A stretch of 38,681 nucleotides of DNA, taken from the IMG/VR virus record IMGVR_UViG_3300005470_000011, positions 1 to 38,681 of that record; one strand, 5' to 3'. The translations under genes were made by a program, and so were the position numbers. Below, piece after piece: positions 1-38,681 of this stretch; positions within the stretch are counted from its first letter, which is position 1; every line of letters begins with the position of its first letter. The notes beneath the pieces were generated by a model. It did not search any database. It had not been told where the DNA came from and saw only the letters and a list, made by a program, of their open reading frames with translations. The DNA comes from a virus. Lineage: Duplodnaviria > Caudoviricetes.

Positions 1-777
1 GATATGTATACTCAAGAAGAGTGGGAAGATATTATAAATAATAGAGATTATGATGCTGATAATCATCAACTATACACTATACATGTAGATTCTGCTGTTG
101 AACACTCTATAGAACATATAGAAAAGATAATAGCTATGACAGGTTGTAAAGATGCGGAATTATATTTTACAAGCGGCTTACACTTCAGATACATAGTTGA
201 CCCTGATTATAAAGCTAATAGAGGTGGTATGCATAGACCTCCAGGATTAAATGAAGTGAAAGCTAAAGTATTAGAACACTACTCTGGTAAAATTTGCACT
301 AAATGGGAAGCCGATGATGAAGTAGTTTATCTAAAAAAACAGCATCCAGATAGATATGTTTTATGTGCTGTTGATAAAGATGTTATCAAGTCTGTACCAG
401 GTGAGCATTGGAATTACTATCAGTCTTCTCAATATAATATTCAACCTAAATGGGTTGAGAATACTGAGCAAGAAGCTATGAGATACAACTATTTACAGGC
501 TATTATGGGAGATACAAATGATGGTATTAAAGGTGTTCCAGGGATTGGTAAAGTAGGAGCTGCAAAGTTCGTACCAGAAGATGCTACTGAACATGAGATG
601 TGGCTAGGCGTTGTTAAAGCATTTGAGTCTAAAGGATTATCTATAATAGATGCTATGATAACTATGCAATTAGTATCTATGCATCAATTAATTGAAGTAG
701 ATGGTGAACCTTATTTACATTTATTTAACCCTCAAATGTTTGAAGAGGAGATAGAGTATGAGCTTCATGAAGTTTGA
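1..777 (+). CDS. 5'-3' exonuclease / flap endonuclease (T7 gp6-like), probably 5'-truncated by the window edge
   Basis: Motifs YKANR, WEADD, DKD, GDTNDGIKGVPGIGKVGA (H3TH). The frame is open from base 1 and the N-terminal acidic motif is absent. Confidence 0.9.
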   Translation, partial: DMYTQEEWEDIINNRDYDADNHQLYTIHVDSAVEHSIEHIEKIIAMTGCKDAELYFTSGLHFRYIVDPDYKANRGGMHRPPGLNEVKAKVLEHYSGKICTKWEADDEVVYLKKQHPDRYVLCAVDKDVIKSVPGEHWNYYQSSQYNIQPKWVENTEQEAMRYNYLQAIMGDTNDGIKGVPGIGKVGAAKFVPEDATEHEMWLGVVKAFESKGLSIIDAMITMQLVSMHQLIEVDGEPYLHLFNPQMFEEEIEYELHEV

Positions 778-1045
778 TGATAAAAAGCCTAAAATGCACC
801 TGGTTGACCCTGATTTTCATGAAGATTTAAGTAGAGTACTAACATTAGGTGCACAGAAGTATGCTGAAAATAACTGGAAAAAGAATAAAGATATCAATAG
901 GTATATAAGCGCTTTAGAGCGTCACCTGCTAGAGATAAAACGGGGTAATTTTTATGATGATGAAACATTATTACAACACAGTAGTCATATAGCTTGTAAT
1001 GCTATGTTTCTACACTATATGATAGATAAGAAAAGGAGAAAATGA
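758..1045 (+). CDS. dATP/dGTP diphosphohydrolase domain protein (DUF5664-like)
   Basis: KFDDKKP...VLTLGAQKYAENNW...ALERHL...DDETLLQHSSHIACNAMFL pattern. Confidence 0.85.
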   Translation: MSFMKFDDKKPKMHLVDPDFHEDLSRVLTLGAQKYAENNWKKNKDINRYISALERHLLEIKRGNFYDDETLLQHSSHIACNAMFLHYMIDKKRRK

Positions 1046-1866
1046 TGCAGTTTGAGTTAGAGTATAGAACACTAGTAACTAAGATACTTAATAATGGTGA
1101 ACTAAGAGATACTAGAAATGGCGTAACAAGAGCTATATTTGGTGAGCAACTTAAAATAGATATAAGCAATATTGAAATACCGTTATTGCTAGGTAGAAGA
1201 ATCTATCATAGAGGTATTTTCGGTGAATTTAGTGCTTTTATGCACAATGCTAAATCAGTAGAAGAGTTTGAAAAATATGGGTGTAACTACTGGCAACTGT
1301 GGGCTGATGCCTCTGGTAGACTAGAACTAGATTATTCAGAGCAACTATTTAATTTTAATGGTGTAAATCAGTTACAAAACTTAATAACTTCGCTCAAAGA
1401 AGACCCAAAGAGTAGAAGACATATTATTAGTCTATGGAGACCTGATAGATTTGAAGATATTAGCTTACACTGTTGTCATTACGCTTACCAGTTTTATGTT
1501 GATGAGTGTAATAATTTACATATGTTATGGAATCAAAGGTCAGTTGATGTAATGGTAGGCTTACCTAGCGATATTATATTAGCTTGGTTATGGGTAAAAC
1601 TACTATGTGCTGAGCTTGGATATACTCCAGGTACTATAACTATGAGTCTTGGTGACTGTCATATTTATGAGGAGCATACTAAAGGAGCTATGCAATACTG
1701 TAGTAATGTTAGAGCTGTATATGGAGATAATAATCCGAATAGAAAAATAATGTTACCTACTGTTACACTACAAGAGTTTAGCAGTATTACAGACTTTATG
1801 GCTACAGATATAGAAGTAGATAACTACTTACCTTATGATAAAATTAGCTTTGAGTTAAAGGCTTAA
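1042..1866 (+). CDS. thyA: Thymidylate synthase-family enzyme, predicted dCMP-specific (Asp at the specificity site)
   Basis: SRRH, catalytic Cys in LHCCH, QRSVD, GDCHIYEEH; GLPSD replaces canonical GLPFN. Confidence 0.9.
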   Translation: MMQFELEYRTLVTKILNNGELRDTRNGVTRAIFGEQLKIDISNIEIPLLLGRRIYHRGIFGEFSAFMHNAKSVEEFEKYGCNYWQLWADASGRLELDYSEQLFNFNGVNQLQNLITSLKEDPKSRRHIISLWRPDRFEDISLHCCHYAYQFYVDECNNLHMLWNQRSVDVMVGLPSDIILAWLWVKLLCAELGYTPGTITMSLGDCHIYEEHTKGAMQYCSNVRAVYGDNNPNRKIMLPTVTLQEFSSITDFMATDIEVDNYLPYDKISFELKA

Positions 1867-1867
1867 T

Positions 1868-2212
1868 ATGGTAGGAGCTATATTATTAGATGCAAATAAC
1901 TATTATGTTGATGATTGTGGAGGGCTTCCCGCTAGGCCAGAATATGATAAAGAGCTACTCAAAGCTGTCTGTGCTGGTCAAACTGTGTCTTACGACGGTT
2001 ATGAAATGTTACCAAATAGCATAACACAAAATATGGGTAGACAGGGACCTGATTATTCAGTACCTATTACTATTAGAGAATTAGCAGAAGCTGATGTGCT
2101 AATAGTAGTTAGAGCTCTTAATGAGTGTAGTGGTGGTAAGAGATTCAGGTTAGATAATTTTAAACAAATTGGCTATGGAAATATTGAGATTTATATTAAA
2201 ATTAAACCATAG
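1868..2212 (+). CDS. Degenerate dihydrofolate reductase-like protein
   Basis: N-terminus (GAILLD...GGLP..PEYDKELLK) parallels the DHFR start; directly follows the thyA homologue; short and divergent. Confidence 0.45.
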   Translation: MVGAILLDANNYYVDDCGGLPARPEYDKELLKAVCAGQTVSYDGYEMLPNSITQNMGRQGPDYSVPITIRELAEADVLIVVRALNECSGGKRFRLDNFKQIGYGNIEIYIKIKP

Positions 2213-2217
2213 TTGCA

Positions 2218-2284
2218 CGAGGTTTGATTATAATCAATTTAATATAGATTTTATAGTCTAAATTTTTAAATTGATTATATCTCG
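2218..2284. repeat. Long inverted repeat / hairpin upstream of the HTH gene promoter
   Basis: Perfect 14-bp IR TATAATCAATTTAA (2229-2242) / TTAAATTGATTATA (2266-2279), inner TAGATT/AGTCTA stem, outer CGAG/CTCG. Confidence 0.75.
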
Positions 2285-2304
2285 ATTATGGACCAAATAT
2301 AAAC

Positions 2305-2336
2305 TAAGCTAAATTTAATATTAATTTCGTTATAAT
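2305..2336 (+). promoter_or_regulatory. Sigma70-type promoter
   Basis: TAAGCTAAATTTAATA-N10-TATAAT followed by an AAGGAG RBS; the motif recurs elsewhere. Confidence 0.8.
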
Positions 2337-2358
2337 ATTATATAAATAAAGGAGAGTT

Positions 2359-2571
2359 ATGAAAATTCAAGAGTTGGTATCTTCTTATATAGAAGAGGGG
2401 TTAAAAACTACAGAAATTGCTGAGAAGCTTGGTGTTTCTCAGCCTATGGTTAGTCAATATAAAAAAGGTTACAATGCTTCACTTGATGTAGCTTGTAAAG
2501 TTTATAAAGACTATAATATTGTGTTGTTTCCATTTGGAGAATATGCACTTAAGGAGCTAATCAATGGGTAA
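2359..2571 (+). CDS. XRE-family helix-turn-helix DNA-binding protein
   Basis: TTEIAEKLGVSQPMVSQYKKG HTH. Confidence 0.85.
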   Translation: MKIQELVSSYIEEGLKTTEIAEKLGVSQPMVSQYKKGYNASLDVACKVYKDYNIVLFPFGEYALKELING

Positions 2572-3154
2572 TCTAAGAGAAAATCATCCTGAGTTATGGG
2601 ATAAACCGGAGGAAAAAAGTATGAATTTACTAGAATTAGAAGAAGTAACAATTAAGTGGTCCAAAGATAGAGGTATAATAACTAATGGTAAAGCTACAAC
2701 GCAGGTTATTAAATTAACTAGTGAGTTTGGAGAGTTATGTTTTAATCTTCATACAGGTAAAGATTGTTCTGATGATATAGGTGATATGATGGTAGTTATA
2801 ACTAATATTACACAATTATTAGGTTTTACTAAGGGTATTAGCGAGTGTCCACCAAGAGGAGATGAAGACCAGTTCGGTATATTAAGAGTTGGTGATTATT
2901 TAGGTAGATTGGCTGATAATATAATTAAAAATGAAAAAGAAGAGGCTAGAACTAATATAGGTAATTTAGTTTTTCAACTTATAGATTTATCTAGCAAATT
3001 AGGTATGGACTTAGAAGATTGTTGGAATAAAGCTTATAATGATATTAAAGACCGTAAAGGTTTCTTAACCCCAGAAGGTAACTTTATCAAAGAATCTGAC
3101 TCTGCATATAATAACTATGTAGATAAAAACCAATTAACTATGGTGCTTAAGTAA
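2564..3154 (+). CDS. MazG-like nucleotide pyrophosphohydrolase
   Basis: SEFGEL...DDIGDMMV and AYNDIKDRKG motifs; all-alpha, apparently tandem domains. Confidence 0.8.
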   Translation: MGNLRENHPELWDKPEEKSMNLLELEEVTIKWSKDRGIITNGKATTQVIKLTSEFGELCFNLHTGKDCSDDIGDMMVVITNITQLLGFTKGISECPPRGDEDQFGILRVGDYLGRLADNIIKNEKEEARTNIGNLVFQLIDLSSKLGMDLEDCWNKAYNDIKDRKGFLTPEGNFIKESDSAYNNYVDKNQLTMVLK

Positions 3155-4029
3155 TGATAGCACAGTGTAAAGGCAAAGATATAAGTAAAGTATCTAAATC
3201 AAAACTATTAGAAGGTGGTTGGTATGCAAGTATTAAATATGATGGTAACTATGTACAGATACATAAGAAAGGTAATAGTATTACATTTTTTACGTCTGGA
3301 GGCAAAGAATTTTACATTGAACATATTGCTGATGAGTTATGTAATCTTAATCCTAATGTGGATTTTATTATTGAATGTGAATATATCGCTAATACTTCAG
3401 GTAAGTTGGGATGTCGTACGTCTGCTGCTAAATTAACTACATACAGAACTAACTACAGTAAAGGGCTAGAATCTGGAGCCTTTGTTGGTAATGATATATT
3501 TATGGTGTTTGATTGTATAGCTTATGGTAAAGATAGAGCATTAGTTAACTCGGATACTTTTGAAACTAGACTACAGAATCTTTATGACTTAGATTTAGGT
3601 ACTCACTGTGAAAGAGCATTTATACTAAATAATAAGTTTAGCCTAGATAAAATAGATGCTCAGCCATTTATTAATGATGGGTATGAAGGCTTATTCCTTA
3701 AACATAAAGACCATGTATATCTTCCTGGTAAAAGAGTTAATAATGCTATAAAGCTTAAAGGTAGAAAAACTGCTGACCTATTATGTATAGGAGTTGAGCC
3801 TGGCGAGGGTAAGTATGAAGGTATGATAGGCTCTTTAATATTAACAGATTCTAGTGGTAGAATAGTTAGAGTAGGTAGTGGACTAGATGATAGTGATAGA
3901 AACCTAGCATTTGATTTAGTATTTAAAAACAAGGTAATTGAGATAGAGTATGAACAAATTATTGATACTTATATTCAACCTACATATATTAGAGTTAGAG
4001 ATGATAAAACAAAAGAGGAGATAGACTAA
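3154..4029 (+). CDS. ATP-dependent DNA ligase
   Basis: KYDG motif I, VFD, GYEGLFLK, C-terminal OB fold (GEGKYEGMIGSL, VGSG). Confidence 0.92.
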   Translation: MIAQCKGKDISKVSKSKLLEGGWYASIKYDGNYVQIHKKGNSITFFTSGGKEFYIEHIADELCNLNPNVDFIIECEYIANTSGKLGCRTSAAKLTTYRTNYSKGLESGAFVGNDIFMVFDCIAYGKDRALVNSDTFETRLQNLYDLDLGTHCERAFILNNKFSLDKIDAQPFINDGYEGLFLKHKDHVYLPGKRVNNAIKLKGRKTADLLCIGVEPGEGKYEGMIGSLILTDSSGRIVRVGSGLDDSDRNLAFDLVFKNKVIEIEYEQIIDTYIQPTYIRVRDDKTKEEID

Positions 4030-4208
4030 TGAAGTTAAAAGAATGTAAGGAAGGTGATGCAGTTATTATCAATGGAGATAAAGCAACTATTATACATATA
4101 GAGCTAGGTACAGTAACAGTTCAGTATGAAGGTTGCCCACACTATAGTAAATGGTATGATAGTAAAGAGGTTACGCTATGCGAGAGTCAGTCTACCAATC
4201 AAAAATAA
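4029..4208 (+). CDS. Small hypothetical protein (59 aa, MKLKECKEGDAV...), not in the ORF track
   Basis: TAATG coupling to the ligase stop, GAGGAG RBS, fills the gap to the next gene. Confidence 0.7.
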   Translation: MKLKECKEGDAVIINGDKATIIHIELGTVTVQYEGCPHYSKWYDSKEVTLCESQSTNQK

Positions 4209-4534
4209 TAAAAGCTTTTGAAGCGATAGGTGGTTGGTGTGTTAATGGTCTACTTACTAAAAAAGGTGAGCTAGACCTTAATGGAGGTTACCCAATTGAA
4301 GGTAGATTATACTATATTGCGGTAGAAGTTAAAACAGAAAAGGCTTATAACTATATGATGCAAGGTATTGAGATTAAAGATAATAGATATATTATTAAAG
4401 ATTTTACAAAGCTTAAAGACCAAGAGCCTATGCAAATACTAAAGATTAATAAGATTAGAGATAGAGGTGGATTAGCTATATTAGCTTGGAATTTTAATCA
4501 GATAAAGGAGTATGTAGAAAATGACTTACAATGA
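4178..4534 (+). CDS. VRR-NUC / PD-(D/E)xK nuclease (resolvase-like)
   Basis: ESVYQSKI...GELDL...AVEVKT...Q...I...GGLA; next to an SNF2 helicase. Confidence 0.8.
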   Translation: MRESVYQSKIIKAFEAIGGWCVNGLLTKKGELDLNGGYPIEGRLYYIAVEVKTEKAYNYMMQGIEIKDNRYIIKDFTKLKDQEPMQILKINKIRDRGGLAILAWNFNQIKEYVENDLQ

Positions 4535-4745
4535 ATTAAAAGAAATGGGATTTAGCCACGAGGCTATATTAGAGCAAGGTATTAAACCTGAGCTAAAATA
4601 TACTTCCGAGCAATGTGCGGATACATGGAAAATGGTTAAGTGTATGGCTGATAGTAAACGTAAGCTTACATTAGAACAAGATAAACTATTTAAAGATATG
4701 ATGAGTTACCATGACTTCCCAAGGATTAAGTATGCGACCGTATAA
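4521..4745 (+). CDS. Hypothetical protein
   Basis: ORF with AAGGAG RBS within the operon. Confidence 0.65.
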   Translation: MTYNELKEMGFSHEAILEQGIKPELKYTSEQCADTWKMVKCMADSKRKLTLEQDKLFKDMMSYHDFPRIKYATV

Positions 4746-5919
4746 ACATCAAAGTGAAATAGCTTTACAAGGTTATAATATACTAAAAGCCAACGGTTTA
4801 GTATACTTAGCTATGGAAGAACGCACAGGTAAAACTTTAACTTCTATACTAATAGCTGAGATGTCTAAAGCTATTAGTATATTAGTAATAACAAAAAAGA
4901 AGGCTATTCCAGGATGGGAGGATACACTTGAGAACTACAAAGAAGCAAGCAAAGATTATACTGTTATTAATTATGAGTCTTTACATAAGCTCGATAATAC
5001 TAAGAGTTATGATTTAATTATAGTTGATGAAGCTCATGCTAATTTATCAGCCTTCCCTAAGATAGGTAAGATATGGAAATTAGTTTATAGATTTACAAAA
5101 GATAAGCCTATTATATTCTTATCAGCTACACCTAGCGCTCAAACATATGGTCAGCTATATCACCAACTTAAATTATCTAGTTGGTCACCGTTTAAAACAT
5201 ATAAAAACTTTTATGATTGGCATAGAGCGTATGGCATAGAAAAGATTATATACTTATCTGGTAGGCAAGTTAAACAGTATAATGAAGTTAAAAGTAAAGC
5301 ATTTGAAGATTGTAACCATTTATTCCTTAGTTATACTAGAGCAGAGCTAGACTTTAAACATGAACCTGAAGATATAATACATTTAGTGGAGTTACAAAAA
5401 GAAACTAAAGAACTATATAATGAGCTAATGCAATATAGTTGTATACAAACTTTAGAGTATATGGCTGATACACCTATGAAGTTACTTATGGGATTACATC
5501 AGTTAGAAGGCGGAACATTGAAGCTAGATGATAAATCTATATTACTAGATAACACAGAAAAGATAGATTTTATATTAAATGAGTTTGGTGATATAAATGA
5601 CTTAGTTATATTCTATCATTATAAACAAGAAGAGCATAAGCTTAAGAGTTTCTTTAAAAAAGCAACTATATTACAAGCTACGTCATTTGCTGAGGGTGTT
5701 GATTTATCGATGTTTAAAACATTAGTAATCTATTCTATGGATTTTAGTACCGCAAGATATACTCAGCGTAGAGCTAGACAATGCAACATGAAGCGAGATG
5801 AGCCAATCGACGTTCATTATTTACTTTGTGAAAATACTATCTCTAGCCAAGTATATGAAACAGTAGCGGTGAATAAAAAGAACTTTGTTAATAGCTATTT
5901 TAATCGCGAAGAGATTTAG
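4732..5919 (+). CDS. SNF2-like SF2 helicase
   Basis: RPYKHQ, RTGKT, VDEAH, SATP, AEGVDL, QRRAR; start moved to ATG 4732 on the basis of an AAGGA RBS. Confidence 0.9.
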   Translation: MRPYKHQSEIALQGYNILKANGLVYLAMEERTGKTLTSILIAEMSKAISILVITKKKAIPGWEDTLENYKEASKDYTVINYESLHKLDNTKSYDLIIVDEAHANLSAFPKIGKIWKLVYRFTKDKPIIFLSATPSAQTYGQLYHQLKLSSWSPFKTYKNFYDWHRAYGIEKIIYLSGRQVKQYNEVKSKAFEDCNHLFLSYTRAELDFKHEPEDIIHLVELQKETKELYNELMQYSCIQTLEYMADTPMKLLMGLHQLEGGTLKLDDKSILLDNTEKIDFILNEFGDINDLVIFYHYKQEEHKLKSFFKKATILQATSFAEGVDLSMFKTLVIYSMDFSTARYTQRRARQCNMKRDEPIDVHYLLCENTISSQVYETVAVNKKNFVNSYFNREEI

Positions 5920-6242
5920 TTACCTAATAGTCTCTCGTCCTCAAATATAAACCTACTAGGATATTTATCTTGCATCTTCTTAAAGAAGCTAGGTGAATTA
6001 CCTCTTAGGTCTGTATCAACTCTAATCTTTTTGGTTGGGTACTTCTTTATAGTTTTCTCAACTACTTCTGTACCATAGCCTTTACCACTATCTTTAATAC
6101 CAAATAAATCCAATGATACTGTGCCATCCATATTATCTATAATAACAGCATGGTTATTATTAGGTAGTTTAATTTCAAACATACCAAACTCGTCAGCATA
6201 TTCCTCTAGGAAAGCTTCCTCATAAAACTTATTACAAGTCAT
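5916..6242 (-). CDS. GNAT-family acyl/acetyltransferase
   Basis: Motif A-like SGKGYGT and C-terminal SFFKKM. Confidence 0.6.
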   Translation of the reverse strand: MTCNKFYEEAFLEEYADEFGMFEIKLPNNNHAVIIDNMDGTVSLDLFGIKDSGKGYGTEVVEKTIKKYPTKKIRVDTDLRGNSPSFFKKMQDKYPSRFIFEDERLLGN

Positions 6243-7629
6243 TATCTTCTCCTTCTAATGATAGCCTAATAGCTTCCTCAGTTAACCCTAAAGAACCTAT
6301 TAATGAGTATACATCCCACTTAACCTTAGATTCTGGTTTACCTATGACTTCAATAGTATGTAATTCATTAGCCATAGTAGTAAAATCTAAGTTTTTTATT
6401 TTATTATATTCAGATTCAGGCAATCTATACTCTAATTCTGCTAATGTTATAGCAGAATCAATATCTAAGTTAGGTAAGATATTTTTAATTTTACTTTTAT
6501 CATCCTCATTTAAGTTAGAGGTTTTATTTTTATAGTCTTCTTTACCTAATTTAAGCTTTAACCCTTGTTTACTTAACTTTTTCTCAATAGCTTTAATTTG
6601 TTTATCTAAAGCTCTGTAGAACTTAGTAACTCCAGCACTACCGGCTAATTCATTCTCTCTTTCAATAGGAATAACTACTCTATTAGTTCCATTTTCTATA
6701 GACTCATTAATTGCATCAACTATCATTAGTTGTTGAAACTTTTCAGGCTTCATAGGAAAATCAGCTATTATTGCTTTTGGTTCAACTATATAATTATTAT
6801 TAATTGCTACTTCTCTCCAATTATCAGGCAGAAAACCATATTTTTCTTCAACAAGTTGTTTGGTTTTTTCTGTATCTATACTTTGTACTTTGCTTTCAAA
6901 TATCCCTGCACCTTGACGCTCAGCTTGCATCCAATCAGATTGTAACTCATTAAGTACTGTTGTAGGTTTACCGTTAATTTCATCTTGATGTATTCTATTC
7001 CAACCTAGCTGTGATTTGCTAGAGTAAGCTCCGCCATATTCCGCTTCTATTTGCTTGCTAATCTCATCCATTCTTGCTTTAAGCTCATCAGCCTTAGCAT
7101 GGTCAGTAATTCTGTATCCTTCAGCTCTAGTTTCATCAGTTATAAATAGAGCAGTCATTTCCTCTTCTACTTCATTGTACTCATCGCTTAACTGCTCTAT
7201 ATAGGATTCATCTAGTTCAGTATCGCCAAACTCATGCCTTAAGTTAGTAGATTTATTTTGTTTAGTAGTCATGAATTCTTTAACAGTATAATCATCAACT
7301 TCAGCCCCTCTACCGCCTAATGATATATCAGCATAATCTTGACCATCTCCTAAAGTTGTAAACTTATTCTCAAACATCTGCTCACCTAGGTTCATTTGGT
7401 CCCACTCTCTACCTGTGAATACTCTATTATCAGAGCTAAATTGCTCAGGTAATCTACTAGCTTTAATTTCATAAGGTGAAACACCTTGCTTCTTAAGATA
7501 GCCCTCTAACTGGTCCCATGAAAACTTCTGATTAGGCTGAAGATTACTTATAACAGAATTAAGCTTATATTCTAGCTCAATTCCTCTAAAAGCATCTTTT
7601 AATAAGTAGTCACAATTATTTACAGGCAT
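6232..7629 (-). CDS. Putative injected virion protein with a polyvalent-protein-type domain
   Basis: KKQGVSPYEI and VLNELQSDWMQAERQG...FPM...DAINESIENGTNRVVIP resemble phage polyvalent proteins; late operon position. Confidence 0.55.
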   Translation of the reverse strand: MPVNNCDYLLKDAFRGIELEYKLNSVISNLQPNQKFSWDQLEGYLKKQGVSPYEIKASRLPEQFSSDNRVFTGREWDQMNLGEQMFENKFTTLGDGQDYADISLGGRGAEVDDYTVKEFMTTKQNKSTNLRHEFGDTELDESYIEQLSDEYNEVEEEMTALFITDETRAEGYRITDHAKADELKARMDEISKQIEAEYGGAYSSKSQLGWNRIHQDEINGKPTTVLNELQSDWMQAERQGAGIFESKVQSIDTEKTKQLVEEKYGFLPDNWREVAINNNYIVEPKAIIADFPMKPEKFQQLMIVDAINESIENGTNRVVIPIERENELAGSAGVTKFYRALDKQIKAIEKKLSKQGLKLKLGKEDYKNKTSNLNEDDKSKIKNILPNLDIDSAITLAELEYRLPESEYNKIKNLDFTTMANELHTIEVIGKPESKVKWDVYSLIGSLGLTEEAIRLSLEGEDNDL

Positions 7630-7737
7630 CGAATAACTCCTTCATTTTAGTCATAACTATCTTCTTAGCTTCAGACTCAGGCATCTTAACGCCTAGGTCT
7701 TTTTCTATTCTATTAATAAGAATACCAGTTTCAGATT

Positions 7738-9510
7738 CTATAGTTTTTCTATTAAAGCTTTTAACTTATCATCAGTAGCAAAGCTTTTAGATATGGTATC
7801 AATTAAACTTTGTAAAGATTTACCCTCTTCAGTTATAAAACCTTTCTTATCTAATGCCTTAGATATCTGTAGCCAGTCAATATCTTCTTGGGCTCTACCT
7901 AAAGCCGATTTAATAACTTCTTTTTCTAATTTAGCTACTTTCTCTGTACCAACTAAAAACTCTAAATCTTTAAAAGTAGCACTACCTATATTCATTTGCC
8001 TAAGCTTTTGTATCGCAGCTTTTGGTGTTATCTGGTCTTTGCCTTTAGTAATAGTTTTTAATATAGTTTTACCTATTGCTGATTCCTTAACTGACATCAT
8101 TTTAGAGTAGTCCTCATTAGCTAATTTCCACTCATTATACTCAGACTTAGATAAAGATTTTTTAAGGTTTGCATCAACTTCATTTTTAACATTTACCCAG
8201 TTATTTTTATTCACCCCTTTAGACCTATTAATCATACTATTAATATGAGGCATAGCGTCAACTAAATCTGCTACTTGTAAATTCTCTTTAGATAATATAT
8301 CCTTAGCCGACTTAGCATCGCTAGCAGTTATGTCATCTAAAGCATCAGGAATAGAAGTCTTAATTGGCTTAACTATATTATTGCTTATTTTTAGTTTAGT
8401 AGCCTCATAGTTTTTACCTACGGCATCAATACCTTTATTTATATCATTAGCAAACGTTTGAGTATTAAAATCCGTAGCTATTGCCTTTTCTATAGCTTTA
8501 CGCCTTGCCTTAATATTACCCTCAACTACTTTAGTAGCCTCTGGTGAGTACTGAGCAGACTCTTTTGTAAGTACCGCTCCTTTTTCACCTAAGCTATCAA
8601 CTATTGCCTTAGTCTTATCTGCAAAACTACCATCAGTTTCATTAACTTTAGACCAGTTAGCAAATATAGCCTCAGCTTCATCATCAGCTATATTATTATG
8701 CTCTTTCATATATTGAAATAATTCTCTATTTGCTCCAGCTCCTAATGAATCTAGGATTTTCATTATACCTGCAGTAGCTCCACCAGCTATAACACCAGTA
8801 GTTAGTGACTCGCCTTTTGATAATCCAGAACCTCTAGCTTCACCATAAGCAAGTGACCCCTCTATTATAGCTGCAACCATTTTAGATTGATACTGTATAG
8901 GTAAAGTAATTAAAGTAGGTATAATTCTACCTAATGTCGCAGAACTAAAAAAGTCTTTATCTTTTATAGCGTCATTAATATTAGCTATTTTACTTTCTAC
9001 TTGTTTTATCTTCTCTGGTTGCTCTAGTCCGACTAATTCATTTAAGTCTAATCCTGCTTGTTGAAATCCATACGTAGTTGCAGCTATACCTCTAGTAAAA
9101 TCTTGAGCTCTAGTGTCACCACCAGCAAATTCTACTTCTTCCTTACCATACTTCATTGCTTCAGATAACTTCTTATTTTTATAGGCTTCTTCACCCATAG
9201 TTAACTTATAAAAATTATCTATTATAGATTCATCTCCATAATTACCAGCTTTAACATTAGCTATTCTATTATCTCTATCAGCTTGGATTTTAGATTCTTC
9301 TGTCATTGGTATCTTAGTAGCCTGAGATGCTCGTTGCATAAAAGACTCAGGCATTTGTGAAGTATCACCCTCTTGTACACCAATATCTAATTGGGTAATA
9401 TCTAAGTCTTTTATATTTAACCCACTAACATCTAAATCATTAATGTTAGTTGGTAAACTGCCTTGTTCTGGTATTTCTAAAGCATTTAAGTCTAAATCAT
9501 TTATAGTCAT
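7738..9510 (-). CDS. Putative internal virion (DNA ejection) protein; the C-terminus may continue in the -1 frame to 7616
   Basis: N-terminal INDLD repeats, Gly/Ala-rich hydrophobic segment, helical composition. Confidence 0.6.
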   Translation of the reverse strand: MTINDLDLNALEIPEQGSLPTNINDLDVSGLNIKDLDITQLDIGVQEGDTSQMPESFMQRASQATKIPMTEESKIQADRDNRIANVKAGNYGDESIIDNFYKLTMGEEAYKNKKLSEAMKYGKEEVEFAGGDTRAQDFTRGIAATTYGFQQAGLDLNELVGLEQPEKIKQVESKIANINDAIKDKDFFSSATLGRIIPTLITLPIQYQSKMVAAIIEGSLAYGEARGSGLSKGESLTTGVIAGGATAGIMKILDSLGAGANRELFQYMKEHNNIADDEAEAIFANWSKVNETDGSFADKTKAIVDSLGEKGAVLTKESAQYSPEATKVVEGNIKARRKAIEKAIATDFNTQTFANDINKGIDAVGKNYEATKLKISNNIVKPIKTSIPDALDDITASDAKSAKDILSKENLQVADLVDAMPHINSMINRSKGVNKNNWVNVKNEVDANLKKSLSKSEYNEWKLANEDYSKMMSVKESAIGKTILKTITKGKDQITPKAAIQKLRQMNIGSATFKDLEFLVGTEKVAKLEKEVIKSALGRAQEDIDWLQISKALDKKGFITEEGKSLQSLIDTISKSFATDDKLKALIEKL

Positions 9511-11336
9511 TATCTATTACCTCTATTATAACCTTCTGGTTTAGCATCATTAGTTGCTCCCATAGCACTTAATAACGCTGGACCTTGTCCTGATTGACCG
9601 TTAGTACCATTTAACCCACTTTGTTGATTCATTAATCTAGGGTCAGTTGTAGGTACTGTATTTAAAGCTTTAGCATTCTTATAGAATAACTTAGCTATAT
9701 CATCAGAGTTTCTACCTTTAAGCGATTGAATATGCATACCAGCTATTTGGAAGTAATCTCCTGGATTAGCGTTCAATAAAGACTGACCAGCTGGGCCAGC
9801 TAATATAGCTTCTAATGTTAATCTCTCTATATCATCCGTATCATTATATACTGCTGTAGTAATACTTAGTTCATACTCTAGTTTGCTAAGAGCTGTATCT
9901 GGGTCAATAACAGGCTTCATGTACACTTTACCTGTGTTATCATCATACTCATAGTCATCGTAGTAAACTATCTCTTCTTGTCCCATAGCATTAGGCATAG
10001 TTATAGGTTTATTTAGTTCAGTCCACTTTTCACCAGTTTTATCATCTGTTAATAATAAGAATTGGTGAGCATAATAATATACTTTAGCAGCTTCTAATAT
10101 TTGTTCACCAGTTTGTTCGAATAGAAATTCAATAGTTTCAGTTAAGTACCTTAAAGCAACTACTGCCGAGTTCTGTTGTAATTTAACTTGTCTACCTGAA
10201 GCAGATGAGCCAGCTGAACCTAGAAAACTATCATTCATACCAGTTAGTTTTTGCCCTCTTTCTAGTGCGGCATCTATAAGTCTATACTGTTCAACTATCT
10301 CTGATGACATATTTTCTATCTTAATACCATCAAGGTAATTAACTTCTAGTATAGCATTAACTTTAGCAAACGATACTTTAAACTCTTCAAAATCTTCTAC
10401 CGCACCATCTTGTACGAATACTTTATTAGTATTAACTAATAGTTGTATTTGAATAAGAGCTTGATTAATAGATTTTTGTGTTTCAATTAATTCTCTCATA
10501 ACACCAGAATATTCTGAGTTAGTATGATATTCTAATAGTGTTGGCTGATACTCAAATCTATCTAAATGTGATAAGTCGATAGTCTCTAGAATAGTGTTAT
10601 TACTCCAAATATATGAAGTAATCTTACCTTCTTTATCTTTAACTTGAGTCTCAATAACTAAATAGTTATTATAAACTTTATACCTACCTGTAAAGTTACC
10701 TTTAAACTTATCTGTTAAACTATATCCAGCAATGTTCTCTGTGTTCTGGTTATCAGCTAATTGAGATACTTTTTCTTTACCATATAAATCAACAAGGTCT
10801 TGTTCACCTACCCATTTCCATCTATGTATATACTTACCATCTGAATAATCATCTTTTCTGTGCATAGGGTCTAGAGATATTTCTTCCCATGGAACATGGT
10901 CAAGTGTTATCTGTTTAATTGGCATACCAAGGTCATCTAGCTTACCTGTATCTTTAATACCTATTCTACGACAGCACATACCAGTTAAAATAATATCACT
11001 TTCTAACTTAGTTTTTAATCTCTTAAAGTTATTAACTTTTAATGTGTGGTCTATAGTATCTTGGCCTATAGAAGCTAATAATATACCATCAATATCCGTA
11101 GCTCTAACAACTATATTATTTATAACTGTACTTAAGTAACCAGTCATCATTCTTTTATACATTTTAATAATGTTAAAAGTCTCAGCCGGTTGTTGTCTTA
11201 ATCTAAGAGTAGCTAACTGAGTATTAGTATAGTGTCTATTATGATAAAATTCCATAATTTCCAAAGCTTCATTTCTCGAAGGCTGGTAAGCTTCCATACT
11301 TATAGAGAAGTAATCTTGTAGTGTTTCTATTTCCAT
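9510..11336 (-). CDS. Portal protein (P22/N4-like)
   Basis: FYHNRHY...RQQPAETFNIIK, LDP...DYSDGKYIHRWKW, ASGR..KLQQ; size 608 aa. Confidence 0.85.
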   Translation of the reverse strand: MEIETLQDYFSISMEAYQPSRNEALEIMEFYHNRHYTNTQLATLRLRQQPAETFNIIKMYKRMMTGYLSTVINNIVVRATDIDGILLASIGQDTIDHTLKVNNFKRLKTKLESDIILTGMCCRRIGIKDTGKLDDLGMPIKQITLDHVPWEEISLDPMHRKDDYSDGKYIHRWKWVGEQDLVDLYGKEKVSQLADNQNTENIAGYSLTDKFKGNFTGRYKVYNNYLVIETQVKDKEGKITSYIWSNNTILETIDLSHLDRFEYQPTLLEYHTNSEYSGVMRELIETQKSINQALIQIQLLVNTNKVFVQDGAVEDFEEFKVSFAKVNAILEVNYLDGIKIENMSSEIVEQYRLIDAALERGQKLTGMNDSFLGSAGSSASGRQVKLQQNSAVVALRYLTETIEFLFEQTGEQILEAAKVYYYAHQFLLLTDDKTGEKWTELNKPITMPNAMGQEEIVYYDDYEYDDNTGKVYMKPVIDPDTALSKLEYELSITTAVYNDTDDIERLTLEAILAGPAGQSLLNANPGDYFQIAGMHIQSLKGRNSDDIAKLFYKNAKALNTVPTTDPRLMNQQSGLNGTNGQSGQGPALLSAMGATNDAKPEGYNRGNR

Positions 11337-12718
11337 TACTTAGCTCCTTTATATGGTGATACATTACCATCTTTATCTATAACTATCATCTGGCCTTTAT
11401 AATTTATTGGGGTATTAATAGGTATCATTTTACCTTGTACCTCAATAGTTTCAGCTTTAGGCTTACCAGTATCTATACTTACAGTTTTATCAAACTCATT
11501 ATCAGACTGCTTTAAACTACCCTTGATAAACTCTTGTTGTACCCTAGATAGGTTAGCAGTATAGTTTGTAGCAGTAGCTTTCCATTCTTGCATAGAATCG
11601 ATTAATTTTTGAACTGCAACTTTACCAGTGTAACCTTTCATAGCTGAAGTTAATGAATCTAATCTAACTCGCATTTCCTCTTCATTAAAGGCTGCACCAG
11701 TAATCAACTTAAGTTGGTCAGCAGTTATAGATTCACCTCTAGAAACTAAACCTTCAACCTCGGCTGCAGTCTTTTCAGCTTCTTCTGTACCTATACCATA
11801 TTTCGTAAAGATATGAGTTAGCGCATTTGTAATTCCACCTACTTTATCTTCTTTAATAGCTGCACTTAGTGACTCACTAAAGTCACCAATTCTTTGTGAT
11901 AACTTGGCTGCAGTTCTACCTTCTCTAACCACTTTCTTAGTTGACTCATCTGGTAATATTTCTTTATATAATTTACTATTACTTGTAACAGCTTTATATA
12001 CCTCTTCTGATTTACCTTCATTAGCTAAACTATCTATTTCATTAACTGCTTCGGATATTTTATTTTCATTAGTTAAGCCATTTATTTTTAACATTTTTTC
12101 TTGTATAATTAATTGGTCTTTTAAACTAGGTTGCCCAGCTGTCGTAGCTTCTTTTTCAAGCTTAGCAGTCTCAGCCATAGTTTTCTTTAATTTCCATTGC
12201 TTCTCTAGCTTAGAAAACTTTTCTTCTGCTTTTTCTCTAGTTACTTTATCTTGTTGTTGGTAGTAACCTATTGAAGGTAAAAATGTAGCAACTGGTATTT
12301 GTTGCTCTTTACCACTCATAGAGTCTTTAAATACTAAATTTCCATTACCATCAGATTGAACATCAGTAATCTGTTTTAATCCTAATCTTTTAGCCATAGT
12401 TTTATTAAGCAATGGATTTTCAACATACGCTGATTGTAGGTATCTATCATCACTGCTATTCATCCAGTTAGTTATAGAGTCATAAGAATACTCTTGCACT
12501 CTTTTCTTATCCATTTGTAACATCTGATTTTTAAGCTCATCTACTTGCATCATTAGTTGTTCATTCTGTAAGTTACCTTGAGTTTGTTGTTGCTTAAACT
12601 GTTGTCTTCTCATATTCCCAGCTTCTTTGAGCTGGTTTATGTTTTCTCTATCTAATTCACCTTTAGCCTGCATTTGCATACCTTGGCCAAGGCCTTGTGC
12701 TATTCCTGATACAAACAT
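11336..12718 (-). CDS. Putative internal virion / ejection protein
   Basis: GIAQGLGQG N-terminus, Gln-rich coiled coil, ITGAAFNEEE motif. Confidence 0.6.
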   Translation of the reverse strand: MFVSGIAQGLGQGMQMQAKGELDRENINQLKEAGNMRRQQFKQQQTQGNLQNEQLMMQVDELKNQMLQMDKKRVQEYSYDSITNWMNSSDDRYLQSAYVENPLLNKTMAKRLGLKQITDVQSDGNGNLVFKDSMSGKEQQIPVATFLPSIGYYQQQDKVTREKAEEKFSKLEKQWKLKKTMAETAKLEKEATTAGQPSLKDQLIIQEKMLKINGLTNENKISEAVNEIDSLANEGKSEEVYKAVTSNSKLYKEILPDESTKKVVREGRTAAKLSQRIGDFSESLSAAIKEDKVGGITNALTHIFTKYGIGTEEAEKTAAEVEGLVSRGESITADQLKLITGAAFNEEEMRVRLDSLTSAMKGYTGKVAVQKLIDSMQEWKATATNYTANLSRVQQEFIKGSLKQSDNEFDKTVSIDTGKPKAETIEVQGKMIPINTPINYKGQMIVIDKDGNVSPYKGAK

Positions 12719-12719
12719 C

Positions 12720-13346
12720 TTAATTCCCCCATAAACTTACAGTACCTGGATTATACGCATTAGCATACATAGCCCCTGATACTAGTGAACCTACACCTTG
12801 ACCTGCAGCCGATGCTTGTTGTCCATAAACAGAAGCTTGGTTACTTAATGTATTTGCCATATTTGTAGAGCTGGAAGCTATATTTTGCTGAGCAATATTA
12901 CTTTGCCCCATTCCCATACCTACAAAACCTAATTGTTCTTGTGCCCATTGCTGGTCTGCTTGTGTAGATATTTGTGCTCTATCTTTAGCCCCTTGCATTT
13001 GCATACCCATCATACCTTCAGCCTCAACACCTGAACCAGCTAATCCTCTTTGTGCTAGATTTTGTTGGTATGTATTTTCAGCCATTTTAAATTGCTCATC
13101 ATAAGCATCTAGCCCCATTGTTTTATATTTCTCTGGAGTAAGAGATTTATAATAGGTAGCTAGGTTTTCTTCTGCATCACCATAGATATCTAATGCTCTA
13201 TTATATTGACTTTTTGAAAAATCTAGTTGGCTTTGCGATACATTAGTAGCGCTACTCATAGCCTCAGCTTGGGCATCAGATGCTTTGCTTCCTTCATAAG
13301 CTGTGTAAGCTCCTAATGCTAGACTCCCCCATCCTAATAAACTCAT
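12720..13346 (-). CDS. Putative DNA pilot / ejection protein
   Basis: Gly/Ala/Gln-rich, hydrophobic N-terminus, LAQRGLAGSG motif typical of podovirus internal proteins. Confidence 0.65.
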   Translation of the reverse strand: MSLLGWGSLALGAYTAYEGSKASDAQAEAMSSATNVSQSQLDFSKSQYNRALDIYGDAEENLATYYKSLTPEKYKTMGLDAYDEQFKMAENTYQQNLAQRGLAGSGVEAEGMMGMQMQGAKDRAQISTQADQQWAQEQLGFVGMGMGQSNIAQQNIASSSTNMANTLSNQASVYGQQASAAGQGVGSLVSGAMYANAYNPGTVSLWGN

Positions 13347-13365
13347 AATATCTCCTTATTGTATT

Positions 13366-13397
13366 ATTATATCTAATTTTATCTTAAAATAAAATTA
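13366..13397 (-). promoter_or_regulatory. Putative promoter for the ejection protein and portal genes
   Basis: TAATTTTATTTTAAGA-N10-TATAAT on the minus strand, then an AAGGAG RBS. Confidence 0.6.
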
Positions 13398-14543
13398 ATT
13401 TGTATTTATATTTGAAAATAAATATCTAAAAGACTTTATTTCACCAGTACCTATAAGCTCCATTTCCAGGCTTAGTCCTTCGTTATTTCCTGAAGGTAGT
13501 TTAATCTCTTCTACAACGATAATAGCCGAACTCAAGTCTCCTCTTGATACTTCAACTCCGTCAATATAAACTATAAACTCAAAATTACCTTTATATACTA
13601 AATTAATTTTTTCAAACTCTGTAGGCATATCATATGAGTTACCTATAAACATAGGAGTCTTGTATGTAAGCTCTAGCTCATCACCAACTAAGGCGAGGGT
13701 ATCTTCATACATATTACCATCGTCAAGCTTAGCGTATAGTTTACCTTGGTAGCTATCTATACTAAGTAACCCATACTCTAACTTACTAAATGAAGGCATG
13801 TTATATCTAAAATCAATAGCAATACTATAGTTTGTACCTATTAAATAGTAAACATTATTATATACTTTAGTACCTAATATCTCACCTATGTTATCTAGGT
13901 TTGCTTTCTCTTTCGATATATTACTAATAGCTGAACCTACTGACATTACTAGGCCTTCGTAGTCTAGCCATATTGCGGTATTCTTTACATTATTTATAGA
14001 CTTATAATCTATACAACCTATGGTCTTAGATATAGTAGATAAAACATAGTTATACTTATCTGTCCCACCTAATAGATATGTTTGGTTATTATCAGTAAAT
14101 ATGAGTAACCCTATTGGTGTAGAAGCTAGCCCAGATACTGAACCTCCAACTCTTATACTATTAAAGTTACTCCATGTATTCGGCTTACCAGGTCTAGTAA
14201 AGAATACTTCATTATTTTTAAACGCAAAAAATGTTCCTTTATGCTCTGTTAGACCAATTAAGTTATCTATTATAGCTAAGTTTTGAGAGTCTAAGATATT
14301 TACATTATACTCTTCATTTAAGCTATCAGTATAACTTGTTACCCCTGTACCATCATTTTCTATTTCTGTTATTAGTCTGTAGGTTTGAGAATACCCTCCT
14401 ATACGATATAGTCTAATTGCATCAACGTCTGCATTAGTAGAATAGCTTAAACTGTCCACCTTTAGCTGTTCAGTTTTCTTTAAAAATGTAGTGCTAAACT
14501 TAGGCGCTGATTCGAATCCAGTATCTCTATCATAGTACCTCCT
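13395..14543 (-). CDS. Tail tube/nozzle (head-closure/stabilisation) protein; true start unresolved
   Basis: YYDRDTGFESAP, IRLYRIGG, PGKPNTW, IGC beta-propeller-type motifs. The frame is open 28 codons upstream of the track GTG (14459), which lacks an RBS. Confidence 0.7.
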   Translation of the reverse strand, partial: RRYYDRDTGFESAPKFSTTFLKKTEQLKVDSLSYSTNADVDAIRLYRIGGYSQTYRLITEIENDGTGVTSYTDSLNEEYNVNILDSQNLAIIDNLIGLTEHKGTFFAFKNNEVFFTRPGKPNTWSNFNSIRVGGSVSGLASTPIGLLIFTDNNQTYLLGGTDKYNYVLSTISKTIGCIDYKSINNVKNTAIWLDYEGLVMSVGSAISNISKEKANLDNIGEILGTKVYNNVYYLIGTNYSIAIDFRYNMPSFSKLEYGLLSIDSYQGKLYAKLDDGNMYEDTLALVGDELELTYKTPMFIGNSYDMPTEFEKINLVYKGNFEFIVYIDGVEVSRGDLSSAIIVVEEIKLPSGNNEGLSLEMELIGTGEIKSFRYLFSNINTN

Positions 14544-15769
14544 CTATAATCTATAAATACTGTTTGTTGTGTTTGTCCCATTATAAAATCCTTTTGTGGT
14601 TTGATTAATTGTTTTTGCGTATGTGATGGAGGTAACGATATCATAGATAAGTTCATCCCGTCATAGCTTGTTTGTATTGATACAGTATCTTCAGTTTCTG
14701 TACCTCTAGACACTTCCCCTATATCACCTGAACGTATACTATCACCTCTAAATGAAGGCATACTCCCTGGAGATATATCACCTCTTTGGTCTTCAAAATT
14801 ACTTAGTGCATTTAATGTGTTATAAGTACCAAGTAATCCTATTGACATAGATAGTAACCCATATGTTCTACTAAACGACATAGCGCTAAACCCTTGACCT
14901 ATCATACCGAAGCCTAGCAGAGTACCAGCAAATACTCCTATTACTTCTACTGCTCTAGCCGCAGTTCTAACTGTATTACGAGTAGCCCCAAAAGCCTCTA
15001 GTGCATCAGCAGCTACTTCTGCTCCAAAACCAAACTGAGTATTATTACCATTCCAGTAGTGTGTATTATATGATAATGAAGAGTTACCTATTCCTATGGT
15101 TGTAGTATGGTCCATTATAGACCCATCCATAGCAGTAGAGTAGCTATCCATAGTTTCAATACCAAAGGTTTGGTCATTTACTTCTACATTCCATCCACCA
15201 AAAGCATTCTGATACGACACTGTAGTAGTTTTTGATAGTCCTAGCATACCTGACATTCTATTTACACTAATATCAGACATACCTACTGGTTTACCAGCTG
15301 AGCCTATAAGGTCATCAAAAGCTTGTTGTTCCATCATAGAAGCTATATTGTCATATCCAGTTAAATCACTAAATGATGCTCGGCTAGCATAATCATTATC
15401 TAATGCATCAAATTGCGCTTGAGCCTCTAGAAACTCTGACTCTGATATTCCATTTACTGGGTTGGCTTGCATATAGTTATGCCAACCAATGAGCCCACCA
15501 GAATCGTAGGCATTAGAAGCCTCAGTATTTTTATCTGCTTGAGCTTTCTTCTCCCCTGTTAAGTTGCCATACGAAGTATCACCTGTGCCATCTAGCCCCC
15601 CTTCATCTGTACCTCGCGCTTCATTCTGTTCAACTGATCTTTCGGCATCAGAAAACTCCTTATCAGATACGCTATCGTTATCGCTGCCTTCACTACCAGA
15701 CCCTCCATCACCACCATAGAGTTTTATTGGGGTAAAGAAATAAATTAATAATTGTATTATACTATTCAT
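14480..15769 (-). CDS. Putative virion / ejection protein with hydrophobic leader, Gly-Gly motif and membrane-type segments
   Basis: MNSIIQLLIYFFTPIKLY-GGDGGSG; hydrophobic VIGVFAGTLLGFGMIG and YGLLSMSIGLLG. Confidence 0.55.
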   Translation of the reverse strand: MNSIIQLLIYFFTPIKLYGGDGGSGSEGSDNDSVSDKEFSDAERSVEQNEARGTDEGGLDGTGDTSYGNLTGEKKAQADKNTEASNAYDSGGLIGWHNYMQANPVNGISESEFLEAQAQFDALDNDYASRASFSDLTGYDNIASMMEQQAFDDLIGSAGKPVGMSDISVNRMSGMLGLSKTTTVSYQNAFGGWNVEVNDQTFGIETMDSYSTAMDGSIMDHTTTIGIGNSSLSYNTHYWNGNNTQFGFGAEVAADALEAFGATRNTVRTAARAVEVIGVFAGTLLGFGMIGQGFSAMSFSRTYGLLSMSIGLLGTYNTLNALSNFEDQRGDISPGSMPSFRGDSIRSGDIGEVSRGTETEDTVSIQTSYDGMNLSMISLPPSHTQKQLIKPQKDFIMGQTQQTVFIDYRGGTMIEILDSNQRLSLALHF

Positions 15770-16080
15770 TATCTTATCCTAAACTCTATTATACTGTCTT
15801 TTGATACTGATAGTATTTCTGAGCTAAAAAACTGCACTATAGCTTTTATTTTTGTATAAGCTATCTTTCCAGACAGCTTAGAATAATATTTACCAAGAAG
15901 AGCAAGTTTTTCACTTTTAGTCCCTTTAAAGTAGATATAGTATATATACTCAGTATTACCAACTATTATACAATTTACTCTATTTATAAATATAGTAGAC
16001 TTACCTAAGCAATAGCTTACCATAGTGGGGTCTCCAAATAAAGCTATTAATCGACTTCTTAGCTTTTCCATACTAAGCAA
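15769..16080 (-). CDS. Hypothetical protein coupled to the ketosynthase (possible acyl transfer partner)
   Basis: Overlaps the KS stop and the downstream start (TAATG); no clear motif. Confidence 0.55.
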   Translation of the reverse strand: MLSMEKLRSRLIALFGDPTMVSYCLGKSTIFINRVNCIIVGNTEYIYYIYFKGTKSEKLALLGKYYSKLSGKIAYTKIKAIVQFFSSEILSVSKDSIIEFRIR

Positions 16081-16886
16081 CTCCCATAAAAACTACCTAA
16101 TCCACTAGCTACACATAATACTTTCCCTTTGGCCTTATTATCATCAATAACCTTACAAACTTCTATTAAAGAGCTTGCTCCTTGTGTATGGCCTATAGTG
16201 TCTTTATACAGTATAGTAGGTAAGTGCCCAAATGCTTCTTGTTCAGCCTTATTATTAACTGGTGTACCGGTGCCATGAAGTTTTACCATATCACACTCTG
16301 TAAATATTTTATCATATCCTTCTTTAGTAACTTTAAAAGGGTTGTTATCATAATGTGTTACCCATTTAGTGTCTGTTATTTTAACCTCGCCTTTATTAGA
16401 TAAAACTACACAAGCAAAGCCTTCTCCTAGTGCAAGTTCTATATTACTTTCTTTAAATACAGTTTTTGTTTTGCTAGAAGTTCGTTCTTCAGTAACTATA
16501 ATAACATTGTCTACATCACCAAGCTTTAATAATCTTTCTGCTTCATATAAAGAAAACATACTGCTAGCGCAAGTGTTACTATTAAGGTTCATATAGGTAA
16601 TGTTATTACTTTTATTAAATACCTTAGCGTACTTATGTGCTGAGTAAGACGTTAACTCCTTTATAGTTACGCTAGAATTTACTGTGACTACTCCAGAATT
16701 CCTAGCCTCACTCTGAGATACACTAACACCTATAGCATAAAGTAAGGCCGTTCTGCCCTCTAATTTTATACTACTAAGCTCTTTCTTAAACAGTTTAGTA
16801 TAGTAATCAGTCATATAGATATTATCATCTTCTATGAGCCTATTACCTATGGTGCTATGAGTATAAAAGTAGTTATTTATATACAT
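16059..16886 (-). CDS. Beta-ketoacyl-ACP synthase (FabB/FabF-like, minimal)
   Basis: NTCASS (catalytic Cys), LGEG, KLHGTGT, KDTIGHTQGASS, SGLG: the Cys-His-His triad is intact. Confidence 0.92.
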   Translation of the reverse strand: MYINNYFYTHSTIGNRLIEDDNIYMTDYYTKLFKKELSSIKLEGRTALLYAIGVSVSQSEARNSGVVTVNSSVTIKELTSYSAHKYAKVFNKSNNITYMNLNSNTCASSMFSLYEAERLLKLGDVDNVIIVTEERTSSKTKTVFKESNIELALGEGFACVVLSNKGEVKITDTKWVTHYDNNPFKVTKEGYDKIFTECDMVKLHGTGTPVNNKAEQEAFGHLPTILYKDTIGHTQGASSLIEVCKVIDDNKAKGKVLCVASGLGSFYGSCLVWKS

Positions 16887-17100
16887 TAGTTAGCCTTTCT
16901 ATATCACTAAAGGTTAAGCTTTCAAAGTCTAACTCTTTAAACTCCTCAAAGAATTTAAACTCTTCATTAATAGTTACTAGTAGCATAGTAACACCAAAAC
17001 TATCCAGTTCTGTGTCTACTATCTTCTGGTTTTCATCAATGTATACTCCACCTTCATCTTCAATAGTTTCAATTATTAAGTTTTCTAGTTCTATATTCAT
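16873..17100 (-). CDS. acpP: Acyl carrier protein
   Basis: 75 aa, very acidic, ELDSFG phosphopantetheine Ser motif, INEEF, LTFSD; adjacent to KS. Confidence 0.85.
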   Translation of the reverse strand: MNIELENLIIETIEDEGGVYIDENQKIVDTELDSFGVTMLLVTINEEFKFFEEFKELDFESLTFSDIERLTNVYK

Positions 17101-17399
17101 TAGTTTACTCCTTCTGTATTATCTGGCGTTCCATTATTATCATAGCCATGAGTATGCGATGTGTAGCTCTCAGCATTTAAAGTACCATTAGCATTAAAAG
17201 TTATACCTAGCACATTAGCTATCGCACTAATAGCATTTTGGTTAATTGTAATAGCGTCAAAGTCAGACTGGCTAATAGAGTCTAGTAGTGATTTATTACT
17301 ATGGGTATGAGAGACTGTAGCAGCACTTGAGGCTCTCATTAAAGCTCTTTTAACCTTCTTAGGGCTTACCGCGCCAGTAATACCGAATTGTCCAGCCAC
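17100..17399 (-). CDS. Small tail-fibre-like virion protein
   Basis: HTHSNKSLLDSI and HTH (HxH) motifs common in fibre proteins; GTG start. Confidence 0.5.
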   Translation of the reverse strand: MAGQFGITGAVSPKKVKRALMRASSAATVSHTHSNKSLLDSISQSDFDAITINQNAISAIANVLGITFNANGTLNAESYTSHTHGYDNNGTPDNTEGVN

Positions 17400-17403
17400 T
17401 TTA

Positions 17404-17760
17404 CTACCCTACCCATCTAGCTTTATGTTCTCTCGAATCAACATGAGTTCTACCTTTATACAAGCCTAAGCCTAAAGTATCTGAATATTTGTCATCTAAG
17501 TAGCTATATACTTCATTCTCATGAACACCCTCGACTACAAAATCTGCAGCTTTTGCTAAAACATGCTTAGAGCCTTGGCTACCACCAACTGCTTTATTGT
17601 GTTTGACACATCTACAGCCTGAATTAATTTTGATAGGTTTCATAAAATGGTCTCTAACATCCTGAAGTATTTCTACTAACTTAACATCAACTGTATCAAA
17701 CCCACAACCACATTGACAAGCAAATTCTTGTCTATTAAAGTTTTTACTTATTTTCCCCAT
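17404..17760 (-). CDS. Endolysin, peptidase M15A family
   Basis: EFACQCGCG, SGCRC..HN..VGG...SKH...AAD, HVD. Confidence 0.92.
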   Translation of the reverse strand: MGKISKNFNRQEFACQCGCGFDTVDVKLVEILQDVRDHFMKPIKINSGCRCVKHNKAVGGSQGSKHVLAKAADFVVEGVHENEVYSYLDDKYSDTLGLGLYKGRTHVDSREHKARWVG

Positions 17761-17774
17761 TACTTTCCCTCAAC

Positions 17775-20066
17775 TTAACTCATTGAATATATCGTATTAT
17801 TAATTATATTTTCATCTCCATTTGATGATGACATAGTATAGTCTTGATTTTCCATACCCGTTTCAAAATATACTTTAAATCTACCAGTAGCAGTCCTAAC
17901 AACATCACTAACATTAAAACTATCCCTAATAGTAGGTGGTGTAGTAGTCCCATCAAAATTAACCCAAGCTGTACAAGCATTTTTACCTTTAAACTCTCCA
18001 TTAGTAATTACATCACCACCTACTTCAAGACTACCTTCAACTACTTCTAATGGTATATCTGATTCTAGTAAATCAACTGGTGTTTCAGAAGCTACTAGAA
18101 CTTTATCTTGCAAGAATGATACTTGTGTTGTTAGTTCTGTATCTAGTGTTGCTCTTAATTCGTAAGATGTTACAGCACCCACAACACTTGTACCAGCACT
18201 AGCGGGCTTCAATGTAATATAAACACTATCATATCCATTTATATCGAATTCAATATCCCCTACACTATATACTGTATTACTAATCTCTACTCCCCCAGAT
18301 GTAGTACCTAAGAATATCCTAAAAGACCCAGTAGTATCAGATAGTAATTTAATTTTTACCTTAGTTGTTTTTGTTGCATCTAGTGTTAGTAACTGTGATA
18401 CCATCTCTGTATTTCCACCGGCATCTCTTGATAGTGTTATAGTATTCCCAGTAACATTTGAAGCATCTACTGATTCTGTACCAGATGAAACATCAGTCCA
18501 CCCAGTAATTCCATTACTCCAATCTCCATTAGCAACTAACTCTCCACCAGTCGTACTCCATAAGCTACCATCATTCAATACTAATCTATTATCATCAGCA
18601 TCTACTTTATTATATAATCCTATATTAGGTTTCTCATCATAGAAACTAAAGTTATTTAACTCATCTTTAGCTACATACTTAATCCCATCACTAACTCCAG
18701 TAAAGTCTATGCTTCCAGTAAATGTATCTGAGCTTCTTAAGTATCCTGAACTACCTTTACCTTTTGGGTATGTGAATGTAGCATTTGTTAAGTTTAATAC
18801 TGACCCATCTACTGCGTAGTTGAATGTTGGGTCTTGTGTAGATGCTATTTGGTTGTTGTATTGAACTAAAGTTACCTCAATGTCAGATAGATTAAGTCGA
18901 ATGTTTTTATCAAATCCTCTTACATAATCATTTACATACCAACTACCAGTTGAGCTAGTAATCTTATTTATTATTCTAACAACTTTACCATTATGCTTTT
19001 CTACAATAAAGATATATGTTTGTCCTCCAAACCATGTATCAGCAGTAAACAAGTAATTACCATCTTTATCATATATAGGAGTATCTACAGTTGAGCTTGT
19101 TTGTGCTTGTATAATCTCTTTAGTTTCTGAATTAGCGAAACCATATGAGATGTAAGAGTTATTATTAGTATTAGTTGTACTATTTATTGTTCCAGTAATT
19201 ATACTATAGTCTTCTGTAGATAAAGGAAAATAACCAGAAAGTGTAGATATAGCAGATGTTGTATATGTCATATATTTGTCTACACCAAAAGCATTACCAA
19301 AAATGTTCCAATCATTAGTACCATCTAAATTCTTAACCTCTATATAATCCAACTTAATCCCCAACGGATTAGGTATTTGATGTCCTGCTACTCCACTACC
19401 TTGATACATAGTCATAACTTCTCTAGTAACTGGATTATATGCTGTGATATATCTTTTACCTTGATTTGTTAATCCCCATTTTATATGAGTGTAGAGTGTT
19501 TGGTGAAGGATGTAGGTATCGTTTAGGTTGTTTGTATTAGCATTATTTGTTAAAGATACACCAGTGGCTGTAAAACTATTTAAAAACAAGTTAGTAGTAT
19601 CTTCAGCATTAGTTGATGATGTAGTTATTGAGGAATCTACACCTCTTAACCCATCAAGTGTTCTGTGCTGTGAAGTTTGTGACCTACTCTTAATATGTAC
19701 CTTACTAACATTAACAACGCACTCACCACTTTCAATAATAGTACCAGCATCATTTTTTACTATACAATCACCAGCTACTCTATCGTGGTAGAATCCACTA
19801 CCATTAACTGCTACTGTGAAGTCTACTGATGATATACCAGTCAATACGTCCCATGTACCATCTCCATTATCTACCATCACACCAGCCTCAGCTGTTTGTC
19901 CAGTATAAGTAACATTAGCATTAGCTTTAGTTAATACCGTATTACTTATAGCATTTGTTCCATCTACTTGTGTATAGCTTGTACTTGTAGATACTGACTC
20001 TGGTATATTTCCAATCTCTGTTCTAACTGTGTTAAACTCTTGTGCTATTCTTGTTGCTAAACTCAT
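17775..20066 (-). CDS. Tail fibre / receptor-binding protein
   Basis: Thr/Ser/Gly-rich beta structure, YQGSG repeats, ELVANGDW carbohydrate-binding-like module, C-terminal AWVNFDG...SFNVS domain. Confidence 0.8.
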   Translation of the reverse strand: MSLATRIAQEFNTVRTEIGNIPESVSTSTSYTQVDGTNAISNTVLTKANANVTYTGQTAEAGVMVDNGDGTWDVLTGISSVDFTVAVNGSGFYHDRVAGDCIVKNDAGTIIESGECVVNVSKVHIKSRSQTSQHRTLDGLRGVDSSITTSSTNAEDTTNLFLNSFTATGVSLTNNANTNNLNDTYILHQTLYTHIKWGLTNQGKRYITAYNPVTREVMTMYQGSGVAGHQIPNPLGIKLDYIEVKNLDGTNDWNIFGNAFGVDKYMTYTTSAISTLSGYFPLSTEDYSIITGTINSTTNTNNNSYISYGFANSETKEIIQAQTSSTVDTPIYDKDGNYLFTADTWFGGQTYIFIVEKHNGKVVRIINKITSSTGSWYVNDYVRGFDKNIRLNLSDIEVTLVQYNNQIASTQDPTFNYAVDGSVLNLTNATFTYPKGKGSSGYLRSSDTFTGSIDFTGVSDGIKYVAKDELNNFSFYDEKPNIGLYNKVDADDNRLVLNDGSLWSTTGGELVANGDWSNGITGWTDVSSGTESVDASNVTGNTITLSRDAGGNTEMVSQLLTLDATKTTKVKIKLLSDTTGSFRIFLGTTSGGVEISNTVYSVGDIEFDINGYDSVYITLKPASAGTSVVGAVTSYELRATLDTELTTQVSFLQDKVLVASETPVDLLESDIPLEVVEGSLEVGGDVITNGEFKGKNACTAWVNFDGTTTPPTIRDSFNVSDVVRTATGRFKVYFETGMENQDYTMSSSNGDENIINNTIYSMS

Positions 20067-21196
20067 GTTAATGCTCCTTCAAAATCTACAACTGTTCCTA
20101 TATTATTAAAATCTTCTAAATAATAATTTTCATCTACTGTGCTAACTCTTACCATTAATGTTCCACTAGTGTGTGAATTAACAACAAAGGCTATTGGTGT
20201 TGCAACTCCACTTGTTGGTTTTATACTAGTTAAAGCGCCACCTGCTATTGGATACAATATATCTCCATCACTAAACGAAGATGTATCAATACCTCTAATC
20301 TTACCAAGCATTGTTGCTTTGTTGTCCTCACCATCTGGCATATCTACGGTAGCTAATCCTAGTATAGTTTTTGCTGGGCTTGTTCCATCATAAGGTGATA
20401 CAGTTATCCTACCACTATTGCCTATCGAGCCAGTAGCCATCAATACTGTTCCATTAGCAATATCTGCTTCAGATGTATTCCTAACATTAATATGTATTTC
20501 TTGTCCTAACTGTAGAATAGCTCCATCATTAACTAAGTCTACTGTTTCTTCATCTGCGTTCCAAGACATCGTACCTTGTGTTCCATTACCGCCTGAAAAC
20601 TGTAAACTATCAACTATGATATCCTGCTGAGTAGCAAATCCTGAAGCCTTAGCTGCCCAATGTAATGCACTAAAGTCGGTGGTTGTAGTTGGTGTAAATG
20701 TACCATCACCATTTGAAGTATATATAATAACATACTCGTCTTCTGGTTGAGTAGCATAGCTTATAGCAGTCATTTTAGCTGCTATAGCATCATACATACT
20801 TTCAGTTGCTGTAGCAGCATTATCAGCTGCAGCTAACACTTCATCTATATTAGGCACTACATTATCAGCTATTGAAACTAGCTTAACAAGCTGTGCATTA
20901 ATACTTAACAGGCTAGTTAATTCTGATTGAACTTGTAAAACCTCAGTTAAACTACCAGCAACAGAAACAACTCCTGTAATATCATCTGCAACTATTGTAA
21001 TGTTAGGGTAATTATCTTTAAGTAAATTAACTTGCTCAGCTAATGTTGTTGCCTCGTCAAAAGGTAAATTACCTGCGTTAATCTTCGTTACTGTAACAAC
21101 TTGGCTATTTCTAGTTTGTTGTTCTGTACCTTCTCCTACTAATAAGTCTTCTAGACCTACAGTATTTCTGTATAATTTTTTTATTGCATCACTCAT
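20063..21196 (-). CDS. Tail fibre / appendage protein
   Basis: N-terminal anchor GLEDLLVGEG..QTR, SALHWAAKA, C-terminal beta domain. Confidence 0.7.
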   Translation of the reverse strand: MSDAIKKLYRNTVGLEDLLVGEGTEQQTRNSQVVTVTKINAGNLPFDEATTLAEQVNLLKDNYPNITIVADDITGVVSVAGSLTEVLQVQSELTSLLSINAQLVKLVSIADNVVPNIDEVLAAADNAATATESMYDAIAAKMTAISYATQPEDEYVIIYTSNGDGTFTPTTTTDFSALHWAAKASGFATQQDIIVDSLQFSGGNGTQGTMSWNADEETVDLVNDGAILQLGQEIHINVRNTSEADIANGTVLMATGSIGNSGRITVSPYDGTSPAKTILGLATVDMPDGEDNKATMLGKIRGIDTSSFSDGDILYPIAGGALTSIKPTSGVATPIAFVVNSHTSGTLMVRVSTVDENYYLEDFNNIGTVVDFEGALT

Positions 21197-21198
21197 AA

Positions 21199-22044
21199 TT
21201 AAAATCCTGTTCTATAAGGTAATTCTTCTGATTTCACTGTTTGGTGATTACTAGAAACTCTACCTTTATTTTCTTTAAGCTCTTTAGCATATTTATTAAG
21301 TAATAATGAGCCTTTTTGTATATTTTCATTTCTATTATCATCTAATAAGGCTGTTCCTGCTACATAATATACCAATGTAGTTAAATATGAATCAGGTAAA
21401 TCAACTTCATCGGTTACTACATAAGAATCAGTAACTATCAAATCAGGTATAGCATAATAATTAAGCTCCATAGTGATAAAAGTATCAGATAATGATAAGA
21501 TAGGCTGTAAATTCTCTATCTCGTCTTCATCATAGATATTTTCTGGATTTACATAGTCTTCTAAATCTACACTTGTAATTAATCCATATAAACTATCGTT
21601 TGGCACATTAGGAATATCAACTAATAGAGTACCTTCTGTGTTATTATTTATAGCTTCATAATCTGTTGAAGCTTCTTCTAATAAGGGATATAATTTAAGC
21701 TCTCTAGGAGATAATAAATCGTAAACTATAGCTAGTATCTTTTCTCCTGTCTTATATTCCCACTTATTATATAGCTTATCCATCTCTCTATGTGTATATA
21801 AAGGAACATTTTGCTGTTCTATTCTAATTCTATTAACCTTTAAAAAGTTAATATCAGGTATTGTAACTACTTTAGTAAATGGTACAATAGGTAAGGTCAT
21901 ATTTTTCTTTTTTACCCAAGCATTTCTACCTAAGTCATCTAAGCCTTCATTAATAAGTTCAACAAGTCTGTCATTAGTGAATTTTCTAGCACTAGTATCA
22001 CCAATTTTCGGTCTGACCTTATTAATAATGGTTTGTATTGTCAT
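21199..22044 (-). CDS. Head-tail adaptor protein
   Basis: TIQTIINKVR..IGD...FTNDRLVELINEG N-terminus, LP......LVYY C-terminus; position after the capsid genes. Confidence 0.75.
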   Translation of the reverse strand: MTIQTIINKVRPKIGDTSARKFTNDRLVELINEGLDDLGRNAWVKKKNMTLPIVPFTKVVTIPDINFLKVNRIRIEQQNVPLYTHREMDKLYNKWEYKTGEKILAIVYDLLSPRELKLYPLLEEASTDYEAINNNTEGTLLVDIPNVPNDSLYGLITSVDLEDYVNPENIYDEDEIENLQPILSLSDTFITMELNYYAIPDLIVTDSYVVTDEVDLPDSYLTTLVYYVAGTALLDDNRNENIQKGSLLLNKYAKELKENKGRVSSNHQTVKSEELPYRTGF

Positions 22045-22055
22045 AATATATCCTT

Positions 22056-22074
22056 AAAATGAGTGAAACACTCA
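22056..22074 (-). terminator. Putative rho-independent terminator after the capsid genes
   Basis: Minus strand TGAGTG-TTT-CACTCA-TTTT. Confidence 0.55.
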
Positions 22075-22078
22075 CAGA

Positions 22079-22498
22079 TTACTCTGTGAATGCTCCATCA
22101 TATCCTGTTCTTTCTACGAAAGTGACAATAACTTCAGCTTTACCTTTAGTAGCACTAACAATAGTTGGAGTTACAGTAACATCTGTAATTGCCTCAACTG
22201 CTATAGGTGTCTCATACTGAGTATCAACTCCTGTACTAGATAAATCTGCATCATTATGAGTAGTTGTACTACCTACAATAATATCTGCTGTTGGTGTTGT
22301 ACCATCAAAAGCTTCTGTAACAACTAAATCAACTGATAAAATCAGTGAGTCAGCTGGAACAGATGCAACTTTATAAACATCACCAGATACCATGTCTCCA
22401 TATCCAGAAGGAAGAGTGAATCCAATCTTACCTACTGTTGCTCTGATTTTGTTTTTCTTTTTATTTCCATCGTATTCTACGATATTAACATCTGCCAT
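22079..22498 (-). CDS. Capsid decoration / minor capsid protein
   Basis: Directly after the MCP; VP....I....L.VTEAFDG beta-rich pattern. Confidence 0.6.
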   Translation of the reverse strand: MADVNIVEYDGNKKKNKIRATVGKIGFTLPSGYGDMVSGDVYKVASVPADSLILSVDLVVTEAFDGTTPTADIIVGSTTTHNDADLSSTGVDTQYETPIAVEAITDVTVTPTIVSATKGKAEVIVTFVERTGYDGAFTE

Positions 22499-22508
22499 AC
22501 TTTACTCC

Positions 22509-23651
22509 TTACACAATTGCTGTTTTATATGTATCAAACGCAAATAATGAGTAATCCATAGATGAAATTTTAGCATCATCATAATCCTCAACTTCTGCAG
22601 TTAACTCACATTTTTTAGCCTGCCACCATAACTCAAGACCAGATTCAGATACTCTTCCAAAATCTTGTGAAGGCTGGAATTTATAATCTGGCATCATACC
22701 AAAAGCTTCTTGAAATGCTCCAGCACCAACAATAAAACCTCTATTTGCAACTACACCAGCTTGAGTAGTTTTTGTACCACTAAAAGTTCCAGCTTCATCT
22801 ATCGTTCTAAGACCTGAAATCTCAACAGACTGACCAAATAATTGGTTATGCTTAGACATACCAAAGAATACACCAGCTTCCATAATAACAAGGTTACCTA
22901 CTTCAGCAATTGCATGAGTAATTAATTCGTTTCCATTACCACTAACTTGTGCATTTTGGTAAATTGATTGGAATTTAGTATCTTGTAAAAGGTCTTTGAT
23001 TTGGTGACTGTTTAGAACAGCAATCCATTTTCTCTTACCATTTGCAAATTTAAAAGGCTTAATTGGAGCTCTTCTTGTAGAACCTATTTCACCAGTTTTA
23101 GCTGCATTTTCCATTTCAACTAAGAAATCCCAAGTCATTGTATCAGTTGTTGTTAAATCAGCAACAGTTGCTCTACCACCAGCTCTTAAAATGTGTGTTG
23201 GTGTTTCATCTCTTAAATAACCTGTACCTAAGTCAAAAAATACTTGGTCATTTGCTCTTATGTTATTATCAGCTAATAACTCTCTAGAATCTTCATGCTC
23301 AGCAAGGTCCATATCACCTATTTCTGCGGCATTAAATTTTCTACCATTATCTATTGTATAGATACCTTCTTCAACTACTAACTTGTCAGAGAATTTAAGT
23401 TTAGCTTTTGCATTACCAAATGCTTCCTCAGAACCTCTAAAACCAGCAGAAGCATGATTACCTCTATAATCAAAAACAACTGTCATACCGTCTCCGGCAG
23501 CCATATCTTTCTTTTGATAGATAACTGAATCAGCAGAATTACCTTTTAATCCGTTCCAGAAAGATTCAGATTTTTTCTGAATCATTCCTTGAACCATCCA
23601 AGACTTTCTTTCTAATTCGTTACCATATCTTAAAACACTTGTATTTTCCAT
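22509..23651 (-). CDS. Major capsid protein (N4 gp56 / DUF4043-like)
   Basis: 380 aa, follows the scaffold, GD.V.F, GSEEA.GN, QIKDL..D, DFG motifs. Confidence 0.85.
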   Translation of the reverse strand: MENTSVLRYGNELERKSWMVQGMIQKKSESFWNGLKGNSADSVIYQKKDMAAGDGMTVVFDYRGNHASAGFRGSEEAFGNAKAKLKFSDKLVVEEGIYTIDNGRKFNAAEIGDMDLAEHEDSRELLADNNIRANDQVFFDLGTGYLRDETPTHILRAGGRATVADLTTTDTMTWDFLVEMENAAKTGEIGSTRRAPIKPFKFANGKRKWIAVLNSHQIKDLLQDTKFQSIYQNAQVSGNGNELITHAIAEVGNLVIMEAGVFFGMSKHNQLFGQSVEISGLRTIDEAGTFSGTKTTQAGVVANRGFIVGAGAFQEAFGMMPDYKFQPSQDFGRVSESGLELWWQAKKCELTAEVEDYDDAKISSMDYSLFAFDTYKTAIV

Positions 23652-23662
23652 ACTCTATTCCT

Positions 23663-24373
23663 TTAAAATATAATTTCGCTATTATTATAGCTTTCAGCGA
23701 CTGACTGTTTAACGGCCTCTTTACCAGGTCTCTGTGAACCTCTAGTATTACCTAGTTTATCTTTTGACCCTTCTGGAGGCTGTTTAAAAGTCGCCCCTCC
23801 AACTAAAAGACTTTGTGCACGCTTTCGAAAATCTTCTTCAGATATTTCGCCGTCAACTAATTGATTAATCATTCTAGGTGGAAGTTGGTCAAGAACTTGG
23901 CCATCCAGTAGATTTATATCAGAGTTAGTTTCTGAGAAATTCTTTAGAATCTCTTCTCTAGTACTTTGCACATGGTTCTTAGATGCTTCAGACCTCACTT
24001 GACTAAGGCCCTCAGATATGATGTTATCAAACTCAGATTTCTTAGACTTTTCAAGTTCATCAACTTTACGTCTCCAAGTATCTGGGTCATTCATCTTCAG
24101 CTCTTCTAATTCTTCATTCTGAGCCAGAGAAAGATTTAATCCTTTCTGCAGCTGTTCATGCAAGAAGGTCTTCTCCGCTTCTACTTCTTTAAGTCTTTGA
24201 GACCTTTCAGTAAATGAAGCTTGTGTTTCTCTTCTACCGAACTCAGTTTTAGCTAACTCATCTAAAAGAGCATTGTTCTCGGTGTCTTTTATGCCATGCT
24301 TCTCAGCAATTTGTTTCTTTATACCTTGAATAAGCTCTTGCTTCTGTTCAGGAGTCTCGTAAGTAATTCCCAT
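23663..24373 (-). CDS. Capsid scaffolding protein
   Basis: Charged coiled coil upstream of the MCP, RRETQASFT motif. Confidence 0.7.
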   Translation of the reverse strand: MGITYETPEQKQELIQGIKKQIAEKHGIKDTENNALLDELAKTEFGRRETQASFTERSQRLKEVEAEKTFLHEQLQKGLNLSLAQNEELEELKMNDPDTWRRKVDELEKSKKSEFDNIISEGLSQVRSEASKNHVQSTREEILKNFSETNSDINLLDGQVLDQLPPRMINQLVDGEISEEDFRKRAQSLLVGGATFKQPPEGSKDKLGNTRGSQRPGKEAVKQSVAESYNNSEIIF

Positions 24374-24404
24374 TTTTAATCCTTTATTTTTATTAAATAA
24401 ATAT

Positions 24405-24436
24405 ATTATACCATATCTATTATTAATTCTTGCTTA
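24405..24436 (-). promoter_or_regulatory. Promoter for the scaffold/capsid operon
   Basis: TAAGCAAGAATTAATA-N10-TATAAT with extended TG. Confidence 0.75.
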
Positions 24437-24438
24437 AA

Positions 24439-25995
24439 CTATACAGCAAAACCGTCATTAGCGTAACTTATAGACCTTCGTTTCTTATGTCTTCCAAAGT
24501 CATTTATATTTCTTTCCTCCTGTTCTATAGATTTGTAAAGTGTTTTATTGTACGGTATACCTAATGCTGTATATCTTAAACTATCACAAGGGTTAGATGA
24601 CTCATCATGTAATGGTGTATTTAAAAATACCTGTAGTTTACTATCAAACTTCCATCTATAAACTTGAATAGCTCCGATGAGGTCTTTACAGTTTTCAGAA
24701 TCTATCTCACAAACTCTTAAAAATTGTCGTGTTGCATGAATACCATCATCTATGCTCTGTCTTTTCAGTACCTTAGCTCTAACCCCTAGCCTTCTAAACT
24801 CTTCTATTCTCGTTCTTCCTGTTTGTAGCTCTCTAACATTAGCATCATGAGGTAAAAGCACTTCACCTATTCTCACATTCAGCTGCTTAGCTATTTTATG
24901 CATAATATCAACATAGAAAGCTATATTCTCACCACTATTCTGATAGTGATATATAATTCGAGGTCTACCTTTATATATCTGTGTCCATATTAAGTCTGTT
25001 GAGTCATTAACACCTAAATCATATGATATAGTACACGGATAATTCGGTATAACAAGTTTTTCTTTAATTCTTTTCTCTTTAAATAATAAGTCATACTCTT
25101 TCTTATATATCGTACCTTCCGTTGACTGTTCAAATGCCTCTTCCGGGTATGATGGGTATTCCCTTCTCATGTCTTCTCCAAGCTTACTCTCTTTTGCAGC
25201 ATACCACCACTTCTGAGTCTGTGTTAATTGCGTATTAAGCCTAGCCTCTAACATATTAAAGTACTCTGTTAACTCAGCCCCTACCTCTACTGGAGTATCT
25301 ATATTACAATCTGGGTCTTGTAACCAGCTCAGAAATATCGCCTCAAAATCAAACGGTGATAATTGTGTGCCTACCTGTGATTTTAAATAACTATCTTGCC
25401 AAGTGTCAAAGAATAACCCATATCTACCTTCTGCCGTTGATTCTATCGTTATCTTATTCCCTTTACCTACTGCCTCAAAAGCTCCAGTTTTTAGCTCTCT
25501 TGCCTTTTCAGGAAACTTAACTGCTATTTTACCTAGCTCTGATACGTGCAATCCTTGTAGTGTATCACCTCTAAAGTTACCTATCTTCAGCACTGACCCG
25601 TTACTAAAATGCATCCCCTCGCTATTGTTCTTCGTGAGTGATATACCTAATGCTGATTTAAACGCCTCTGGCAGCCCATCCCACATTATCTTCGCTCTCT
25701 GCGCTAGCTTCGCCGCCTCATCCCTACCATATGACTGTATACCAGCCGAGTAGTTAGCCGTAGTTATACAACTATCCATATAATATGCAATGTATAGTGT
25801 TGAGATACCCTGTTGCCTAGACTTGAGTATTATTTTACGTGGGTGTTTAAATTTCGTGAGAACCTGCCGCTGTGAATAGTTTAGCTTCATTATTCTCTTT
25901 TTATTATCCTTCGTAACTATCGTATAGAGATGATTCATTCTCCAGAGTTTACTTGTCAGGTTCTTTTTCTGTTCTGGTGTTAAGTGCATTAGCAA
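24439..25995 (-). CDS. terL: Terminase large subunit
   Basis: ILKSRQQGIST Walker A, LHVSE Walker B, ESTAEG, YDLG..D nuclease, HD..S...DSLRY. Confidence 0.95.
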   Translation of the reverse strand: MLMHLTPEQKKNLTSKLWRMNHLYTIVTKDNKKRIMKLNYSQRQVLTKFKHPRKIILKSRQQGISTLYIAYYMDSCITTANYSAGIQSYGRDEAAKLAQRAKIMWDGLPEAFKSALGISLTKNNSEGMHFSNGSVLKIGNFRGDTLQGLHVSELGKIAVKFPEKARELKTGAFEAVGKGNKITIESTAEGRYGLFFDTWQDSYLKSQVGTQLSPFDFEAIFLSWLQDPDCNIDTPVEVGAELTEYFNMLEARLNTQLTQTQKWWYAAKESKLGEDMRREYPSYPEEAFEQSTEGTIYKKEYDLLFKEKRIKEKLVIPNYPCTISYDLGVNDSTDLIWTQIYKGRPRIIYHYQNSGENIAFYVDIMHKIAKQLNVRIGEVLLPHDANVRELQTGRTRIEEFRRLGVRAKVLKRQSIDDGIHATRQFLRVCEIDSENCKDLIGAIQVYRWKFDSKLQVFLNTPLHDESSNPCDSLRYTALGIPYNKTLYKSIEQEERNINDFGRHKKRRSISYANDGFAV

Positions 25996-26567
25996 TCCTC
26001 CTCCGTATTATCGAGCAATACTGCTAACTCATTCTTATTACTATTATCAACATTCCCGTTTATAATATTAATCATCGGTGCCTGAGTGTTAAAATAACTA
26101 TCTCTTATCTGTACGTGAGCTGCTACGAGGTCCCTAACATCCTTCGCTGTTTCTATATCGCCCATCTGCTTATCTATTTCCCCTAGCAAGCCTAGCGCCT
26201 GTGTCTGTAATTTCGTGTCTAATAACCTTAACCCCTCAAACCCATCATTTAACTGTTTAACCTTCTGTGATGGATTCGAAACTACTTCACCACTAACTAT
26301 CTTATCTGCTGTTTCGTGGATTTCGAATTCTAGCTCTTCATCGCTCTTTTCCAAATCCTCTTCTATTTCTGGTGAGTATACTGTTTCGTAGAGTAGTTTA
26401 ATCTTTGTTGTGGTATCAAACCCTTTAGACCACTTAGTATATCCTTTTAAGTCTTTCTTCGTACAACTATATTTTTCACATAAACTATCTAGATGCTTTT
26501 GTTTGTTTAGCTCTGGTTCTGTGTGTTCAAATTCTGCTTTGATTATCTGCAATAATGCTTTAGTCAT
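25989..26567 (-). CDS. Putative terminase small subunit
   Basis: Immediately upstream of TerL and overlapping it; helical, 192 aa. Confidence 0.6.
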   Translation of the reverse strand: MTKALLQIIKAEFEHTEPELNKQKHLDSLCEKYSCTKKDLKGYTKWSKGFDTTTKIKLLYETVYSPEIEEDLEKSDEELEFEIHETADKIVSGEVVSNPSQKVKQLNDGFEGLRLLDTKLQTQALGLLGEIDKQMGDIETAKDVRDLVAAHVQIRDSYFNTQAPMINIINGNVDNSNKNELAVLLDNTEEDC

Positions 26568-26600
26568 TTGATGTCCTTATGGTAATATCAATTTTGTTAT

Positions 26601-26632
26601 ATTATATCTTTATTATTATTAAATCTAGCTTA
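26601..26632 (-). promoter_or_regulatory. Promoter for the terminase genes
   Basis: TAAGCTAGATTTAATA-N10-TATAAT. Confidence 0.75.
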
Positions 26633-26657
26633 GATGGTGTGGCTCTTTCTCATTTGC

Positions 26658-26788
26658 TTTGCTTAATTAATTTGGTATTTTTGTTATCTTCTTGGTTTAT
26701 TATTAATTTTGCTTAATTAATTAGGAAGCCGAATCTTTCTAGTTTTTATTATTAATTTTGCTTAATTAATTATGAAGCCTAATCTTTC
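26658..26788. repeat. Tandem ~49-bp direct repeats
   Basis: TTTATTATTAATTTTGCTTAATTAATTA(G/T)GAAGCC(G/T)AATCTTTC at 26696-26739 and 26745-26788, partial copy at 26658-26672. Confidence 0.85.
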
Positions 26789-27081
26789 ATTGGTACCATA
26801 TCCCAACGCTCGTTCTGTCTGGCGGCCTAGCCTTTGACCACCCGGGGCCTAATAACAAAGCAATAATAACATAATAAATTAAATATTAAAACACGAAGTT
26901 AATACAAAAATTTAAATAAAAATTAATATAAATTTAATAAAACTTTAATAATAAATAGTGTATACGCGCACGCACCCGTTCTATTAATGACGCGACGCGC
27001 GTGTGAATATCATAATAATTATTAAAAGTAGCTTAGACTTAACTTAGATTCGCATTAATTTAATTGATTAGTTCCGCCACC

Positions 27082-27201
27082 ATATTCTATTTTAATAAAT
27101 ACTAGGTTATAATACTATTATCAAAACGAGGTTGAGAGACTGGATTAAAAAGAAATTAATTAATCCGGCTAATAAAACTTTAAACTTTGTTACGATATAA
27201 T
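27082..27201 (+). promoter_or_regulatory. Two tandem early promoters
   Basis: TATAAT at 27108-27113 and 27196-27201, each with an upstream TTTAA tract at the conserved spacing. Confidence 0.6.
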
Positions 27202-27267
27202 GTTATAAGACAAGCGACGAAACGAAGGTTTCAACAAACTAAAGGTATTAACTGAAAAGGACCTAAA

Positions 27268-27729
27268 ATGACAAAAACTAAACTATACACAGAGATGACA
27301 GAACTATTAAGCAAATTTGAGGCGGATTTTAAATCTAAAAAACAATTTGAAGCATTTAAAAATGACATTGATAATTTAATCAAACCTAAGGCTGGGGGTG
27401 GTATTGTACAATTTCCTATGCAAACTATTGATGATATAAACTATCACTATTGTAGATACACTGAGTTTTACCTACCTGAATCAGAGATGGTTATGAGTAA
27501 AGAAAAATCTAAGGGTTATAGTAAAAAGGCTATTGCTAAATGGACTAAGGCCGGCAAAGAGGCTCAGGCACTTAATGATGAAGCTATGAAACTATTATTA
27601 AGCGGAGACACTGAGGCTGGTAAAATCAAAGCAAATGAAGCTGAGGACCTTAAACAGCTAAGAAATAAGGCTAAGTACTATGATGATGTTCGTGAAGCGT
27701 ATGAAGCTATTAAACTAGAGACTAAATAA
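27268..27729 (+). CDS. Early hypothetical protein, paralogue of 36150..36599
   Basis: AAGGA RBS; shared TK..L, P..GG, Cys and LLSG pattern. Confidence 0.75.
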   Translation: MTKTKLYTEMTELLSKFEADFKSKKQFEAFKNDIDNLIKPKAGGGIVQFPMQTIDDINYHYCRYTEFYLPESEMVMSKEKSKGYSKKAIAKWTKAGKEAQALNDEAMKLLLSGDTEAGKIKANEAEDLKQLRNKAKYYDDVREAYEAIKLETK

Positions 27730-27823
27730 GGTCTCTAGCCGTGGAGAATTATATTTGCTTTATGATACTAATATGCTGTATCATAGCTATTAAACTATTT
27801 ATACATAAACTAAAGGACCTATA

Positions 27824-28015
27824 ATGGCAACTGAACTTAATGATATCACCTATAATTTAATGATGGGTAACTGGACACAAAGTATTGAGGATATTAAGCA
27901 TCTCGATACTGAGACTGACACATTTACTAAAGAAATTCACCTCCTAGATAGAAATGAATTAGAGAATCTAGCTTTATGCTTATTATATGCTTTAAAGGAT
28001 ACAAAATGGCAATAG
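27824..28015 (+). CDS. Hypothetical protein
   Basis: AAGGA RBS. Confidence 0.65.
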   Translation: MATELNDITYNLMMGNWTQSIEDIKHLDTETDTFTKEIHLLDRNELENLALCLLYALKDTKWQ

Positions 28016-28227
28016 AAATTGAGATTAATAAAGACAACTGTGCAAACCTATATTTTGATGAGTTAGGTAACATAAGCTTCACGAGGGTGATTAATAATAA
28101 AATCTATAATGTGAGCACTAAAGCGGATGATGTGCTCAACATACTAAGTAACCTATCTACTATGAGTAATGATGACTTCATCTTCATTTCGGTACTACAA
28201 AAATCCTCAAGTGAAGCCGTTGAATAA
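28006..28227 (+). CDS. Hypothetical protein
   Basis: AAGGA RBS before the ATG at 28006 (MAIEIE...). Confidence 0.6.
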   Translation: MAIEIEINKDNCANLYFDELGNISFTRVINNKIYNVSTKADDVLNILSNLSTMSNDDFIFISVLQKSSSEAVE

Positions 28228-28680
28228 CTAAATATATTAAATGAAGCCGTGTGGGTAACTATTCAAATAAGGTGTCGTAGCTTCCTACTATGGCACTCAA
28301 TGATAAGTCACTTCCTAATTTAGAATGAAATAATGCAATATTTAGCCTTCTTATTCCCATAAAAATGATTAATTAATTATATATATATTTTTTAAATTAA
28401 ATTATAAAATAATCATTATTTTACTCCGTCCTTTTAAACAAAGGCCCCGCAATCAATATTATCATCATTATAAAAAATAAAATACTACGTTAATTAGGAA
28501 GTTAAGAAAAGCAATAATCAAGCAACCCTCACCACACTTCCTAATTAACAATAAATAAACTGTTGTTGTATATAACTATAAAAAATTCATTATTTCACTC
28601 TGATGCTTTAAACACTAAGCCCGTAGCTATTATAAATTTATTATCGAATATTATAGATATTATTTTAAAAATATTTTAAT
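28228..28680. other. Putative replication origin region
   Basis: Very AT-rich non-coding stretch upstream of the primase-helicase, with a perfect 14-bp IR (28489-28502 / 28536-28549) and imperfect direct repeats. Confidence 0.45.
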
Positions 28681-28681
28681 T

Positions 28682-28713
28682 TAATTTAAAACTAATTTAA
28701 AAAATGATATAAT
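28682..28713 (+). promoter_or_regulatory. Promoter for the primase operon
   Basis: TAATTTAAAACTAATT-N10-TATAAT with extended TG. Confidence 0.65.
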
Positions 28714-28745
28714 TATAATTATGATAAATTAATAAAGGATTAATA

Positions 28746-29066
28746 ATGTATTATGAGCTAAAGGCGATTGACTTGTACAATAAAGTTAATAAGTATGGAA
28801 AGAAGGGATTAGGGCTATATAAAGGGTTATACGTATATAGGCGAGAAGTTAGAGAGGATATAAACAATGTAGGTATTCAGAAGGTTGCATTACTATTGGA
28901 TAATATGAATACATCGCAACTAAGCACAATAAACCAAATGCTAAAAGGTATAATAGCTGAGGAGCAATGTGAAGAGGGCGAGAAGTTGGTAAAAGACTTA
29001 AAGGCTGAACCATCGCAACAAACGCAACATATAGTAGATAGTTTAAACAATACTGATTGGAACTAA
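28746..29066 (+). CDS. Hypothetical protein
   Basis: AAGGA RBS; directly precedes the primase. Confidence 0.7.
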   Translation: MYYELKAIDLYNKVNKYGKKGLGLYKGLYVYRREVREDINNVGIQKVALLLDNMNTSQLSTINQMLKGIIAEEQCEEGEKLVKDLKAEPSQQTQHIVDSLNNTDWN

Positions 29067-29067
29067 T

Positions 29068-31449
29068 ATGGATAAACAACTAATAATAAATAGTTTTAAG
29101 AAGTATGACATAGAGCTTCACCCGGCAGGGATATGGGAATTCGACACTAATGGTAAGAAGAGACCGAAGGTAGCTTATAGAATTGATGGGTTAAATATAG
29201 ATGACTATCCAGATGATAATATGTTTAAGCTAAGAATAGAGAAGACTCCATATTTGGTTATAGATGTTGATGGTGGAGATATAGGTAGTTTATACCAGAT
29301 GTTTCCAAGCATAGCTAAGACGCTTACAACAACAACCACGGCAGATAATAAGTTTCATATCTACATACAACGACCTGAGGAGTTTCCACTAACAAGAATA
29401 GTTAATGCTTTACCTAAAATAGATATACTAAGTAATGGCATAGTGTTTGAGGGTCATCTATATAATATAAATGAGTACTATGATATTGAGGGTAGAGATA
29501 TAGTTGAACTAACTGAAGATGAGATAATGAAGCTTAGAACCTATGTACCAAGGGATATTAAATACACAAAGCCAGGTGTTAAGTATGAAAGACGTAGTGA
29601 CCCAGAAGAGTTACACTTGATAGAAGATTACTTGAAAGATACACTAACAAATCCGGAAAGATTATGGAATAAGCTATCTATAAAGGATGAGGTTGGTAGT
29701 AAGAAGCAAGGTAGGCCAACGGGTAAAGTACCAGAGCTAAGCTACGATAGGTTTAATTTGATGAGCTATTGGATTGCTATTAACCAGTTTATACCACACA
29801 ATAAGGTTATTAGTTTCCTTGAGAAGGTACTTGTAAAAGAGTATAACATTAACTTAGATACACAACAAACACAACAAAGGTTCTATAAACAGATAGTTCC
29901 TACACTACCTATTATTGAGGTTAATTATTTCGATAGTTGGGGAGGTTTTGTGAATAAACTACCGATTAGTGATAATGGGCAATGGAAATTAGTTGGTACA
30001 ACACTACCTAATTCTGGGACATCAAAGGCTAGCAAATGTTTTATAGCTATAGATAAGTACACAAATATACCATACCGTCCTAATGGGTCATTACTATTAG
30101 ATAGAAGCTGGGTGAACACATATTTTCAGACCTTACAGCCAGACCACTTAACTATGCTGGATATGGTTGAGATTACAGAGAATCCATACTTACCCAAAGT
30201 ATCTAGAGATGTTAAGACTGGCGTATTTACACTAAGCACACTAGAACCGACGGAGTATATAGTTAACTTAGCAGAGTTACCTGTTAAGCCTAACCCACAG
30301 AACAATGTGATTGCTAAGGCAATAGAAGGTGTATTTTGCAAAACAGAGGAAATGGATATTATAGATATAGATAGAGTAGGTAATATAATAGACCCAGTGG
30401 AGTTTTATTATCATTGGTTAGCTCACATATTATTTTCGACCAAACAACTCAAGATGGTTATGAGCCTAGTTACTGGTGCTACAGTATTAGGTGGAACAGG
30501 GAAGACAATATTAACTCTAACATTGCCTGAACTAATATTACCTATTGGAGCTGTAGCCCAGTCGAATGAAAGTACAGCAGCTAAATGGGATGATGACTTT
30601 TATGATAAGAAGTTAACAACAATAGATGATATGAAAGACTTAGAGCTTTGGAAAAAAGAGTTATTTGCAAGAATAAAGCAACTTACATCTGGGTCAGGTT
30701 CAATAACTATGAATAGAAAAGGTAAGGGGATTTCAAGAGGGCAGGGTAGAATACCTAGCCTAGCTATAACTGCTAACTTTATACCTACAATAGAAGACTC
30801 AGACCGTAGAATATTTATGTGGGCACCACAACATAAGTTAGAAGGCGTAGATGCCCTGGACTTTGTAGATATAATAGAATCTCCAGAGTATCATAATGAA
30901 ATACAAGAGGTAGCTAACTATTGCTATTACTTGTTTAATAACCATAGAGATAAGTATAGAACTGAGCTATATGCACAGGCACCTAGAACCACACTATATA
31001 GAAATGCTAGAGCTGAGGGTGCAATAGGTCCTAAACTATTATCCATTATTAAGGCTGGGCCTGATAAGCTATTTAGCATATTTATGCCTACTAAAAAATC
31101 CGCATTAACGCATCACGAGATAGCAGAGTTAATAGTTAATCAATCCACATTAGTTGGTAGTAAGTATTCAATATCTATGCCACAGCAAGCTTTAAGAATA
31201 ATATATGACGCCTCTAGGGCAGATGACTTTGCTATAGAGACTTCAGCAGCTAAGCTAGCCAATGCACTAAATTGCGGGGCTTTTAATAGAATAACTAAAG
31301 AGTGGTATAGAGAACATTATCCTGATTGGGTACAAAATGGGGTTACAATAAAACATGTAGATGAAGAGATTATAGATAGTTATAAGCTTTGGTTGAAGCA
31401 GAATAACAAACCTACTAGTAAGAAGGAAGGCATAACTATAGAGCTTTAA
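29068..31449 (+). CDS. Bifunctional primase-polymerase (AEP) fused to an SF3-type helicase
   Basis: VIDVD and KFHIY primase motifs; GGTGKT Walker A, IDD Walker B, TAN, DSDRR. Confidence 0.85.
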   Translation: MDKQLIINSFKKYDIELHPAGIWEFDTNGKKRPKVAYRIDGLNIDDYPDDNMFKLRIEKTPYLVIDVDGGDIGSLYQMFPSIAKTLTTTTTADNKFHIYIQRPEEFPLTRIVNALPKIDILSNGIVFEGHLYNINEYYDIEGRDIVELTEDEIMKLRTYVPRDIKYTKPGVKYERRSDPEELHLIEDYLKDTLTNPERLWNKLSIKDEVGSKKQGRPTGKVPELSYDRFNLMSYWIAINQFIPHNKVISFLEKVLVKEYNINLDTQQTQQRFYKQIVPTLPIIEVNYFDSWGGFVNKLPISDNGQWKLVGTTLPNSGTSKASKCFIAIDKYTNIPYRPNGSLLLDRSWVNTYFQTLQPDHLTMLDMVEITENPYLPKVSRDVKTGVFTLSTLEPTEYIVNLAELPVKPNPQNNVIAKAIEGVFCKTEEMDIIDIDRVGNIIDPVEFYYHWLAHILFSTKQLKMVMSLVTGATVLGGTGKTILTLTLPELILPIGAVAQSNESTAAKWDDDFYDKKLTTIDDMKDLELWKKELFARIKQLTSGSGSITMNRKGKGISRGQGRIPSLAITANFIPTIEDSDRRIFMWAPQHKLEGVDALDFVDIIESPEYHNEIQEVANYCYYLFNNHRDKYRTELYAQAPRTTLYRNARAEGAIGPKLLSIIKAGPDKLFSIFMPTKKSALTHHEIAELIVNQSTLVGSKYSISMPQQALRIIYDASRADDFAIETSAAKLANALNCGAFNRITKEWYREHYPDWVQNGVTIKHVDEEIIDSYKLWLKQNNKPTSKKEGITIEL

Positions 31450-31467
31450 AAGCAAATTAGATATATA

Positions 31468-31515
31468 AATTAGATTAATAAATTAATATTAGTCTAATTG
31501 ATATTATGATATAAT
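31468..31515 (+). promoter_or_regulatory. Promoter overlapped by an inverted repeat
   Basis: TGATATAAT (-10 at 31510-31515); IR AATTAGATTAATA / TATTAGTCTAATT. Confidence 0.6.
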
Positions 31516-31549
31516 AATATTATAAATAAAAAGAAATAAGGAATTCGAA

Positions 31550-32032
31550 ATGAATATATTCGTATTAGACTATGATGTTAAAAAGTGTGTGGAGTATCAC
31601 TGCGATAAGCATGTTGTTAAAATGATTTTAGAGTCAGCTCAGATGATGTGCACAGTAGCTAGAGAAGTTACCGAGGATAAAATTTATGTACCATATAAAA
31701 CTACACACCTCAACCACCCTTGTACGAAATGGGCAAGAGAGTCAAGACAAAACTTCCTATGGCTAATGGATTTATTTAATGAACTACACGAGGAGTGGCA
31801 ATATAGATTTAATCATGACACTGACCACTTAAGCTATTATAAACTACAGGAAGTTGATTGGGAGTTAGTACTAGAGCAATTACCGAATATTGGATTAACA
31901 CAGTTTGCACAAGCTATGCCTGACGAATATAGAAATGATGATGCTGTTATAGCATATCGTAACTACTATATTAATGATAAGGCTGGCTTATTAACTTATA
32001 CACAAAGGAGTAAACCAGAATGGATAAAGTAA
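31550..32032 (+). CDS. Pyrimidine dimer DNA glycosylase / endonuclease V family protein
   Basis: MNIFVLD...HCDKHVVKMILESAQM, THLNHPCTKW, QAMPDEY, AYRNYY. Confidence 0.85.
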   Translation: MNIFVLDYDVKKCVEYHCDKHVVKMILESAQMMCTVAREVTEDKIYVPYKTTHLNHPCTKWARESRQNFLWLMDLFNELHEEWQYRFNHDTDHLSYYKLQEVDWELVLEQLPNIGLTQFAQAMPDEYRNDDAVIAYRNYYINDKAGLLTYTQRSKPEWIK

Positions 32033-32247
32033 GAAGTAAAGATGATAATGGTAGAAAAGACTATAAACGAGGTAGTAAGAAAATTAAGCAATATAACTAC
32101 TCTGACCCTGAAGTACAGAAAGGGATGAGTGATATGATAAAAGCGTGGGAAAAGAATAATAAGGTCAAAAAGTTTGGTACCTCAATGAATAGAAAGTTAT
32201 TTGGTGATATAGTACCAATTAAAGAAACTAAAGTTAATGGGTGGTAA
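32020..32247 (+). CDS. Hypothetical basic protein
   Basis: AAGGAG RBS, overlapping operon organisation. Confidence 0.6.
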   Translation: MDKVRSKDDNGRKDYKRGSKKIKQYNYSDPEVQKGMSDMIKAWEKNNKVKKFGTSMNRKLFGDIVPIKETKVNGW

Positions 32248-32555
32248 TAGTTATGAATAACAAAACAAAAGAACACATAGAAGATTTGTATAGAGAAAAG
32301 ACTCAACTTTATTCAGTTTTAGAAAGTATGAATAAATATATATATTCACTAGAGAAGGCTTTAAAACAAAAACCTAGAGTAGAAACTAAAATAATTATGG
32401 ATAAAGATGAAGTGTATAGAACTAATAGTGTTAAGCTATTCAAACAGTATAATAGAGAGATAGAGGAACTTAAACAACAATTAGCTCTTAAGGATAAAGA
32501 GATAGATTGCTTAAAAGCTGTATACATTAAAGCAGATGGGGAGTATAGAGTATGA
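32241..32555 (+). CDS. Hypothetical coiled-coil protein
   Basis: Operon position; start may be the ATG at 32253. Confidence 0.6.
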   Translation: MVIVMNNKTKEHIEDLYREKTQLYSVLESMNKYIYSLEKALKQKPRVETKIIMDKDEVYRTNSVKLFKQYNREIEELKQQLALKDKEIDCLKAVYIKADGEYRV

Positions 32556-32779
32556 AAAATAAACTATTAATAATGATATGGTTATTAGTTAGTATTTTAT
32601 CATACAAAGTATTTGCTAATGATATATGCTGGAATGTACAAAAGAATGAATGGGTTACATACGAATGGGTACAGTATCCAACCGTTGATTATAATTCAAT
32701 AGATAATGATGGTAGATATATGTTTACATATCAAACAACTAAAGATAGCTATAGCTGTCAATATATAGAGGAGTACTAA
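32552..32779 (+). CDS. Small exported protein with signal peptide
   Basis: MKNKLLIMIWLLVSILSYKVFA|ND Sec-type signal, two Cys in the mature part. Confidence 0.6.
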   Translation: MKNKLLIMIWLLVSILSYKVFANDICWNVQKNEWVTYEWVQYPTVDYNSIDNDGRYMFTYQTTKDSYSCQYIEEY

Positions 32780-32780
32780 A

Positions 32781-33758
32781 ATGAATTTAGAAGAAACTTT
32801 AAGACTGCACGAGATGTGGTTAAATGATATAGAAGGTGGAACTAGAGCAAACCTTAGAGGAGTAAACCTTTATGGAGCAAACCTTAGAGGAGTAAACCTT
32901 TATGGAGCAAACCTTGAAGGAGTAAACCTTTATGGAGCAAACCTTGAAGGAGTAAACCTTTATGGAGTAAACCTTGAAGGAGCAATCCTTAGAGGAGCAA
33001 TCCTTAGAGGAGCAAACCTTAGAGGAGCAAACCTTCAAGGAGCAAACCTTAGAGGAGCAAACCTTCAAGGAGCATACCTTCAAGGAGCAATCCTTAATGA
33101 AGTGAACCTTAGAGGAGCAAACCTTCAAGGAGCATACCTTCAAGGAGCAATCCTTAATGAAGTGAACCTTAATGAAGTGAACCTTAGAGGAGTAAACCTT
33201 TATGGAGCAAACCTTGAAGGAGCAAACCTTAATGAAGTGAACCTTGAAGGAGCAAACCTTTATGGAGCAAACCTTGAAGGAGCAAACCTTAATGAAGTGA
33301 ACCTTGAAGGAGCAAACCTTTATGTAGCAAACCTTAATGAAGTGAACCTTAATGAAGTGAACCTTGAAGGAGCAAACCTTAGAGGAGCAAACCTTAGAGG
33401 AGCAAACCTTCAAGGAGCAAACCTTAGAGGAGTAAACCTTGGAGGAGCAAACCTTGAAGGAGCAAACCTTAGAGGAACAAACCTTGGAGGAGCAAACCTT
33501 GAAGGAGCAAACCTTGAAGGAGCAATCCTTAGAGGAGCAAACCTTAGAGGAGCAAACCTTGAAGAAGCAGATGGATATTACTCTTTTGTTGCATATGATA
33601 CAAGCAAGAGAATTGTTCATTGTTTTAAGAATAAAAATAATTGGATGATTAAAGCTGGTTGTTTCTGGGGAACTATTGAAGAACTAGAAGAGAAAGTTAA
33701 AGCAACACACAATAGCAAAGTATACCTTGCTAATATTGAAATTCTAAAAGGATTATAA
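32781..33758 (+). CDS. Pentapeptide repeat protein
   Basis: About 48 (A/V)NLxG repeats plus C-terminal IKAGCFWGT domain. Confidence 0.95.
   Translation: MNLEETLRLHEMWLNDIEGGTRANLRGVNLYGANLRGVNLYGANLEGVNLYGANLEGVNLYGVNLEGAILRGAILRGANLRGANLQGANLRGANLQGAYLQGAILNEVNLRGANLQGAYLQGAILNEVNLNEVNLRGVNLYGANLEGANLNEVNLEGANLYGANLEGANLNEVNLEGANLYVANLNEVNLNEVNLEGANLRGANLRGANLQGANLRGVNLGGANLEGANLRGTNLGGANLEGANLEGAILRGANLRGANLEEADGYYSFVAYDTSKRIVHCFKNKNNWMIKAGCFWGTIEELEEKVKATHNSKVYLANIEILKGL
32844..33563 (+). repeat. 15-bp coding tandem repeat, ~48 units
   Basis: GGAGCAAACCTTNNN unit with higher-order block duplications. Confidence 0.95.
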
Positions 33759-33808
33759 AATGAATTTAAACCAACTAAAGATAGCTGTCAATACATAGAG
33801 GAGTAACT

Positions 33809-34033
33809 ATGAGTAGAGCATACGATAAGTGGTATCACAGTAAAGGTGAACAACTACAAGAATCGTTAGAAGATTGGTATAACAATATACCACCTTGTAT
33901 TAATCCAATAGAGGACTTAGGTATCTTAGATATTGAAGAGTTTATAAATGAAAAGTTAATGTTTGAATATGAATCAGATATGGGGGATATTGCAGACCAA
34001 AAATATAATGAGTACAAAGAGAAGGATATCTAA
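33809..34033 (+). CDS. Hypothetical acidic protein
   Basis: GAGGAG RBS. Confidence 0.65.
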   Translation: MSRAYDKWYHSKGEQLQESLEDWYNNIPPCINPIEDLGILDIEEFINEKLMFEYESDMGDIADQKYNEYKEKDI

Positions 34034-34267
34034 ATGGCTTGTAAGTGCGGGCAACCTAGATTATCTTATGCTAGTAGATGTAAAGAATGTAATAAAAAGT
34101 ATATGAGAAAATATATGAAAAGTAAGTATATAAAAAAGCCTAAAACCGAGAAAAGCTATAAACTAAAACAAATAGTTTTTCTATCTACTAATTGCAAGCT
34201 ATACAGAGAAAATAAAGTAGAGTTTTGGGTTCGTAAATATAGAAAATCATTAAGCGAGGAGTTATAA
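34034..34267 (+). CDS. Small basic zinc-finger-like protein
   Basis: CKCG...CKEC motif. Confidence 0.6.
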   Translation: MACKCGQPRLSYASRCKECNKKYMRKYMKSKYIKKPKTEKSYKLKQIVFLSTNCKLYRENKVEFWVRKYRKSLSEEL

Positions 34268-34492
34268 ATGAAACTTAAAGAGGAATTAGAATTAATGTTA
34301 TCACATAGTCAGTCACAGCATAATATAGTAGATTCTGAAAGATTGGTTAGAGCTATCGAGGTAATAGATAACATAGTAGAGCTTAAAATATATTGTTTAA
34401 ATAATATGAATAACGGGAAGCTAAAACATAATGAAGCTATTTGTTATAGTGATATTAACAATAAAATAGAGGAGATATTGAATGAACATTAA
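34268..34492 (+). CDS. Hypothetical protein
   Basis: GAGGAG RBS. Confidence 0.65.
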   Translation: MKLKEELELMLSHSQSQHNIVDSERLVRAIEVIDNIVELKIYCLNNMNNGKLKHNEAICYSDINNKIEEILNEH

Positions 34493-35672
34493 TTATACTG
34501 TAGGTTATGCTGGTACCGGTAAGTCTACTGAGTTACTTAACTACGTAAAACAGGTACCTCTAGAATCAGCAGTAGTTATTTGCCCTACGCATAAAGCTAT
34601 AGATAGATTAAGACCTAATTTACCTGATTTATTAGAGGTTAAAACTATACATGCTTTGTTAGGCTGGGTGCCTTCAATTAATGAAAACGCTACGCATATA
34701 AATCATATAGATACTACTATTAAACTAGACCATCCGTTAGGTGAGTATAGTCATATTATAATAGATGAGGCTGGTATGATGAGCGAAGATATGTTTATGG
34801 ATATAACTGGTAAGCTAGAGGAAGAGAACAGCTTTGAGACTGACCATATAACACTTAGCTTATACCTTGACCCTTATCAGCTATTACCAGTTAAAGGGCA
34901 ACAGATACAATTAGACCCAGAAACAACCACTAGATTAACCACTCAACATAGAGCTGAATCACCAGACGTTGTGGCATTATTTACTAAGTTTGTTAATTAT
35001 TTAGAGGGTACTAATGCTAAAGACCTGGTGATTGAAAATAGTGAAAATGTATCATATCTTCGCACTATAGAGAACTTTAGAAAAGGCGATAGGCTATTAG
35101 CTTATACAAATGAGTGCGTAGGTAAGTATAATCTAGAGATTGCTAGCCAATTAGGTATTAGAGATTATATTGGCCAAGAAGTTCAGCTAGGTAATAAATC
35201 TAGGAGTTTTGTGCCTGAAAAGTACCTTAATCCTTCTATAGATGATTTAATAAATCTATATGAAAATGGCTATTTATATCTCCAGAATTCACAAATAAAT
35301 AAGAAATTTTTAAAATCCTCACTACAGGCCTTGATAGATTGTAAAGATATAGATTTTGTGCAAATAGGTAGACTAGTAGTACCTGTTATTATAGGCATTA
35401 ATAATAGTTACTTAGCTATTAAGAAAGCAAAAGCTTTAGCAGTAGAAGATAAGAAAAACTTCAAGTGGGTTTATGCTTTAGGTAGAGCCTTTACAATGGA
35501 TTATACTTTTGCAAGTACAGTTCATAAAGCACAAGGCTCTGAGTTCGATAGGGTTTGGATAGTTAAAAGTGATATACAGAAAGCGATAGTTAATGGTTAT
35601 TATAATAACTACGCTAGAATGATGTATGTTGCAATTTCTAGAGCTCGTAAAACAGTTTTTGTGTTACCGTAG
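34482..35672 (+). CDS. Dda/RecD-like SF1B helicase
   Basis: GYAGTGKS, PTHKA, TIH, IDEAGM, DPYQLLPV, QHR, TVHKAQGSEF, YVAISRA. Confidence 0.92.
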   Translation: MNINYTVGYAGTGKSTELLNYVKQVPLESAVVICPTHKAIDRLRPNLPDLLEVKTIHALLGWVPSINENATHINHIDTTIKLDHPLGEYSHIIIDEAGMMSEDMFMDITGKLEEENSFETDHITLSLYLDPYQLLPVKGQQIQLDPETTTRLTTQHRAESPDVVALFTKFVNYLEGTNAKDLVIENSENVSYLRTIENFRKGDRLLAYTNECVGKYNLEIASQLGIRDYIGQEVQLGNKSRSFVPEKYLNPSIDDLINLYENGYLYLQNSQINKKFLKSSLQALIDCKDIDFVQIGRLVVPVIIGINNSYLAIKKAKALAVEDKKNFKWVYALGRAFTMDYTFASTVHKAQGSEFDRVWIVKSDIQKAIVNGYYNNYARMMYVAISRARKTVFVLP

Positions 35673-35713
35673 GAGATTAAGATGAAAGAATTAATTATTA
35701 GAAAGGATTAAAC

Positions 35714-35917
35714 ATGTTACAACATAGTGTAGTAGAAATAAAAGCCATAAGCAATCATAAGTCAAATGAGTATACAATAAATGATTATAAGAAAGCTATA
35801 GCGAAGTATAAGAAAGAGAAGATAGGATTATTAGATAGAATAGATTACTTAGAAAAAGAATTAGAACACTTTAAACCTAAAAGTCACACAGTAGAAGAAT
35901 TACTAGAACTGTTCTAA
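35714..35917 (+). CDS. Hypothetical protein
   Basis: AAGGA RBS. Confidence 0.6.
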   Translation: MLQHSVVEIKAISNHKSNEYTINDYKKAIAKYKKEKIGLLDRIDYLEKELEHFKPKSHTVEELLELF

Positions 35918-35944
35918 GGTAATCAGAGAAATTTTAAATCTTTC

Positions 35945-36083
35945 GGCGATTTAAGCTAAATTTAATAATTTCTATGATATAATTATATTTATAAAGAGCG
36001 AAATTATTTTGTAAATATATTCAAAATTTAATTTTATTTCTTTTGGCGATTTAAGCTAAATTTAATAATAGATTCGATATAAT
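35945..36083 (+). promoter_or_regulatory. Two tandem promoters exactly 100 bp apart
   Basis: Identical GGCGATTTAAGCTAAATTTAATAAT at 35945 and 36045, TATAAT at 35978 and 36078. Confidence 0.85.
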
Positions 36084-36149
36084 ATATTTACAAAATAATT
36101 GAGATGAGCCAAAGTCACAGTTATTAAAATTTAAAACAAGGAAAATAAA

Positions 36150-36599
36150 ATGGCAACTAAAAAAGAATTAAACACAAAAGTACTAGAGTTATGTACACAA
36201 CACAAAGCACCTGAGGCATTAACAAAAGCACTTGATGAGTTAACAAGACCTGGTAAAGGTGGAGCAACTGTAAACGTTGAAGATGTATTCGTAGCAAAAG
36301 CTAAAGATGGTAAAGCATACCTACAATGTTCAGTGTCTGGATTATGGATGGAAGCTACAGCTGATAACTTCTATGAAGACGCTTCTGAAAACAACAAATT
36401 TGGTGGTCTTAAAAGATTATCTAGAGCTGCTGAGTCTGCTAGAAAGAAAGCTATCTCTGCTAAAAAAGCAACTGAAAAAGCTGTTATGGATGATTTATTA
36501 AGTGGTGCAATCGATAAAGATTCTGCAAACAAACAACTTGCAACTGTTAAAGGTCCAGACTTCTCTGGTATCGAAGGTTCAAAAAACAAACCAGTTTAA
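36150..36599 (+). CDS. Hypothetical protein, probably highly expressed; paralogue of 27268..27729
   Basis: AAGGA RBS, tandem promoters, shared motifs. Confidence 0.75.
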   Translation: MATKKELNTKVLELCTQHKAPEALTKALDELTRPGKGGATVNVEDVFVAKAKDGKAYLQCSVSGLWMEATADNFYEDASENNKFGGLKRLSRAAESARKKAISAKKATEKAVMDDLLSGAIDKDSANKQLATVKGPDFSGIEGSKNKPV

Positions 36600-36607
36600 T
36601 TACTGAG

Positions 36608-36700
36608 TTTGTAACTTCAATAAAAAGCAATACTAGGTTAGGTATTACCTACAGAAGAGGTGCGAGCCCTCGCCTTATTGCTTTTGTTTGAGGTTATAAA
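36608..36700 (+). ncRNA. Putative structured RNA element (long stem closing a three-way junction)
   Basis: 36608-36632 pairs with 36676-36700 (including G-U); inner hairpins TAGGT-ATT-ACCTA and GAGG-TGCGAGC-CCTC. Confidence 0.55.
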
Positions 36701-36766
36701 TCCGTATAGCCAGAGGTAGCACTCAAGAAACGAGAAACTAGTAAATAAGAAATTAAAGGATAAGAA

Positions 36767-37240
36767 ATGGCATTTGAAGCAGAAGTAGTAGATGGTAAAT
36801 CACCATACACAGACGTAAAACTAGGAGACCAAGAAAACGGTTTTCAAACAACTTTTTATTATGATAATAAAGCATCAGCAACATCACAAGATTATGGAGA
36901 ATTTGATATTCTACAAGGTGTTAAGTTTGACCACACATTAGACTCAACTGATGATATGTTAGCTGGTGCAACGCTTAGCTCAATGATACCTAATACTATG
37001 TTAAAGAATCTAATTAACAATGGTGGTATGGTTAGAGGTGAAGCATATATTGTAACTAAAAAGTGGACTAAAGGTGATAAGTTTAATAACAAAAAAGCCC
37101 TAGGTCACGGTTATGAAGTACAGAGAATTAAAGCACCAGATGTTTTCCTTGATGCACTTAAAAAGAGACACTCAGAACTATTACCAGAAGGTATGGGTGT
37201 TGAAGCTCCTGTTGATGCTGGTAACACACCAGATATTTAA
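36767..37240 (+). CDS. Putative single-stranded DNA-binding protein
   Basis: Beta-rich, acidic flexible C-terminal tail, upstream of the polymerase. Confidence 0.5.
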   Translation: MAFEAEVVDGKSPYTDVKLGDQENGFQTTFYYDNKASATSQDYGEFDILQGVKFDHTLDSTDDMLAGATLSSMIPNTMLKNLINNGGMVRGEAYIVTKKWTKGDKFNNKKALGHGYEVQRIKAPDVFLDALKKRHSELLPEGMGVEAPVDAGNTPDI

Positions 37241-37244
37241 CATT

Positions 37245-37275
37245 AAATAGCGAATCTTATAGGTTCGCTATTTTT
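37245..37275 (+). terminator. Rho-independent terminator
   Basis: AATAGCGAATCT-TAT-AGGTTCGCTATT followed by a T run. Confidence 0.75.
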
Positions 37276-37335
37276 AAAGTCTAAGTTATAAGCTTAGCAA
37301 AACTAATGGGATAGTTACCCAATAAAAGGAAAATA

Positions 37336-38681
37336 ATGAAAAAAGTACAATGGAGAATATGTGAATCTTTAGAGGAGGTTCAACACTTAACTACAGAACA
37401 TCCAACGTTCGCAGATATAGAAACTCATGGTTTTTATATTAATACACGACTTGTTCAAGTTTATCAACCAGCAACGGATGATACTGTATATATTTTAGAT
37501 ACCGATATACTAGACTTAAACGAGATTAAAGCTTGGTTAAAACCTATGTGGACTATATGGCAAGGTTGTACATACGATTTTGGTACTCTTAATATGACTA
37601 CTGATAAGTTTGATGATACATTATACATGGCACGTTCAGCTTACCCTGAGTGGAAAGAATTTAAGCTAGATAATATAGTTACGCAACTAGGTTTTGATTA
37701 TTTATATGCTGGATTAGATAAAAAAGAGATGCAAAAGATGGGATTCGTTCCTGGGGCATATCTATCACAGAATCAATTACGTTATGCTTGTGCTGATGTT
37801 GTTGCTCTTAGTTTAATTTGGGAAGACAGAAAGATTCAAGAGACCAGAAATATATTCTCTTATATTATTGATATTATTTCTGTTAAATATTCTATTGAAT
37901 ATCAACAAAATAGTTTATTAGTAGACCAGTCAGCAGTTCGTAAAGAGCTAGATACAATTGAAATAGCTATTAAAGAGTATGAAAAGAAACTTGGTGGGCT
38001 TAATTGCAATTCGCCTAAGCAATGTAAAGAAGCACTAGGTACAGATTCTACAAGCAAAGAAACCCTTATTAAACTAATTGGTGAAGGTAATGAACTTGCT
38101 GAAGCTGTATTTAAACAAAGAAGACAGTTAAAGCGTAGAACATTTTTACATAGCTATAACTACCCTTATGTTGAAACAAGATTTAATCCAGCAGGAGCTG
38201 CAACTGGCAGATTTACATCAACTGGCGGTGATTTACCTAGAGGTATTAATGCTCAACAAATTACTCGTGACTTACAGTATATATTCCATCAACCTGATGA
38301 TACTACATCAGTTGTACATGCAGACTTTAGTACTGCTGAGCTTAGGGCTGGTTGTAGTATTATGAAAGATGAAGCTATGTATAATGAGCTTATGAGTGGT
38401 ATGGATTTACATAAGATTGCTGCAACATTTGCGATTGATAAAGCTCCAACTGAAATTACAAAAGCTGAACGTCAAAAAGGTAAAGCTATTAGTTTTGGGT
38501 TTATTTTTGGCATGAGTGCACCATCATTTCAAGAGTATGCTTATGTTAACTATGGTGTTACCTTTACATTAGAAGAGTGTAAAGCTATTAAAGCTAAATA
38601 TAATAATAAATATACTGGTATTAGTAGTTATCACAAACAAATGTGGAATAGCTATAAACGTACTCCAGTAGAGACTCCTAG
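37336..38681 (+). CDS. polA: Family A DNA polymerase with 3'-5' exonuclease, 3'-truncated by the window edge; not in the ORF track
   Basis: MKKVQWR...; ADIET exo I, YACAD exo III, ATGRFTS, NAQQ, ADFSTAELR motif A, DLH, RQKGKAISFGFIFG motif B. Confidence 0.95.
   Translation, partial: MKKVQWRICESLEEVQHLTTEHPTFADIETHGFYINTRLVQVYQPATDDTVYILDTDILDLNEIKAWLKPMWTIWQGCTYDFGTLNMTTDKFDDTLYMARSAYPEWKEFKLDNIVTQLGFDYLYAGLDKKEMQKMGFVPGAYLSQNQLRYACADVVALSLIWEDRKIQETRNIFSYIIDIISVKYSIEYQQNSLLVDQSAVRKELDTIEIAIKEYEKKLGGLNCNSPKQCKEALGTDSTSKETLIKLIGEGNELAEAVFKQRRQLKRRTFLHSYNYPYVETRFNPAGAATGRFTSTGGDLPRGINAQQITRDLQYIFHQPDDTTSVVHADFSTAELRAGCSIMKDEAMYNELMSGMDLHKIAATFAIDKAPTEITKAERQKGKAISFGFIFGMSAPSFQEYAYVNYGVTFTLEECKAIKAKYNNKYTGISSYHKQMWNSYKRTPVETP

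Follow-up and report, generated by a model that had tools for sequence, protein, structure and literature searches.

An Asp177 thymidylate synthase homologue as a predicted dCMP methylase in a podophage of the KF-1/PH1/VPMS1 group

The window, the whole analysed stretch of 38,681 nucleotides of viral DNA, encodes a ThyA-fold enzyme with aspartate at the position of Asn177 in E. coli ThyA. This locus raises the question of whether the enzyme methylates dCMP instead of dUMP, and whether the phage carries 5-methylcytosine (5mC) in its genome. Both are probable, at roughly three chances in four: the product of ORF 1042-1866 would methylate dCMP, and 5mC would occupy most or all cytosine positions, blocking most type II restriction enzymes. 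The enzyme class is already published (Xp12, MetaGPA); here it is found in a new lineage. This podophage is a member of the KF-1/PH1/VPMS1 group. Its contig is incomplete: the exonuclease gene passes the left end and the polymerase gene the right end, with 448 aa of the polymerase read, against 558 aa in the nearest complete relative. The relevant features, all on the plus strand, are as follows.

1-777, +: 5'-3' exonuclease lacking its start, which borders the cassette slot on the left (sequence match)
758-1045, +: stand-alone DUF5664 (PF18909) helical domain (E 4e-27)
1042-1866, +: ThyA-fold enzyme with Asp177, predicted dCMP C5-methyltransferase (5-methyl-dCMP synthase), 274 aa (PF00303, E 1.7e-58)
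1465-1479, +: LHCCH, comprising hydrophobic gate, catalytic Cys and retained His (Leu142/Cys145/His146, equal to E. coli Leu143/Cys146/His147)
1570-1572, +: Asp177 codon GAT, base-selecting residue (E. coli Asn177 position)
1868-2212, +: DHFR-fold protein of minimal size (114 aa), Asp27 invariant, putative role in folate recycling (predicted model)
2359-2571, +: small helix-turn-helix protein, which borders the cassette slot on the right and is conserved there (sequence match)
2564-3154, +: MazG-like NTP pyrophosphatase, candidate dCTPase (PHROG 1992, E 1e-42)
3154-4029, +: ATP-dependent DNA ligase (sequence match)
37336-38681, +: family A DNA polymerase, incomplete at the right edge of the contig (448 aa read)

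The predicted model of the synthase shows the ThyA fold (pLDDT 94.5, TM about 0.87). In E. coli numbering, the catalytic set Cys146, Arg166, Asp169, His207 and Tyr209 is complete, and Gln151 and Gln165 are likewise kept. QRSVDVMVGLPSD is found in ORF 1042-1866. An earlier note on this DNA had reported an Asn-to-Asp switch and a retained catalytic cysteine, and both were confirmed. The GAT codon at 1570-1572 encodes residue 177 of the phage protein, which aligns with Asn177 of E. coli ThyA, Asp179 of T4 gp42 and the Asp of Xp12 and PaMx74; the canonical Asn177 is absent. The cysteine of LHCCH, Cys145 in the phage protein (codon 1474-1476), corresponds to E. coli Cys146. Among the best 120 of 260 homologue matches, the window's own record included, position 177 is Asp in 117/120 and Asn in 3/120, which argues against chance or a sequencing error.

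Use of dCMP is predicted from Asp177, a hallmark of contigs with modified cytosine (PMC8670742). Published mutants and natural enzymes show a change of specificity with this residue (PMC8670742; bioRxiv 2024.12.05.627091). In the preprint, five of seven natural Asp177 enzymes tested in vivo made 5mdC, while two gave none. The product follows two further positions: Leu143 goes with methyl, Asp or Glu at 143 with hydroxymethyl, and Asn169 with hydroxyl (PMC13326640). The window synthase has the hydrophobic Leu at 143 instead of the hydroxymethylase mark, and Asn169, the mark of 5-hydroxy-dCMP synthases of the RB69 gp48 type, is replaced by Asp in all 121 aligned rows. With Cys146, Leu143 and Asp169 retained, a methyl product is indicated, and not a hydroxymethyl or hydroxyl one. 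Among the positions that set modified contigs apart, 147 ranks second (PMC8670742). The change seen there in Xp12 and many modified contigs is absent, with His in 121/121 rows. A change of His147 is a correlate of modified contigs rather than a demonstrated requirement.

The Asp177 enzyme is a near-core gene, present in 17 of the 21 near-complete relatives selected by their capsid. The phylogeny proposed as a check in the earlier note was obtained as a quick tree, in which the family synthases form a clade (SH-aLRT 100) with Xp12 outside, and the window synthase stands on a branch separate from Xp12/PaMx74 and from T4 gp42. Asn177 recurs within this clade in the same tree (carriers include genome G029 and fragment G030); the enzyme can therefore go either way with few changes. 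The sister genome G007, with a polymerase 60% identical to that of the window, shares the order polymerase, exonuclease, DUF5664, slot, helix-turn-helix, MazG and ligase. In its slot lie a homologue of T4 gp42 (35%, E 5e-37) and a carbamoyltransferase, and a separate ThyX for dTMP is encoded elsewhere. Three other relatives (G001-G003) carry a ThyX-like gene in the slot. A GTDB scan for a host returned three distant loci and no host, and a polymerase-based scan for control genomes returned one unrelated locus. No report on base composition or modification was found in the openly accessible literature for KF-1, PH1, VPMS1, Amaethon, ETP-1, ZHX, IW-1 or Kolga, nor one of modified DNA in any member of this lineage in the literature examined.

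Within the family, the restriction-site signature follows residue 177. Pooled observed/expected ratios were calculated for 40 six-base palindromes whose enzymes do not cut Xp12 DNA (PMC7653180 Table S3). The window gave 143/165 = 0.87, a value of low power by itself (9 motifs with an expectation of at least 5). Ratios were 0.85-1.21 in 25 Asp177 genomes, 0.89 in Xp12 and PaMx74, and 0.94 in G007. Sites are avoided in the Asn177 member G029 (179/303 = 0.59); the Asn177 fragment G030 gave 0.74, the ThyX-slot sisters G001-G003 0.62-0.69 and six lytic controls 0.40-0.75. As the genomes are related, the counts are not independent. Among 38 partial loci, two with Asp177 scored low, L017 (0.61) and L050 (0.71). 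The ratio of the window lies below its own shuffled-hexamer control (1.07), and its A/T-only palindromes gave 0.88. CATG is avoided in the window (48 vs 114), as is CAGTG; both are blocked by 5mC in vitro. G007 avoids CATG as well (0.24). No separation of the groups was obtained with blocked sites that are not palindromes (p 0.42). Two further signals were rejected. GATC depletion (1 vs 102) had at first looked like a 5mC signature because MboI and DpnII cut Xp12 DNA, but GATC is also depleted in T7, VP4, ICP2 and RIO-1. CpG depletion (0.40) was set aside: among family members it changes with GC content, and Xp12 does not show it. The earlier prediction of a dCMP methylase, a cytosine-modified genome, an Xp12-like logic and plain 5mC gains support, at the level of sequence, from the residue diagnostics, the G007 cassette and the site signature.

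The neighbouring genes named in the earlier note were recovered, namely the DUF5664-like gene, the DHFR-like gene and the MazG-like pyrophosphatase. The DHFR fold became apparent in the predicted model of ORF 1868-2212 (pLDDT 95), despite the absence of a DHFR Pfam match. It aligns with 1vdr over 110 residues (VIA Z 8.3, rmsd 3.0), DHFRs fill the top Foldseek rows, and the folate-binding acidic Asp27 is invariant (13/13). The protein falls short of bacterial DHFRs by about 45 residues, and its DHFR activity is a prediction. RibD-type reductases score nearly as well as DHFRs against the model. A RAMP identity suggested by an Atlas match was rejected: it rested on a poor model (pLDDT 0.37), and the alignment-based model was preferred.

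No dNMP kinase, deaminase, glycosyltransferase or carbamoyltransferase was found among the window ORFs scanned, and a six-frame search of the window for a P-loop kinase and a deaminase gave no match. A deaminase is absent from the window, one end of which is missing, and from the complete closest relative G015. Several window ORFs are unannotated; ORF 5916-6242 is GNAT-like by motif, without a family match. The statement of the earlier note that kinase and glycosyltransferase are lacking was borne out among the ORFs scanned, but its use of the missing kinase as an argument for plain 5mC was not. Lack of a kinase leaves the pathway with a gap, and it is Leu143 and the DHFR that speak for plain 5mC.

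This gap may be filled by DUF5664, a candidate non-P-loop kinase for 5-methyl-dCMP or, alternatively, a dUTP/dNTP pyrophosphatase. Across 60 loci, a small helical domain (DUF5664/6378/1599) and a P-loop kinase never occur together (56 vs 4), so DUF5664 may stand in for the kinase and not act as a remover of dNTPs. The only characterised free DUF5664 slowly hydrolyses dATP, dUTP and dGTP (PMC12884076). Profile comparison of DUF5664, DUF6378 and T7 gp1.7 detected no homology (hhalign probability of at most 0.2% for DUF5664 against gp1.7 (DUF3310), with shallow profiles). By sequence, no relative of solved structure was found for DUF5664, and an Atlas search returned its own family only. The earlier proposal that the phage removes competing dNTPs came out weaker. 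The hydrolysis by the characterised DUF5664 is slow, and relatives without the shielding signature also have DUF5664 and the MazG type of the window; in the unshielded G001-G003, the MazG-like protein has 54% identity to the window's. A wider, tentative and rather doubtful proposal is that a swappable cassette modifies cytosine throughout the KF-1/PH1/VPMS1 family, with DUF5664, DUF6378 and DUF1599 as non-P-loop kinases activating modified dCMP. The cassette would yield carbamoyl-hmC in one sister, and otherwise 5mC through a ThyA that evolved independently and kept His147; the kinases would be phospho- or pyrophosphotransferases among DUFs currently labelled diphosphohydrolase or unknown. If this holds, Xp12-type pathways gain their kinase step, and the slow dNTP hydrolysis by DUF5664 would be a side reaction.

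The following pathway is proposed. The synthase, whose sequence shows the complete ThyA active site together with Asp177, Leu143 and Asp169, would convert dCMP and methylene-THF into 5-methyl-dCMP and DHF, as suggested by mutants and validated homologues. The minimal DHFR, judged by its fold, would regenerate the THF consumed by methylation, but not by hydroxymethylation. 5-Methyl-dCMP would be phosphorylated by DUF5664, at somewhat less than even odds, or otherwise by host kinases. In the weakest step, the MazG-like enzyme or DUF5664 might convert dCTP into dCMP, which would feed the methylase and keep cytosine out. The phage polymerase would then incorporate 5mC. In the absence of an encoded deaminase, the host would presumably supply dTTP.

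Several observations count against the 5mC reading: His147 is kept, CATG is avoided, two of seven tested Asp177 enzymes gave no 5mdC (bioRxiv 2024.12.05.627091), L017 and L050 score low, the window has no kinase, deaminase or proven dCTPase, and its MazG type is shared with the unshielded G001-G003. An unlikely explanation is an ordinary thymidylate synthase that tolerates Asp177 and still methylates dUMP, leaving canonical DNA, with DUF5664 supplying dUMP in a dCTP deaminase/dUTPase pair. The retention of His147, Gln151, Gln165 and the entire ThyA fold would agree with it, as would dUTP hydrolysis by the characterised DUF5664 (PMC12884076), deaminase-DUF5664 fusions in many relatives (KF-1, PH1, Amaethon), the ThyX-like gene in three slots and the recurrence of Asn177. 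It is opposed by the specificity switch in published mutants and natural enzymes, by site avoidance in the Asn177 member and ThyX-slot genomes, mostly not seen in Asp177 genomes, and by G007, which has a modifying enzyme in the slot and its ThyX elsewhere.

Quite improbable is a true dCMP methylase whose product replaces cytosine only in part or is mostly deaminated (C to 5mC to T), leaving protection incomplete. The pooled ratio of the window equals those of fully substituted Xp12 and of its own A/T-only palindromes, and neither the window nor G015 has a deaminase, although residual CATG avoidance, the ratio of 0.87 itself, the lack of an evident dCTPase or kinase and the MazG type common to unshielded relatives would fit. 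Deaminases adjoining such synthases make T from 5mC (bioRxiv 2024.12.05.627091), and a deaminase is present in 44 of the 60 family loci. Formation of 5-hydroxymethyl- or 5-hydroxy-dCMP, possibly modified further, is very improbable: the hydroxymethylase cassette of G007 and unannotated ORFs such as the GNAT-like 5916-6242 are set against the kept Leu143 and Asp169, the DHFR-fold gene directly downstream, the low identity to T4 gp42 on a separate branch, and the lack of glycosyl- or carbamoyltransferases among the window ORFs scanned. Natural controls in the family (Asn177 members, hydroxymethylase sister, ThyX-slot sisters) tie one residue to genome-wide restriction-site evolution, and the strict gene swap points to a candidate for the kinase of modified dCMP that the pathway lacks.

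The closest functional parallel is the module of Xp12 (MT664984) and PaMx74. Both share with the window the ThyA fold, Asp177, a hydrophobic residue 143 and Asp169, an NTP pyrophosphatase, a small helical domain and a DHFR as neighbours, and low avoidance of 5mC-blocked sites; Xp12 likewise has no recognisable P-loop dNMP kinase. However, the Xp12 synthase is 23% identical, on a separate branch and not an orthologue. Position 147 is His in the window and Pro in Xp12/PaMx74, and the helical domain is DUF5664 instead of DUF1599 fused to PRA-PH. Unlike their module, the window has no deaminase and a DHFR of 114 aa; it derives from an AT-rich podophage, whereas Xp12 and PaMx74 are GC-rich siphophages. 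T4 gp42 shares Asp at 177 and the pre-replicative logic, and an hmC-carbamoyltransferase cassette occupies the same slot in G007. T4 gp42 has Asp143 and Thr147 and forms a hydroxymethyl product, while the window has Leu143, His147 and a DHFR, at 22% identity and on a separate branch. E. coli ThyA is alike in fold (TM about 0.87), at 28% identity and in the remaining catalytic residues; it differs by Asn177 to Asp, Lys48 to Arg, Ile79 to Tyr and Phe176 to Ser. The MetaGPA neighbourhoods (Asp177 synthase, PRA-PH, dCMP deaminase and Pol A; PMC8670742, bioRxiv 2024.12.05.627091) share the diagnostic residue with the window, which lacks their deaminase; their neighbour families are those of KF-1, PH1, Amaethon and 44-50 of the 60 loci. 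Edwardsiella phage KF-1 (Kafunavirus), Pseudoalteromonas phage PH1, Vibrio phage VPMS1 and Dickeya phage Amaethon have the same capsid and polymerase as the window. Deaminase-DUF5664 fusions occur in KF-1, PH1 and Amaethon, whereas VPMS1 has DUF6378 and no deaminase; most of the four carry a PRA-PH-type pyrophosphatase, unlike the window. Their Asp177 synthases are 39-45% identical to that of the window and are annotated as plain thymidylate synthase. The chemistry is known; the prediction extends it to a widespread family with cultured members annotated in this way.

The window synthase is, with a probability of a little over three in four, a dCMP methylase that would give the phage a largely 5mC genome. 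The sequence is an incomplete 38.7-kb phage contig of 33% GC; a family A polymerase is cut by the right end, the left end starts in a 5'-3' exonuclease, and terminal overlap is absent. The gene order is polymerase, exonuclease, DUF5664, synthase, mini-DHFR, HTH, MazG-like gene and ligase, bearing out the neighbours named in the earlier note (DUF5664-like and DHFR-like genes on the two sides of the synthase, MazG-like gene nearby).

1042-1866, (+): synthase, 274 aa, PF00303 protein
1570-1572, (+): Asp177 codon of the synthase, from the alignment with E. coli ThyA, T4 gp42, Xp12 and PaMx74
1868-2212, (+): mini-DHFR, a DHFR-fold protein with the fold of a compact DHFR in the predicted model

The synthase was aligned with E. 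coli ThyA, the hydroxymethylase T4 gp42 and the Xp12 and PaMx74 enzymes, translated from records. It retains Arg21, Glu58, Trp80, Trp83, Tyr94, Arg126/127, Leu143, Cys146, His147, Arg166, Ser167, Asp169, His207 and Tyr209. Both earlier residue readings are thereby confirmed, the catalytic Cys being kept as Cys146 and the Asp corresponding to E. coli position 177. The predicted model (pLDDT 94.5) matched ThyA structures at a TM-score of about 0.87. Among the best 120 of 260 homologues, the window's own record included, position 177 is Asp in 117 and Asn in 3. An Asn177Asp exchange is reported to move the ThyA substrate from dUMP to dCMP, and contigs with and without cytosine modification are described as differing most at positions 177 and 147 (PMC8670742); PMC5175136 concurs on the role of Asp. 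When combined with T4 gp1 in E. coli, five of seven Asp177 synthases yielded 5mdC, T was produced from 5mC by linked deaminases, and PRA-PH and Pol A are reported as typical neighbours (bioRxiv 2024.12.05.627091). A published product rule assigns Leu143 to methyl, Asp/Glu143 to hydroxymethyl and Asn169 to hydroxyl products (PMC13326640). The window residues would thus read as a methyl-type product. His147, retained in 121 of 121 aligned rows, is discordant with the dCMP-methylase pattern, the position being Pro in Xp12 and Thr in T4 gp42. The L. casei N229D single mutant reportedly methylates dCMP, with better activity once the His is removed. The synthases of loci L015 and L017 form a sub-lineage in which Val occupies position 143 and also replaces His147, nearer the Xp12 pattern.

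ThyA-type methylation oxidises folate, and a DHFR beside the synthase would therefore suit methylation; one was detectable in only 14 of 60 synthase loci. A Pfam search of ORF 1868-2212 gave no DHFR match, while the predicted model upholds the proposed DHFR fold. In an alignment of 13 members Asp27 is invariant, and DHFR sequences were matched weakly (E 0.07-2.3). The mini-DHFR and 13 homologues appear as a DHFR-fold family of 111-137 aa, overlooked by Pfam.

The top cultured matches of the synthase (39-45% identity) are KF-1, IW-1, ETP-1, ZHX, PH1, Amaethon, VPMS1 and two spring-water genomes. In GenBank, the window capsid matches 12 records, and these are also the 12 at the top of the synthase search. 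Asp177 was present in all sequences read, namely six of the nine cultured matches and Pelagibacter phage Kolga. A capsid-based scan kept 80 loci of 210, of which the 30 longest or closest contigs were taken as relatives (28 searchable, 21 at least 90% complete). A ThyA-fold gene occurs in 18 of these 21: 17 genomes have the Asp177 form, and G007, a sister genome, has a different one. In a quick tree, the family synthases form a single clade (SH-aLRT 100) separate from both Xp12/PaMx74 and T4 gp42, the comparison proposed in the earlier note. The Asn177 rows sit within this clade, with three changes, and may have one origin. Contig L294 (43.7 kb), which was assigned to a Gracilibacteria genome bin and may be a phage caught in the binning, carries a synthase of 43% identity.

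Sites uncut in fully 5mC Xp12 DNA were taken from PMC7653180. Observed counts were divided by maximal-order Markov expectations. In total, 23 Asp177 genomes were compared with seven others (T7, SP6, VP4, ICP2, RIO-1, T1 and G001, a ThyX-slot sister). T7, SP6 and T1 carry canonical bases, and the same was assumed for VP4, ICP2 and RIO-1. With kinship ignored throughout, the groups were separated at p 5e-7 by the 40 six-base palindromes that 5mC blocks, at p 0.009 by the blocked palindromic 4-5-mers taken together and at p 0.006 by GC-only 4-5-mers; non-palindromic sites gave no separation (p 0.42). The six-base ratio is 0.87 (143/165) in the window, 0.85-1.21 in Asp177 genomes with two further ones at 0.93 and 0.94, 0.89 in the first 50 kb of both Xp12 and PaMx74, and 0.94 in G007. 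Lytic controls range from 0.40 to 0.75, temperate NrS-1 has 0.82, G001-G003 have 0.62-0.69, and the within-family Asn177 control G029 has 0.59 (179/303). Of the testable motifs, 5 of 24 are significantly low in G029; KF-1 (32 motifs), VPMS1 (27) and the window (9) have none. Among 38 partial loci of at least 15 kb, the two Asn177 loci rank lowest and fourth lowest; the Asp177 loci L017 (0.61) and L050 (0.71) are likewise low, L017 despite a Val143/Val147 pattern nearer that of Xp12. CATG and CAGTG are avoided in the window, though 5mC blocks the enzymes tested for both; CATG avoidance is common to G007. The signature supports cytosine-site shielding at family level and is weaker for the window alone. 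GATC is nearly absent from the window (1 against 102 expected), CATG is halved, and the CpG ratio is 0.40.

The cassette slot varies among relatives.

L228:7279-12339: G007 complete candidate hmC-carbamoyl cassette and ThyX, with a gp42 homologue, a GNAT-like gene and a carbamoyltransferase
L219:1010-3258, (-): G001 slot (also G002, G003), with DUF6378, ThyX-like, nucleoside deoxyribosyltransferase-like and YfbR-like HD hydrolase genes

G007 has the same surrounding gene frame and a polymerase 60% identical to the window's. Its slot holds a T4 gp42 homologue (35%, E 5e-37), ThyX is positioned past the ligase, and DUF5664 is present; a P-loop kinase was not found in this genome. The contents agree with the hmC-carbamoyl pathway described in PMC8670742. 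By gene content, the slot in this closest different case would plainly serve cytosine modification. The three mutually close relatives G001-G003 avoid many restriction sites. Their ThyX-like protein has Cys at the position that is Ser in the ThyX motif. Given these varied contents, the slot is regarded as a swappable pyrimidine cassette.

The proposed removal of competing dNTPs is a weaker claim. Free DUF5664 is reported to hydrolyse dATP, dUTP and dGTP slowly, with a kcat of 0.05-0.48 per second, below Dut enzymes (PMC12884076). DUF5664 and MazG-like genes also occur in unshielded relatives. DUF5664 is found in G029 and in RIO-1, the latter without annotated synthase, and is therefore not specific to modification. 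Over its matched part, the window MazG-like protein shares about 52-54% identity with its counterparts in G007, G014 and the unshielded G001-G003, which leaves a role as strict dCTPase uncertain. Deaminase-DUF5664 fusions, annotated as dCMP deaminase or hypothetical, were located at three loci.

L001:17611-18219 (KF-1): deaminase-DUF5664 fusion
L002:6361-7110: deaminase-DUF5664 fusion
L004:19048-19647: deaminase-DUF5664 fusion

As in the earlier note, no dNMP kinase was recognised in the window, and the search was equally negative in G015 (the complete closest relative), G007, KF-1, PH1, VPMS1, Amaethon and the whole Xp12 genome. Xp12 infection is said in older literature to induce a 5-methyl-dCMP kinase activity. 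From 83 synthase loci, 60 remained after removal of near-duplicates and of loci with <3 kb downstream or <1 kb upstream. With profiles built from the same loci as counted, 56 of 60 carry exactly one of DUF5664, DUF6378 and DUF1599 and lack the kinase, while four carry a P-loop kinase and none of the three domains. Both together or neither occurred in 0/60 each (Fisher p 2e-6, phylogeny ignored). The P-loop kinase weakly matches T4 dNMP kinase (E 0.0014), and in the quick tree this character needs about three changes, one nested within a DUF6378 group. The simplest reading is that the helical domains and the kinase would be functional replacements. T7 gp1.7, a DUF3310 protein tied to nucleotide kinase activity (PMC10700055), is a precedent; comparisons of gp1.7 with DUF5664 and DUF6378, run on shallow profiles, detected no homology.

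Further window genes include the following.

5916-6242, (-): GNAT-like ORF, by eye, no family match
16059-16886, (-): ketoacyl-synthase-like ORF (PF02801, PF08545), amid virion genes in region 15769-17100
31550-32032, (+): DenV-like pyrimidine dimer glycosylase (PF03013)
32781-33758, (+): long pentapeptide-repeat protein

Region 15769-17100 (-) also holds a 75-aa ORF, acyl carrier protein-like by eye with no family match, and a 103-aa ORF. Of the genomes compared, G023 alone has a counterpart of the ketoacyl-synthase-like ORF (52%). These genes may acylate a virion protein.

The enzyme class, the diagnostic residue and the neighbourhood are all already published, and members of this lineage may be among the synthases of bioRxiv 2024.12.05.627091. 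What is added here is the placement in a family that has cultured representatives, controls from within that family, and a testable candidate for the missing kinase. The window synthase would work like the Xp12 enzyme, yet it is not its orthologue.

What the first reader, a model, noticed from the sequence alone, without database searches (positions are those of the whole stretch)
14480..17100. ACP and ketosynthase embedded in the virion operon: candidate phage virion-protein lipidation system
Seen: an ACP (DSF Ser motif) and a minimal 275-aa FabB/F-like synthase with an intact Cys-His-His triad. They are linked by overlapping stop/start codons to a 103-aa unknown and then a 429-aa membrane-type protein, and lie between the tail fibres/endolysin and the nozzle/ejection genes. 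No reductase, dehydratase or PPTase was recognised, so this is not a fatty-acid pathway. Known: acyl-ACP can donate acyl chains to proteins (HlyC/RTX toxins), and KS folds can act as transacylases. Inference: host AcpS activates the phage ACP, the KS loads an acyl chain taken from host FAS, and the chain is passed to a virion or ejection protein to help cross the membrane.
Basis: partly seen in the sequence, partly recalled or inferred. Interest (0 to 1): 0.9.

Follow-up and report, generated by a model that had tools for sequence, protein, structure and literature searches.

The report
Phage acylation kit before tail nozzle
This uncultured short-tailed phage carries its own acyl carrier protein, a fatty-acid-type condensing enzyme and a tiny protein predicted to have an acyltransferase fold directly in front of a predicted tail-tip gene, and these likely attach an acyl chain to the start of that protein, a modification that is untested.

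Summary
The ACP and ketosynthase are real: Ser34, and a Cys106/His204/His233 triad kept in 73 of 73 full-length relatives. The 103-aa unknown (probably 100 aa) is predicted to be a miniature GNAT lacking the CoA-binding motif. ACP-KS-GNAT order holds in nearly all of 88 dereplicated loci, ahead of tail-tip or virion genes.

The '429-aa membrane protein' is not a separate gene. A 400-nt deletion in this contig splits a 924-aa protein that is intact in other assemblies: a ~396-aa extension fused to the nozzle. A ribosome-binding site and Met at the joint (8 of 8 distinct relatives) would also give plain nozzle.

Two cultured Alteromonas phages have ACP + GNAT without KS, so the GNAT, not the KS, is the likelier transferase.

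Best reading (0.5): N-terminal acylation of the downstream tail-tip protein. Against it: three complete relatives keep the extension without the cassette, and N-terminal Gly is not specific to cassette carriers. No acylation has been shown. The scan reported this cassette before on other genomes; no paper describing it was found.

The parts
16873..17100 (-). Acyl carrier protein, 75 aa, predicted phosphopantetheine site Ser34
   Evidence: D33-S34 invariant in 40 aligned relatives; profile hits PDB carrier proteins, best NodF E 3.9e-6
16059..16886 (-). Minimal ketosynthase, 275 aa, Cys106/His204/His233 plus Lys228
   Evidence: all four residues in 73 of 73 full-length representatives
15769..16071 (-). 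Miniature protein (100 aa; 103 from TTG 16080) predicted to have a GNAT acyltransferase fold, without the [QR]xxGx[GA] CoA motif
   Evidence: Model pLDDT 92.9; fold search best Z 8.4, rmsd 2.6, 99 aligned, nearly all 50 rows titled acetyl/acyltransferases; motif in 0 of 10
14538..15769 (-). 5' part of the extension-nozzle gene (residues 1-411 of 924): 18-aa putative leader ending in FTPIKLY, then GGDGG, an acidic Gly-rich stretch, a conserved middle and hydrophobic segments (273-291, 304-322); candidate acyl acceptor
14579..14593 (-). Shine-Dalgarno-like AAGGA (14589-14593) and in-frame ATG (Met397, 14579-14581) where free-standing nozzles of relatives begin; would give a 528-aa plain nozzle in the intact gene
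   Evidence: 8 of 8 distinct long genes vs 4 of 158 other internal Met
14537..14538 (.). Site of a 400-nt deletion relative to L058; frameshifts the gene into the 429-aa and 354-aa ORFs
13395..14537 (-). 3' part of the nozzle (tail stabilization-type) gene
   Evidence: phrog_511 E 7e-27; relatives annotated internal virion or stabilization protein
12720..13346 (-). First DNA-ejection protein, 208 aa; alternative acceptor
   Evidence: phrog_21132 DNA ejection E 1e-29

Best explanation
The phage encodes its own acyl carrier, a ketosynthase with an intact active site and a miniature protein predicted to be a GNAT, which together likely put an acyl chain on the freed N-terminus of the tail-tip protein encoded next, here the long extension-plus-nozzle form. 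Shown: the genes, their order, the catalytic residues, the fused gene and the internal start signal in the DNA. Predicted: the GNAT fold. Inferred steps: (1) host AcpS primes Ser34; (2) the phage ACP is charged from host fatty-acid metabolism, and the KS extends or reshapes the chain by condensation, an optional tailoring step; (3) the 18-aa leader is cut after ...PIKLY to expose Gly19 (Ser in P0153), matching the Gly/Ser left after Met removal in leaderless relatives; (4) the GNAT moves the chain from ACP to that amine; (5) two products from one gene, long and plain nozzle, would put a few acylated extensions at the tail tip to grip or enter the host outer membrane. In this lineage the kit is an add-on to an extension that works without it.
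For: ACP directly upstream of or fused to the KS in 72 of 73 representatives with room upstream (70 by motif; 2 more by profile). A small gene of three related or similar families follows the KS directly in 75 of 80 and within two genes in 77 of 80 (the profiles were built from these genes, so this counts position only). Two of the families are homologous (E 1.9e-5); one member's Atlas model matches GNATs at TM 0.63-0.67; the window's model matches GNATs over its whole length. The CoA motif is missing in 10 of 10, 42 of 44 and 26 of 26 members, as fits a carrier-protein donor. The next gene differs by phage type (nozzle here, N4 gp53-like plug protein in most, 260-530-aa proteins in others), yet starts Met-Gly or Met-Ser in 61 of 70 against 85 of 467 background ORFs, and has an amphipathic start in 61% against 5% (L054 left out). 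In N4-like phages 15 of 15 aligned ACP/GNAT carriers have an extra 35-55-aa N-terminal segment on gp53 that 0 of 8 cassette-less cultured phages have. The leader is conserved in 3 of 3 close relatives. P22 gp7 loses a 20-aa leader to start KGGKG (PMC8402733, passages). Goadvionin GNATs transfer an ACP-bound chain to a ribosomal peptide (PMC8784127, passages).
Against: No acylation data exist. Three of three complete relatives with a homologous extension lack ACP, KS and GNAT, and L187 keeps a similar leader-then-Gly start. On the portal tree the cassette pair nests inside the extension clade, so the extension probably came first. Met-Gly starts occur in cassette-less gp53 too (6 of 8 annotated starts, and near the start in the other 2), so Gly2 is not diagnostic. 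The window's N-terminus is not of the amphipathic type (moment 0.28). The 15-vs-0 split may reflect kinship. The window's GNAT family matches the other two only weakly (P 0.069 and 0.45); Foldseek gave no E<=0.001 hit and only one Z reached 8. L054 lacks a GNAT-family gene, and L056 has a KS with no ACP or GNAT hit beside it. Leader cleavage is inferred from analogy.
Confidence: 0.5

Rival explanations
1. Same chemistry, different acceptor: the GNAT acylates the first ejection protein (12720-13346), another virion protein, or a host protein or lipid.
For: The ejection gene lies one gene further on. In MW202545 a similar ACP-KS-small gene block sits after the nozzle and before ejection-type genes. 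The extension exists without the cassette.
Against: The gene right after the GNAT, not the one after that, shows the Gly/Ser bias (61 of 70 vs 16 of 48). The extra gp53 segment tracks the cassette.
Confidence: 0.2
2. The GNAT-fold protein is a malonyl-ACP decarboxylase or loading enzyme that primes the KS, and the trio makes a short beta-keto acid or other small molecule.
For: GNAT-like decarboxylase domains (SxtA 7uci Z 7.0, GphF 6mfc Z 6.9) are among the tied fold matches. The KS keeps both His. No CoA motif.
Against: ACP + GNAT persist without a KS in two cultured phages. No release enzyme was seen. It does not explain the N-terminal bias of the next gene.
Confidence: 0.12
3. One reading: the KS itself is the transacylase that hands a host chain to the virion protein.
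For: The KS is about 130 aa shorter than FabB/F-type matches. KS-fold acyltransferases such as ChlB3 and CerJ are in the fold list at Z about 19-20.
Against: Elongating KSs score higher (Z 24-27). The triad is Cys-His-His in 73 of 73. The KS is absent in R22Y and PT11-V19. It could still load the phage ACP by acyl exchange.
Confidence: 0.08
4. Auxiliary metabolic genes that boost host fatty-acid synthesis; their place in the virion operon is incidental. This is the published reading for the R22Y ACP.
For: PMC11705849 (passages) and PMC8224337 (passages) call phage ACPs auxiliary metabolic genes. The cassette is optional.
Against: The ACP and KS are far from host AcpP and FabF. Order and position ahead of tail-tip genes hold across different phage types. 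No FabA/Z-type dehydratase in 5 of 5 contigs.
Confidence: 0.1

Closest known systems
Goadvionin-type carrier-dependent GNAT acylation of ribosomal peptides (PMC8784127 passages; Kozakai 2020 seen only as cited there; the enzyme name GdvG is from recall and scan notes)
   Same: Dedicated ACP, KS and GNAT next to a ribosomally made acceptor; N-terminal acylation after processing.
   Different: Phage virion operon, a 260-930-aa structural protein as candidate acceptor, a 100-aa GNAT, no reductive enzymes; activity untested.
NodF/NodE/NodA of rhizobia (NodF is the top ACP hit; the roles of NodE and NodA are recalled)
   Same: Specialised ACP plus KS plus N-acyltransferase that lean on host fatty-acid synthesis.
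   Different: The Nod acceptor is a chitin oligomer; no sugar enzymes are linked here.
FabB/FabF (KAS I/II) with AcpP
   Same: Thiolase fold, Cys-His-His triad, conserved Lys, DS motif.
   Different: 275 aa vs about 410, 14-18% identity, coupled to a GNAT and tail genes, no fab operon.
T7 gp13 / P22 gp14 small proteins before ejection genes (lead from recall and earlier scan notes)
   Same: Small putative GNAT in the tail-to-ejection gene block of podoviruses.
   Different: No Pfam hit to these families in 38 members at E<=0.1; those phages have no ACP or KS (recalled).
P22 gp7 leader processing (PMC8402733 passages)
   Same: About 20-aa leader followed by a Gly-rich start.
   Different: gp7 is an ejection protein with a sequenceable N-terminus (KGGKG); here the motif heads a nozzle fusion, and no homology was tested.
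Phage ACP 'auxiliary metabolic genes' (R22Y gp30, PMC11705849; roseobacter prophage fabG-acpP-fabF, PMC8224337)
   Same: The R22Y ACP sits in the same ACP-GNAT-gp53 arrangement.
   Different: The passages read propose host fatty-acid metabolism and do not mention the GNAT-like neighbour or acylation.

Membership tests
Acyl carrier protein (PF00550) | Conserved Asp-Ser phosphopantetheine site | tested here: met
   D33-S34 invariant in 40 of 40
Acyl carrier protein (PF00550) | Profile similarity to carrier proteins | tested here: met
   Family profile to NodF E 3.9e-6; the single protein stays below the Pfam cut-off, 14.2 vs 20.8 bits
Acyl carrier protein (PF00550) | Phosphopantetheinylation in vivo | not testable with these tools
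   Needs mass spectrometry
Elongating ketosynthase (FabB/F, type II PKS KS) | Thiolase fold | tested here: met
   Z 27.2, rmsd 3.0, 263 aligned to 7f28
Elongating ketosynthase (FabB/F, type II PKS KS) | Cys-His-His triad and Lys | tested here: met
   73 of 73; aligned to FabF-type motifs
Elongating ketosynthase (FabB/F, type II PKS KS) | Decarboxylative condensation activity | not testable with these tools
   Needs an assay
Type II fatty-acid synthase operon | Linked reductase, dehydratase and malonyl transferase | tested here: not met
   None in 49 window ORFs (contig incomplete); PF07977 in 0 of 5 contigs; reductase not searched genome-wide in relatives
GNAT superfamily | GNAT fold | tested here: met
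   Predicted model; Z 6.4-8.4, 92-100 of 100 residues aligned, nearly all 50 rows acetyl/acyltransferases; moderate scores, no Foldseek hit at E<=0.001
CoA-dependent GNAT | [QR]xxGx[GA] pyrophosphate-binding motif (motif recalled) | tested here: not met
   0 of 10 in the window's family
Goadvionin-type carrier-dependent GNAT system | ACP, KS and GNAT clustered with a ribosomal acceptor | tested here: met
   Gene order; the acceptor is only a candidate
Goadvionin-type carrier-dependent GNAT system | Transfer from acyl-ACP to a peptide N-terminus | not testable with these tools
   Needs an assay
Goadvionin-type carrier-dependent GNAT system | Sequence kinship to the goadvionin GNAT | not tested
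   No reference sequence fetched
T7 gp13 / P22 gp14 class | Profile match to their Pfam or PHROG families | tested here: inconclusive
   No such hit in 38 members or 10 members; one related-family member hits phrog_1249 acetyltransferase, E 7.9e-5
HlyC/RTX-activating acyltransferase | HlyC family match | tested here: inconclusive
   Not listed in Pfam scans or among the 50 fold rows; not listed is not excluded

The most novel reading that the evidence does not exclude
Tailed phages have a mobile, carrier-dependent protein-lipidation system that acylates a tail-tip subunit, a prokaryotic parallel to myristoylated entry proteins of animal viruses. In this lineage one gene makes both plain nozzle and a leader-cleaved, lipid-tipped long nozzle through an internal start, so the tail carries a few membrane-gripping arms.
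Probability: 0.35. Interest if true: 0.9.

Novelty: new variant of a known kind. Interest (0 to 1): 0.68.

Why it matters
Acylated structural proteins of tailed phages did not turn up in the searches run here, and how short tails grip the outer membrane is open. If true, a class of phage ACPs now read as auxiliary metabolic genes would be virion-assembly genes. The idea is testable now in two cultured Alteromonas phages (R22Y, PT11-V19) that carry ACP + GNAT. The conserved internal start points to a two-product nozzle gene, whatever the cassette does.

Tried and rejected
- Single-protein scan of viral contigs with the KS found nothing; the alignment query found 54 loci.
- ESM Atlas on the window's GNAT gave no usable feature hit and unnamed structure hits.
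- Locus scans with two relatives of the mini-GNAT (P0145, P0146) found none, so the context of 8 of the 10 family members is unknown; so is that of P0153.
- No sequencing run was listed, so whether the 400-nt deletion is a misassembly or a real defective variant is open.
- The GNAT-ACP complex prediction gave no answer (score 0.00) and is not used as evidence.
- The 924-aa protein has no PDB sequence hit, and the extension has no Pfam family. The nozzle label rests on PHROG, on annotation of relatives and on gene position, not on a structure.
- Tblastn of the MW202545 KS gave 17 weak hits besides itself in unannotated records; these were not opened.
- Gly2 as a myristoylation-like signature was rejected as diagnostic.
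- Similar-length genes near the nozzle in cultured relatives are not KSs.
- NO16 (PMC13552765, passages), DEV (PMC11445570, passages), A1002 (PMC13730344, abstract and outline) and the ejection review (PMC8954989, passages) showed nothing on acylation.
- Literature searches without a description of this cassette. The library lacks most subscription papers, and no supplements were read; the R22Y supplements could bear on annotation.
Full report
Context. The window is a partial short-tailed phage genome: P22-like portal, SU10-type adaptor, major head protein, terminase and ejection gene. It is cut inside DNA polymerase A at the right end. Its nozzle-type protein links it to cultured 41-43-kb phages PH1, KF-1 and VPMS1.

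ACP and KS. The 75-aa ORF has DSF at 33-35. D-S is invariant in 40 aligned relatives and the profile's best PDB hit is NodF (E 3.9e-6). The KS has 218 relatives at E<=0.001 among 1,217 candidates. Its model (pLDDT 93) matches elongating ketosynthases best (7f28, Z 27.2). Cys106, His204, Lys228 and His233 are kept in 73 of 73 full-length representatives.

Neighbourhood. Scans gave 54 viral loci, 80 of 82 metagenome loci and 2 genome loci. The 134 viral and metagenome loci reduce to 88 at 90% KS identity; L001, L056 and L057 were left out of these counts. An ACP precedes or is fused to the KS in 72 of 73 with room upstream. A small gene follows directly in 75 of 80 and within two genes in 77. 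In L008, and weakly in L060, it lies upstream; L054 has none. These profiles were built from the same genes, so the count shows position, not independent identity. PPTase and FabA/Z families were absent from 5 of 5 larger contigs, 2 of them at least 90% complete.

The unknown ORF. The small genes fall into three groups. Two are homologous (E 1.9e-5), and one member's Atlas model matches GNATs (TM 0.63-0.67). The window's group (10 proteins) matches the others only weakly. Its own model (pLDDT 92.9) aligns end to end with acetyl/acyltransferases in nearly all 50 rows (Z 6.4-8.4). Foldseek agrees in kind, without a significant E-value. The CoA motif is absent. I read it as a miniature GNAT, predicted and not shown.

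The 429-aa ORF. A near-identical assembly, L058, has 400 more bases at 14537/14538 and one 924-aa ORF. Two 924-aa cluster members exist, and the split pieces occur only on a contig of this window's length. Free-standing nozzles of four relatives align from their first residues to about residue 403, so residues 1-396 are an extension. At the joint lie a Shine-Dalgarno-like word and an in-frame Met: 18 of 18 long genes, or 8 of 8 after dereplication, against 4 of 158 other internal Met. This suggests two products, though expression is unseen. The extension starts with an 18-aa segment ending in FTPIKLY in 3 of 3 close relatives, followed by GG, GG or SSG. This resembles P22 gp7, whose 20-aa leader is removed by host OpdA (PMC8402733, passages).

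Is the cassette tied to its neighbour? For: across 70 representatives the next gene starts Met-Gly (32) or Met-Ser (29) and is often amphipathic (starts were chosen by script as the ATG nearest the previous stop). In most it is the N4 gp53 homologue, the tail plug in N4 (PMC13434306, passages). All 15 aligned ACP/GNAT carriers have an extra N-terminal segment that 8 cassette-less cultured phages lack. Against: those 8 also start at or near Met-Gly. In the window's own lineage, 54 portal representatives include 34 with plain nozzles, 5 with extensions, 3 cut and 12 with no nozzle in view, and only L146 has the cassette. Three complete extension-bearing genomes lack ACP, KS and GNAT, while the positive control rang. 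On a 42-row portal tree the extension group is one side of a 100/100 branch, and the cassette pair nests inside it (midpoint root, and short or partial portals mostly left out). The simplest reading is that the cassette was inserted ahead of an existing extension.

Which enzyme transfers? Cultured Alteromonas phages R22Y and PT11-V19 carry ACP, a GNAT-group gene and gp53 with the extra segment, with no KS between them. No KS was found in R22Y by profile, and neither phage appeared in the KS tblastn. ACP + GNAT is therefore the core and the KS a tailoring step. The R22Y paper calls the ACP an auxiliary metabolic gene (PMC11705849, passages).

Mechanism and odds. Best (0.5): carrier-dependent N-terminal acylation of the adjacent tail-tip protein by the GNAT, with the KS shaping the chain. 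It works like the goadvionin GNATs (PMC8784127, passages) but is not shown to be a member. Rivals: another acceptor 0.2, decarboxylase or small-molecule route 0.12, metabolic helper 0.1, KS as transacylase 0.08.

Novelty. Searches found no paper on this cassette. The scan's notes list 11 similar findings on other genomes, 8 shown; these are leads, not support. Not seen in the notes returned: the deletion artefact, the extension-nozzle fusion with an internal start, the cassette-less sister genomes and the two cultured KS-less phages.

Noticed in passing
window 14579-14593 (-); L146, L180, L181, L187, L188, L195, L204: Conserved ribosome-binding site and in-frame Met at the extension-nozzle joint, independent of the cassette; suggests a two-product nozzle gene.
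   Followed up: partly
L142:4158-7685 (PP212876.1) and L145:4254-7079 (OP751378.1): Cultured Alteromonas phages with ACP, GNAT-group gene and gp53 but no KS; ready test systems.
   Followed up: partly
L047:7767-8858: ACP fused to KS in one 363-aa ORF.
   Followed up: partly
L115:3381-4238; L124: Two GNAT-group genes in tandem after the KS.
   Followed up: no
L056:5911-6813: KS in a phage-like stretch of a Sulfurospirillum MAG contig with no ACP or GNAT hit beside it.
   Followed up: partly
L001:11414-15155 (MW202545.1): A longer 366-aa KS with ACP, a 146-aa gene and a Met-Gly-Gly protein between the stabilization protein and ejection-type genes in a freshwater phage.
   Followed up: partly
L058:1-547 vs window 17776 onward: The near-identical assembly differs at the 3' end of the tail-fibre gene, which may be a fibre-tip swap.
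   Followed up: no
window 758-1866 and 2564-3154 (+): dATP/dGTP diphosphohydrolase, thymidylate synthase and MazG-like genes in a row; possible nucleotide-pool or DNA-modification module.
   Followed up: no
window 32781-33758 (+): 325-aa pentapeptide-repeat protein with strong internal DNA repeats.
   Followed up: no
window 37315-38681 (+): DNA polymerase A running off the contig end; the genome is incomplete.
   Followed up: yes
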